Source of the DNA: Eledone cirrhosa
Lineage: Eukaryota
Length of the DNA: 64,000 nt
Assembly: GCA_964016885.1 (NCBI GenBank)
Contig: OZ024754.1
Location: 124,001 to 188,000 of the forward strand
Direction of reading: 5' to 3'
Positions 1-64,000 of the stretch are shown piece by piece. The notes under the pieces were generated by a model. The model was not told the origin of the DNA. It worked only from the letters and a program-made list of their open reading frames with translations, and made no database searches. The translations under genes and the position numbers were made by a program. Numbering within the stretch: the stretch's first letter is position 1; the number at the start of each line of letters is the position of its first letter.

Positions 1-470
1 TAAATTTATGGTGTCAACTATTACATGGAGGTTAATTTGGCATGGTTTGAAATTCAAGTTAAAACCCAAAGTACCGCATCAGTAGCAGAAGCCTAACTGA
101 CCGCTAAACAAATAAAAACAAAAACACAAGGAATTACAGTAATATTACCGATTCTATGTATCAAAACACAGGTGTTAGTAAATCAATCCACTATATTATT
201 TTCCGTCGTTTAGTTTAATAATCAGGCAGAAAGTTGTTTTGTTGACAGTTGGTTTGAGATGGAGAGGTGTGAGGAGGGAGAGGCCTGCTTCCTACACCCC
301 CAAAACAAATATATAGTGAGAGTGAGTGAAAGAGAGAGAGACAGACAGAGACAGAGAAAGCATGTTTGAAATGACCGAATTGAGTATTATTGTCGCATAC
401 CATCTACCATTCTTATCTTTAAGTTATTTACTCCCTGGCCATGTTGCTGTTTACACACACACTTTCACAC

Positions 471-471
<1 letters not shown>

Positions 472-553
<82 letters not shown>
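472..553. repeat. (CA)n microsatellite
   Basis: Pure ac/ca run. Confidence 0.95.
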
Positions 554-554
<1 letters not shown>

Positions 555-1364
555 TTATATATATATATGCAGCAGACAACTGCATTGCAGGTTCTGTACA
601 TAGTTTATTGAATTTATTTCGTTATGTCGTTTGAACAATTATTGATTTCTTCCAAGGAAATGTACATAGTTGATGAACATACAAGCGTTTCTCTCAGCAT
701 CAGTTTGGTGTACAGTTTGGTGTACGTGCTGTTATGGACTGGAAGTTGGCCAGCCCCTGATGGGCCACCCTCTCCCCGGTGGTCCCCACAACCACCTTCC
801 TGATGGCCCACACCACCGCCCTCAAATATGTTTACCCTCCATCAGTGAACTTGCTGGAACCTGCACCAAGTTGGAAGGAATGACAAGTTAACTAAACAAA
901 ATCGTGTAATGGCCGAGGAAACTAAATGGTCTGAAATATAACGACAGCTAACAATGTGTAGTAATACTGAAAACATGTCATTATGTGGAGGTAGACCATG
1001 AATATAACCTCCGTCCCTCATTCCCTCTTATTCTATACAATACGAACCCTTCATAGAAATATGCTTAATATTTGTTTAATATTTATTGTCATTTATCGAT
1101 TATGGATATTCCACATGGGATATCGAATATCTAATAAGAGATATTGCACGTAATAACCTCAAATTTGAAATGATTTCACATGAATATAAAATTACGCGTT
1201 TTTGTTCATAGGTATAGATGTACCCAAGTATGTGTGTGCTTACACACATAAACACACACACACGCACACACATATATAAGTATATGCATGTAACACACAC
1301 ACACATACATAGATATACATACATATACATACATATATATATATAGCCTTATTGGTTTTAAAAA

Positions 1365-2990
<1,626 letters not shown>

Positions 2991-3495
2991 TAAACAGACG
3001 CAAACACGCACACGTGCAGATGCACGCATATATATATTATATATATAATATATATAAAACAATTACACATTCTCCACGTAATTCAATACTGTACTGTATG
3101 ACCTGACAGTTGAGATCATATGCTACAATATCTTATATTAGATATAACAACGATAACAAAGAACCAGCGAATAACAACAACAACAACAACAACAATATCA
3201 TTAACAATAACAATATAGCAATAACAATTGTTTACATCATCGACAACAACAACATAACAAAGGCAACAAAAACAACTAATCAACGAGGATAACATAAATT
3301 CTTCTTCTTCTTCTTCTTCTTTTTCTTCTTCTTTTTCTTCTTCTTGTTGTTTTGTTGTGAAGACGTAAGTACACCTCGCCCCGTAAGTTTTGGTTTATTT
3401 GGTTAATGTTTACACAACACTCATTGGTATATTTTTGTCCCAAACTGTCAATAAGGAGACCTTACATTGCCTTCTGAAAAGGTATGTCTACATAA

Positions 3496-4443
3496 TGATG
3501 GCGGTGGTGGTGGTGATGGAGATGATGACGGTGGTGGTGGTTGGGATGATGGTGGTGGTGGAGATGATGGCTATGGTGAGGAAGTTGATGGTAGCTGTAA
3601 GGTGATGATGGTGGAGGGGAAGGTGATGACAGCTGTATGGTGAGGGTGGTGGTGGGGAAAACATCAATAGTGACCTGCTGTAACAGCACCACCACCACCA
3701 CAACCACTACTACATCCACTACCACTACCACCACCACTACCACCATCACCACCACCACCACCGCCACAACCTCTACTTCCACCACCTCTATCATCACCAT
3801 CACTACTACTACCACCACCACTACCACCAGCACCACCACCAGCACTAGACAGCACCAGCACCAGTACCACCACCGACACCACCACCAGCACCGCCACCAC
3901 CACCACCAGCACTAGACAGCACCAGCATCAGTACCACCACCGACACCACCAGCACCGCCACCACCACCGCCACCACCACCACCACCACCACCACCACCAC
4001 CACCACCGACACCACCAGCACCAGCACCGACACCACCAGCACTAGTACCACCACCACCACCACCACCGACACCACCACCACCACCGACACCACCACCACC
4101 ACCGACACCACCAACACCACTACCAACACCACCACCACCACCGACACCACCACCACCACCACCGACACCACCAACACCACTACCAACACCACCACCACCA
4201 CCACCGACACCACCACCGACACCACCAACACCACTACCAACACCACCACCACCGACACCACCACCACCAGCACTAGTACCACCACCACCGACACCACCAC
4301 CACCACCGACACCACCAACACCACTACCAACACCACCACCACCACCGACACCACCAACACCACTACCAACACCACCACCACCACCGACACCACCAACACC
4401 ACTACCAACACCACCACCACCACCGACACCACCACCACCATCA
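3496..4443. repeat. (GGT/GAT)n tract followed by complementary (ACC/CAC)n tract
   Basis: GGT-rich at 3496-3656 and CAC-rich at 3686-4443, with internal units such as accgacaccaccaacaccactaccaac. Confidence 0.9.
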
Positions 4444-4577
4444 TCAAAGGAACAGAAATGAAAAAAACAAACGCTGGTGTTTTACAGAGCCAGACGACTA
4501 CGTCATTAAACCTCTGACCAATGGCGGCGTCATACAAAACAGGTAGATGAATCACACATACATAGCACTTACCTGTC

Positions 4578-5068
4578 TCCCTACCTACCCACCTCCCTAC
4601 CTACCTCCCTACCTACCTACCTCTCTACCTACCTCCCTACCTATCTACCTTCCTCCCTACCTACCTTCCTCCCTACCTACCTCCCTACCTACCTACCTCC
4701 CTACCTACCTCCCTACCTATCTACCTTCCTCCCTACCTACCTCCCTACCTATCTACCTCCCTACCTACCTACCTCCCTACCTACCTACCTCCCTACCTAC
4801 CTACCTCCCTACCTACCTCCCTACCTATCTACCTTCCTCCCTACCTACCTACCTCCCTACCTACCTACCTCCCTACCTACCTCCCTACCTACCTACCTCC
4901 CTACCTACCTACCTCCCTACCTACCTCCCTACCTACCTCCCTACCTATCTACCTTCCTCCCTACCTACCTACCTCCCTACCTACCTACCTCCCTACCTAC
5001 CTACCTCCCTACCTACCTACCTCCCTACCTACCTCCCTACCTACCTCCCTACCTATCTACCTTCCTAC
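4578..5068. repeat. (CCTA/CCTC) tetranucleotide-derived array
   Basis: Repeating ctacctccctacctac; explains the PTYL ORF. Confidence 0.95.
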
Positions 5069-5416
5069 TAAACGACCTACCTGGCTGCCTGCCTGGGTTG
5101 TTTAACAGTTAATTACATAGTCGCCGACACACACACACGCTCACAGACTCACACACGCTCACAGACTCACACACACGGTCTCAGACCCAGAGACACACAC
5201 ACATGTGTATATATATGTTTAAAAACAACACATATATATGTGTGTGTGTATAAGGGAGAGTTACACAGACATAAAAGAACATTCACAAATGCAATTTAAT
5301 GAATTGATCGTAGTAGACTCATTGAAGAAAAACACGACGATAGACGATAGACTCATACATACACACGTGCACACACATGCATACACACACTTACGTATGT
5401 ATAAAATATATTACAC

Positions 5417-5478
<62 letters not shown>

Positions 5479-5640
5479 TTCATATAGCTTTTGCATCCGT
5501 GGACGCATGTAGAACTTAAAACAAAAACTAATGTACTCATATATATATTATATATCATATTATATATATATATATACATATATATATATAGATATATATA
5601 TATGAGAATAAACGTGCTGCGGAGTTGCAAATGGATTACA

Positions 5641-5714
5641 TATGAATAAAGTGGTCCTTCATCAGTGATCTTCCAACCATCATCGGTATTTATCACTGAT
5701 GAAGGACCACTTTA

Positions 5715-5720
<6 letters not shown>
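5641..5720. mobile_element. Fold-back PLE-like terminal fragment with partial HHR core, ending in (TA)n
   Basis: Perfect 29-bp inverted repeat: tatgaataaagtggtccttcatcagtgat (5641-5669) / atcactgatgaaggaccactttattcata (5692-5720). Contains CTGATGA. Confidence 0.6.
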
Positions 5721-5790
<70 letters not shown>

Positions 5791-5844
5791 TGGAAGCTTA
5801 GTAAAATCGAAGCTTTGGCTGTGGGCAAGCAAAGTCGACCTACA

Positions 5845-5879
<35 letters not shown>

Positions 5880-5882
<3 letters not shown>

Positions 5883-6052
5883 AAATGAATTGTAGTAAGG
5901 AACCAGATGGACCATAACGCACTAGAGTACTCAATACTTAGGGTAGTAGAGTGGGAAATAGGAAAAAGTATGACCCCGTCGGCAGAGCTCAAGCCGTTTC
6001 TAGCCGTCGAAACGGCTTGAGCTTTGCCGTCGGGGGTCATACTTTTTCCTAT
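5880..6052. mobile_element. PLE-like terminal fragment family A, fold-back copy between (TA)n tracts
   Basis: ~43-bp inverted arms at 5958-6000 / 6009-6052. Homologous to 20750-20873 and 35670-35806. Confidence 0.65.
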
Positions 6053-7611
6053 ATATATATATAAATTCATTTCTGTCTTGAGCCCAGATCTGATCAGGCC
6101 GATGCTTATCCCGTTTATCCTAGTGTGAAGTGGTGGAGAGTACCTGACACTTCTCTGGACAGGACGCCAGTCCATTGCACGGTTAAACTCCCAACTATTG
6201 TTGTTAGTCATTTTCACCTGAGTATACTGTGTTTAAATGCATGTGTGTACGTATGTCTGTGTGTGTTTATCGACCGGTCTCCATTTATATAACAAATGCA
6301 AGTCAGGAAATCTGTATATATATATATGTAGTAGTAGTAGTAGTGAAACACCAACCGCCAGTCAGCAGCCCCTCTATGATAAAGACATGCAACAGTGACT
6401 ATCATGTATGTGAATCACCCAACCTCCTGCAGACACTCTAATACTATATGATCCAATGTTCTTTCTTTGGTAGGGCTGTAAGGTGTGATTTCAGGGACAT
6501 TTACCTGCTATTTCTTGCAGTTTCAGTCCATATTTGATTCAATGTGTGTGGGTGTGCCTGTTTATATGTGTGTATGTGTGTATTTGTATGTGCGTGGAAG
6601 ATTCTGTCTGGCGATTTTTATATATATAACTTAGTTCTGATCATGGGAGTGAGTATGTACTACGAATACCGCGCACACGTGTACACACACACACACACAC
6701 CACACACCACACACACACCACACACACCATACACACCACACACACACACACACACGCGCGTACCTACATCCATCATAAAATAAATTCATAAATCATACAT
6801 ACATATATACAGAGCAAGGAGTTATGTTTCATATATATAACACATCCTCTTCCTCAACATCAATAAAGTAGAATAAAATGAAATAAATTGAAACCAAGTG
6901 AGGTATTACATGGCTGTGTAAGATTAAATGGTTCTAGGTTCGATACCAGTAAGTGGAGCTTTATCGTTTACCAGATCCTCGGGTTGACTCAAACTTGGAG
7001 TGAGAAGTTGGGTAGATAGAAAGTGTTTGGGGACCTGTCGAAGGGATTACTGTTCCTTCTTTTTTTTAGGGGGAGGGGGTAGATTTAATTCATTGCCTGA
7101 CTTTAGCGGAGTTCCTTCTGATGAAATCATTCGGGGATGACCACAGCTTCGATCTAAGTAATAAAAAAAAGAAATAGATAGATAAATAAAATATAAATGA
7201 AACGAAACTCCTAAAATATTGTAGTCAGGTCTTTGACTATTTGTTTTCAATGTTGGGTTTGAATTGGATGGTGAGGGGTGTCGTTATATTCCTTTGTTAT
7301 GGACATGCTTGAGTGAATATAATAGATGGGTTTGGGTGTGATTCACCTTTGCTTTGTCATGGGGGGGACTTAGAGACATAAATTGTGTACAATATTCCCT
7401 GGAGTGAGAAAGGGACACAACGAGGTGGATATATGATTATATATTAAATCTGATGTCATTATATTTAACTTTATTATAGTTAAGATATTCAAACGTGTTA
7501 AAGTGATATATTTATGTAGGAAAAATGGAATATGTCAGTTCGTAATATATTGATATGAACAATGCAAGATAGCTATATGACGCTGTGATTGTAGACTACA
7601 AATGTTAAGGT

Positions 7612-7890
7612 ACGTGGCTTAGTGGTTAGGGTGTTCGGCTTACGATTGTATGGTTGTGAGTTTGATTTCCAGCAGCGCTTTTCTTTAGTCTATTCACCTA
7701 GAAAAGAAAGTTGTACGTGTAATTTAAAGTGGTAGGTCTTGTTATAATCTGTGTCAGGCTAACTTTCCCAGAGACCTACTTTAAAGGTTCTGTTCTGAGA
7801 AACGGTCAGACATTTACGCATTAATTTCATGAGCAGATTGTTCCGCTGATTGAATCAATTGGAAAACTCATCGTCGATACCGATGGAGGT
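7612..7890 (+). mobile_element. tRNA-derived SINE (decayed)
   Basis: A-box-like gtggcttagtggttag and B-box-like gagtttgatttcc. Body resembles 34280-34445, 37455-37770 and 53100-53250. Confidence 0.65.
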
Positions 7891-7902
7891 TCAATACATC
7901 CA

Positions 7903-8247
7903 TCATCAGGTCGAGCTTGCTCGGCTTTCTACGACACGTTTCTTCCATCCATCTCTGTCTCTCATAGCGTTTGCCAGTTCTTCCGCAGTGCATCCACCAG
8001 CATCGTCCTCAAGTTGCTTGACGTATATCTTCTTGGGACGACCAGCGTTTCTTGCTCCATGAGATGGACTCCATAACAACACATCACCTGCTATTTCTTC
8101 CTTGCTGCGCCAACAGTGGCCAGCAAATCAGAGCTGCTGTGGAATCTGTGCTTGTTAATGGCTCTATCACTTGGACGCTAACGTCGAAACTGGAGAAAAA
8201 GCTAGATGGGGGCATACACACGTATGCTCCGTGCTGCTTTAAACGTG
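7903..8247 (-). mobile_element. RTE-clade LINE 3' end with inverted 5' segment and 12-bp TSD
   Basis: Minus 8127->7903 reads FAGHCWRSKEEIAGDVLLWSPSHGARNAGRPKKIYVKQLEDD...MRDRDGWKKRV plus a tga tail. Plus 8128-8247 reads RAAVESVLVNGSITWTLTSKLEKKLDG/.TRMLRAALNV (frameshifted). TSD tcaatacatcca at 7891-7902 and 8248-8259. Confidence 0.9.
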
Positions 8248-9575
8248 TCAATACATCCAATACTATAATTGTATTACGTTGCGGTTATATATTGAACACA
8301 GACCTGTGCTATGGAGATAAATATTTACTTTCAATGGGAAGTTCTAGGACACTACTTACATCATTTCTCATTCTTGTCTCATAAATCTTACACCCGCAAT
8401 AAATCGTTTTAATATGTATAGTACTGTTCACTTTCGATTGGAGACTTCGCAGTCATTTCGTTAACTTTCTTCAATTCATTTCTGAAGAGCCCTCACTAAT
8501 TACTAGTACTGCCTGGATGTATATACGAAACAACTCCTTACTTTCGTTGCCAATGTTTTTTTTTGTTTTTTTTAAAAACTTATTTTTCCTTTGCTAGAAA
8601 AGTAGAAAAGTTCACCTTCAACATCAATTTATTTCACTTTCTTTACTTTGTATTATTTACCATTTAACTAATTTTTCACAATTCACCACTTATTGCCATC
8701 CCCCAGCTCAATTGGTTTACCATTCATCCATTTCTTCTAATGTAAATTTACTGTATATATATATAAGTAAATATGCGTGTGTGTATCAGCATGTAGATAA
8801 ACATAATTGTACATTTACCTCTGTGTACAAGAATACGTTACAATGACAAACACCATTCATTTATATGTTAGGCGCGTATATATAATATATATTGGTAGCT
8901 AGGTGAATGCGCACATACTCAAGTACTTTCGTTGATAGTCAATGGCACAGACGTAAATACGCAGATACACAAACGCACACATACGTCAACACATAAACAG
9001 GTAGTCACCCCACTCCCACCCCTCGTTCTCAGTCACCCTCTCTGATTCTTACACATACAGCTACACACACATATGCACATGATAGATATATTGACACAGT
9101 CGTAATTAGTTCCACAATACAAATGTATTAACGTTGAGTCATAATCACACGGTACGATGTAGTATTTAAGAGAGAAATAACAATGGAGTCAGACTGACAT
9201 ACTGACAGACCGGTAGTCTAGTCGACAGTGAGATTGACACATTGTTGACGGCTCTCACACACATACATTATATATATATATATATATATATATATCTGTG
9301 TGTGTGTGTGTATAATATATATATGTATATAGATATAAATATTTATAAATTCTTTATTATCTTCGCCAATCTCGGCAGGATTTGAACTCAGAATACAGGG
9401 AACAAGAACAATGTGGCACACACATTCTATCCGACGCTCTAACGACTCTGACAATTGTCTCTACTTAAGTTAGAAATTGTTAAAAATACTGTCTCGAAAC
9501 TTGAGGTTGATCCGAGAAGACGTGGTACAGTTTTTGTTGGCGTTAAGCAATTCAGCTTTGAATACCTCCACATGT

Positions 9576-9613
<38 letters not shown>

Positions 9614-9806
9614 AGAGAGGGGGGGGGGAGACAGAGAGAGGCGAGAGAGGGGGCGAGAGAGATTAATATAGGGAGAGAGGGGGGGGGGAGACAGAGAGAG
9701 GCGAGAGAGGGGGCGAGAGAGATTAATAGAGAGATTCCACATGGACAGGACACCAGTTGCTGGTAACTATTTGGGGATGAGGGTGGTGGATTAACTTGGA
9801 AGTGTT

Positions 9807-9862
<56 letters not shown>

Positions 9863-10000
9863 TGAGAGAGAGAGAGAGATTGCCTAATCCTTTAAGCATT
9901 TATATAGACAGCTATCAATATCCAATATACTCAACAACGTACGGACCAACCCTATGTATATAGAGGTCAACTTCCTAACCTACTAGCCTACTTTCCTATC

Positions 10001-10044
<44 letters not shown>

Positions 10045-10499
10045 CGAGAGAGAGAGAGAAATACATATATCTATCATATCAACCTGCTTAAAATAGCTGC
10101 CAAATCCTACTTATATAAGAGAAAAATAAGAAAGGGCCACTGAAGTCGGAGTCACCACTAAAGTATGAAATGGTCAAGGCGGGAATTTATTTGATCATAT
10201 GTTTGCTCTAGCAGATTTAATCTGGGACTAAATAAGAACACTCTCAGTTTACTCTGCAATCCACCTTCCTCTCTGCTCTCTACCTACCTGTCTATCTACC
10301 TACCTGTCTATCTACCTACCTGTCTACCTACATATCTGCCCACATACCTACATGTCTAACATACTTAGCCATACCACACCATCCCTCTACCCCACCTGTA
10401 CCCAGCTACTACGTTTACAAAATTTATCTTAACTGCATAACTAAGATAGTTATGTCAGGAATGTCACGTACAGATATATATGTGTGTGTGTGTTGTGTA

Positions 10500-10532
<33 letters not shown>

Positions 10533-10774
10533 TGTGTGTGTGTTGTGTGTGTATTGTGTGTGTGGGTGTGTTGTGTGTGTGTTAATGCTTACATAACTAT
10601 ATGAATAGGTGTATAGAGCTAGGCGAGTGTGTACGCACACACATACGTATGGTTATATGAGAATGTGCTGGTGTATATATATTATATAGGCTTATAGACA
10701 TGTGAATGTTTATTCGTGTGTTAATAATTAGTATAGCTATGTCAGTACATCAGTGCATATGCCCGTCACGGAAC

Positions 10775-10856
<82 letters not shown>

Positions 10857-10959
10857 CTATGTATATACATACATACATTAATGTGTGTTTATATATATAT
10901 ATATAAACTTTAATCTGTTATTTTAATAAATCTCTCTCTCTCTCTCTCTCCCTCTCTAT

Positions 10960-11070
10960 ATATGTTCCCGTGTTAATACGTTGGTAGAGTATAGCATCTT
11001 TATTCCATATAGAAATGACAGCTACAGGACTAGAACTGTTTCATTTGTATGTAGACATCTTCAGTTCTGG
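10960..11070 (-). mobile_element. PLE-like terminal fragment family B with degenerate HHR (CTGAAGA...GAAACAGTTCTA)
   Basis: Reverse complement reads cagaactgaagatg...gaaacagttctagtcctgtag. Homologous to 15330-15462 and 38745-38915. Confidence 0.6.
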
Positions 11071-11261
11071 GGAAGAAGGATTAGATTAAATGTTTAATGA
11101 ATGATGTGGGAGAAAGGACATGTAAGAATGTGGTATATAACCTCCTCGGACAGAGAAACAGGTTCCATTGTAGGAATTGTAGTTATTTCTCAGAGAAAAG
11201 AATGAGTTTGTGAATCTGTCTTTATTTAGCCACAGTTAGCCACTGAATAAGCAGATCTACA

Positions 11262-11460
11262 ATGGTTTCTGATTTAGGCACAAGGCCATCAATTATTTGA
11301 GGATGGAGAAAATCAGTTAAATCAACCCCAGTGCGTTACTGGTACTTTTTTTATCGACCCAGTAAGGATGCAAAGCAAAACTAACCTTTGCAGGATTTGA
11401 ACTCACAACGTAGAAAGTCGTAACTAAATACCGCAAAGCACATTGTTCGACGCTCCTTTT
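11262..11460 (-). mobile_element. Octopus-type SINE (older copy)
   Basis: ggcacaaggcc...ctggtacttttttatcgacccagtaaggatg...ggatttgaactca matches the family at 20897-21081. Confidence 0.8.
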
Positions 11461-11729
11461 ATTATAGATTCTATAATAAAAGACGTTCAAGCGTGGGAAG
11501 ATAAACTTATCAAACAAAAACTAAAAAATATGTGAAACAGTTCAACTTGGAAGATATGTTATTAAAAACATCCCTAGCTAAAAGTGTGCAACGGGGAAGT
11601 CACCTTCCAAGATGAAGGAAATGGTAATCCTGACAGTCCTTCGCCTTCAAAAGTTGGTAATCTTGAGAGCCCTTAGCTTTCGAAGCGGCAGTGATGACCT
11701 TTCGCATATAGTCAGCATAATTATCTGTA

Positions 11730-11820
11730 CTACGAAGGCCGGCTGAAAAATTCAGAGGCTGACCAAGATATTCTCATGGAATGACCCAATAAGGTATATT
11801 TTTTAACATAGTCCCTGGAA
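11730..11820 (+). mobile_element. Mariner-like MITE terminus (partial)
   Basis: TA-cgaaggccggctgaaaaattcagaggctgacc; a similar end lies at ~13003-13040. Confidence 0.45.
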
Positions 11821-12129
11821 AGAAACAATGCAGTTACTAATAAGAAGAATTGAAATTAATCAGCATATCTCTCATAATGAACATCACCACCATTAACACC
11901 ACCACCACCACCAGAACAACAACAACAACGACAACAGAAATAACGCCAAAACAACTCTAATAACTACAATAACAACAGGCAACAAGAGAAGCAAGCCTAA
12001 TATATGAACCTAATAACGTTTACACATTCTATAATTTAATTAGCTGTTGTTTGGTTAATTAGTTAATTAACTGATTTTGTCAGCACATACTTGAGTTAAT
12101 CAGGCTTGGCTACATCCACTTAACTACAC

Positions 12130-12720
12130 TACATCTTACACCTCCATTTTATGATATCTTTAACGATTAAATACTCAATTAACCACACTCTTATTCCTGT
12201 CACTAACGACTTTTCATTAACAACCATCGAACATATTTCCCTTCCCCGAGTGGAAAGATATCCACAGGTACAACAGGGTTTATTATCAAACCGTGATGTA
12301 CACGCTATACACTCATAAACAACAGATACAAATAAATACATTTGAACTTATCAATGTCTCTGAAGATAAGTCTGGATATATCCTAATATGTGATCGATAA
12401 GGAGTCAGACAAAGTGGTTTGTAGCATATAGTTTGGGTCGTTTACGTTCTGAGTTCAAATCTTATTCGTAAACTACTGTGTATACACATTATAGATACAC
12501 ATTAAAAATATATTGGGATATATCCAGACTACATTGGTTCGGTCGAATGTTCAAGATAATTATATTATATTCTTTCATGTTCTGTCTTCTCTCTAACGCG
12601 GAACTTGTTTATTAATAGTTACAGCGATATTTCGATAAAACTTGTGAAACATAAGACATTGAAACAGTTTTAATAGCTTTAATCTGTTTTATCGTTAAAT
12701 TTTATGTATTCATAAAATAA
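12130..12720 (+). mobile_element. Decayed PLE 3' region interrupted by a SINE head fragment
   Basis: Weak endonuclease-like peptide (HTLIPVTNDFSLTTIEHI), ctgaagat at ~12360, inverted arms at 12369-12388 / 12511-12530, gaaacagttt at ~12661. SINE piece at ~12405-12462. Confidence 0.4.
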
Positions 12721-15050
12721 CATCGATGAGAGGAGATATGTCACCTGCCTTTCAGTACGACTCCAATCTGTCACGGGCGCTATTCCATCGTTGTTGAGTA
12801 TGTTTCATTGTAATCTGTGTAATAAGACTGGAAGGTTCCTTAGGAAGTAATAGAAAGCCTCCCATTAAGTGATAGCACTGTCATTGAATCCTATAAGCTA
12901 TACAGAACAAACCTGTCATGTTCCTATCAGTTCCGAATTATGTAATTTGAAATATTGAATGATATTTTAGAAAGAAGCACTGTTAGCGTCTAACTTCTTA
13001 TGTACGAGAATGGGCTGAACAGTTCATAGACTGACTAAGAAGGGGAGATGTTAAATATGCAACAATTACCTGATATATTGTTTCTTTCTTTTTTAATCTA
13101 CAAATTAATTGATAAAAACACATTCATTTATTAACCAGCAAAGTTTGAGCAGTAATGATAATTATATAGACTAATTAGAGGAGAGCGGAGTTTTGTGAGG
13201 TGACATACACATGATACACCGGACTGAGTTTAAATCCACAACGAAGGTCAGGTCACCTGATAAGTGACTTGCAACTAGCGTGTCTTTGCATATGTTTATT
13301 CTTTAGTTTCGCTTTATATAAAACGGTTGGATAACTGGACCTTGGAATCTCCCTAAATACCCGATTTTATTGAATATTGTATTCAATAAAACCAGGTATT
13401 TACATGTTGTTACTGTAAATAATCTGTAATTCCTTTCAATACTCCAACATTTAACTGTTGGAAAACTCTGCATTCACTTTGTGCTGTCGTGTCATACAGA
13501 ACTTATGGAAATAGTGTCGTGTTCACATGTTATTCTTCTTTACATTTAGATGTCTTAATTAACTGACAGGTTGGATTCGATATGTAACTAAATAATAGCT
13601 ACCTAATCACGTGCAAAGCATAAAGCAACCAACATTAACATATCAATGATATGTTTACAACACAGTTTTATTCACAGTATATTAATAGTAATGTTATAAT
13701 AGATTGCGATCGTCGTTGTCTGTTTTCCATCCGTACGCTATTGGTTGAATGAAATTATATAACATAAAACATAAAATCTCAGCCGTCTTTCCAAATTTGA
13801 ATTTATTGTAATACCTATTAATGAGTTCTATTGTAGACACAAAACCTGCAATTTTTTTGGGGGGAGGGGGGGGGGGGTAGACGATTGTATCAACCCTGGT
13901 ATATGATTGGTACTTTATTTTATCGACCTCGGCAAAATTGATTTCTATGCTGCAAACATTTTCTCCAACGCTTTAAATATTCTACCGCCCTTGTCATACC
14001 TATTAATACCAGACCTCTCAACTCTCCCCCTTCAGTGGGGAGATCTCCCACCCACTGTTGGGGTGGGTGAGAGATGTCTTGCCTTGTGAAAATGAGTATA
14101 GCTTTCATTAAGTAAAATCTCTCCGTTTTGGGGCACCTTTTTTCATGGTACTCCCTGTTTGGGTTTTTAGAGGTTGGCAGGTCTGTAATACACGGGACTA
14201 TATAATCAAAGACATCGAAGGCATTTTGAAGGGCAATCTTGCTACACCCATTCAAAATCAATCCCAGAGTAAATTACTTTAGACGTTTATTCAATAAGGG
14301 TTCACAACAAACTGTTTATGTGAGTGAACATTGATGAAATGGTTGAAACTGGCTTTTTTTAAAAATGGGACTAAGAATAATTGAAAATCTATAAATCTAT
14401 AAATTTCCTTGATTTATTGAAACGAGGAAGTCATTGCGAGAAATATGTTATGGAGTCTATTCCTATATTTTGCACTTTTATTTCAAAAAAGTCTTCTTCT
14501 AAATTTGAGATTCCGTTTGTACAGAAAAAGAAAGAAAGAACGAATATAATTCTTCAACGCTTCTATTTGTTACCTGAAGCGTTTAAGAATTTACTGGGAC
14601 GAAGCTTAACCGATGATTTGCTCGTAAAATTGCTGTCACAGATAACAATTGTTATCCGAACTCATAAATCAACCACAGGAATGAACGATAAAAATATAAA
14701 TACACAAGCACTCTCTTCTATCTTTTATTCTCTGTATCTATATCTCTCTATCTCTCTTATTATTTCCATGATTACTTCACCTCTCTCTCTCTCTCTCCCT
14801 CCTTGCCTCACAGTCTCTATCTGTTTCTATTCCACTCTCTCTCTGATTTTCTCTTTCGTGTTCTTTCATATAGTTTAATGCAAATACAGAAATATATATG
14901 AAAAAGTCTAAAGATATCACTGCTTTATATTTTAAAAATATATATTATATATACCTTGTCACCACGATGGCAAATCTTAATAAAGTATTCGTTTCGTGCT
15001 TTCTGAATACAAGGTGGGCACACTCAGAAACAAATCACCTATATGTATAT

Positions 15051-15102
<52 letters not shown>

Positions 15103-15329
15103 ATCTATGTGTGTGTATATATATTTATGTGTTTGCATGTATATGTATGGCCCCGTAGTAGAGCAGCTGTGACATAGTATTAGGCATTTAAAAACCTGGC
15201 GGAGCTCATCCTCTATCCAGGTGTGAATACAGACGGTTTCTTCCCGAGAAACAGAGAGAGAGAAAGAGAGAAAGGGAGAGAGAGAGAGTACAGTGTTGAA
15301 CTGGTATTTGAACACAAAGAGCAGTATGA

Positions 15330-15462
15330 AATCAGAATGAAACAGATCTAGTCCTGTAGAAGGCAATTCTTTATATAATAAAGATGCCTATACTCTATCA
15401 ACGTATTGAGTACCTTTTATAACTGTTATTACCACCCGTCACAACTAAGGAATCTACATATT
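15330..15462 (+). mobile_element. PLE-like terminal fragment family B ending in (TA)n
   Basis: aatgaaacagatctagtcctgtag...tactctatcaacgtattgagtacctt is shared with 38797-38900. Confidence 0.6.
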
Positions 15463-15508
15463 ATATATATATATATATAGTTATGTAATAAACAACATAA
15501 GGCAATTA

Positions 15509-15568
15509 TTCCATTTACCAGTGGTTTCTTAAAAGCAAAAAATTTTGCTCTCAATCCTCAGAATGAAA
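15509..15568 (-). ncRNA. Type I hammerhead ribozyme, antisense twin
   Basis: Reverse complement of the left arm. Identical core; stem II reads UUGAGAGC (G-U wobble retained). Confidence 0.8.
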
Positions 15569-15706
15569 AAAATCCTGGTCTGTTTATTGAATTTGGATTT
15601 AAAAAAACTTTTTTTAAAAAACTGTTTTTAAAATCCAAATTTAAAAAAAAAACTTTTTTTAAAAAACTGTTTTTAAAATCCAAATTCAATAAACAGACCA
15701 GGATTT

Positions 15707-15766
15707 TTTCATTCTGAGGATTGAAAGCAAAATTTTTTGCTTTTAAGAAACCACTGGTAAATGGAA
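15707..15766 (+). ncRNA. Type I hammerhead ribozyme (minimal, PLE-type)
   Basis: Stem I UUUCAUU/AAUGGAA; core CUGAGGA (15714-15720); 12-bp stem II UUGAAAGCAAAA/UUUUGCUUUUAA; GAAA; quasi-palindromic stem III ACCACUGGU; GUA site with predicted cleavage after 15759. Confidence 0.85.
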
Positions 15767-15858
15767 TAATTGCCTTATGTTGTTTATTACATAACTATTA
15801 AGCTCTGTTACCTACATAGAGCACTCTTTTTTCCTGGACTTTTCCGACGGAATTACTT

Positions 15859-15909
<51 letters not shown>

Positions 15910-16096
15910 TAATAAAAACAATGAATAAAAACAAAGAACAAGTTCCTTATATTAAAAAATTCATCATTTTACGATCGTTTCTAGGATATATATGTGTGTT
16001 GGTATGTATATCAATATATATATGTATATATATGTATGTATGTATGTATATATATGCGTGTGTCTGTCTGTCTGTGTGTGTATGTGTCTGTGCGTG

Positions 16097-16131
<35 letters not shown>

Positions 16132-16720
16132 GTCAGTCTATGTGTGTCTGTCTGTCCGTCTGTCTGTCTGTGTCTATCTATGTGTGTTTGTGTGTGTGTG
16201 TATGCATAAAACTTACACAGTTATCTAAATGCAGAACATTAGCCGTATTACCACCCTGAATCAACGCAGACACTCCTTCCTGTTAACATTCTCCACTTTG
16301 TATCCTGTTTCGTCGATTGTGTGACGGTCATTCCCCTTTGCACTCAACTTTCTCGCCGCCTACCCATGTCAGATACCCGTGATAACTCATGTTGTTTAAT
16401 TCATCATCGCCGCCGCCGCCGCCATTATCAACAACAACTGCTGTGAAACTAAACTCTTCCGTTCACAAGTCTCGCTCTGAGTAATGACACAGACTTGTTT
16501 CGATTTCAAAGACCAACCAACCCGTTCTCTTCCCCTCCTCTAACCACACCCCACTATCTTTGTATATTCCTCTTTCTGCATTTACATGTTGAGAACACAT
16601 ACATTACATACGTCTATCATACATTTACATACACACAAACATTACATACATTAACCCTACCATACATCTACATACACACATACAAAATAGATATTCACTC
16701 AAATAAACACACACACACCC

Positions 16721-16782
<62 letters not shown>

Positions 16783-17126
16783 CAAAATGAGCATACTCTC
16801 TCTGGCATACATTCATACACACTCAAACGCATGCCTGCATACATACACGCATTCACAGATATAAACACAGACACATTAACATACGCATACTCAGACATAC
16901 GTGTACACACTTGCAGGGTCACTCCCTCATTTACAGACATAAATACACATGCACATAAGCAGATATACATACATACATACACTGACATACACACAAACAC
17001 CCATATACACTTATATTCACATACATACGCACATTAACATACACACAAACACTGATATAGACACATACATACACACACTGACATAGACACATACACATAC
17101 TAACACATACATATATACACACTGAC

Positions 17127-17740
17127 ATGGCGGCTGCCAACTCGTTTTCGAGTACGGCCACTACTTTATATCCATGTAGGAGAACCCCTACCAATGCGCT
17201 GAACGAGTGTGACTTTTTAGTCCAGCCAGCGACTTGAAAACTCTGGTAGAAACACTACACTTGTGACAATTATTGACACATAGTGCTGGGCCCATGGTAC
17301 CATGTGACGACAAGTGCAGAGAGATCTCCAGATATAAAGCAATGCCTGTGCCGTGAAGCTTTTATAGTGAGCAAAGGAACTGCACAAAGCCAGTCCCACT
17401 CTCTTAACCAAGATGATATTTACCAAAAAGAAGAACAAGTCAACATCATTGGATACCATCAGGGTTGCAGGTGTTATATCAGAGTTTTCCTTCTCCTAGA
17501 ATTCTGCCTTGACAAAGGCTAAGGGGTCATCCCTCCCGGTGATTTTGGATGGCCATTGACTCTTAAGAGCTCCTTTGCCCTTTGACAGGTTTTGTTTTTA
17601 GTCCTGCAGGATGTCCAAAGTCACCCTCCTCACCAAGACACATTGGTGGGGTTGCCAGTTTAGTCGCCAACGACCCGACCATGGGACAGGTTGTACTGGG
17701 ATACATGTTACCAGTAGCACCAACTGGTGACCTGACCATA
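17127..17740 (-). mobile_element. Non-autonomous, internally deleted RTE-derived retroelement (copy 1)
   Basis: Near-identical reverse complement of 60743-61388. Carries the RTE 5'UTR-like motif ctaggagaaggaaaactctga. Flanked by CATA-rich repeats. Confidence 0.7.
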
Positions 17741-17918
17741 ATATATACATATATACATACATATATTCACACATATATACACATATATGCATACATATAT
17801 ATATATACATATACATATATATATACATATATATATATATACATATATACATACATATATATATAGATATATACATACATACATGCATACACACATATAC
17901 ATACACACATACACACAC

Positions 17919-17981
<63 letters not shown>

Positions 17982-18296
17982 CATATATATACACACATAT
18001 ATATATATACACACATACATACAGACATGTATATAAACCACCCGTGGTTTGTCAGGCAGTCCCTGTACCCGACTTCCGTTAATTCATCGTTAAATTCTTC
18101 GGGAAAGGTTGGGTGAGTGTACGTATATATATCTGTGTGTATGTATGTACGAATGTATGTGCATACATGTATATGGTTGCGTATGTCACTTTGTTTATAT
18201 GTATATATGTGTGTACGTATGTATGTATGTACGTATGTATGTACGTATGTATCTATGTATATATGTATGTATGTATGTATGTAATGTATGTAGGTT

Positions 18297-18368
18297 TATG
18301 TCAGGTCACCAGTTGGTGCTACTGGTAACATGTATCCTAGTACAACCTGTCTCATGGTCGGGTCATTA
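18297..18368 (+). mobile_element. 5' end only of the same RTE-derived element (copy 3)
   Basis: tcaggtcaccagttggtgctactggtaacatgtatcctagtacaacctgtctcatggtcgggtc follows (TATG)n and is inverted relative to 17670-17737. Confidence 0.8.
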
Positions 18369-18626
18369 TGAAGGAGCAAAATTATCTTGGCACAGTTGCC
18401 GGAAAATTCGTTCATTGAGGGAATGCCGTTTGATAAAATTGATGACATCAATGGCCACCTGCTAGGACCTGCTCAGCGGCTTGCTGAGTTTCTTCGCAGC
18501 CAAGTGTTGTCAATGAATGACACAATGAACAACAAATACAGATAGATTTTCTCTCTTCAGAAGAGTGACGAAACCCTTATGTTGGCCGACCATTGCTCTT
18601 GCGTCGTCTGTAGCACATGATGCAAT
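18368..18626 (-). pseudogene. hAT (Buster/Charlie, ZBED5/SCAND3-like) transposase fragment
   Basis: Hand translation: IASCATDDARAMVGQHKGFVTLLKRENLSVFVVHCVIH*QHLAAKKLSKPLSRS*QVAIDVINFIKRHSLNERIFRQLCQD. Shows the TDxA and CxxH motifs and two in-frame stops. Confidence 0.85.
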
Positions 18627-19022
18627 GTGTGTGTTGTATTTTGTCCTAGATGTATATATTACCTCTCTGTGTGTTGTAGGTAGTCCTAGATGTATGTATT
18701 ACCTGCTTATGTATTGCATGTGGTCCCAGCTGTATGTATTACCTGCTTGTGTGTTGTATGTGGTCTTAGATGTTTGTATTATCTGACTATGTGTTGTATG
18801 TGGTCCTAGATGTTTGGATTACCTGCTTATGTGTTGTATGTGGTCCTAAATGTATGTATTACCTGCCTGTGTGTTGTATGTGGTCCTAGATGTGTGTGTG
18901 CTACCTCCTTATGTGTTGTATGTCGTCCTAGATGCGTGTATTACCTGCTTATGTGTGGTATGTGGTCCTAGATGTGTGCATTATCCGATTTTGTGTTGTA
19001 TGTGGTCCTAGATGTGTGTGCT
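18627..19022. repeat. ~38-bp minisatellite, ~10 copies
   Basis: Unit tgtgttgtatgtggtcctagatgtatgtattacctgct. Confidence 0.9.
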
Positions 19023-20493
19023 ACTGCGCTTCTGTTTTTTTTTATTTGTAATATTATTTATATAATAGGAAATAAAATAGATCTACATAGTGTTAACTCG
19101 TTACGGTTGAGTCAATAATTTCAGACATGAAATACATTGTTATCGGTGAATGAAAGACAAGATTCTAACTGGTTGCACTCAAAGTGTTCTTGACCCAGTT
19201 GACTGTGGGTTTTTCTATTTTTAGGATCGGTTAACGTCTCAATTACTGGACATGCATGCACACCTGCTCACAGCTGCGGTCAGACCATAGTTATGCTGTC
19301 TGCATGCTCATTCAAATGCATTAACACAGGCTGTCTCAAAGACATACAAATATGGCTTATAAAACTTACCAAAGTAAATAGCCTTCCAGTGCCCCCCAAA
19401 ACACCAAACGCCCTCTAACGCCTCCTTACTCCCAAACGCCCCCTCCCCTATGGAGTTCCGAAACGCCCTCCCGGGGGGTGCATATGCCCCCCGTTGAGAA
19501 CCTTTGATCTGAACGAAAGGAAGTTTTTTTTGTATTAAAACAAATAATTGTTCCGATTCGATCACCAATAACTTAATTATTTCGTTTCGAATTATCAATA
19601 AAATATTGGTTATATTTATTATTTAATTCGGTAAAATGGTCCACACTAAATATTTTGTAAATTCATATCGTTTGACGTGTTTATCAAATATATTAACGTA
19701 TATACATGTATACACATGTATATACACATGTATAGGTTATGTTGCTGTCTGCTAATTATTGTTTTGTACTCAAAACACACAATACCATTTTTATTTCATT
19801 TATCAATGGTTCATTTGTATGTGGCAATTAGATCATAGCTGACCACCCGCGGATCATTTTGTACGAGTCTCTTATTACCTAGCAACACTCACCTCTGCCT
19901 ATGTGTCTAACATCCGGTTCAATGGCTACTATTAATTCATGGCTATAACCACATCCTTTCTTGAAAGGGGTTAGGGGTGGGCAGCTTGCGACAAAGAGCG
20001 GGGTATCACGCAGAGAGTAGTTGTTGTAAGAGAAGGAGAAGATGATGATGATGAAGAAAGAAAGAAAGGAAGAAAGAAGAAGAAGAAGAAGAAATGGAGG
20101 AGGAGCAGAAGATGAAACAACAGGTGCTATTGTTTTGAAAAATGTCACTTTGTTATTTTTCTTGGAGGTATCCACGTATGTTTTATATTGCCATGTATTA
20201 ATATATATATCTTCTCGTCAATGTTCGCAAGTTCTTATGTTCAAATGAATCACCTGACTTGATTTTCTCATTTTTTCTCTCTTTACGTTGCCTCACCTTC
20301 TTGTTTGTTCACCTGTCTCTCTTTCTCCACCCAATTCTTTTTATCCCAATAACTTATTTTAGTTATTGCTCGCGCTAGCCGGAGTTATCTGATCTTTACT
20401 GCGAAGAAATACCTATGATGGCTAGTAGATCACTGATGATGGATAGTCCCGGCTTCTCTTTCTAATTTTTACTTCATATGTATCACATTTTTC

Positions 20494-20530
<37 letters not shown>

Positions 20531-20535
<5 letters not shown>

Positions 20536-20711
20536 TAAAATAACAGATTAAAGTTTAAGCAAAGAATCGCTGCTTTCACCCTTAACGCGATCTTCTGAAA
20601 CTAATTTCAGAAGATTTGCTCTACGGTTTTGCTCTACGGTTCTTATATATTTGATATATATTTATCCTTATCGAGCCCTCTTTGGATTTTAGTCTTCAAA
20701 TTTATTATTAT

Positions 20712-20716
<5 letters not shown>
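20531..20716. mobile_element. PLE-like terminal fragment family C, rearranged, between (TA)n tracts
   Basis: Inverted part, then short hairpin atcttctgaaa/tttcagaagat, then a jump to a duplicated ttgctctacggtt and the forward 3' end. Homologous to 22143-22377 and 33110-33428. Confidence 0.7.
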
Positions 20717-20749
<33 letters not shown>

Positions 20750-20751
<2 letters not shown>

Positions 20752-20873
20752 CGAAGGAAGAGTGGTAAGGAACCAGATGGACCATAACGCACCAGAGTAC
20801 TCAATACTCAGTACGTCCAGAAATAGCCGTCGAAACGGCTTGAGCTCTGCCGTCGGGGTCAAACATTTTCCTA
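20750..20873. mobile_element. PLE-like family A, inverted plus forward pieces
   Basis: taaggaaccagatggaccataacgc (reverse complement of the 35760-35790 region) joined to agccgtcgaaacggcttgagctctgccgtcgg. Confidence 0.7.
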
Positions 20874-20896
20874 TATTTTATATTGATAATAATAAT

Positions 20897-21081
20897 TGTT
20901 TCTACTTTAGGCACAAGGCCAGCAATTACCCAGTGCATTACTGGTACTTTATTTTATCGACCCCGTAAGGATGAAAGGCAAAGTCAACTTCGGCTGGATT
21001 TGAACTCAGATCTTAAAGGGACGTAACTATGCTGGAAAGCATGACGTCCGACCCTCTACCGATACTGCCAATCCACCGCCC
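20897..21081 (-). mobile_element. Young full-length Octopus-type SINE with 18-bp TSD
   Basis: Head gggcggtggattggcagtatcggtag and B-box gagttcaaatcc on minus. TSD tatattgataataataat at 20879-20896 and 21082-21099. Confidence 0.9.
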
Positions 21082-21734
21082 TATATTGATAATAATAATG
21101 CAACTAGTAAAATCAATATATTTTATAGAATTGTTTCTCTTAACGTTCGTGCTAGAAGCCCCTTATATATTTGGTAATGTGTAGAAAGAGCTAAACACCT
21201 AATGTTATCAAAATAAATGAAAACATAAATACATAAGAAAATCTAACTTAGAACACATTCTTATGAGGACCTTTAAGAGGATTAGACATATTGTATAAAT
21301 AAAAAGAGAAAGAGGTTACACATTTTTTACTAAGAAATTTACAAGAATGTACAGTATAGAATAATTATTGGCAACGTAAATAAATAATCAGTTGAATTAG
21401 AAGCGGTTGAAAAACAAGTTGTTATAAAATTAACTGCAGTAACATCAATTAAATAACGAATGCTTAATACATTGATGGTTAAATAGGAGGTAGCTAATTT
21501 AATAATTAAATAATTATAATAACTGGAGGGACAAAAAATTTAGTCTAGTTTTAAACAATTAATTGATGAAATTAAAAGGTGGAATTCTAAGTGAAATCAA
21601 AGTTTTCTGTTTAATGACTACAATCTGAGAAGCTGTGACTGGTAGTGGAAATATATTGTTGCTATTAGTGACAAGGAAATTGACGTGGAACATATTTTCT
21701 ATCAAGCTGAAATCAGAAATATATTATATAAAAA

Positions 21735-21925
21735 CGGTTTCTTATATAGATACAAGGCCTGAAGATTTGGGGTGGGGGAAGTTGATTTTATCGAACCCCA
21801 GTACGAGATTGTTACTCTATTTTATCGACATCGGAAGAATGAATTGGTGTGATTTGACCTCATAACGTAAAAAACAGAAACCAATATTGCTACACATTTA
21901 TCTGACGCTCTAACGACTCTGAACT
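21735..21925 (-). mobile_element. Octopus-type SINE (decayed)
   Basis: acaaggcctgaa...ttttatcgac...acgctctaacgactctg. Confidence 0.7.
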
Positions 21926-22142
21926 CTGTAAACGATATAATAATATGAAATTGTAAGGATGATTGTTATAATATACTAGACACCAGTATGGGTGTTTTAT
22001 TTTTTATTTAATACAATCTTACCTAGTTATATATTATATATATTTTTCCCGTTTATATATACATATAAACGGAAAAAATGAAACGAAATTTCATTTCTCA
22101 CTCTTAGTACGGCTGTTACTTATATATATATATATATATATA

Positions 22143-22374
22143 TAGTAATAATAATAAATTTGAAGACTAAAATCCAAAGAGGGCTCGATAAGGATAAATA
22201 TATATCAAATATATAAGAACCGTAGAGCAAATATTTATTAAAGTAACAGATTAAAATTTAAGCAAAGAATCGCTGATTTCACCCTTAACGGGATCTTCTG
22301 AAACTCAAGTTTCAGAAGATCCCGTTAAGGGTGAAAGCGACGATTCTTTGCTTAAACTTTAATCTGTTATTTTA

Positions 22375-22377
<3 letters not shown>
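22143..22377. mobile_element. PLE-like family C fold-back copy between (TA)n tracts
   Basis: ~69-bp arms at 22237-22305 / 22308-22376 with a 2-nt loop. HHR-like CAGAAGA-TCCC-GTTAA-GGG-T-GAAAG. Confidence 0.75.
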
Positions 22378-22407
<30 letters not shown>

Positions 22408-22413
22408 ATATAT

Positions 22414-22510
<97 letters not shown>

Positions 22511-22529
22511 ATATTATATATATATATAT

Positions 22530-22561
<32 letters not shown>

Positions 22562-22782
22562 ATATGATGCAGAAACACATTTACAGCTTTCAACCTCCGG
22601 AGATAAATCAACTGTCACAATCACTAACTGCAACAATCCCATTCAAGTAATGTCCTACTAACTCACACCTTCTGTTAATTCAAACAGCCATAAATATAAA
22701 AGTGTGTGCAAGATCGACAGAGAGACAGGAACAGAGGGGGTTCTGTCGTAAATTATGTAGGAACACATTGGAAAAGGCTATC

Positions 22783-22850
<68 letters not shown>

Positions 22851-22904
22851 GGAACTGGCTGTTGAAATGGTAAGAGCTCAGCCACCGGGATCTGACCCAT
22901 TCTA

Positions 22905-22955
<51 letters not shown>

Positions 22956-23045
22956 CTATATCACCTTGATCACCTTCCTTGACCGACCAGTCTGTCGGGC
23001 GTCCATTCGGCGCCGCTGGTCACAGCACATCGTGCTGTTTTAGCC

Positions 23046-23046
<1 letters not shown>

Positions 23047-23079
<33 letters not shown>

Positions 23080-23174
23080 GTATATGTATGTATATATATG
23101 TATATGTATGTATATGTATGTATATATATGTATATGTATGTATATATATGTATATATATGTATGTATATATATG

Positions 23175-23227
<53 letters not shown>

Positions 23228-23509
23228 GTATATATATGTATGTATATATATGTATATATATATGTATATGTATATATATATGTATATATATATGTATATG
23301 TATATATATATGTATATATATATGTATATATGTATATGTATATATGTATATGTGTATATGTATGTATATATGTATATGTATGTATATGTATATATATATA
23401 TGTATATGTATATATATATATGTATATGTATATATGTATATGTATATATGTATATGTATATATATATGTACATATATATGTATATATATGTACATATATA
23501 TGTATATAT

Positions 23510-23560
<51 letters not shown>
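23047..23560. repeat. (TA)n/(TATG) compound microsatellite
   Basis: Direct reading. Confidence 0.95.
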
Positions 23561-24601
23561 CAGAACTGATTTAGCCTATTACCAATTTCCAGCAGCATTG
23601 TTTATTATACCCAGGACTGTCTTAACTGAAATGTCTTTCTTATTTCAAAGGAGATTTTAGCTGCTATCTTCAGCATATCAAGTGACCACATAGCGGCTCC
23701 TGTTCCACTAGCACGACTGGTCGTGCTGTTTGTGTGTTATTTGATTTGTGGCAAGCCTATTTTAGTTGTAAAAAGAATTTTTAGAGCAAGGCCGACATTT
23801 TTTCTACACTCCAATTGTCCGATTTCAAGTGGCGGAAAAGGGGAGTGGGGGGAGGAGAAGAAAGAAGAGGAGGAAGCAAATACAACAGTAACAACAACAA
23901 TAACAGTAACAATGGTAATAACAAAAGTCTGGACATATTGTAAGTACACATTGGAAGAGGGCTTTGACCTTCAAGACCGGAATATCTGTTCTGTTAAGAT
24001 AAACCTACAATGACGTCATTCTTAAACAGCAGCTGCCGGGCGCGAACGCTGGCTTCTGTTATCTCCAGTGTCCCATTGAGAGCCACAGCCAGGCTGTTGC
24101 TGTTGTTGTTGTAAATATTTTAACATTTATTGTTGTTGCTATTGTTGTTTTGATACTTTTTTATGTTGTTTTTGTTGTTGCTGTTGTTGCTGCTGCTTTT
24201 CTTGCTGTTGTTGTTTCTGTTGTTGTTTTAGTTCTTGCAGTTGTTGTTGTTGCTGTTCTTGTAGCTGTTGTTGTTGCTGTTCTTGTAGCTGTTGTTGTTG
24301 CTGTTGTTGTTGTTGTTGTTCTTTTGTTTTTATTGCTGTTATTGTTAGTTCGATTCGTTCGGGCTTTCTCAGTTCAAATCCCGCCGAGCAAACTTTACAT
24401 TTCATTCTTCCGAGTTCCACGAAAAAGCTCCAGTCTAGTACTTTTCTTCTTCTATATCTCACATTCGCCTCTTCTCTATCATTCCTGGAGAGAGGATGAA
24501 CTCTGCGAGTTGAAGATGTTCAACAACTCCGTAAAATAATTGTACAGAAAGAACAATGATAATAATATATTATATGTTTATATGTTTATATATGTTTATA
24601 C

Positions 24602-24635
<34 letters not shown>

Positions 24636-24639
<4 letters not shown>

Positions 24640-24937
24640 AAAAAAAGATGAAATCGAAAATGCAACTGGAATCTTATTTTAAAAAATATATATATATTTA
24701 TTTGGTTCCTTTACCGGTTTCGCAGTTCTTCTGCTTTTCAAAAGTAGAGTTGAGATTGAGGGTCTGTGGTTTTCTCACATCTGAGAATGTAAGAAAAACC
24801 ACAGAGGAACCAAATAAATATATATATATTTTTTAAAATAAGATTCCAGTTGCATTTTCGATTTCATCTTTTTTTCTTTCACTCGTGTAGGACACCTCGG
24901 TTATTTTTCATTTTGTAAAAAAAACCTCACTTTCTAA
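24636..24937. mobile_element. PLE-like family D fold-back copy next to (TA)n
   Basis: ~75-bp inverted arms at 24636-24710 / 24805-24879, plus an inner hairpin tctgtggttttct...agaaaaaccacaga. Related to 56365-56630. Confidence 0.7.
24707..24746 (-). ncRNA. Minimal type I hammerhead ribozyme, U3-A8 core variant
   Basis: Minus strand UACUU UUGAAAA GCAG AAGAA CUGC GAAA CCGG UA AAGGA: stem II GCAG/CUGC, palindromic ACCGGU stem III, GUA site, short stem I. Confidence 0.6.
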
Positions 24938-25759
24938 TATATATATAAATGTGTGTGTGTGTATGTATGTGTGTGTGTGTGTGTGTGTCTGTGCGTGAGA
25001 GAGAGAGAGAGAGAGAGGGGGGTATGATTTACATCCATCTGCGAGTGTCATGTTTGAGTACAGCTGTTCAAGTTTACAGATTATTCTCTACACTGGACTT
25101 GTGACAAAACTTGTGATAGAATAACCATCGAAATACGTGTACAAGTCTCCCAATATATAATGCAATTGTTATCATCATCTGCGCAGTGGAAAGACAAGAT
25201 GGTGAATTGTGAAAAATAGAGGGAAAATAGGTGGATTTCGCAAAGATATCTTCTTCAACACTTTAAAAGCACGTGAACAAACGCACGAGCAGGAATATAT
25301 CTGAGAGAAGGTTTGACGTGCTAGAAATAGCACGACAGTCTCCCCATAAATTACTCCCATTTGTCTATAATATGGCTTCTGATATTGGCGGAACATCAGC
25401 AGAGAAGGGTGACTATATTGACGCCAGTACTTGACTGATACTTTATGACTTTTTTTGTCTGTCTTGGGAGAATGAAGGTGAAAGCTGATCTCGGTGTGAT
25501 TTGATCCTAGAACTTAAAGGACTGAAATAAATATTGCTAAGCATTTGTCCATTGTTCTAACAACTGCGTCAATTCACCGCCTTCGTTGTCTATGACATGA
25601 ATAATAATTTAGATAATATAGTTCTTGATAAATATGAGAAAAAAAATATATATAAGAAGGGTTAACCATGAATTATATATAGTTAGATGTGAAATATGGT
25701 TCTTTATATAGAAACATAACCACAGACACACAGAGACACAGAGACACACGCACACAGAC

Positions 25760-25807
<48 letters not shown>

Positions 25808-25971
25808 ACACTCACACACACCCACACGCACACACGCACGCACGCACGCACGTACGCACGCACGCACACGAATCAAAGAATCTCTATAATATCATCCATA
25901 TTCTACTTTCCTTAAATATAGAGCATTATGTTGAATAATTTTACTGGTCTTAACTAGTAACAGCTCGTTTA

Positions 25972-26083
<112 letters not shown>

Positions 26084-27188
26084 ATGTGAAACTGCGATGA
26101 TATCCAACAATGGTTAGCTGATGATTAGAAGTTATTCGATTCTCTGTCCATGCTATTCCATTTGGTTTATTGCCTCCCTGTAATTTTTCTCCTTCCCGCT
26201 GTTTCTTTTTCACCCCTTTTCTATTTTTACTCTTAATATGCTTATTATTTTTTACTTGCCTTCGTTTTCCTTTATTCCCTATGTCCTCTTTTATAATAGA
26301 TATATGTAGATATATGATTATATGCCCATACACACATACATTTCTGTATCTATCTATCTATCTATTGCTTTTGTTGAAGTGTAAAACACAAAAGTTCTCA
26401 ATACGGCTCCATCAGGTTGACTCTCTCTATCTTTATTATTAATATTATTAATGATGCTGTAATTTGAATATGTAAATTTACCGGATAGTTGTCTCTGATG
26501 ATCTGATTAAGTTAACATCGTATTTGAAATTGAGTGGCACTGCTTCTAGTGTTCAGCAATTTTTAGACAACTTAATCAGTGAAACAATTGTTAGACTGTA
26601 AATAAATCCCTTTTTTGTACTGTTGACCATGTTATTCTCCACTTTTTCAATTTTATATATATATAAAATTGCATACATATGTTCATACATACATATGTTC
26701 ATATACGTACATACATACCCCCATATATATATACACACACACATAGATAGATGTGTACATATACGTAAATACATACGCTCCACACACGTACAGACACACA
26801 CACACACACATATATATATATACACATACATGGTGGTTTTAGTGGACAGCCAATTGTTGTCGGTTGAGTGAACAACCGAAGTGAACATAAGATTATTGGA
26901 CATGCAATGCATAAATTGATGAGTGTTTGCTCTTTATAGATATATTCAGTCGCATGTGCAGCTATGCATGTATGCATGTTAGCATATTTATAGGCATACA
27001 TAAAGAGATGTAGGCATGTGTGTTCATTCGTATTTTGCTTAGGATTGTATTCAGGGATTGGCATATGCATACATGTGCAGCCCTCTCTCTCTCTCTCTCT
27101 ATAGCGTGAAATGGAAAACTTAATACCTTGTGGTATTTGGCCTCATATCAAACACATATATAGGTATGTACGTACACACACAGATGTT

Positions 27189-27231
<43 letters not shown>

Positions 27232-27756
27232 ATATATATACGTGTTTATATATATATGTGTGTGTGTGTATAACACATAGAGAAACTAAAGTTGACGCAG
27301 TTTTCATTGTTAGATGCTCACGCACAGACAGACAGACAGAAAGACAAACAGCCAGGCAGAGAAGGGGGAAGACGGAGTGAAAGGCAAACAGAGAGAGAGA
27401 GAGAGAGAGAGAAGAGGGGGTGAAAGGCAGACAAACAGCCTGAGAGAATTTAATGTCAGACGAATTGAGAGAGAAACATGTAAAGAGACAGATAACTGCA
27501 ACAATTTCAATGTCGTATCATTAATAACTGATCACGAGATTATTCTAATGCATTGTCGTGCAGCAACAGTAACATCTGCTGCAGTGGCGGCAACAGCAGC
27601 AACAACATTAACATCTGCTGCAGTGGCAGCAACAGCAGTAATGCTGTGTTTCTATTTTGTGCCACTGCAAATTGATGCACAAATCCTAGAAAGACTAAAT
27701 AATTACGTCACATGTTTGTACAGATTGTCTAGCTCTTTGGACATGCTGGTATATAT

Positions 27757-27798
<42 letters not shown>

Positions 27799-27944
27799 TG
27801 GAGAGTTAACGGCTATCCAATATTTTTAAAGCTGGCGGAACCCATCGTTCTCCCGGTCTAAATACAGTGGGTTTCTTCCAGAGAAGAAAAGAGAGAGAGT
27901 GAGAGAATGGAAGAGTGAATAAGAGACACAGAGGAAAAATGTAC

Positions 27945-28080
27945 CTCGGTACTAGACTGGTACTTTTTTTTATCGACCTGGAATGGATGAAAGGCAAAGT
28001 GAACCTCACTGAGATTTGAACTCGGAGAACCGAAACGAATACCACAAGGTATTCTATCCGACGGTCTAACGACTCCTATA
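27945..28080 (-). mobile_element. Octopus-type SINE (partial)
   Basis: ctggtactttttttatcgacctggaatggatgaaaggcaaagt...gatttgaactc. Confidence 0.8.
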
Positions 28081-29690
28081 CACATGTAAATAAATATATG
28101 TAACATTCCATAAATTTAGTCTTTAATAAATACATATAGAAATGTACAGACAAACAAAAGATATGTTTATATAGACATAAAGAGGTCAAAACATACAAAT
28201 CAGAGATGTAGTGACATTCATCATAGATGCACACATACAAACCTATTAGCCTAATTAATGTTGTATAAAGTCTAATAATGACAGAGAGATATTTCCGGGT
28301 TAGAAATAAGTTTTTATTGTGTTGGTGAGAAAGTTTCTAACGTTCAAAGAATGACACATAACAGCAAGACAACATTTATTATTGTATAGTTTTTACAACA
28401 TTTCCACCGAACAGGTGCTCGTTTGAAATAAGATCTACTGCTCCACCAAAAAGGAAGATGGAAGGCGGCGAACTTATATTTCTGCAGTTTTATCTATATG
28501 TTGTCAACAATTTGTCAATGCCTTTATATAAAGAATCAATCATGACAATAGAATTGAGAGATCAAGTGTTTGATGTTATTTTACGTTTTTATGTATTATT
28601 GTCATATATATATATGTGTTTGTGTATGTATGTGTTTGTATGTATGTGTATATATATATTTACATCTATGCATATACGCATACACACTCACATATACGCA
28701 ACCACACAGATATAATTGAGTACCCAGGGTGTATAGTAAAACATATCTAATTTGATATATTTTTCATTACAATATTCTACCGGAAAACCTTTGACAACCT
28801 GACTTTTCCTTTTTCTTTTTCTTCTTGCATTAAATTATCAAATGTGTAATAACAATACGTATCATATTTCATCTGGCTCACAAGTTCTACGTAAGGTTAG
28901 TCCCATAATATATAGATTATATAATGAATGTAAAAGGAATGGACTTAAAGCAAATCAAGCTAGATATATTAAAGTAAAATATATTTTATTTTTAACCTGA
29001 ACATATAAAAATAAAAACATATTTACGTCAGATGTTTACAAAACATTCGACTTGCAATTCTTTAGGGATAAATTTTCTACACCGAAGTGTGTATTTGTAA
29101 ATATTCATGTGAGCACATTGATGTAAAGAATCTACCTCTAGAGAGATGTCTTTGGAAACTAGGTTTTGACCTCAGATTTGTTAGAAGCCGGAGACGAGTT
29201 TCGAAAAAACTACCGTCAGTAGTTGCCTCTATTTTTTAGTTGTTAGAGTATAATTCAAAGGAGGTTTAAAGGCACACTTGGTTCAGGGGTACCTTATGGG
29301 CCTAGATATTTGTGACCCTCAAAATGAGGGATGTTTATATTGAATAAAAAAGTTCGAAAAATATATTTTTAATGTAATGAGATTTGAAAACCCATCTCAA
29401 TATTAATATTACACTGGCAACGTGTGATGAAATATTCTAATACAGGAATACACAAGCACGCACACAGGTACACACAGAGATACACATACAGTCATATATA
29501 TGTGTATGCCTGTGCATACATATGTATATATGTATATATGTATATATGTATATATATTTATTTTTTTAATTTGAGGCAGTAAACAGAAAACAAAAAAAAC
29601 AACGCGGAAGCGAAGAGGCAGTACAAATGTTTATATTAGTTTCACGCTTGAGGGGTGGGAATCATCAACATTCAGACGTAAGCAATGTTT

Positions 29691-29695
29691 ACACA

Positions 29696-29747
<52 letters not shown>

Positions 29748-30073
29748 CGTATGTATGTGTATGTATATATATGTATGTATGTGTATGTATATATATGTAT
29801 GTATATATATATATATATATATGTATGTATATATATATATATGTATGTATATATATATATATATATATGTATGTATATATATATATATATATACACCTCT
29901 ATATATATAAGTATGTATATATATATATATATGTATGTATATATATATATATACACCTCTATATATATAAGTATGTATATATATATATATATATATATAC
30001 CTACATATATATATATATATATGTATATATATACACCTATATATATATATATATACACCTCTATATATATATG

Positions 30074-30144
<71 letters not shown>

Positions 30145-30149
30145 GTATG

Positions 30150-30186
<37 letters not shown>

Positions 30187-30591
30187 ACATATATATATAT
30201 ATATATATATACCTACATATATATATATATATATATATACCTACATATATATATATATATATACACCTATATATATATATATATATATATACACCTATAT
30301 ATATATATATATACACCTATATATATATACACCTATATATATATATATGTGTATGTATATATGTATATATATACACCTATATATATATGTATATATATAC
30401 ACCTATATATATATACACCTATATATATATATGTATATATATACACCTATATATATATACACCTATATATATATATGTATATATATACACCTATATATAT
30501 ATACACCTATATATATATATGTATATATACACCTATATATATATACACCTATATATATATATGTATATATACACCTATATATATATACACC

Positions 30592-30631
<40 letters not shown>

Positions 30632-30687
30632 CACCTATATATATATATGTATGTATATATATATATATATATATATACACCTATATA

Positions 30688-30732
<45 letters not shown>

Positions 30733-30871
30733 CTATATATATATATGTATGTATGTATATATGTATGTATATATATATATATATATATACACCTATATAT
30801 ATATATGTATGTATGTATATATGTATGTATATATATATATATATATATACACCTATATATATATATGTATG

Positions 30872-30906
<35 letters not shown>

Positions 30907-30925
30907 CTATATATATATATGTATG

Positions 30926-30960
<35 letters not shown>

Positions 30961-31091
30961 CTATATATATATATGTATGTATGTATATATATATATATAT
31001 ATATACACCTATATATATATATGTATGTATGTATATATATATATATATATATACACCTATATATATATGTATGTATATATGTATATATACA

Positions 31092-31131
<40 letters not shown>

Positions 31132-31174
31132 CTTATATATATAGAGGTGTATATATATATATATATATATAGAG

Positions 31175-31214
<40 letters not shown>

Positions 31215-31260
31215 GTCTATATATATATATATATACGTATGTATATATATGTATGTGTGT
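29691..31260. repeat. Compound (GCAC)n/(TA)n array with acacct and gtat interruptions (~1.55 kb)
   Basis: Direct reading; source of the 505/495-aa ORFs. Confidence 0.95.
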
Positions 31261-31261
31261 A

Positions 31262-31358
31262 TAAATATTGTTTACGTCTGAATCTTGATGAATCCCAGAC
31301 AAGTGAATATTAATATTGTTGAATATTTGACATATTTTAGGTCACTGACATCCGAGAT

Positions 31359-31362
<4 letters not shown>
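31262..31362 (+). mobile_element. PLE-like terminal fragment family E
   Basis: Similar to 32371-32465. Its start is inverted relative to 29663-29690. Confidence 0.5.
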
Positions 31363-31433
<71 letters not shown>

Positions 31434-31550
31434 AGAGGGTGTATAGCATGCAGTGCCGTATAAATCGACAGTCGGAAAGCCATTAAACATGAGTTCACGT
31501 TCTATTAGAAGTCAGTTGAAGCTCTGGGAATGCAGCAAATGAAATATAAC

Positions 31551-31720
31551 TGATTCTACTTTAGGCACAAGGCCAGCAAATACCCAGTACATTACTGGTA
31601 CTTTATTTTATCGACCCCGTAAGGATGAAAGGCGGGATTTGAACTCAGACTGTAAAGGGACGTAACTATGCTGGAAAGCATGGTGTCCGACTCTCTACCG
31701 ATACTGCCAATCCACCGCCC
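31551..31720 (-). mobile_element. Young Octopus-type SINE with TSD
   Basis: Matches 20897-21081 with a small internal deletion. TSD tgaaatataac at 31540-31550 and 31722-31732. Confidence 0.9.
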
Positions 31721-32247
31721 TTGAAATATAACGTCACCAATGTTGCTGTTATTGATGCTGTTATTGTAATTAAGTATTCATATCATCAAATATCTATTAC
31801 GCTAAATGTCTTTCTCAATGAGTCGTAGATCTCTTCCGTCTTGTTAAGGAGTCGGGGAGACGTGGTGGAGGCGGGGTCGCAGCGACGAGGGGGGGGGGGG
31901 GGGGTAGTAGGGTAGTATTTATTTCAGGCCGTAGTCTTTGGGTGGTTACTTTAGATCTAAACATATTAGAAACGAATATGAAATGTTTCATTTCTTTATT
32001 TATCAGATGACATTAAAAAACAGAATGTTACTGCCTGTAGGATCGCTGCCCTCTATTTCTAGCAACGCAGCTTATGTGACCAACTAAAGGTTTCCTCTTG
32101 CGTTTTTTACTTTAGATTTGCAATTGTTGATGTATTAGATTGTCATTGCAAGGCATTAACCCGTCTAATTTCCGGTGGAGCATGTGTGATACTGTCTGAT
32201 CATGTTGAAATCCTGACCTTCATTTGACAGCTGATGATGAGAATGTC

Positions 32248-32316
<69 letters not shown>

Positions 32317-32488
32317 CATACATACATACATACATGCGTGTGTAGGGGGCTCCGAGCGGGCAGGTCTGTATAAACATTGCGTATGTCTGCACTTTGACGA
32401 ATCTCTATGACAAGTGAATATTAATGGCGTTGTGTATTTCACATATTTTAGGTCGTTGACATAATATATATATATATATATATATATA

Positions 32489-32543
<55 letters not shown>

Positions 32544-32687
32544 TCGCTAGGTCTAATTGACCCTCATCGTACGATATAAATGTCGTACACTTAATACTAT
32601 TCTCGTACCATTTGTTTTGTCTATGTCCTAAAGCTCCATTGCCCATGAAAGTTGACCATGAAATGTTGGACCAGTCACCAACATTGC

Positions 32688-32748
<61 letters not shown>

Positions 32749-32859
32749 TATATACATTGGAGAATTGGACGGGAACAAAAACAGAGAGGCAGACAAATAA
32801 ATGTTTATTAGGTTCACTCTCTTGAGAGTGTGGGTGGGTGGGGGTGATATACATGTATA

Positions 32860-33060
32860 CAGGGTGGCGGAAAAGTGGAGCAAAAGTCTCACACCAGTAA
32901 TAATTGTTTCTACGTTTGGCACAAGGCCAGCAATTACCCAGTGCATTACTGGTACCTTATTTTATCGACCCCGACGCTTTGCAATAATATTTATTCTACA
33001 AAGTAAATGTAAAATACTTATAATGTGATGCGTAGTGTGGTGCGGGACTTTTGCGCCACC

Positions 33061-33063
<3 letters not shown>
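32860..33063. mobile_element. Tc1/mariner-type MITE containing a truncated SINE
   Basis: TIRs TA-cagggtggcggaaaagt and acttttgcgccaccctg. SINE 3' part at ~32900-32974. Confidence 0.7.
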
Positions 33064-33109
<46 letters not shown>

Positions 33110-33114
<5 letters not shown>

Positions 33115-33421
33115 ATAATAATAAATTTGAAGACTAAAATCCAAAGAGGGCTCGATAAGGATAAATATATATCAAATATATAAGAACCGTAGAGCAAATA
33201 TTTGCTTTCACCGCTCCAAATAATGACCTATTATCTTCGTTTTTTTCCGATCTTTCAGCCAGGGAACGTTTACACGAACCAAGGTATCGTCTTCCTGTCT
33301 TCCTTCGGCTGCAACGTTTTTCGAAATATTTACTTCTGCGTTCACAGATTGATTATTTTAGTTTCAGAAAATCCCGTTAAGGGTGAAAGCAGCGATTCTT
33401 TGCTTAAAATTTAATCTGTTA

Positions 33422-33428
<7 letters not shown>
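33110..33428. mobile_element. PLE-like family C, inverted 3' end plus forward segment, between (TA)n tracts
   Basis: 33110-33203 matches 22143-22236. 33360-33428 matches 22308-22376. Confidence 0.75.
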
Positions 33429-33512
<84 letters not shown>

Positions 33513-35669
33513 ATATGCAGTGAATAGTAAACCAAGGGTACAGGTGGAAATATAGCATTTTGTCATTCATTTCATAATAAAGTAGATCTAACTTCTTAAC
33601 TATTTATATATTTATTTATATGTATATATATACACACGTATGTGTGTGTGCCCCAGCGCGTGCATACGAGTGTATATATATATATATATAGTAGTTGGGT
33701 GGTTAGCGTATGTGTGTGTATATGTGAATGAAAGATAAAGATAAGGGTAGTTAGAGATATAGTCGTGCCAAGGAAGAAGATAAAAATGTTAAACATCTTA
33801 GCCAAGATTTCGACAAGGAAGTGACAAATTAAAATAGGAAACAACAATACATTAGTTTGGTATCTTTAGGGTGCCAAAGGGGAATCTCTTTAACATGTGA
33901 TAATCATCAGTCAAATATATTTATCTACGGTTAGTACATATTACTAATGGAACTTTCTTCTGGATCAATTCCGCCATTGGTTGTTGATAAATTCTTATAT
34001 AAGATTATGTCTACCCAATGTATTTAGTTACTTGCGTTTACGCTGCGAGTTTAGATCAGATCCCAGCGAATTTGACTTTGTTTTTTATTCTAGCGGAGAT
34101 CGATAAAAACATATACCAGGTAACACTCTATCCAAAGCAACACGTGATAATCTACACTGACAACATTTATTCCATAGAAGAGTTTATAGAAGAATTGCCT
34201 TCGTCCTTCACCAAGAAACTTTATTTCACCTTGCTCCACTTCACTCCGCTGACAAACATGTGCAGTATCTGTAATTAAAAAGAAAAAAACATCTTTGTCA
34301 AACTCTGTCGTGCTGAATCTCATTGAGAACTACGTTAAAGATACAATTGTCCGCGAAGTACTCAATCACTTGTATATTAATTTAGGAAACAGGTTCCTTC
34401 GTTGATCGAATCAACTGGAACACTTGTCGTCGGAACAGACAGATGTTTAACAGATGTTTAACACAAACACTCTGTATCAATATTACTATTATAGAAATAG
34501 AAGAGTGGGAGAAACGGTAGAGCAGTTGTTTGTAACTTTTTAAACTAGATTATCTCCCATTCCTGATGAAAGTTGATCTTGGCAGGATTTGAACTCAGAA
34601 CGCAGGAAATCGGTTTAAATTCTGTAGATTCTTGTAATGTTAATGTTACTGGAGTTGTCATTCTTCTTGATGTTGCTGCTGCTGTTAATGCTGCTGTTGC
34701 TGTTGCTGTTGTTGTTGTTGTTGTTACGATGACGATGTTATCTGTACTCCCTCACAGCATTGCCGGCCTCAACTTGTATATGTTAGTGTGTGTGTTAGTG
34801 TGTGTGTGTGTCTATGTAGTTTTTACATTTACACTTTATCATAAGATCATATATAACTATTGTTTTTTCTCGCCCCACTTCTCCACTCTGTCTGTGTGTC
34901 AGTCATATATTCCTTCCTTTCTTTGTCTTTCTTGGTGTTATATTTTAATCAACTAAACACTACGTCTCTAGAATAATGGTAGGTGGAGTTGAATCGTTTA
35001 AGATTTATCTAAACCTTCACCATTCCTGCTTTAAATGGAAAAAAAAAAAAAGAGAATGGAGATATATATAGCAATATAGGTGTGGTGAACTTCTCATTTT
35101 ACTATTTATTTTATTTTATTTACGAAACTTTATTGTAATTATCTAAATCTAGAAGGATTTGTTTCTGTTCGAATTTATTTTTTTGTATTTTTGATTTTCT
35201 CTAAATTTCGTAATTCTAAATTCTATTTAGATTAGCGATATATTTTAGTCCGTTAGGATAAAGATATCAATCATGAACTATCTTTTGTCTCAGTCTTCAA
35301 TAATGGTATGAACTTATAACGTCGTTATTTCATTTATCAATTGATATTTTTTTTTTACCCACACTCTAGAGCATGGTGTATACTTCGGAAAGTCACTCTG
35401 GTGTATACATATTTTATCTATATATACATATATACATACATATATATATATATATTAAAGTGTACTTTAAAGTGCATCTTCACAAAATATCTCAATAAAT
35501 AAAAAAAAATTGTGATAAGAACAATAACACTTTATATAAATAATATAGGGATCCCCGTAATAGTGCAGCTCCATATGGCAAGGTCCTAGCATGATTCAGT
35601 TTTATGTAAATAAAATAGAGGGTCTCGCTAACAGATTTTTACTGCATCCATTTCGATATATATATATAT

Positions 35670-35803
35670 CCAGAATTAGCCGTCGAAACGGCTTGAGCTC
35701 TGCCGTCGGAGTCATACTTGTTCCTATTACCCAATCTGCTACCCTAAGTATTGAGTACTTTGGTGCGTTATGGTCTATCTGGTTCCTTACCACATTTCCT
35801 CCG

Positions 35804-35806
<3 letters not shown>
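35670..35806 (+). mobile_element. PLE-like family A, linear 3' end between (TA)n tracts
   Basis: agccgtcgaaacggcttgagctc...ggttccttaccac...gtta(TA)n gives the colinear order of the pieces seen at 5.9 and 20.8 kb. Confidence 0.7.
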
Positions 35807-35863
<57 letters not shown>

Positions 35864-36034
35864 ACACAAACATAAACATATGGATGTCATCATAGCTCCT
35901 ATTAGACATACAATTCCACATCTCAAATATTTACCACAGACTTAATTGACATTGCACAGTAGTGACAGATCTATGTTGACAGATGCCAACTGCAACTGTC
36001 CAATAAAGAAACATAGAGTTGCAGCGCTCATCAA

Positions 36035-36218
36035 CTTTGTCACCCAGCTGTCATTGACCAGTTACTGTCAACTGAGTCACTCTGTCAACCAGATGTCATT
36101 GACGAGTTACTGTCAACTGAGACAATCTGTCACCCAGATGTCATTCACCAGTTACTGTCAACTGAGATACTCTGTCAACTGAGACACTCTGTCAACCAGA
36201 TGTCATTGACCAGTTACT
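36035..36218. repeat. ~45-bp minisatellite, ~4 copies
   Basis: Unit cagatgtcattgaccagttactgtcaactgagacactctgtcaac. Confidence 0.85.
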
Positions 36219-36577
36219 CTGGTGTGTAATACTGGTAATGGTGGTGATGGTAGTGGTGGTGGAAGTATAGGTGGTGGTGGGGTAGTAGTATTAGCGGTGG
36301 TATTTGTGGTGGTGCTGGTAGTGATGGTGGTGCTGGTTGTGGTGGTGGTGTTATAGGTGGTAGTGGTGGTGGTGCTGGTAATGGTAGTGGTGGTGGTGGT
36401 GCTGGTAGTGGTATTGTTGTTGTTGGTGGTGGTAATGGTAGTAGTGGTGTTGGTTGGCAGTGTTGTGTCATCACTAAGCCTTAGGTTATATCTCACGCCC
36501 TCATTCAACAGAAATAGACACGACGTGTTTATGTTGGATCTTACCACATAGTCACAGAGAGAGAGAAAGAGGAGGAG

Positions 36578-36645
<68 letters not shown>

Positions 36646-36824
36646 AAGTATGACATCGCTACAGATGACCTCCCTTTACACCGCAAATACGCAGTTACAT
36701 ACCTAGACTAATGTAATACGCAATAGTTTTCATGTCTTTCTCTTTTGTTTTAGGTATGAGATATGAAACATCCTCTCTGACATGCTTGACGGATATGACA
36801 TGTCTCTAGTATGTCCACATCTAC

Positions 36825-36864
<40 letters not shown>

Positions 36865-37454
36865 GTATGCATCTAAGTATGTATGTAATCATGTATACAT
36901 CTATGTATGTCTGTATCTACATATGTGTATGTATGTACGTATGCATGCTTGTGTGTATGTTTGTAAGTATGTACGCATTTACTTATAGACCTTCGTATTT
37001 TCGTGTTGTTGGTGGTAGAGGTGCATATGTGCAAGTTTGTGTATGTAAGTGTGTGCATATATGTGTGTTTGCGAGTGTGCACATGCGTGAGAATGTGTAG
37101 GATTGTAATATATTTTCCGTGAGATTTATTTTAATTCATCTTCACAGAGTTAAAACCGGACACAAAGAGAATAATGATAAATCTGTTTGAGACAAGACAA
37201 TCTCAGGGATTAATGAATATGTGAAGTCAGTTGATGTGAGGGCCAAAATATGATTATAGGCTTATATATATATGTGTGTGTGTGTGTTTTCTATATTCTT
37301 GTGTAAATGTACTTCCAGTTCATGTGTTTACATATCTTCTTTGTACAGGAGTATCTATGTATTTATGTATGTATGTAGGTATATATTGTAGAATAGATAT
37401 GTCTGTTAATGCCCTCACAATTTCACTCTCCATTGCTTTTTCCCCTTCTGGGAA

Positions 37455-37770
37455 ATAGCAGTGAAGAGCGTGGTCTTTGGTATTCCATGCCTCAGGTTCT
37501 ATTTTACTGTGTGGCGTTGTGGGCAGTGTCATTACTATAGCCTCGGGTCGACTCATGCCTTGTGGGTGAAATTGGGGGAGACGGGCTGCCTCGAGGTTTG
37601 TCGTATTGACTGCGCCTGTAACTGAAAGGGTCAACCTTGTAACACACTGTGTTACAGCGAATCTCCCTGAGAATTTTACTGAAGGGTGTGCGTCTCTATG
37701 GAATGTTCAGCCACTTAAACGTTAATTTTGCAAGCTGGATGTTCCATTGCTGAAACAACTGGCGATCTAT
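37455..37770 (+). mobile_element. tRNA-derived SINE(s), decayed
   Basis: tagcagtgaagagcg...caggttctatt head. Downstream body resembles 7720-7880. Confidence 0.55.
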
Positions 37771-38744
37771 TGCAGTTTAGTTAATATTCTTGGGTCAATG
37801 TCAGTCTACCATCTTAATATTTATTTCAAAGATTTTGACGTCTCCCTGCCTTCTGCAGTATATGTAGTAAGTAGAGTAATTATTTGTTGTCATGACATCC
37901 AGTGACGGGACTTACTGGAAAGTATCCAAACAGCGCAAGGTATCATCACGAGCCCTGCTGTTTCAGATATTCTTGTTGTTTCAGGAATTAGAAGGAAAAT
38001 AACAACAAAAAATGTCAAAAACAAATCTACTACTGCTGTTACTTTGTTGTTGTTGTTACTACTGCTGTTACTGTTGTTGTTGTTACTACTACTGTTGCTA
38101 CTACTATTGTTGTTGTTACTACTACTGCTGTTATTACTGTTGCTATTTCTTTTGTTGTTGTTGGTATTTTTGTCAACATTTTCGATGCCATTGTTGTATT
38201 TGTTGTTATTATTGCTGCTGCTGCTGTCGCTGTTGCTGTTGCTGTTGTTGTTGTTGTTGGGGGTGTACCTACTGTTGTTATGGAAATGGTAGTGTTGGTA
38301 GTCGATCTGGTAGATGTGGTGATGGTGATTGTGGTGGTGGTTCTAGTGTAGATGGTGTTACTGTTGTTGTTATGGTAGTCTTTATTGGTGGCTGTTGTGA
38401 TGTTATGTTAATGCTGTTGTTGTGTTGTTGATGCTAATGTTGTTGTTGTGTTGTTGATGTTAATGCCGTTGTTGTGAGATGTGAGATGTTGCCACATTAA
38501 TAGCCTACCAGGTTACAATGTTCCCCACCAATACAACATTTGATGTTATTCTTTGTGACATTGTGAAAGAGAAGAAAACGAAGAATAATCTCCTGGCGGT
38601 CGTCTTTCGCTGAACTTTCCTGAATGAATAATAATATCTCTGATACTCTATAGGGAATTCACTCAGAAACACATCTCCTACATTTGCAGCTATAGTACAC
38701 CTGAACCTAGGTTTGCTTGATTTTATGGTAATAAACATTACTAA

Positions 38745-38915
38745 TATATACAGGACTAGAACTGTTTCATTCGTGAGAAATCATTGATTTCTTACCAATG
38801 AAACAGTTCTAGTTCTGTAGAAGCTCTTCTATATTAACACTTTTATACTCTGCTATGTATTGAGTACCTTACCAACTGTGGTTACCTCCGATTCAACCCG
38901 GAATAACTTATCTTA
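38745..38915. mobile_element. PLE-like family B fold-back copy ending in (TA)n
   Basis: Hairpin caggactagaactgtttcatt..gagaaatca / tgatttctt..aatgaaacagttctagttctg (38751-38818). Confidence 0.7.
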
Positions 38916-38929
38916 TATATATGTATATG

Positions 38930-38992
<63 letters not shown>

Positions 38993-38994
<2 letters not shown>

Positions 38995-39050
38995 TTATTA
39001 AAATAACAGATTAAAGTTTAAGCAAAGAATCGCTTTTATTATTATTACTA
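38993..39050. mobile_element. Minimal family C fragment (inverted piece fused to terminal ttattattattacta)
   Basis: ttattaaaataacagattaaagtttaagcaaagaatcgct plus the 3' terminus, between TA tracts. Confidence 0.65.
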
Positions 39051-39060
39051 TATATAAATG

Positions 39061-39091
<31 letters not shown>

Positions 39092-39886
39092 GTATATATA
39101 TATATATGTATATATATATATGTATATATATGTATATGTATATATATGTATATATATATGTATATGTATATATATATGTATATATATATGTATATATATA
39201 TGTATATATATATATATGTATATATATATATGTATATATATATGTATATATATATATATGTATATATATATATGTATACATATATATATATGTATATGTA
39301 TATATATATATGTATACATATATATATATGTATACATATATATATGTATATGTATATGTATATATGTATATGTATATATATATATGTATACATATATATA
39401 TGTATATGTATATATATGTATATATGTATATGTATATATATATATGTATACATATATATATGTATATATATATATATGTATACATATATATATATATATG
39501 TATACATATATATATATATGTATACATATATATATGTATATGTATACATATATATATATATGTATACATATATATATGTATATGTATACATATATATATA
39601 TATGTATACATATATATATGTATATGTATACATATATATATATGTATACATATATATATGTATATGTATATATATATGTATATGTATACATATATATATA
39701 TATGTATATGTATATATATATATGTATACATATATATATGTATATGTATATATATATATATGTATATGTATATATATATATACATATGTATATGTATACA
39801 TATATATATGTATACATATATATATGTATATGTATACATATATATATGTATACATATATATATGTATATATATATATATGTATATG

Positions 39887-39919
<33 letters not shown>

Positions 39920-40098
39920 GTATATGTATATATATATATATGTATACATATATATATGTATATATATATGTATACATATATATATGTATACATATATATA
40001 TGTATATATATATGTATATATATATGTATATATATATGTATACATATATATATGTATATATATATGTATATATATATATATGTATATATATGTATATG

Positions 40099-40129
<31 letters not shown>

Positions 40130-40131
40130 GT

Positions 40132-40183
<52 letters not shown>

Positions 40184-40205
40184 GTATATATATATATATG
40201 TATAC

Positions 40206-40237
<32 letters not shown>

Positions 40238-40678
40238 GTATACATATATATATGTATATATATATGTATACATATATATATGTATATATATATGTATACA
40301 TATATATATGTATATCTATATGTATACATATATATATGTATATCTATATGTATACATATATATATGTATATCTATATGTATACATATATATATGTATATA
40401 TATATGTATATATATGTATATATATATGTATACATATATATATATATGTATATATATATGTATACATATATATATATATGTATATATATATGTATACATA
40501 TATATATATGTATATATATATGTATACATATATATATGTATATATATATGTATACATATATATATGTATATATATATGTATACATATATATATGTATATA
40601 TATATGTATACATATATATATGTATATATATATGTATACATATATATATGTATATATATATGTATACATATATATATG

Positions 40679-40716
<38 letters not shown>
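39050..40716. repeat. Giant (TA)n/TATG/TACA microsatellite (~1.7 kb)
   Basis: Direct reading; source of the 400-610-aa ORFs. Confidence 0.97.
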
Positions 40717-40719
<3 letters not shown>

Positions 40720-40726
40720 GTGTGTG

Positions 40727-40806
40727 TCTGTTACTTAGATGCCATATGGAATCTAAGTATATATATATATATATACTTAGGTTACATATGGCATCTAAGT
40801 AACAGA
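40727..40806. repeat. Hairpin centred on a short (TA)n
   Basis: tctgttacttagatgccatatggaatctaagtat / atacttaggttacatatggcatctaagtaacaga, 32/34 complementary. Confidence 0.85.
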
Positions 40807-41289
40807 GCTGAGTATCCCAGTGACATTGTTTACCCCCCCCCCCCTCTCCTCCTTCCACCTCTCTTACAACGAATGTGTTATCTACTTTAGAAAGTGACAC
40901 ACACCTGAGGATAATTGAGGCTTCATATCAATAGATGAAAGAATTCCTGTGTGTATGTGTACGTCTGTCAACATATGTATGTATGTATGTATGTATTTAC
41001 GTATGTACGTATATATGAACTTATTGTTTGTACGTATGCATGTAATATATATATATATATATATATGCAAGTACACACACACATATATATATATCTATAT
41101 ATATATATGTGTATGTGTGTATATATATATATAGATATAGGGGAAGGTTTCATGCTATGAAACGGCTAACGACAGAAATAGAAATTTACCACGATGCCAA
41201 AACATTGCTTCCATTGAGATATTTATTAAATGTCTTTCTAATTTGTTAAACTATCTTGGAAAATGTGACAACTGCTTAGTAGACACAAT

Positions 41290-41545
41290 CAATTTGTTGG
41301 TACACGAAATCGATAGATCGAATCGATCAACAAGATGCCAGACCTCATTCCCCTACTGGTCACCAAGGAAACAATGTTTCCATTGGTCTTTCCATTTGCT
41401 CATATTATTTACCTGTAGTAAATCTTGGCAGAAAAAGCAACGTGAAATATAGTGTCTTGTCCAAAGACATAGCGCATTGCCTAGTCCGGGAATCGAACTC
41501 GCAACCTCACAATTACAAATTCAATTCCGTACCCATTAAACCTGA
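41290..41545 (-). mobile_element. tRNA-derived SINE (decayed)
   Basis: ccgggaatcgaactc (B-box on minus). Similar to 63050-63225. Confidence 0.6.
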
Positions 41546-42464
41546 CACCTTTACTAAATAATAACGTTAAATATAAAGGAAATACAATTGTACACAGACG
41601 ACTGATTTAGATTGGATATACTATTTAATTATTGCTGTAAGCTCGACGGCTGAAACAAACTAACCGAACTAACGAATTCTACACTCAACCGTGGTAATGA
41701 TTTGACAGATTTCACTTTTAAATGAAATATCGAAGTTATTTATCATAATTTGGTCTTGATTTAGTTAAGTATATATTTTCGTAACTGTTGAGAAGTCTCC
41801 TCCCCGTGTTCGTAGAGAGATCTTTTTTATTCTTCGTAGAATTTGCATAATATATATGCTTGGCGTTATCTAACACACCATGAAAGAGATGCCTGCATAT
41901 TATCTAAAGATGTGTATATATATTGTTTAATAAATGTTTATTATTTACTGATTTATGGATATCCTTTTGTAACTTGACAATTTCCTCTTATACGTTTTAT
42001 ATTTCCTGATTTGTTCAGTATTTGTCGTTCGATCCTTCCGGAATTCTGTCGTACACTTTTCCTTTTTGTCTTTTATGTTGCGGTTTTATTGCGCATTTTT
42101 ATATTTGTATCTCTGATATATATTTGTTCTTCTTTTAGAGATATTGTATTACGAACACGAGTGTGTTGTAGTATAATTATTTCTTTATCAAGTCTTTGTT
42201 TCCATGAATTTCCTATAAGTTTTAATTTAGTTTATTTGCAATAATAAAGTTCTTGTAATCCTCATCAACGCTGTGGGACCTTCATAGTCTCATTTCGATG
42301 AAGGGATTATGGTGAATCTTCCTTCCACTTTATAGAAGGTTGGTTCCATATGACATCACTGTTGCCATGAACACAACAATAAAAATATTCGCATCCTCGG
42401 TACAAGCTTTTATTACTTAAAACGAAATAAGCGGTTGTTGTTGTTACTTGAAATCTATCTATGT

Positions 42465-42501
<37 letters not shown>

Positions 42502-43014
42502 TGTACGGCTTTCATTGAGCCAACCGGTGAAAGACCCCAGAGAAAATAAACAAACAAACAAACAAAATAAACCACTCTAAGAATTATCAAGAGGAAACAA
42601 AACTAGAAAAAAAGGCCAAACGAGAGAAATGTCTTTTTAAAGTGAGGTCATGTTATTGATAAAAAGTTGCTAAATGTAATTATTGATTTATGGATGTTAC
42701 CATGGTGACCAACGCTTCAATTACGTCATGGATTTAGTCTCCCTTTCTTTTTCACTGAAATTTTAACACCCCTTCCTCACCCTAATATACAAATAAATAT
42801 AATAAATAAATAAATAAATAATAAATGATTAAAAGAACAAACAACAGATATGTATGACTATATGTGTGTGTGAGTATATATATATGTGCGTGTGTATATG
42901 TGTGTATATATATATGTGTGTGTGTATATATGTGTGCATGCGTATATGTGTAAGTGTATATGTGTGCATGTGAGTATATATATGTGTGTGAGTATATATA
43001 TATATGTGTGTGAG

Positions 43015-43089
<75 letters not shown>

Positions 43090-43916
43090 CCAAAATGTAA
43101 GAAATAAGCGAATAAACAAATTATAAAAATGTGTAGATAAATAAAAATATAGAAATAAAGAGTATTTAAAGGAGATAAATATATTGTTTTATTCTTTTAC
43201 TGGTTTCAGTTTACGGCCATGCTGGAGTATTGCCTTGGTTGTACTAGACCATATCGACTTTAGCACATATTTCATCGATACCTTTTTGTCGAACTACTAA
43301 GTTACGGAACGTAAAGACATGCACAAACGTGGACACAGTTACACGAACGGACACACACACACACACACATATATATGTGTGTGTGTATATGTACAACTTG
43401 TCTACACTGTATCATGTTCTAGTCGATTAACAATATTATGCAATACTACCGTTATGCGCGAAATTGCATTGCTGAGGGTTGGCTGATGAGGAAGATGGGT
43501 AATTTTGTTTATTCGACCCATATATTTCTATTTTTCGGGTACAATTTTGATATATATATATATTATATATATTTATATATATATATATATATATATAATA
43601 TAACATCAAAAGATGGTTAAAAGAGTTCCAAGTATTTTATTATGCGCATTTCAAAAACAAATATCATCATGGGATGATATCTGCGTTATCATCAGATAAA
43701 ATAGGGAGACATGATATGAAGCTTAAAAAACACTTGCGAGCAGTGAAGTTTTAAATCAACATATGAAAAATAAAGTAAGATGGATATATGAGATTGGGAA
43801 AAATGAGAGGGGGGGGGGGTAGGAAAAGGTGAGGAAGAAAGAAAAATAAAGGATGGTGGGGGAGGAGTATAAGAAGGAAGGATGAGAGAGGTGCTACAAT
43901 AAAACTCACCTCCTAC

Positions 43917-43958
<42 letters not shown>

Positions 43959-44224
43959 ATTATATTATAATATAAATATAGATAAATATATAAATATATC
44001 TTCTAATTATATTTCACTTAAGTTCCAGCTGTTACGATTTCTAAATAAATCCTTCTATAATCGCTTTTATTTATCCAAATCGTTGATTTCTTGAGTCCTT
44101 CAGTTTTACGATGTTTTTATTGTTGTTGTTGTTACTGTCGTTACTGTTGTTGTTTTTGTTCACACTATTTTGACTATTGTTGTTGTTGTTGTTACTCTTG
44201 TTTACATTATTTTTGTTGTTTTGA

Positions 44225-44412
44225 GGGCGGTGGATTGGCAGTATTGGTAGAGGGTCGGACACCATGCTTTCTAGCATAGTTACGTCCCTTTACGGTCTGA
44301 GTTCAAATCCCGTCGAGGTTAACTTTACCTTTCATCCTTACGGGGGTCGATAAAATAAAGTACCAGTAATGTACTGAGATAATTACTGGCCTCGTGCCAA
44401 AAGTAGAAACAA
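44225..44412 (+). mobile_element. Young full-length Octopus-type SINE inserted in a (GTT)-rich tract
   Basis: gggcggtggattggcagtattggtagagggtcggac...gagttcaaatccc...aagtagaaac, flanked by attatttt(t)gttgtt. Confidence 0.9.
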
Positions 44413-44414
44413 TT

Positions 44415-44800
44415 ATTTTTGTTGTTGCTGTTGTTGTTGCTGTCGTTGTTGTTGTTCTTGTTCACATTATTTTTGCTATTATCGTTGTTGTTGATGATGC
44501 TGTTGTTGTTGCTGTGGTTGTTGCTGTCGTTGTTGTTGTTCTTGTTCTTGTTCACATTATTTTTGCTATTATCATTGTTGTTGCTGTGGTTGTTGTTGAT
44601 GATGCTGTTGTTGTTGCTGTGGTTGTTGTTGATGATGCTGTTGTTGTTGCTGTGGTTGTTGTTGATGATGCTGTTGTTGTTGCTGTGGTTGTTGTTGATG
44701 ATGCTGTTGTTGTTGCTGTGGTTGTTGTTGATGATGCTGTTGTTGTTGCTGTGGTTGTTGTTGATGATGCTGTTGTTGTTGCTGTGGTTGTTGTTGATGA
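44415..44800. repeat. (GTT/GCT/GAT) compound array with a 33-bp unit
   Basis: gatgatgctgttgttgttgctgtggttgttgtt repeated. Confidence 0.9.
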
Positions 44801-45270
44801 CACAATTGTTGTGGTATTTGATATCTCAAGTCCAATACTGTGGGGCCACATACGCCACCATTACTGGTTATGTTAACAATCATAGAAACTGGGAAACCTG
44901 TGGTTTGATAAATTTCGGGAAACCCTATAATTTAAACGCGTGGATGTGATTAAGATAAAAATGATATTTGAATAATATGATGATGTGATGGTGATGATGA
45001 TGATGGTGGTGTTGGTGTTGTTCATGATGATGAAGGTGATGATGGCTATACAATGATAGTGTTGCTGTTGTAGATGGTGATGATGATGGGGATGATGTTG
45101 ATGATAAATACGATGATGATAGTGGTGGTGATAATGATGGTGATGATGATGATGGTAGTGATGATGATGATGTTGATGATAAATACGATGATGATAGCGG
45201 TGGTGATAATGATGGTGGTGACGGTGATGGTGATGGTGATGGTGATGATGATGAGGAGGAGGAGGCTGTG

Positions 45271-45301
<31 letters not shown>

Positions 45302-45791
45302 TGAATGCCAGGTTAATGTCACCAATTAAACATTTGTTTTCTTGACATTTTCAAAGGTGAAATTCATTTGATCACCTTGACGTAACATTGGTGTTGTTGT
45401 TGTTGTTGTTGTTGTTGGTGGGGGTATTGGTGTTATTGTTGTTGGTAGTGGTGATGTTGTGGGAGATATGTCGATAATGGTGGTGTTGGTGTTCTTGGTG
45501 GTGGTGGTAGTAGTGAATATGATAGTGGTTGTTCTTGTTGACATTCGGCATATGGCCCTTGTAATGGTGGAGGTGTTGGTGGAGGTGTTGGTGGTGGTAT
45601 ATATATATATATATATATATATATACTCTGTTACTCTGGAGTTTCACCTGTCCACTCGCAGGATCATCAAAGATGATTCTGTGAGTGCGCAGACTCACTA
45701 TTTAACCATTTAACCACAATAAAGGTTTATTTAAATTCTACTTCGGTTTTAAGTACTTTTTTCTCTCGTCTGACCACTACATACATATATA

Positions 45792-45875
<84 letters not shown>

Positions 45876-46689
45876 TATTATTTGAACAGATGGTTTTAAT
45901 ACATTAAATTATATTTGCATAAATATTTCACTTAACACGTAGGAAGAAAATAATTAAATGATTTAAAAAAAAGAAAAGGACAGGGTGAAGGAAATGCTTG
46001 CTAGATTCTACACCTTTGTCAAGGTAGAATACCTCAGCAGTGACCCGTGGACAAGGTGGCGAAGGTAGGGTTTCCCAAACATTTTCAAACGTGGAATCCT
46101 TTTTGGTTCAAACACTTTTTGGGGAACCCCCAAATCTTTTACTATTATATGATCGTGATTTAAATATACTCCTCTACAGAACAACGCACACTCATTTGTG
46201 GAACCCATTACCATAGAGTGAGCCCGACTACATCAGTCATTTCACCGCGAGGAATTATGATGTAATTAATGTAAACATACATGTGATTATTGTTGTTTGT
46301 GATTATACTTGTTTTGGGTTAAAAACCAAGTAAATGGGGGCAGCATGTGACAAGTGCAGTGTTATCTGAAGAGTGTTTGAAAGAGAAGTTAAAAGTCACA
46401 ATGAACTGAGCCAGAATCACGTGTTCTCATTAGCCTGTCTATCTTTTTTGTGAACCACGTGATCTCATTAGGCTGGATTCTCTTAAATGACGCAGTAAAT
46501 CATGAGATATCAACTTGTATTTTAACCCAAGGCTTTCATAGCAATGCTAATTATGTTTATTTATTAGAAGTGGGACGGGAAATAAGGAAACAAATGATAT
46601 ATTTTCCCAGATAGCTTAGGTGGGGAAACTGGAACTTTGAATGAAATAAAAACAACGTAGGTTAGTTCAAAAACCTTGCCTCAAGCATA

Positions 46690-48720
46690 TACAGCACTTC
46701 CATATATATATAACAACATTTCCATATATATAGCAACACTTCCATATATATAACAACACTTCCATATATATAGCAACACTTCCATATATATAGCAACACT
46801 TCCATATATATAACAACACTTCCATATATATAGCAACACTTCCATATATATAACAACACTTCCATATATATATAACAACATTTCCATATATATAACAACA
46901 CTTCCATATATATAGCAACACTTCCATATATATAGCAACACTTCCATATACATAGCAACACTTTCACATATATAGCAACACTTCCATATATATATAACAA
47001 CACTTCCATATATATATAACAACACTTCCGTATATATAGCAACACTTCCATATATATAACAACACTTCCATATATATAACAACACTTCCATATATATATA
47101 ACACTTCCATATATATAACAACACTTCCATATATATAGCAACACTTCCATATACATAGCAACACTTCCATATATATAGCAACACTTCCATATATATATAT
47201 ATAACAACACTTCCATATATATATAACAACACTTCCATATATATAGCAACACTTCCATATATATATATAACAACAATTCCATATATATAACAACACTTCC
47301 ATATACATAGCAACACTTCCATATACATAGCAACACTTCCATATACATAGCAACACTTCCATATACATAGCAACACTTCCATATATATATAACAACACTT
47401 CCATATATATAGCAACACTTCCATATATATATATAACAACAATTCCATATATATAACAACACTTCCATATATATAGCAACACTTCCATATATATAATAAC
47501 ACTTCCATATACATAGCAACATTTCCATATATATAACAACACTTCCATATATATATAACAACACTTCCATATATATAACAACACTTCCATATATATAACA
47601 ACACTTCCATATATATATAACAACACTTCCATATATATAGCAACACTTCCATATATATATATAACAACAATTCCATATATATAACAACACTTCCATATAC
47701 ATAGCAACACTTCCATATATATAACAACAATTCCATATATATAACAACACTTCCATATATATATAGCAACACTTCCATATACATAGCAACACTTCCATAT
47801 ACATAGCAACATTTCCATATATATAACAACACTTCCATATATATATAACAACACTTCCATATACATAGCAACACTTCCATATACATAGCAACATTTCCAT
47901 ATATATAACAACACTTCCATATATATATAGCAACACTTCCATATATATAACAACACTTCCATATATATAACAACACTTCCATATATATATAACAACACTT
48001 CCATATATATAGCAACACTTCCATATATATATATAACAACAATTCCATATATATAACAACACTTCCATATACATAGCAACACTTCCATATATATAACAAC
48101 AATTCCATATATATAACAACACTTCCATATATATATAACAACACTTCCATATATATAACAACACTTCCATATATATAGCAACACTTCCATATATATAACA
48201 CCACTTCCATATATATATAACAACACTTCCATATATATAGCAACACTTCCATATATATAACAACACTTCCATATATATATAACAACAATTCCATATATAT
48301 AACAACACTTCCATATATATATAACAACACTTCCATATACATAGCAACACTTCCATATATATAGCAACACTTCCATATATATAACAACACTTCCATATAT
48401 ATATAACAACACTTCCATATATATAACAACACTTCCATATATATAACAACACTTCCATATATATATAACAACACTTCCATATATATATAACAACACTTCC
48501 ATATATATAACAACAATTCCATATATATAACAACACTTCCATATATATATAACAACACTTCCATATATATAACAACACTTCCATATATACAGCAACAATT
48601 CCATATATATAACAACACTTCCATATATATATAACAACACTTCCATATATATAGCAACACTTCCATATATATATAACAACAATTCCATATATATAGCAAC
48701 ATTTCCATATATATAGCAAT
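46690..48720. repeat. ~2-kb minisatellite, 20-26-bp unit
   Basis: caacacttcc(at)n a[a/g] with variants caattcc and catttcc and variable AT length. Explains the 574-692-aa ORFs. Confidence 0.97.
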
Positions 48721-49527
48721 ATATATATATATATCAACATAAAGACATATTCATATATACATATATATATATCAACATAAAGATATATACATATATATAT
48801 ATCAACATAAAGACTTATTCATATATACATATATATATATCAACATAAAGATATATACATATATATATATCAACATAAAGACATATTCATATATACATAT
48901 ATATATATCAACATAAACACATACAGACAACACACACACACACACACACACACACACCGACAACATATACACAGATATGAACAGAGACACACAAGCAACA
49001 CACGCAAACATGCACAGATGCACACACACACTCACACAGACACACACATACACACAAGCAACACACGCAAACATGCACAGATGCACACACACACACTCAC
49101 ACAGACACACACATACACACATACAACACACGCACACACATGCATACATATACACACTCAAACACTCACTGACACACACACATTTATCAATTACAAGCTT
49201 TCATACACTAGCAGAATAAAAATGGTGATAATATTTAAATGTCTGTTTTCATGTTCTGAAATGAAAGAGATGGACTGAGGGGGGTGAATATTAATTGTCT
49301 AGAAATGCGGCTCAGCTGAATCCAAAGACCCAGTCATCGACAATGAATTTATATTATATATATAATATATATATATACACGTCTCAAGAAGAGGTCACTA
49401 CTTTGATGTCTCTTGTTTTCTTGAGATATGATCAAGTTTGACCTTGGAACCCTGGGTAGTGCTTTTGTTCGTGTATGAACATAAACAAATAATATATACA
49501 CACACACACACACACACACGTGATTGG

Positions 49528-49573
<46 letters not shown>

Positions 49574-49603
49574 GTGTGTGTCTGTGAATATACACACTTA
49601 CTT

Positions 49604-49634
<31 letters not shown>

Positions 49635-50054
49635 CGCACACACGCACACACGCACACACACACTTCGGAATGTGATGTTGTGCTTTAAAATGTAATTGTA
49701 AACAATATGTTTGGAGAGCGGCTTTCCGAAAGTCCTTACAAAATACAAGAGAATGAACGATGAAGGGGGAAGGACTTGTGTTCAAGAAGAAACTGATATT
49801 AAAGAAAGTTAGAGGTAGGAGAGATTATTATGTGTTTATTCACGAACCCGGATAGATGTATGAAGTTTATCCAATCGGCTAATAGTATTTGAACACTAGC
49901 CGTGTGGTTAAAGCGTTAACGTTGCAATCACGTTTTCCCTGGATCCCAGTTCAATCCTACTGCGCATGCGCCTAGTTAATATATTGAGTATGGAAGCTGT
50001 ATCGTCTGGTGTGTGTTAGATTTAATCTATCGTCTGCTGCAGAACCACGTATGT

Positions 50055-50103
<49 letters not shown>

Positions 50104-50529
50104 GCCAATCATTGTAAGTTCGAATCTAACTGACATGCAAAATTCATGGTAGATTTAAATATCACAGGTAGAAGGAGAGGGGGGGGGGAATGAGGGGGAA
50201 CAGAAATGAAACATGGATTACAGGTTAAAATGTAGTCTAGATAGATGAGAAACAAAACGAAGATGTAGTTTATGGAACACCCCAATGATTTAGAAGTCGA
50301 CCTTAAGTAGAAGCAATAACATTAAGAAAGACATGAACGACACCACAACACTTTGTTTGAAAATTTTCAATGTAGGTTTATAAGTATGAATTTTCGTAAG
50401 ATTTCTGTAGTTGTCTCTGTGGCCTAGCGGTAGGTACTAAAGATGGTGGAGGTCAATCCTGGTGAAGAGGTGCATGTAACCATTTCCAGTTTTTATTTTA
50501 CAACCAACAGAAAAAAAACTGAAAAGGTT

Positions 50530-51509
50530 TACCGGAAAATCTACTCCCGACCAGGATCGAACTTCAGACCAGGATCGCCACCGTCTATGATTCCTCCAAC
50601 TAGGCCACAGGGATCGCTACAAAAGTATAATGAAAATTGATAATTATAAACGTGTTTTTTAACGTTGAAAGTATAACAGATTTTTGCGTATCAACATGGC
50701 TTCCCTAAGTTATGAATACCTACTTTGAAGGTTTTACATGCGACGACATTCAAAATGAAAAAGAAACACAAGATAATATTAGTGATTTATCTTCAAATGA
50801 ATCAGACATATTTATTTCTGACGATGATAGTTACTTTGAAAGTGAAAGCGAAGATCTGACGAACACCATTGAAAATATTACAGCAACGTGGTTGAAAGAT
50901 ACAACACCAATACATGTTCACACCTGTTAATGAACTTATATATTGGGAACATTCTGTTACGTAAATTTACACCGTACATTGTGTAAGAGTACATAGCAAA
51001 TATTATTTTGACTGGTGAAAAGGTTTTATACATTTTTTTTCAATGAAAATATTTGCCTGGAATGTAGAGAAAGACTAAAACCTTGTACTGATTATATCTG
51101 CATTTTTAATTAATTCATCACATGCAATAATCTGTTTCCTGTTAAAGTAAATACGTCACAATACGTGTTCATAGCAACGCTAAGACAATGAAATCACATT
51201 TTAAATACCGGGTATGCATTTCTATGGATTTTAATGACGGATGGTTCGGTCAGATAGAAAAAAACGTAAACACCACGAAGTTTTAGTAAAAAATTTAAAA
51301 TCAAGAAATATATGTATAAGAAGGTAGATATGTGAAATTATGTTAAATAATAAAAAATATTAACAAAGTTATTTTTATAAATACCCATCGTTGATTAAGT
51401 CTATGAAAAATCATTGGTCAGTCTGATGTCGATCGGATAGGTCGCACCCCAAAAATTTATACTTATATATCGTTAAAAAAGTGCGACATATACGCGAGTA
51501 TATACGGTA
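50530..51509. mobile_element. DNA transposon remnants (acidic N-terminal-like ORF piece; pogo/Tc2-like terminus)
   Basis: ORF 50712-50930 SDLSSNESDIFISDDDSYFESESED..W resembles the acidic N-terminus of DDE/DDD transposases. End gtcgcac...gtgcgacatatacgcgagtatatacgg-TA. Confidence 0.4.
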
Positions 51510-52393
51510 TATGCAAGCATGTTTGTAACTAAATAAAACAAAGAAATAGCATTCTTTGTCTAAGAATTCCTGTTGAGAGTAATCCCCTGCGTGTTGAGAA
51601 TATATGTTAGTAATACATATACTCCTCTATAGCCCCCACCCCCCACAATCCCACTTATTCCTACACAGTCCCACACATTCCCACACAGTCCCACACAGTC
51701 ATACACTGCTCCCCCCCACACTTAACCATACTCTGACATACACATACAAACACTGACCAAGCTCGTGACTTAATTTGGTATCCACAAGGTTCGTTGCAAC
51801 GAATCGATTAAAGCAACGCCAATTAAGAGAATATGTTCGAGAAAAACGGAAATCATTTCGGAATTGGAAGAATCATCTAGAAATTCTCGAAAGAATTGAG
51901 CCATTAACGAGAAGTCGATATAATTCAGCAAGTAGTCTTGTGTCTTATTGAAGATATCGGTCGCTGGAATAATAGACTGTGTATCGCAGCAGAATTAATG
52001 TAAATTGGATTAATAGATTTGATCAGTGTATACAGTATGGTAAATATGCCTTATTTTAAAAGAAGGCAACAAATTTAGATTAGGTGTATAGTCAGTCAGT
52101 TGACTAACTCTTTCTCACTCATACAATATTGATATTTATTATATCGATCCCCGATGTTTTGGATGGCAAAGTCGACCTCGATGGGATTTGAAACGATATA
52201 GAATGTAAGGATATATAGTGACAGACCTTGATACTCCCTTCCATGATATATAGCGACACATCTTGATAGACACTATAACTGTAAAATTTACGAGTGTTTT
52301 CGGGGTAACGTTCGAGCTTGGAAAAAAATAGATTTATATGTGGCACCCAGAAACCTTCCATGTACAGGTCAATGCTTTGACAAAAACCCACTG

Positions 52394-52428
<35 letters not shown>

Positions 52429-52984
52429 ACTTGTATCTATTCCTTACTACCATTCGTAAAAAGCACACATTGATTTCAAATCTTCAGTATCACGTGCAAG
52501 CAGCTTGCGAGCAATGTCGCATATGAGGAGCCACTCTCATAAATAAAGGTTTAATATTTCTAAAAAAATAATTTTCAAAATGTGGGACCATAGTTAAATA
52601 TATGTCAAATCCGTTTTGTAGGAAATCAAATGTGTTACTTTTAATATGTATAAGTTCATATATATAGCTTCTCCAAAATCTAAACGGTGCTTTGCGAATG
52701 AACTACACGCTGTTTTGAAACCAACACAAATACCATCATAAAGATATTTCATCAGTTTTATTACATACGAATTACACAATACATCATTGAAAAAGTTTCA
52801 CGTAATACCAAATTTAATATCAATATTGCCAGAAATTTGAAACACTTTCGTTAGAAGTGTTTCAATTTGTTGGTGAGATAATGTTCCCACAGAACCTGGC
52901 AATGCCTTCACTTACAACTTACACATTGAGCTTTTTTCTGTATAGTTGTATATTCAGCTCTACGTTGTTACATAGATAAGATAA

Positions 52985-53088
52985 TTGGTTTCTACTTTAG
53001 GCACAAGGCCAGCAATTACTCAGTGTATTACTGGTACTTTATTTTATCGACCCCGTAAGGATGAAAGGCAAAGTTAATCTCGGCGGGG
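52985..53088 (-). mobile_element. 5'-truncated young SINE
   Basis: Matches the 3' half of 20897-21081. Confidence 0.85.
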
Positions 53089-53541
53089 GATAAATAATGT
53101 TTGGAAGCTCGTTGGATGGACATACCTGCAAATGTCACGCTACAATTCTATGAGAATTACATTAAGGGTACACGTGTCTGTGGAATCGGGAGCTATTTGC
53201 ACGGGAAATTCCTAACATTGTTGCACCATTGAAATGGTGGAACACTGGAGAGAGAATGTGAGTGTGTGTGAGAGAGTGAGTGCAAATGAATGTCTGTATA
53301 CGGATATTATATATATATGTTTGTATATACATACATATATATTCATATATATATATAATGTGTGTGGGGGGGGGGGAATTTATACGTATATATATATACA
53401 CAAGCATACATAGACATATATATACGTACATATATATGAATATTTTTATACATACATATGTGTATATATATATACGTATATATATTATATATATATACTT
53501 TCACACACATACACACACACACGCATATATATATATATATG

Positions 53542-53574
<33 letters not shown>

Positions 53575-54401
53575 TAATTATATACATAATTGGGAATCAT
53601 CGATCTGGCGGGTGCTGGAAGATCCTAACCACAATCCATTTCTTTGGAACAAATCAATAAACAATGAAAGATAAAAGGAAATAAATGGAAAAAACATCAA
53701 AATAAAGGGCGAGGAATTTGTGTTGAGAAGGAGTTCTATCTAGATGAACAATGGAAATAGTTCTATTTTATATCATGGCGCGGATCTCGGAGTATTCATG
53801 CGCCGTACACGTTTATGTCTGGGAGTATATATATATATAGAGATATAGAAACGAGAAGGAGAGAGGAGGGATAGATAGATATATATAGAGAGAGAGGGGG
53901 GGGGTATGCATGCATAAGAATTATATAGCATTATGTACATGTATACAAACATACACACATATATATATATATTTATAAATGCACATATTTGTAAATATAT
54001 ACATACACATATGTGTGTATATATTATATATATATACGCACACAAACACACACACACATTTATGTATATACTGTATATATATACGTACACAAACACACAA
54101 CACAGATATATATGTATATGTGTATATATGATATATATATACGTACACAAACACACACACACAGATATATATGTATATATGTGTATTTATGAGTATATGA
54201 GTGTGTGCATGTATGTATAATAAGGATAGAAATAGATATTTAGTAGATATAATGGGAATATTTTTTTCGTGTAAATAGCTTTAGCAAATTGCCGAATGAG
54301 ATGAATCCATAGTTGAGAGCGATGAATATAGAAAATATATGAAAATAAAATAAAGAGGATGACATGTTGAAAACAAGGCAAGGTTCACATATTAAAATAG
54401 G

Positions 54402-54449
<48 letters not shown>

Positions 54450-54654
54450 TATCGGAGAAAGCTAATAGCGATACTCCGGCCAAATTCCAACTCACTCAAC
54501 AAACATTAGGAAATAAGTGAGTATATTCCTAATTAAACGTTCGGGGTGCTAACTAAAAGTATTGCATGGAAAATTGGCTGTATTATTTCATGAGACATCA
54601 TATATATATTAATACGTGTGCGTGTGTGTGTGTGTATATGTATGTATATATATG

Positions 54655-54924
<270 letters not shown>

Positions 54925-55030
54925 AATTGGTATGATTATTTGAGAGAGAGAGAGAGAGAGAGATAAAATGGCCGCTATCGTTTTCACGAGTTTCGTTCCA
55001 AAAAGCGTGGCGGGGCCAATTTTCTTTAAC

Positions 55031-55060
<30 letters not shown>

Positions 55061-55062
<2 letters not shown>

Positions 55063-55570
55063 TTTGAGTCTCAGTCATTGATGTTAGTTAACTGGAAAGT
55101 TTGTTGAAATGAATATCAAGCCACTACCTGCAGCCTCAGATATTCAGGACGTATCGGAGAGTTCTTGCTGTTCCCAGCAAGCATGCCTTTTGAAGTGTTG
55201 AAGTGTTCCAAAAAGCGGGGCGGGGCCAATTTTCTTTAACCATCCCTGGAAACCTTTTGAGATAGTACCTAGTGCGCCTATGACAATCGGGACCACTTTG
55301 ACTTCATGGCAGTTCCAAATCCTTTTTACCTCCCACTTTAAGTCCTGGTATCGGTTAATTTTCTCCCTCTCCTTCTCTTTCACTCTCGTGTCGAATGGGC
55401 AGGCCACATCCACAATCAGGCACGATTTTTTTTCCTTGTCCAAAACCACCAGGTCAGGTCTATTGTGTTCCAGTTTCTTGTCCGTCTGTATCCTAAAATC
55501 CCCAAATCCCATAGCACCTTCACCTGATCGTTTTCTATTACCGACTCTGGCTTATGCTCATAACACTTCT
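55061..55570 (-). mobile_element. R4/Dong-like RLE non-LTR retrotransposon, 5'-truncated, in (TAA)n
   Basis: YEHKPESVIENDQVKVLWD/FRIQTDKKLEHNRPDLVVLDKEKKSCLIVDVACPFD..EKINRYQDL..VVPIVIGALG shows RLE (RPD..D, KxxxY) motifs with frameshifts. (TAA)n at 55033-55060 and 55574-55635. Confidence 0.9.
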
Positions 55571-55574
55571 TAGA

Positions 55575-55624
<50 letters not shown>

Positions 55625-55959
55625 CATTATTATTAATTTTATTATTTTCTTCTAACATTCTGCCACGAAAGATAAGAAGACACGAAGACAAACAGAAAAA
55701 TAATCCGTAGTGTAATGGAATCTAGCGTTCATACAATAACAACAACAATATGAATATATAATAACAACATAATGATAATACTAGAAATATTAATAGCAAT
55801 ATTGTTCCATATAATAAATGGAAGTGCTGATAGCTTATAAAACAAAGTGTAGGCTAATAGTGATAGTGTATATAGAGGGAAGTATTAGTGTAAAGGACGT
55901 AGGAAGCCAGAAGAGTGATTAAATATATATATAGAGAGATATATGTATGTACATAAGTA

Positions 55960-56008
<49 letters not shown>

Positions 56009-56056
56009 TATATAGAGAGAGAGATGTATAGATATAGATATATGTATGTACATAAG

Positions 56057-56090
<34 letters not shown>

Positions 56091-56364
56091 GCATATATAG
56101 AGATAGATAGATAAATAAAGAGGAAGAGGGGGTGAGAGACAGACAGACAGAAGGCGAGGAAGGAAGAGAGGAAAATATAACTGAATACAGATATATAAAT
56201 GAAAAATTAGATGAAAATTTGAAATGACATTTCTAATTAAATTAAAACTTGAAAACGAAACACTTTGAAAAATGAAGCATATATACTTATTAATACACAT
56301 AAACATATATACACATAGATATACATATGTATATCTATCTATACATTTAATTAATTATATATAT

Positions 56365-56630
56365 AAGGAAAAGAAAGTGAAAATGCAATTGGAATATTTT
56401 AAGAATATTTATTTATTTTAGCGGTTTCAAAGTTCTTATGATTTTCAAATGTAAAATTGAGATGAAGGGTTTGTGTTTCTGTTGTGGTTTGTGTATAAGG
56501 TTGGGTCTTTCAAACGTATATTAAACACATGACTGTTTTATTAGGGATTTTTCGCATTTGCTAATTCGTTCTTTACGTCAGTTTGGGACAATAGCATTTC
56601 TAAACCCATAAGTCTATTAACGTCTCGAGA
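56365..56630 (-). mobile_element. Decayed PLE-like family D 3' end next to (TA)n
   Basis: aaaatgcaattggaatattttaag...cggtttc..ttttcaaa..ttgagatgaagggt matches 24657-24765. Confidence 0.55.
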
Positions 56631-57530
56631 CATTCACATATATATTTTAAGACAAAATACCACGAAGTGTCCACTGCTCTAACAACTCTGCAATCAGGAA
56701 ATAATAAATTAGTGACAAGGAACTACAACGAAGAAAAGTTTTTAGAGAGGGACGAAAGAAGGTTAAAAGGTTTAACATAAAATAAACGAAATCAAAAGGA
56801 AATTCTAATATTTCACGTTTAATAATCCGCAAAACTGGGTATCGCTAGTTGTTTCCTGGGGCAATTCTTTCGCCATCTTGTTCATGGAGGGTAACTGAGA
56901 CATATCACCTAGACGTGGGTGTACAGTCTGTGATTCCATCTCTCCTTCCTCGTATTTTCATTATCTAATATTTTTCGATCTTCCTTATGTGAAATATTTA
57001 TGTTGTCCATAAACCTCGACAACAAGAATGTAACACAGGAGATACAGTCACTGTGGCTCAAAGACTCTCAGAAATGGAAGGTCAGGTTTTAGAAGCATGG
57101 AACCAATGTCAACGGAAGAATAATTAGAAAGTAATGATAAAAGAGTTAACATTAGAGACTATGTAATTAGTAGAAGGAGACATTTGATGATATCACATGA
57201 TATCACATCCGGCTGCTAAGACTCAATATATTGACAAACATGACTGTTTGGTCCACTGCAGACATTTTGACGAGAAAACGGATAAGGGTGTAAACATGCA
57301 TGAAATACATGACAATGTCAAGATATATACATGTGTGGATGGATATATATATATGTATGTATGGATGGATATATTTATATATACACGTATGGATGGATAT
57401 ATATATATACATGTATGGATGGATATATATACATGTATGAATGGATGGATATATATATATACATGTATGGATGGATATATTTATATATACATGTACGGAT
57501 ATATATATATATATATATACATGTATGGTT

Positions 57531-57567
<37 letters not shown>

Positions 57568-57814
57568 CGGATATATATATATACATGTATATGAGGGTGT
57601 GTGTATTTATGTATATATTTATATGTGTGTTTTTGTGGGTATGTATCAATATAAATATATATATATACATATATTAACACACAAACATTTGTACATACAC
57701 ACATATATATACACATATATGAATATATATGTGTATATATATGTGTACGTCTGTGTATATTATGGAGAAGAATATGAACAGACTCTTATGTTCATACACG
57801 CATTAACATGAGTG

Positions 57815-58440
57815 TGTAACTATGTATAGTAACTATGTACAGTAACTATGTATAGTAACTATGTATAGTAACTATGTATAGTAGCTATGTATAGTAGCTA
57901 TGTATAGTAGCTATGTATAGTAGCTATGTATAGTAACTATGTATAGTAACTATGTATAGTAACTATGTATAGTAACTATGTATAGTAACTATGTATAGTA
58001 ACTATGTATAGTAACTATGTATAGTAACTATGTATAGTAGCTATGTATAGTAGCTATGTATAGTAACTATGTATAGTAGCTATGTATAGTAGCTATGTAT
58101 AGTAGCTATGTATAGTAACTATGTATAGTAACTATGTATAGTAACTATGTATAGTAACTATGTATAGTAACTATGTATAGTAGCTATGTATAGTAGCTAT
58201 GTATAGTAACTATGTATGGTAACTATGTATGGTAACTATGTACAGTAACTATGTATAGTAACTATGTATAGTAGCTATGTATAGTAGCTATGTATAGTAA
58301 CTATGTATAGTAACTATGTATAGTAACTATGTATAGTAACTATGTATAGTAACTATGTATGGTAACTATGTATAGTAACTATGTATAGTAGCTATGTATA
58401 GTAGCCAAGTATAGTAGCTATGTATAATAACCATGTATAC
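57815..58440. repeat. 13-bp minisatellite, ~48 copies
   Basis: Unit gta[a/g]ctatgtata. Confidence 0.97.
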
Positions 58441-58583
58441 GTGATACATATCTGTTTCTCCTTACACATGTTTCTATACTATACTATACTATATACTATA
58501 TAGTAACTATATATATATATATATATATATAAACTTTGGTACGCTCTCATGAGATAAAATACAAAATTTGTTTTATAAATAGT

Positions 58584-58622
<39 letters not shown>

Positions 58623-58632
58623 GTTACATACA

Positions 58633-58674
<42 letters not shown>

Positions 58675-58678
58675 TACA

Positions 58679-58769
58679 CAGGGTGTCCCACAAAGATGTT
58701 TACGCCATTCTAATAAATATTGCCTGCACAGGTAATCAAAGTGTGTATACATGTTTTGGGGACAGCCTG
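58679..58769. mobile_element. Small Tc1/mariner-type MITE
   Basis: TIRs cagggtgtccc / gggacagcctg-TA, 91 bp. Confidence 0.65.
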
Positions 58770-59049
58770 TATATTAAAGTGTGTGTGTAATGTTGCTACC
58801 TATGTGGGAACATGCCCGAAATTCCTCTGTAGAATATATGGCAGATGATATTTTGGCAGTTATCGTCTGCCTTAATCTGCCATTTTTTCTGATATTCCCC
58901 GGTTTATGTAGAATGTTTGAACTGTTGTACATTATAGAAATGTCTGTGTGAAGGTGAGAGAGAGAGGGTGGGGCTGAGGGTGGAAAAGTTACCTGTGGGT
59001 GGCTGTAATGATGAAAAGGACATCGATGAAACATGAAAGCAAGTATTGC

Positions 59050-59560
59050 AATAGTGGTGATGATGATGATGATGTCGATGATAGTGATGGTGGTGGTGAT
59101 GATGTCGATGATAGTGATGGTGGTGATGATGATGATGATGATGGCGGTGATGGTGGTGATGGTGGAGATGATGGTGATGGTGATAGTGATGGTGGAGATG
59201 ATGATGGTGGTGATGGTGATAGTGATGGTGATGATGATGATGATGATGATGACGATAGTGATGGCGGTGATGGTGGAGATGATGATGGTTGGTAGGAGGA
59301 GGAAGAGGAGGAGAAGGCAGGGGCGGTGGGTAGGGATGATGACTAAGAAGAGTAATGGGAGAGATGATTATGATGGACTACACGATGATGATGATGATGA
59401 TGATGATGATGGTCGTGATGCTATTGATATTGGTGATGAAAACGACGATGATGATGATGCTGACGACGTCATCGACGACGACGATGATACTGCTGTTGAT
59501 GTTGATGATGATGATGATGGAATATGTTTTGTTGAAGATGCAGAGCAGATGATGCGATGA
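59050..59560. repeat. (GAT/GGT) low-complexity tract
   Basis: Direct reading. Confidence 0.9.
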
Positions 59561-59917
59561 CGACATCAACAACAGCAAACGTCAAATAGAGGAAGGATAG
59601 GAAGTGGAAGTAAGATCAGAAGGAAGAGGTGGAGAGGAAGGAGAAGTGTTAGAAGGGAGAGGAGCAGTGGAGTGGAGGTGGGGGTGTAAGAAAGTGCAGT
59701 GGTGGAAGGGGAGGAGGAAAGTAAAGGAATGTTAGACGTATCCAGGAATATATGTCAAGGTGTTTTCTACAGTGAATTGCAGAAACGTAAACAAGACCTT
59801 GTTTACGTTGACGTGTTCTATACACGTGTGGTTTGTAAGCGTGTTAATGTGTGTATATATATATATATATATAGAGAGAGAGATAGATAGAGAGGGAGAG
59901 AGAGAGAGAGAGAGATG

Positions 59918-59948
<31 letters not shown>

Positions 59949-60284
59949 ACGCACACGCACGTAATTGTATTTCAGGTTTGTATCATAAACGATTGAACGA
60001 TTCAAATACTGATTGAAGCCTATAAATATTTTGTATTTATATTTTATTAAAGGTGACTGTTTATTTACAAGTTTCGCTGATACTATTGCAGCCTCTCCGA
60101 CCTGTGTAGTGTCAATAAAACTGCAGGATAAACAGTGACAATTTAGTAATAACTGTTACTACTGTTGGCACTAGGTCTTCAATTTGAAGGGAAGGGGTAA
60201 GTCGATTAAATAAATTCCAGTGCCTTACTGGTACTTTATTTTATCGACCAGGAAAAGCTAATCTCGACGTTATTTAACAGCATT

Positions 60285-60445
60285 AGGGTTGGACGCCGTG
60301 CTTTCTAGCATAGTTACGTCCCTTTACAGTCTGAGTTCAAATCCCGCCGAGGTTAACTTTGCCTTTCATCCTTACGGGGTCGATAAAATAAAGTACCAGT
60401 AATGTACTGGGTATTTGTTGGCCTTGTGCCTAAAGTAGAAACAAT
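60285..60445 (+). mobile_element. Young SINE lacking its first ~25 nt, head-to-head with an older minus-strand SINE (60165-60270)
   Basis: Matches 44250-44412. Confidence 0.85.
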
Positions 60446-60670
60446 TAAATGAAATAAGAACCTTATTCTATCATTTTCTTCAGTTAGATATGCTCACCAT
60501 TTACTTACCCTAGCTTTCTCTATGTTTTACCTTAAATATATCTCTCACATCTTCCACCTATAATTACATAAACACATTGAGCTTTCTATAAAACTATTTG
60601 ACAGTCATATACTCAAATATGTAGCCTCTCTACATTCAAAAAGAGTTATATTTTTACCATATATATGTAA

Positions 60671-60701
<31 letters not shown>

Positions 60702-60742
60702 TGTATGTATGTATGTATGTATGTATGTATGTATGTATGTAT

Positions 60743-61388
60743 GAATACATGTTACCAGTTGGTGCTACTGGTAACATGTATTCCAGTACAACCTGTTCCC
60801 ATGGTCGGGTCGTTGGCGACTAAACTGGCAACCCCACCAAGGTTTCTCGGTGAGGAGGGTGACTTTGGACATCCTGCAGGACTAAAAACAAAACCTGTCA
60901 AAGGGCAAAGGAGCTCTTAAGAGTCGATGGCCATTGACTCTTAAGAGCTCCTTTGCCCTTTGCCATCCAAAATCACCGAGAGAGATGACTCTTAGCCTTT
61001 GTCAAGACAGAATTCTAGGAGAAGGAAAACTCTGATATAACACCTGCAACCCTGATGGTATCCAACGATGTTGACTTGTTCTTCTTTTTGGTAAATATCA
61101 TCTTGGTTAAGAGAGTGGGACTGGCTTTGTGTAGTGCCTTTGCTCACTATAAAAGCTTCACGGCACAGGCATTGCTTTGTATCTGGAGATCTCTCTGCAC
61201 TTGTCGTCACATGGTACCATGGGCCCAGCACTGTGTGTCAATAATTGTCACAAGTGTAGTGTTTGTACCAGAGTTTTCAAGTCGCTGACTGGACTAAAAA
61301 GTCACACTCGTTCAGCGCATCGGTAGGGGTTCTCCTACATGGATATAAAGTAGTGGCCGTACTCGAAAACGAGTTGGCAGCCACCATG
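60743..61388 (+). mobile_element. Non-autonomous RTE-derived retroelement (copy 2) within (TATG)n
   Basis: (TATG)n on both sides (60672-60742 and 61386-61485). Reverse complement of 17127-17740 with two extra fold-backs. Confidence 0.75.
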
Positions 61389-63049
61389 TATGTATGTATG
61401 TATGTATGTATGTATGTATGTATGTATGTATGTATGTATGTATGTATGTATGTATGTATGTATGTATGTATGTATGTATGTATGTCTAACTTGGCAGAAA
61501 GGGCGTCCATAATACCGTGAATTTAGAAATTCAGACCATTTATCTTACAAAGTAAAGAACACATTAAGTAATGTAGTCCCACGTCTCACTGTCGACAGTC
61601 AGGGATAAAAGATCTTTTCACAGAGATGTCTTTGGTCAGACTAAGGTTCTGGTTAAACAACAACAATGAGGACAAGAACCAACGTGTGTAGAAGTAGGGG
61701 TGGGTTGAGATTTTGTTTTTATTCCCGAGCCAGTGCTAATTGATCATCATTAGGATCGAGGACATTACAGCCGTGACCATCTCGTCTTTTTAAAGGAATG
61801 CTGTAGTGGTGGTGATGTTTATGGTGTTGTTATTCAATGGTGATAATAGTGGTAGTATTGGTGGTGGTGGTAGTGGTGGTGTTTAGAGTGGTGGTGGTAG
61901 TGTTTATGGTGTTGTTATTCAGTGGTGATAATAGTGGTAGTGGTGGTGGTGGTGGTGGGGGTGGTGTTTATGGTGTTGTTATTCAGTGGTGATAATAGTG
62001 GTAGTGGTGGTGGTGGTGGTGGTAGTAAGTTAAAAGAAGACGATATATAAGGTAGAAGTTGTAAACAGGAATGTAGGTCGTCTGCTGTTTGTCAGAATGT
62101 GGATCAAAGAGAAAATGGAGGCAACGCCGCCACTTTCTTGCATCAAAATGCATTGCACTGCACACTGACGTAAACAATGACTCAACCGTGCACATACCGA
62201 CAGATGTCAGTGCAGGGGAGTGGTTCTGACAGTGAGATAGGACGCTGATGATGATGAGGGTGCCGCGTGGTGCGTTTGTGGCGTTGTTGTTGTTGTTATT
62301 GTTGTTGTTAGGGCTGGTGGAGCTGATGTTTTGGTGATGAGATGGTGGTGGTGATGTTGGTGGTGGTGCGATGGTGGAGGTGGTGTTGTTGTTGGTGGTG
62401 GTGGTGGTGGAGGTGATGTTTTGGTGGTGCGATGGTGGTGGTAGTGTTGTTGGTGGTGGTGGTGGTGGTGGAGGTGATGTTTTGGTGGTGCGATGGTGGT
62501 GGTAGTGTTGGTGTTGGTGGAGGTGGTGTTGTTGGTGGTGGTGGTGGAGGTGATGTTTTGGTGGTGCGAGGGTGGTGGTGTTGGTGGTTGTGCTGGTAGT
62601 GGTGGTGATGTTGGTGGTGGTGCGATGGTGGGGCGGTGTTGTTGGTGGTGCGATGGTGCTGGTGCTGGTGGAGGTGCTGGTAGTGGTGGTGGTGCTGGTG
62701 GCAGGATGTGAGTTTGGCTACTATATCTAGCAAGTCCAGACTCCCTTGTTTGGTAATGGTAATAATGGCTGCTACACTCTTCCTTTTGTTGTTGTTCAGT
62801 CCCAGGACAGGCCTGGTGAAGCAGACATTATCAAAAGCACTCCAGCCATAGTTGTATACGGCATACCTGATGCCATAGTTTCTGCTGTAAATACAGAGGT
62901 TGGAGTTCTCTCCCCTGGTGGTGATACCGTGTTTTTCTTTTAAATCCTAGCAGGCGTCCTTCAGGGTAACACATTGCCAACGTATCTTTTCATAATCGTT
63001 CTTGACTATGTCATAGGGGAAGCTTTTGTTAATGGAAAGTGAGACGTAT

Positions 63050-63225
63050 ATAGCGAGTGGTGTAGAACTCATCAAATCGGACCGAGGAAACAATGTTTCC
63101 ATTTGTCTTTTCATTGCTGATACTATCTATCGGTCGCAACTCCTAGCATATAACGCAACGCCCGGTCCAGGAATCGAACTCATAACTTCACAAATGCGAA
63201 TCCAATTTTCTAACCACTAAGCCGT
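63050..63225 (-). mobile_element. tRNA-derived SINE (decayed)
   Basis: ccaggaatcgaactc...ctaaccactaagcc are B and A boxes on minus. Confidence 0.65.
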
Positions 63226-63953
63226 ATATTATATCTATATGTGTGAGTGTGTGTGTGGAGAGAAAGAGAGAGAAGATGGGGAGGGAGGGGGAGAGATGCG
63301 GGGCAGTGAGTGAGACACAACAACAACAACAACACTACTACTAATATATGAGGGTTTACACGCGTGCATTTGTTACACTTTGTATGCAATAACATGACGA
63401 GTTTCATCGTGATTTTCTATACAATACAGTCACACACGTGCTTGCGCGCGTGTGTGAATAAATGTGTGTGTGTATGTGGCAGTGTGTGTGTGTGTGTGTT
63501 TAAATGTGTGTGTGTAAATGTGTGTCTGTTTATGAGATTTGGGCGTTATACTAGCCTACAGGTTAGCTGGTTTCTCCTTATAAACACTTGCAGGATGGCC
63601 ACCCATTCTATATACACGTAAACACAGACACGTGGTTCTAATGTTGCTGTTGTTGTTGTTGTTGTCTGTGTCACTGTAGGTGTGGTGCAGTTATTGTTGT
63701 TACAGTTGTTGTTGTTGTTTAATTCACTTCACCCCTCATGTTTATCACTGCAATGTTAAAAATAAAGTCTTATCCCCTACCCCAATCCTCGGTCACCCAC
63801 CTCTCCAATCCTTACCCTCCACACCCATCTCTATACCTTCTACATTTTTATTCACACTCTATCTTCTTCACTCTCATTTCTCTCTTTCTCTCTCCCACGC
63901 TTTATATATACATTTGATGTGTTTATATATACATATATATGATGTATATATAT

Positions 63954-63999
<46 letters not shown>

Positions 64000-64000
64000 T

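What the first reader, a model, noticed from the sequence alone, without database searches (positions are those of the whole stretch)
15477..15862. Palindromic cassette carrying two hammerhead ribozymes, one per strand
Seen: ~125-bp inverted arms between (TA)n tracts. Each arm holds a complete type I HHR: CUGAGGA, 12-bp stem II, GAAA, palindromic stem III and a GUA site. The single stem II difference keeps pairing (A-U vs G-U). The spacer has a ~44-bp direct duplication, implying repeated template switching. Established: PLE pLTRs carry minimal HHRs with palindromic stem III that work as dimers, and PLE insertions often have an inverted 5' pLTR. Inference: a transcript from either strand contains a sense ribozyme plus its near-perfect antisense. 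It could either self-cleave or collapse into a long dsRNA hairpin, a possible cleavage-versus-silencing switch.
Basis: partly seen in the sequence, partly recalled or inferred. Interest (0 to 1): 0.75.

Follow-up and report, generated by a model that had tools for sequence, protein, structure and literature searches.

The report
Head-to-head remnant of Hydra-type retrotransposon
This palindrome is one of many back-to-back pairs of ribozyme-bearing ends left by a young, abundant Penelope-like jumping gene in this genome, likely made when both ends of one DNA cut were primed from two fixed start points; it is predicted to fold into a hairpin rather than act as a cleavage-versus-silencing switch.

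Summary
The palindrome and both hammerhead motifs are real. It is not a stand-alone cassette. It is the ribozyme-bearing 3' end of a young Hydra-clade Penelope-like element (3,813 exact motif copies), joined head-to-head to an inverted, tail-less copy of itself in (TA)n. Sixteen such short pairs occur among the first 100 motif places. In 50 of 51 pairs exactly one arm carries the 62-nt tail. Arms share lineage variants, yet either arm can be the longer one, which favours priming of both ends of one cut from two fixed RNA start sites; fold-back is the rival. The switch idea is not supported: on both strands the antisense arm is transcribed first, and the ribozyme helices have near-zero predicted probability. 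Opposite-strand hammerhead pairs, inverted pLTRs and tails are published, and this scan noted two-ended insertions before on other DNA of this genome. The fresh lead lies in the parent: a second hammerhead about 1.1-1.2 kb upstream keeps its catalytic core but has a near-fixed G at the cleavage position, and is predicted to act as a built-in dimer partner that cuts only the downstream site. No RNA data were available.

The parts
15462..15476 (.). left (TA)n target tract; its last bases overlap the arm end by a 3-4 base microhomology
   Evidence: same end in other copies
15477..15607 (-). inverted, tail-less, 5'-truncated pLTR copy ending at the second fixed 3' end (equivalent to 15798)
   Evidence: loose ends pile up at 15797-15798 in public contigs
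15509..15568 (-). type I hammerhead motif of the inverted arm (core 15561-15555, predicted cut after 15516)
15601..15690 (.). junction of the two arms at the A/T-rich, self-complementary T5A4 hot spot, with a private 45-bp tandem duplication and about 60 extra bases
   Evidence: spacer seen in public contigs
15670..15798 (+). sense, 5'-truncated pLTR of the Hydra-clade element
15707..15766 (+). type I hammerhead motif HHR-A: stem I 15707-15713/15760-15766, core 15714-15720, stem II 15721-15746, GAAA 15747-15750, stem III 15750-15758, predicted cut after 15759
   Evidence: position 7 varies while the other core bases are conserved
15799..15860 (+). 62-nt tail, present on one arm only; in long copies it runs on into the ORF leader
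15861..15906 (.). one CA unit and right (TA)n target tract

Best explanation
The cassette is a truncated insertion of a young Hydra-clade Penelope-like retrotransposon: two copies of its ribozyme-bearing 3' end joined head-to-head in a (TA)n tract, likely produced when both ends of one staggered DNA cut were primed on RNA from one source copy at two fixed start sites. Shown: family, copy number, parent ORF, one tailed plus one tail-less arm, shared variants, junction hot spot. Inferred: the GIY-YIG nuclease would cut both strands in (TA)n; one 3' end would prime at the tail end (15860) and the other 62 nt further in (15798), each helped by a short TA-like microhomology; both cDNAs would often stop in the A/T tract 70-90 nt upstream of the GAAA box and be joined through its self-complementary T/A run, here with slippage that left the 45-bp duplication. 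The remnant has no ORF. Any read-through transcript is predicted to form a long hairpin, not an active ribozyme.
For: 3,813 exact copies of a 28-mer of the ribozyme, 0 in the reversed control; top 40 matches 99-100% identical. 29 of 30 best ORF-start loci have the pLTR or part of its tail directly upstream in sense. 3 of 20 fetched long copies have an unbroken 707-711 aa ORF with RT and nuclease motifs. 16 head-to-head pairs under 700 bp and 10 at 0.7-10 kb among the first 100 places, against 1 tail-to-tail and 1 tandem pair. 50 of 51 pairs have exactly one tailed arm; the other was a mispairing with a variant ribozyme. Arms agree in subfamily 49 of 49 and at core position 7 in 42 of 43 (shuffle means 29 and 28); also in the 28 pairs not selected by likeness to the window, 27 of 27 and 22 of 23. 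Of 12 long pairs the tail-less arm is longer in 5, the tailed arm in 4, 2 are near equal, 1 unresolved (read by eye), so neither arm is simply a copy of the other. Tail-less ends also stand without a partner within 1.5 kb (12 of 30 motif places). One event, held twice (L055, L059), shows a 16-bp target duplication around the pair. Two internal start sites bounding the tail and extension of both strands were shown in vitro for a Poseidon element (PMC11167929).
Against: Several junctions are symmetric with a few extra bases at the centre (L007, L097, L101) and one 5-kb pair is a 99.3% palindrome (L114), as fold-back would give. Shared private variants fit one source RNA or one cDNA equally. Unequal arms could come from later central deletions. 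The stem II loop differs between arms in 12 of 27 pairs of one subfamily, unexplained. A target duplication could be read in only one event. No biochemistry or RNA for this family. The in vitro precedent is from another clade.
Confidence: 0.7

Rival explanations
1. Same element, but the inverted arm is made by fold-back: the first cDNA snaps back at a short palindrome and is copied (or an antisense RNA self-primes, as proposed for rotifer Penelopes), and the return strand joins the target at the TA-like site 15798.
For: Many short junctions centre on the self-complementary T/A run or are symmetric with a short loop; arms share private variants (and one core change in two places 1.2 kb apart); self-priming is the published proposal (PMC3846280, passages).
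Against: The tail-less arm is longer by about 0.45-1.5 kb in L112, L113 and L115; partnerless tail-less ends are common; the outer end is nearly fixed, as a start site would be.
Confidence: 0.2
2. One reading: a transcript of the cassette either self-cleaves or collapses to dsRNA, and this is a selected regulatory function.
For: Both cores are intact in this copy; a near-perfect hairpin is predicted.
Against: Antisense precedes sense on both strands; ribozyme stems at probability 0.0 in all prefixes. Monomer stem III pair probability 0.12. Minimal PLE hammerheads were inactive as monomers and weak as dimers (PMC4209133), and the Poseidon one needed its protein (PMC11167929). The layout is a routine by-product with variable arms.
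Confidence: 0.04
3. The palindrome is a non-autonomous element of its own (MITE-like or retrozyme) that moves as a unit.
For: Hundreds of similar cassettes are extrapolated; inverted ends.
Against: Junctions differ between copies, including the private duplication here; ends are unequal (tail on one side only); arms are pieces of the autonomous element; no tandem monomer array around the cassette.
Confidence: 0.04
4. Assembly or long-read chimera.
For: Perfect palindromes are a known long-read artefact (own knowledge); no public contig spans the whole cassette.
Against: Fixed biological ends in 50 of 51 pairs, different flanks on the two sides, arm differences, and the unique spacer in public contigs.
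Confidence: 0.02

Closest known systems
Hydra-clade Penelope-like elements, especially Hydra-1_Obim of Octopus bimaculoides (Craig et al. 2021, PMC8557442)
   Same: RWK, DKT, CxCx5C linker, no CCHH in the nuclease, CxxC and CxH near its end, (TA)n target, type I hammerhead in the 3' end. The supplement's Hydra-1_Obim protein start resembles this ORF and its stem III has the same 4-bp palindrome with a 1-nt loop (compared by eye).
   Different: Unit about 4 kb with a microsatellite-rich 3' region against under 3 kb; two hammerheads per 3' end; longer stem II without the extra base before it; thousands of near-identical copies. Not the same family by its ribozyme sequence.
Inverted 5'-truncated pLTR plus tail arrangement of EN+ PLEs (PMC8557442 Fig. 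2 legend; PMC3846280)
   Same: Head-to-head copies, tail on one end only, palindromic junctions, target duplication.
   Different: Tail is 62 nt instead of 30-40; here counted over 51 pairs.
Minimal hammerheads of metazoan PLEs (Cervera and de la Pena 2014, PMC4209133)
   Same: Long helix II, short palindromic helix III, dimer requirement; the paper reports dual motifs 100-700 bp apart on opposite strands in Schistosoma mansoni.
   Different: U-A instead of G-C at 10.1-11.1; no unpaired base before helix II; a tandem partner with G17 is not described in the parts read.
Poseidon PAc of Anolis carolinensis (Frangieh et al. 2024, PMC11167929)
   Same: Two internal RT start sites bounding a tail; AT-rich target; both strands cut and extended.
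   Different: Other clade; there the ribozyme and tail overlap the ORF start, here the ATG lies about 120 nt beyond the tail.
Animal non-LTR retrozymes (bioRxiv 10.64898/2026.07.22.740005)
   Same: Type I hammerhead of PLE pLTR type in a non-coding repeat.
   Different: No tandem monomers; this is a truncated piece of a coding element.

Membership tests
Hydra-clade PLE (parent element) | single ORF with RT and C-terminal GIY-YIG-type nuclease | tested here: met
   707-711 aa unbroken ORFs in 3 of 20 copies with YRDD and the two short nuclease motifs, read by eye; 1,336 homologues over the whole length, unnamed. Pfam scan of fragments gave no RT or GIY-YIG hit.
Hydra-clade PLE (parent element) | RWK motif and DKT in place of DKG | tested here: met
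   both present; definition from PMC8557442 section 11
Hydra-clade PLE (parent element) | CxCx5C linker, CCHH absent, CxxC and CxH near the nuclease end | tested here: met
   present in 2 of the 3 unbroken ORFs, degraded in the third
Hydra-clade PLE (parent element) | insertion into (TA)n and a hammerhead in the 3' end | tested here: met
Hydra-clade PLE (parent element) | length generally under 3 kb | tested here: not met
   HHR-A lies about 3.5-3.9 kb after the ATG in most long copies; a descriptive trait, not a diagnostic one
Hydra-clade PLE (parent element) | placement in the Hydra clade in an RT tree | not tested
   reference proteins were seen only in the paper's supplement and were not put into a tree
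Type I hammerhead ribozyme | core CUGANGA, GAAA, UH with three helices | tested here: met
   hammerhead fold -11.9 against MFE -12.4 kcal/mol
Type I hammerhead ribozyme | match to a curated covariance model | tested here: not met
   no Rfam hammerhead hit
Type I hammerhead ribozyme | conservation pattern across copies (position 7 free, rest fixed) | tested here: met
   position 7 takes G, T, A and C, other box positions change in single copies only; one search likewise for HHR-B
Type I hammerhead ribozyme | self-cleavage at the predicted site | not testable with these tools
   needs an assay; genomic truncation test inconclusive
Non-LTR retrozyme | tandem monomers each with a hammerhead | tested here: not met
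   no such array at the locus; arms are parts of a coding element

The most novel reading that the evidence does not exclude
The parent element carries its own dimer partner: an upstream hammerhead (HHR-B), 1.1-1.2 kb before HHR-A, keeps its catalytic boxes but has G at the cleavage position, so the two fold into an asymmetric double hammerhead in one RNA that cuts only once, at HHR-A. This would be a natural enzyme-substrate ribozyme pair and would explain how a dimer-dependent PLE ribozyme works without a tandem copy. Together with hundreds of very young one-tail pairs, the family would let two-ended priming be tested directly.
Probability: 0.3. Interest if true: 0.65.

Novelty: new member of a known kind. 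Interest (0 to 1): 0.36.

Why it matters
The cassette itself is an ordinary product of a known kind of insertion. Its value is as a sample: how PLEs make inverted copies and what their hammerheads do are stated as open in PMC8557442, and this young family gives countable footprints (one tail per pair, same-source arms, either arm longer) and copies with unbroken ORFs. The A/B ribozyme pair gives a cheap, sharp test of the dimer model. If such hairpins are transcribed inside host RNAs they would be substrates for dsRNA editing or silencing, which was not tested.

Tried and rejected
Rfam scans found no hammerhead, only hairpin and microsatellite noise. Pfam scan of five ORF fragments gave nothing relevant. 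RNA search: no RNA holder listed, which says nothing on expression. An ORF on the opposite strand upstream of locus L009 first looked like the parent; it is another family without this ribozyme at its 3' end. Footprint of self-cleavage: copies starting within about 3 bases of the cut site numbered 39, against 23 in a window 7 bases upstream and 115 in a window 5 bases downstream; the downstream count looks inflated by small deletions and chance A/T matches, and of 30 cut-site loci inspected several were internal deletions: inconclusive. Selection on the HHR-B core: no shared variant in 11 core positions while about 16 of 107 columns have one; by rough hand estimate this has a chance near 0.15, so it is not shown. 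A scan of all fetched loci and the window for other families with a G17 partner found none, on few other families. Target duplications were unreadable in all but one event because of (TA)n. No host exon was recognised near the cassette in a crude ORF scan. One search crashed before its dimer part (redone); parts A and C had script errors (redone). Paper searches for twin priming in Penelope elements, for a non-cleavable GUG dimer partner and for octopus Hydra palindromes found no description; the library lacks most subscription journals and Repbase.

Full report
Observation. The arms, both hammerhead motifs, the single stem II substitution and the spacer duplication are in the sequence. Corrections: stem II folds as 11 bp plus a 4-nt loop, the arms also differ by one base in a homopolymer, the duplication is 45 bp, and the pair next to the core is U-A. 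Rfam has no hit for the ribozyme. Contigs of two public runs of one sample match the unique spacer without differences, which argues against an artefact, though no piece spans the cassette.

It is a repeat end. The right arm plus the 62 bases after it (15670-15860) matched 1,429 first-look candidates in the own genome; the 40 scored were 99-100% identical. A 28-mer across the cut site occurs 3,813 times exactly, with 0 for the reversed control. Among the first 100 listed places (first 117 Mb of one contig) 16 pairs are head-to-head within 700 bp and 10 within 0.7-10 kb, against one tail-to-tail and one tandem pair. Extrapolated, about 600 short palindromes of this type exist; that figure is an estimate from one stretch.

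The parent. Locus L036 shows a partial tandem: nuclease end, 3' region, ribozyme B, microsatellite-rich spacer, ribozyme A, tail, then a new ORF. In 29 of the 30 best ORF-start loci the pLTR or part of its tail lies directly upstream in sense. Of 20 long copies fetched, 3 have an unbroken ORF of 707-711 aa. Read by eye it has RWK, DKT, YRDD, a CxCx5C linker, a nuclease without the CCHH cysteines and terminal CxxC and CxH, the features given for the Hydra clade (PMC8557442 section 11). The supplement lists Hydra-1_Obim with a similar protein start and the same palindromic stem III (by eye). No tree was built, so membership rests on motifs. That the host is an octopod is my inference from this likeness and was not determined.

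How the palindrome likely forms. In 50 of 51 head-to-head pairs exactly one arm carries the tail and the other stops at the base equivalent to 15798 (or the matching short AAT run of a second subfamily) and runs into (TA)n. Of these 50 pairs 22 came from a search biased to the window's right arm; 28 did not. Arms agree in subfamily (49 of 49 scorable) and at core position 7 (42 of 43), far above shuffles, also in the unbiased 28 (27 of 27, 22 of 23), so both arms come from one source. Short junctions cluster 70-90 bases upstream of the GAAA box at a self-complementary T/A run; the window's junction is there too, with about 60 extra bases that include the duplication. In 12 long pairs the tail-less arm is longer in 5, the tailed arm in 4, 2 are near equal and 1 is unresolved. 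A copy made by folding back on the tailed cDNA cannot be longer than it, and the tailed arm cannot be copied from the tail-less one. Tail-less ends without a partner within 1.5 kb are common (12 of the first 30 places). One event has a readable 16-bp target duplication. With the in vitro result that a Poseidon protein cuts and extends both target strands and starts at two internal RNA sites bounding the tail (PMC11167929, parts 1-2 of 4 read), the simplest account is priming of both ends of one cut. This step is inferred. Against it: symmetric junctions with short central loops, a 5-kb 99.3% palindrome, and the chance that later deletions made arms unequal; self-priming is the published proposal (PMC3846280, passages).

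The switch. In a head-to-head pair each strand carries the antisense arm first. Folding growing transcripts gave probability 0.0 for ribozyme stems I and II in all 8 prefixes. A transcript starting in the spacer at 15640 kept stem II but stem I had probability 0.011. As a monomer the stem III closing pair has probability 0.12. Published minimal PLE hammerheads were inactive as monomers and weak as dimers (PMC4209133, parts 1-2 of 4 read), and that paper already reports dual motifs 100-700 bp apart on opposite strands. These are equilibrium predictions, not kinetics, but they leave little room for a switch. No RNA run was listed.

The fresh lead. Long copies hold a second hammerhead, B, 1,084-1,187 bases upstream of A in the three copies measured. 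With B's stem II marker, 202 places have G at the cleavage position and 29 have A; 27 of the 29 have a stem II one base from type A, so most are probably A copies. Among B copies not selected by that base, 26 have GUG, 1 CUG, none GUA. A G at this position is treated as non-cleavable (CUG controls in PMC11875169, passages; the NUH rule is otherwise own knowledge). B keeps its first box: 93 of the first 100 of 233 listed are intact, with position 7 as A 55, G 26, T 11, C 1, and 7 broken by six different changes (counted by hand). Co-folding natural B and A pieces of L159 gave a lowest-energy form with the stem III duplex and both stems I crossed, B's core open on A's GUA and the other core closed by the G pairing; for two further copies only energies were printed, with the drawn double hammerhead within 3.4 kcal/mol of the minimum. 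Against: B looks like an old tail-less copy captured in the 3' microsatellite, its G may be neutral or merely stop a harmful cut, stem II of most B copies has a mismatch, the selection test was not significant, and no other family with such a partner was found. Searches found no description. The window's cassette lacks B.

Papers seen: PMC4209133 and PMC11167929, first two of four parts; PMC8557442, passages, section 11 and supplement search hits; PMC3846280 and PMC11875169, passages; bioRxiv 10.64898/2026.07.22.740005, first of five parts, supplements closed and possibly relevant to the retrozyme comparison. Others only as search listings.

Earlier notes of this scan reached the same two-ended reading for retrozyme arrays and a Hydra palindrome elsewhere in this genome. 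I had recorded my reading before seeing them; they are not independent support.

Verdict. Observation confirmed; interpretation partly supported; a new member of a known kind; interest 0.36, carried by the testable A/B ribozyme pair and the countable insertion footprints rather than by the cassette.

Noticed in passing
L036 719-820 and 5407-5508; L159, L160, L164: Second hammerhead (B) in the parent's 3' region with an intact core and a near-fixed G at the cleavage position; predicted one-way dimer partner of ribozyme A.
   Followed up: partly
tailed ends across loci L001-L154: Of 65 tailed ends not continuing into the ORF, 19 repeat the last four bases and 40 have 1-8 CA units before (TA)n: looks like stuttering at priming, as a telomerase-like RT might do, and might feed microsatellite growth.
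   Followed up: partly
window 15730-15737 and all copies: The stem II loop is hypervariable and differs between the two arms in 12 of 27 pairs of the A4-T6 subfamily but in 0 of 13 of the subfamily whose loop has CC.
   Followed up: partly
window about 15330-15450: Truncated end of another high-copy hammerhead-bearing repeat (GAAA box and stem III, first box missing here; complete in L013 and in 4 fetched copies); the cassette sits in its terminal (TA)n.
   Followed up: partly
L031 6026-8287 (-): 754-aa open frame of a different Hydra-like family, inserted next to a copy of this element.
   Followed up: no
L036 about 6000-8800: A third PLE family nested in the spacer between B and A, with a long AT-rich 3' region and a short-stem hammerhead at 8774.
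   Followed up: no
L114 560-5566: 5-kb palindrome of this element at 99.3% identity, with both ribozymes and part of the ORF in each arm.
   Followed up: partly
window 5845-6052, 20494-21082, 33076-33498, 35685-35841, 38749-39034: Several copies of other short (TA)n-flanked repeats, some folded back on themselves.
   Followed up: no
window 17019-17822 and 60659-61485: About 830-base repeat in opposite orientation, 88% identical.
   Followed up: no
window 55147-55551 (-): Open frame fragment resembling the restriction-like nuclease end of a non-LTR retrotransposon (recalled motif, not tested).
   Followed up: no
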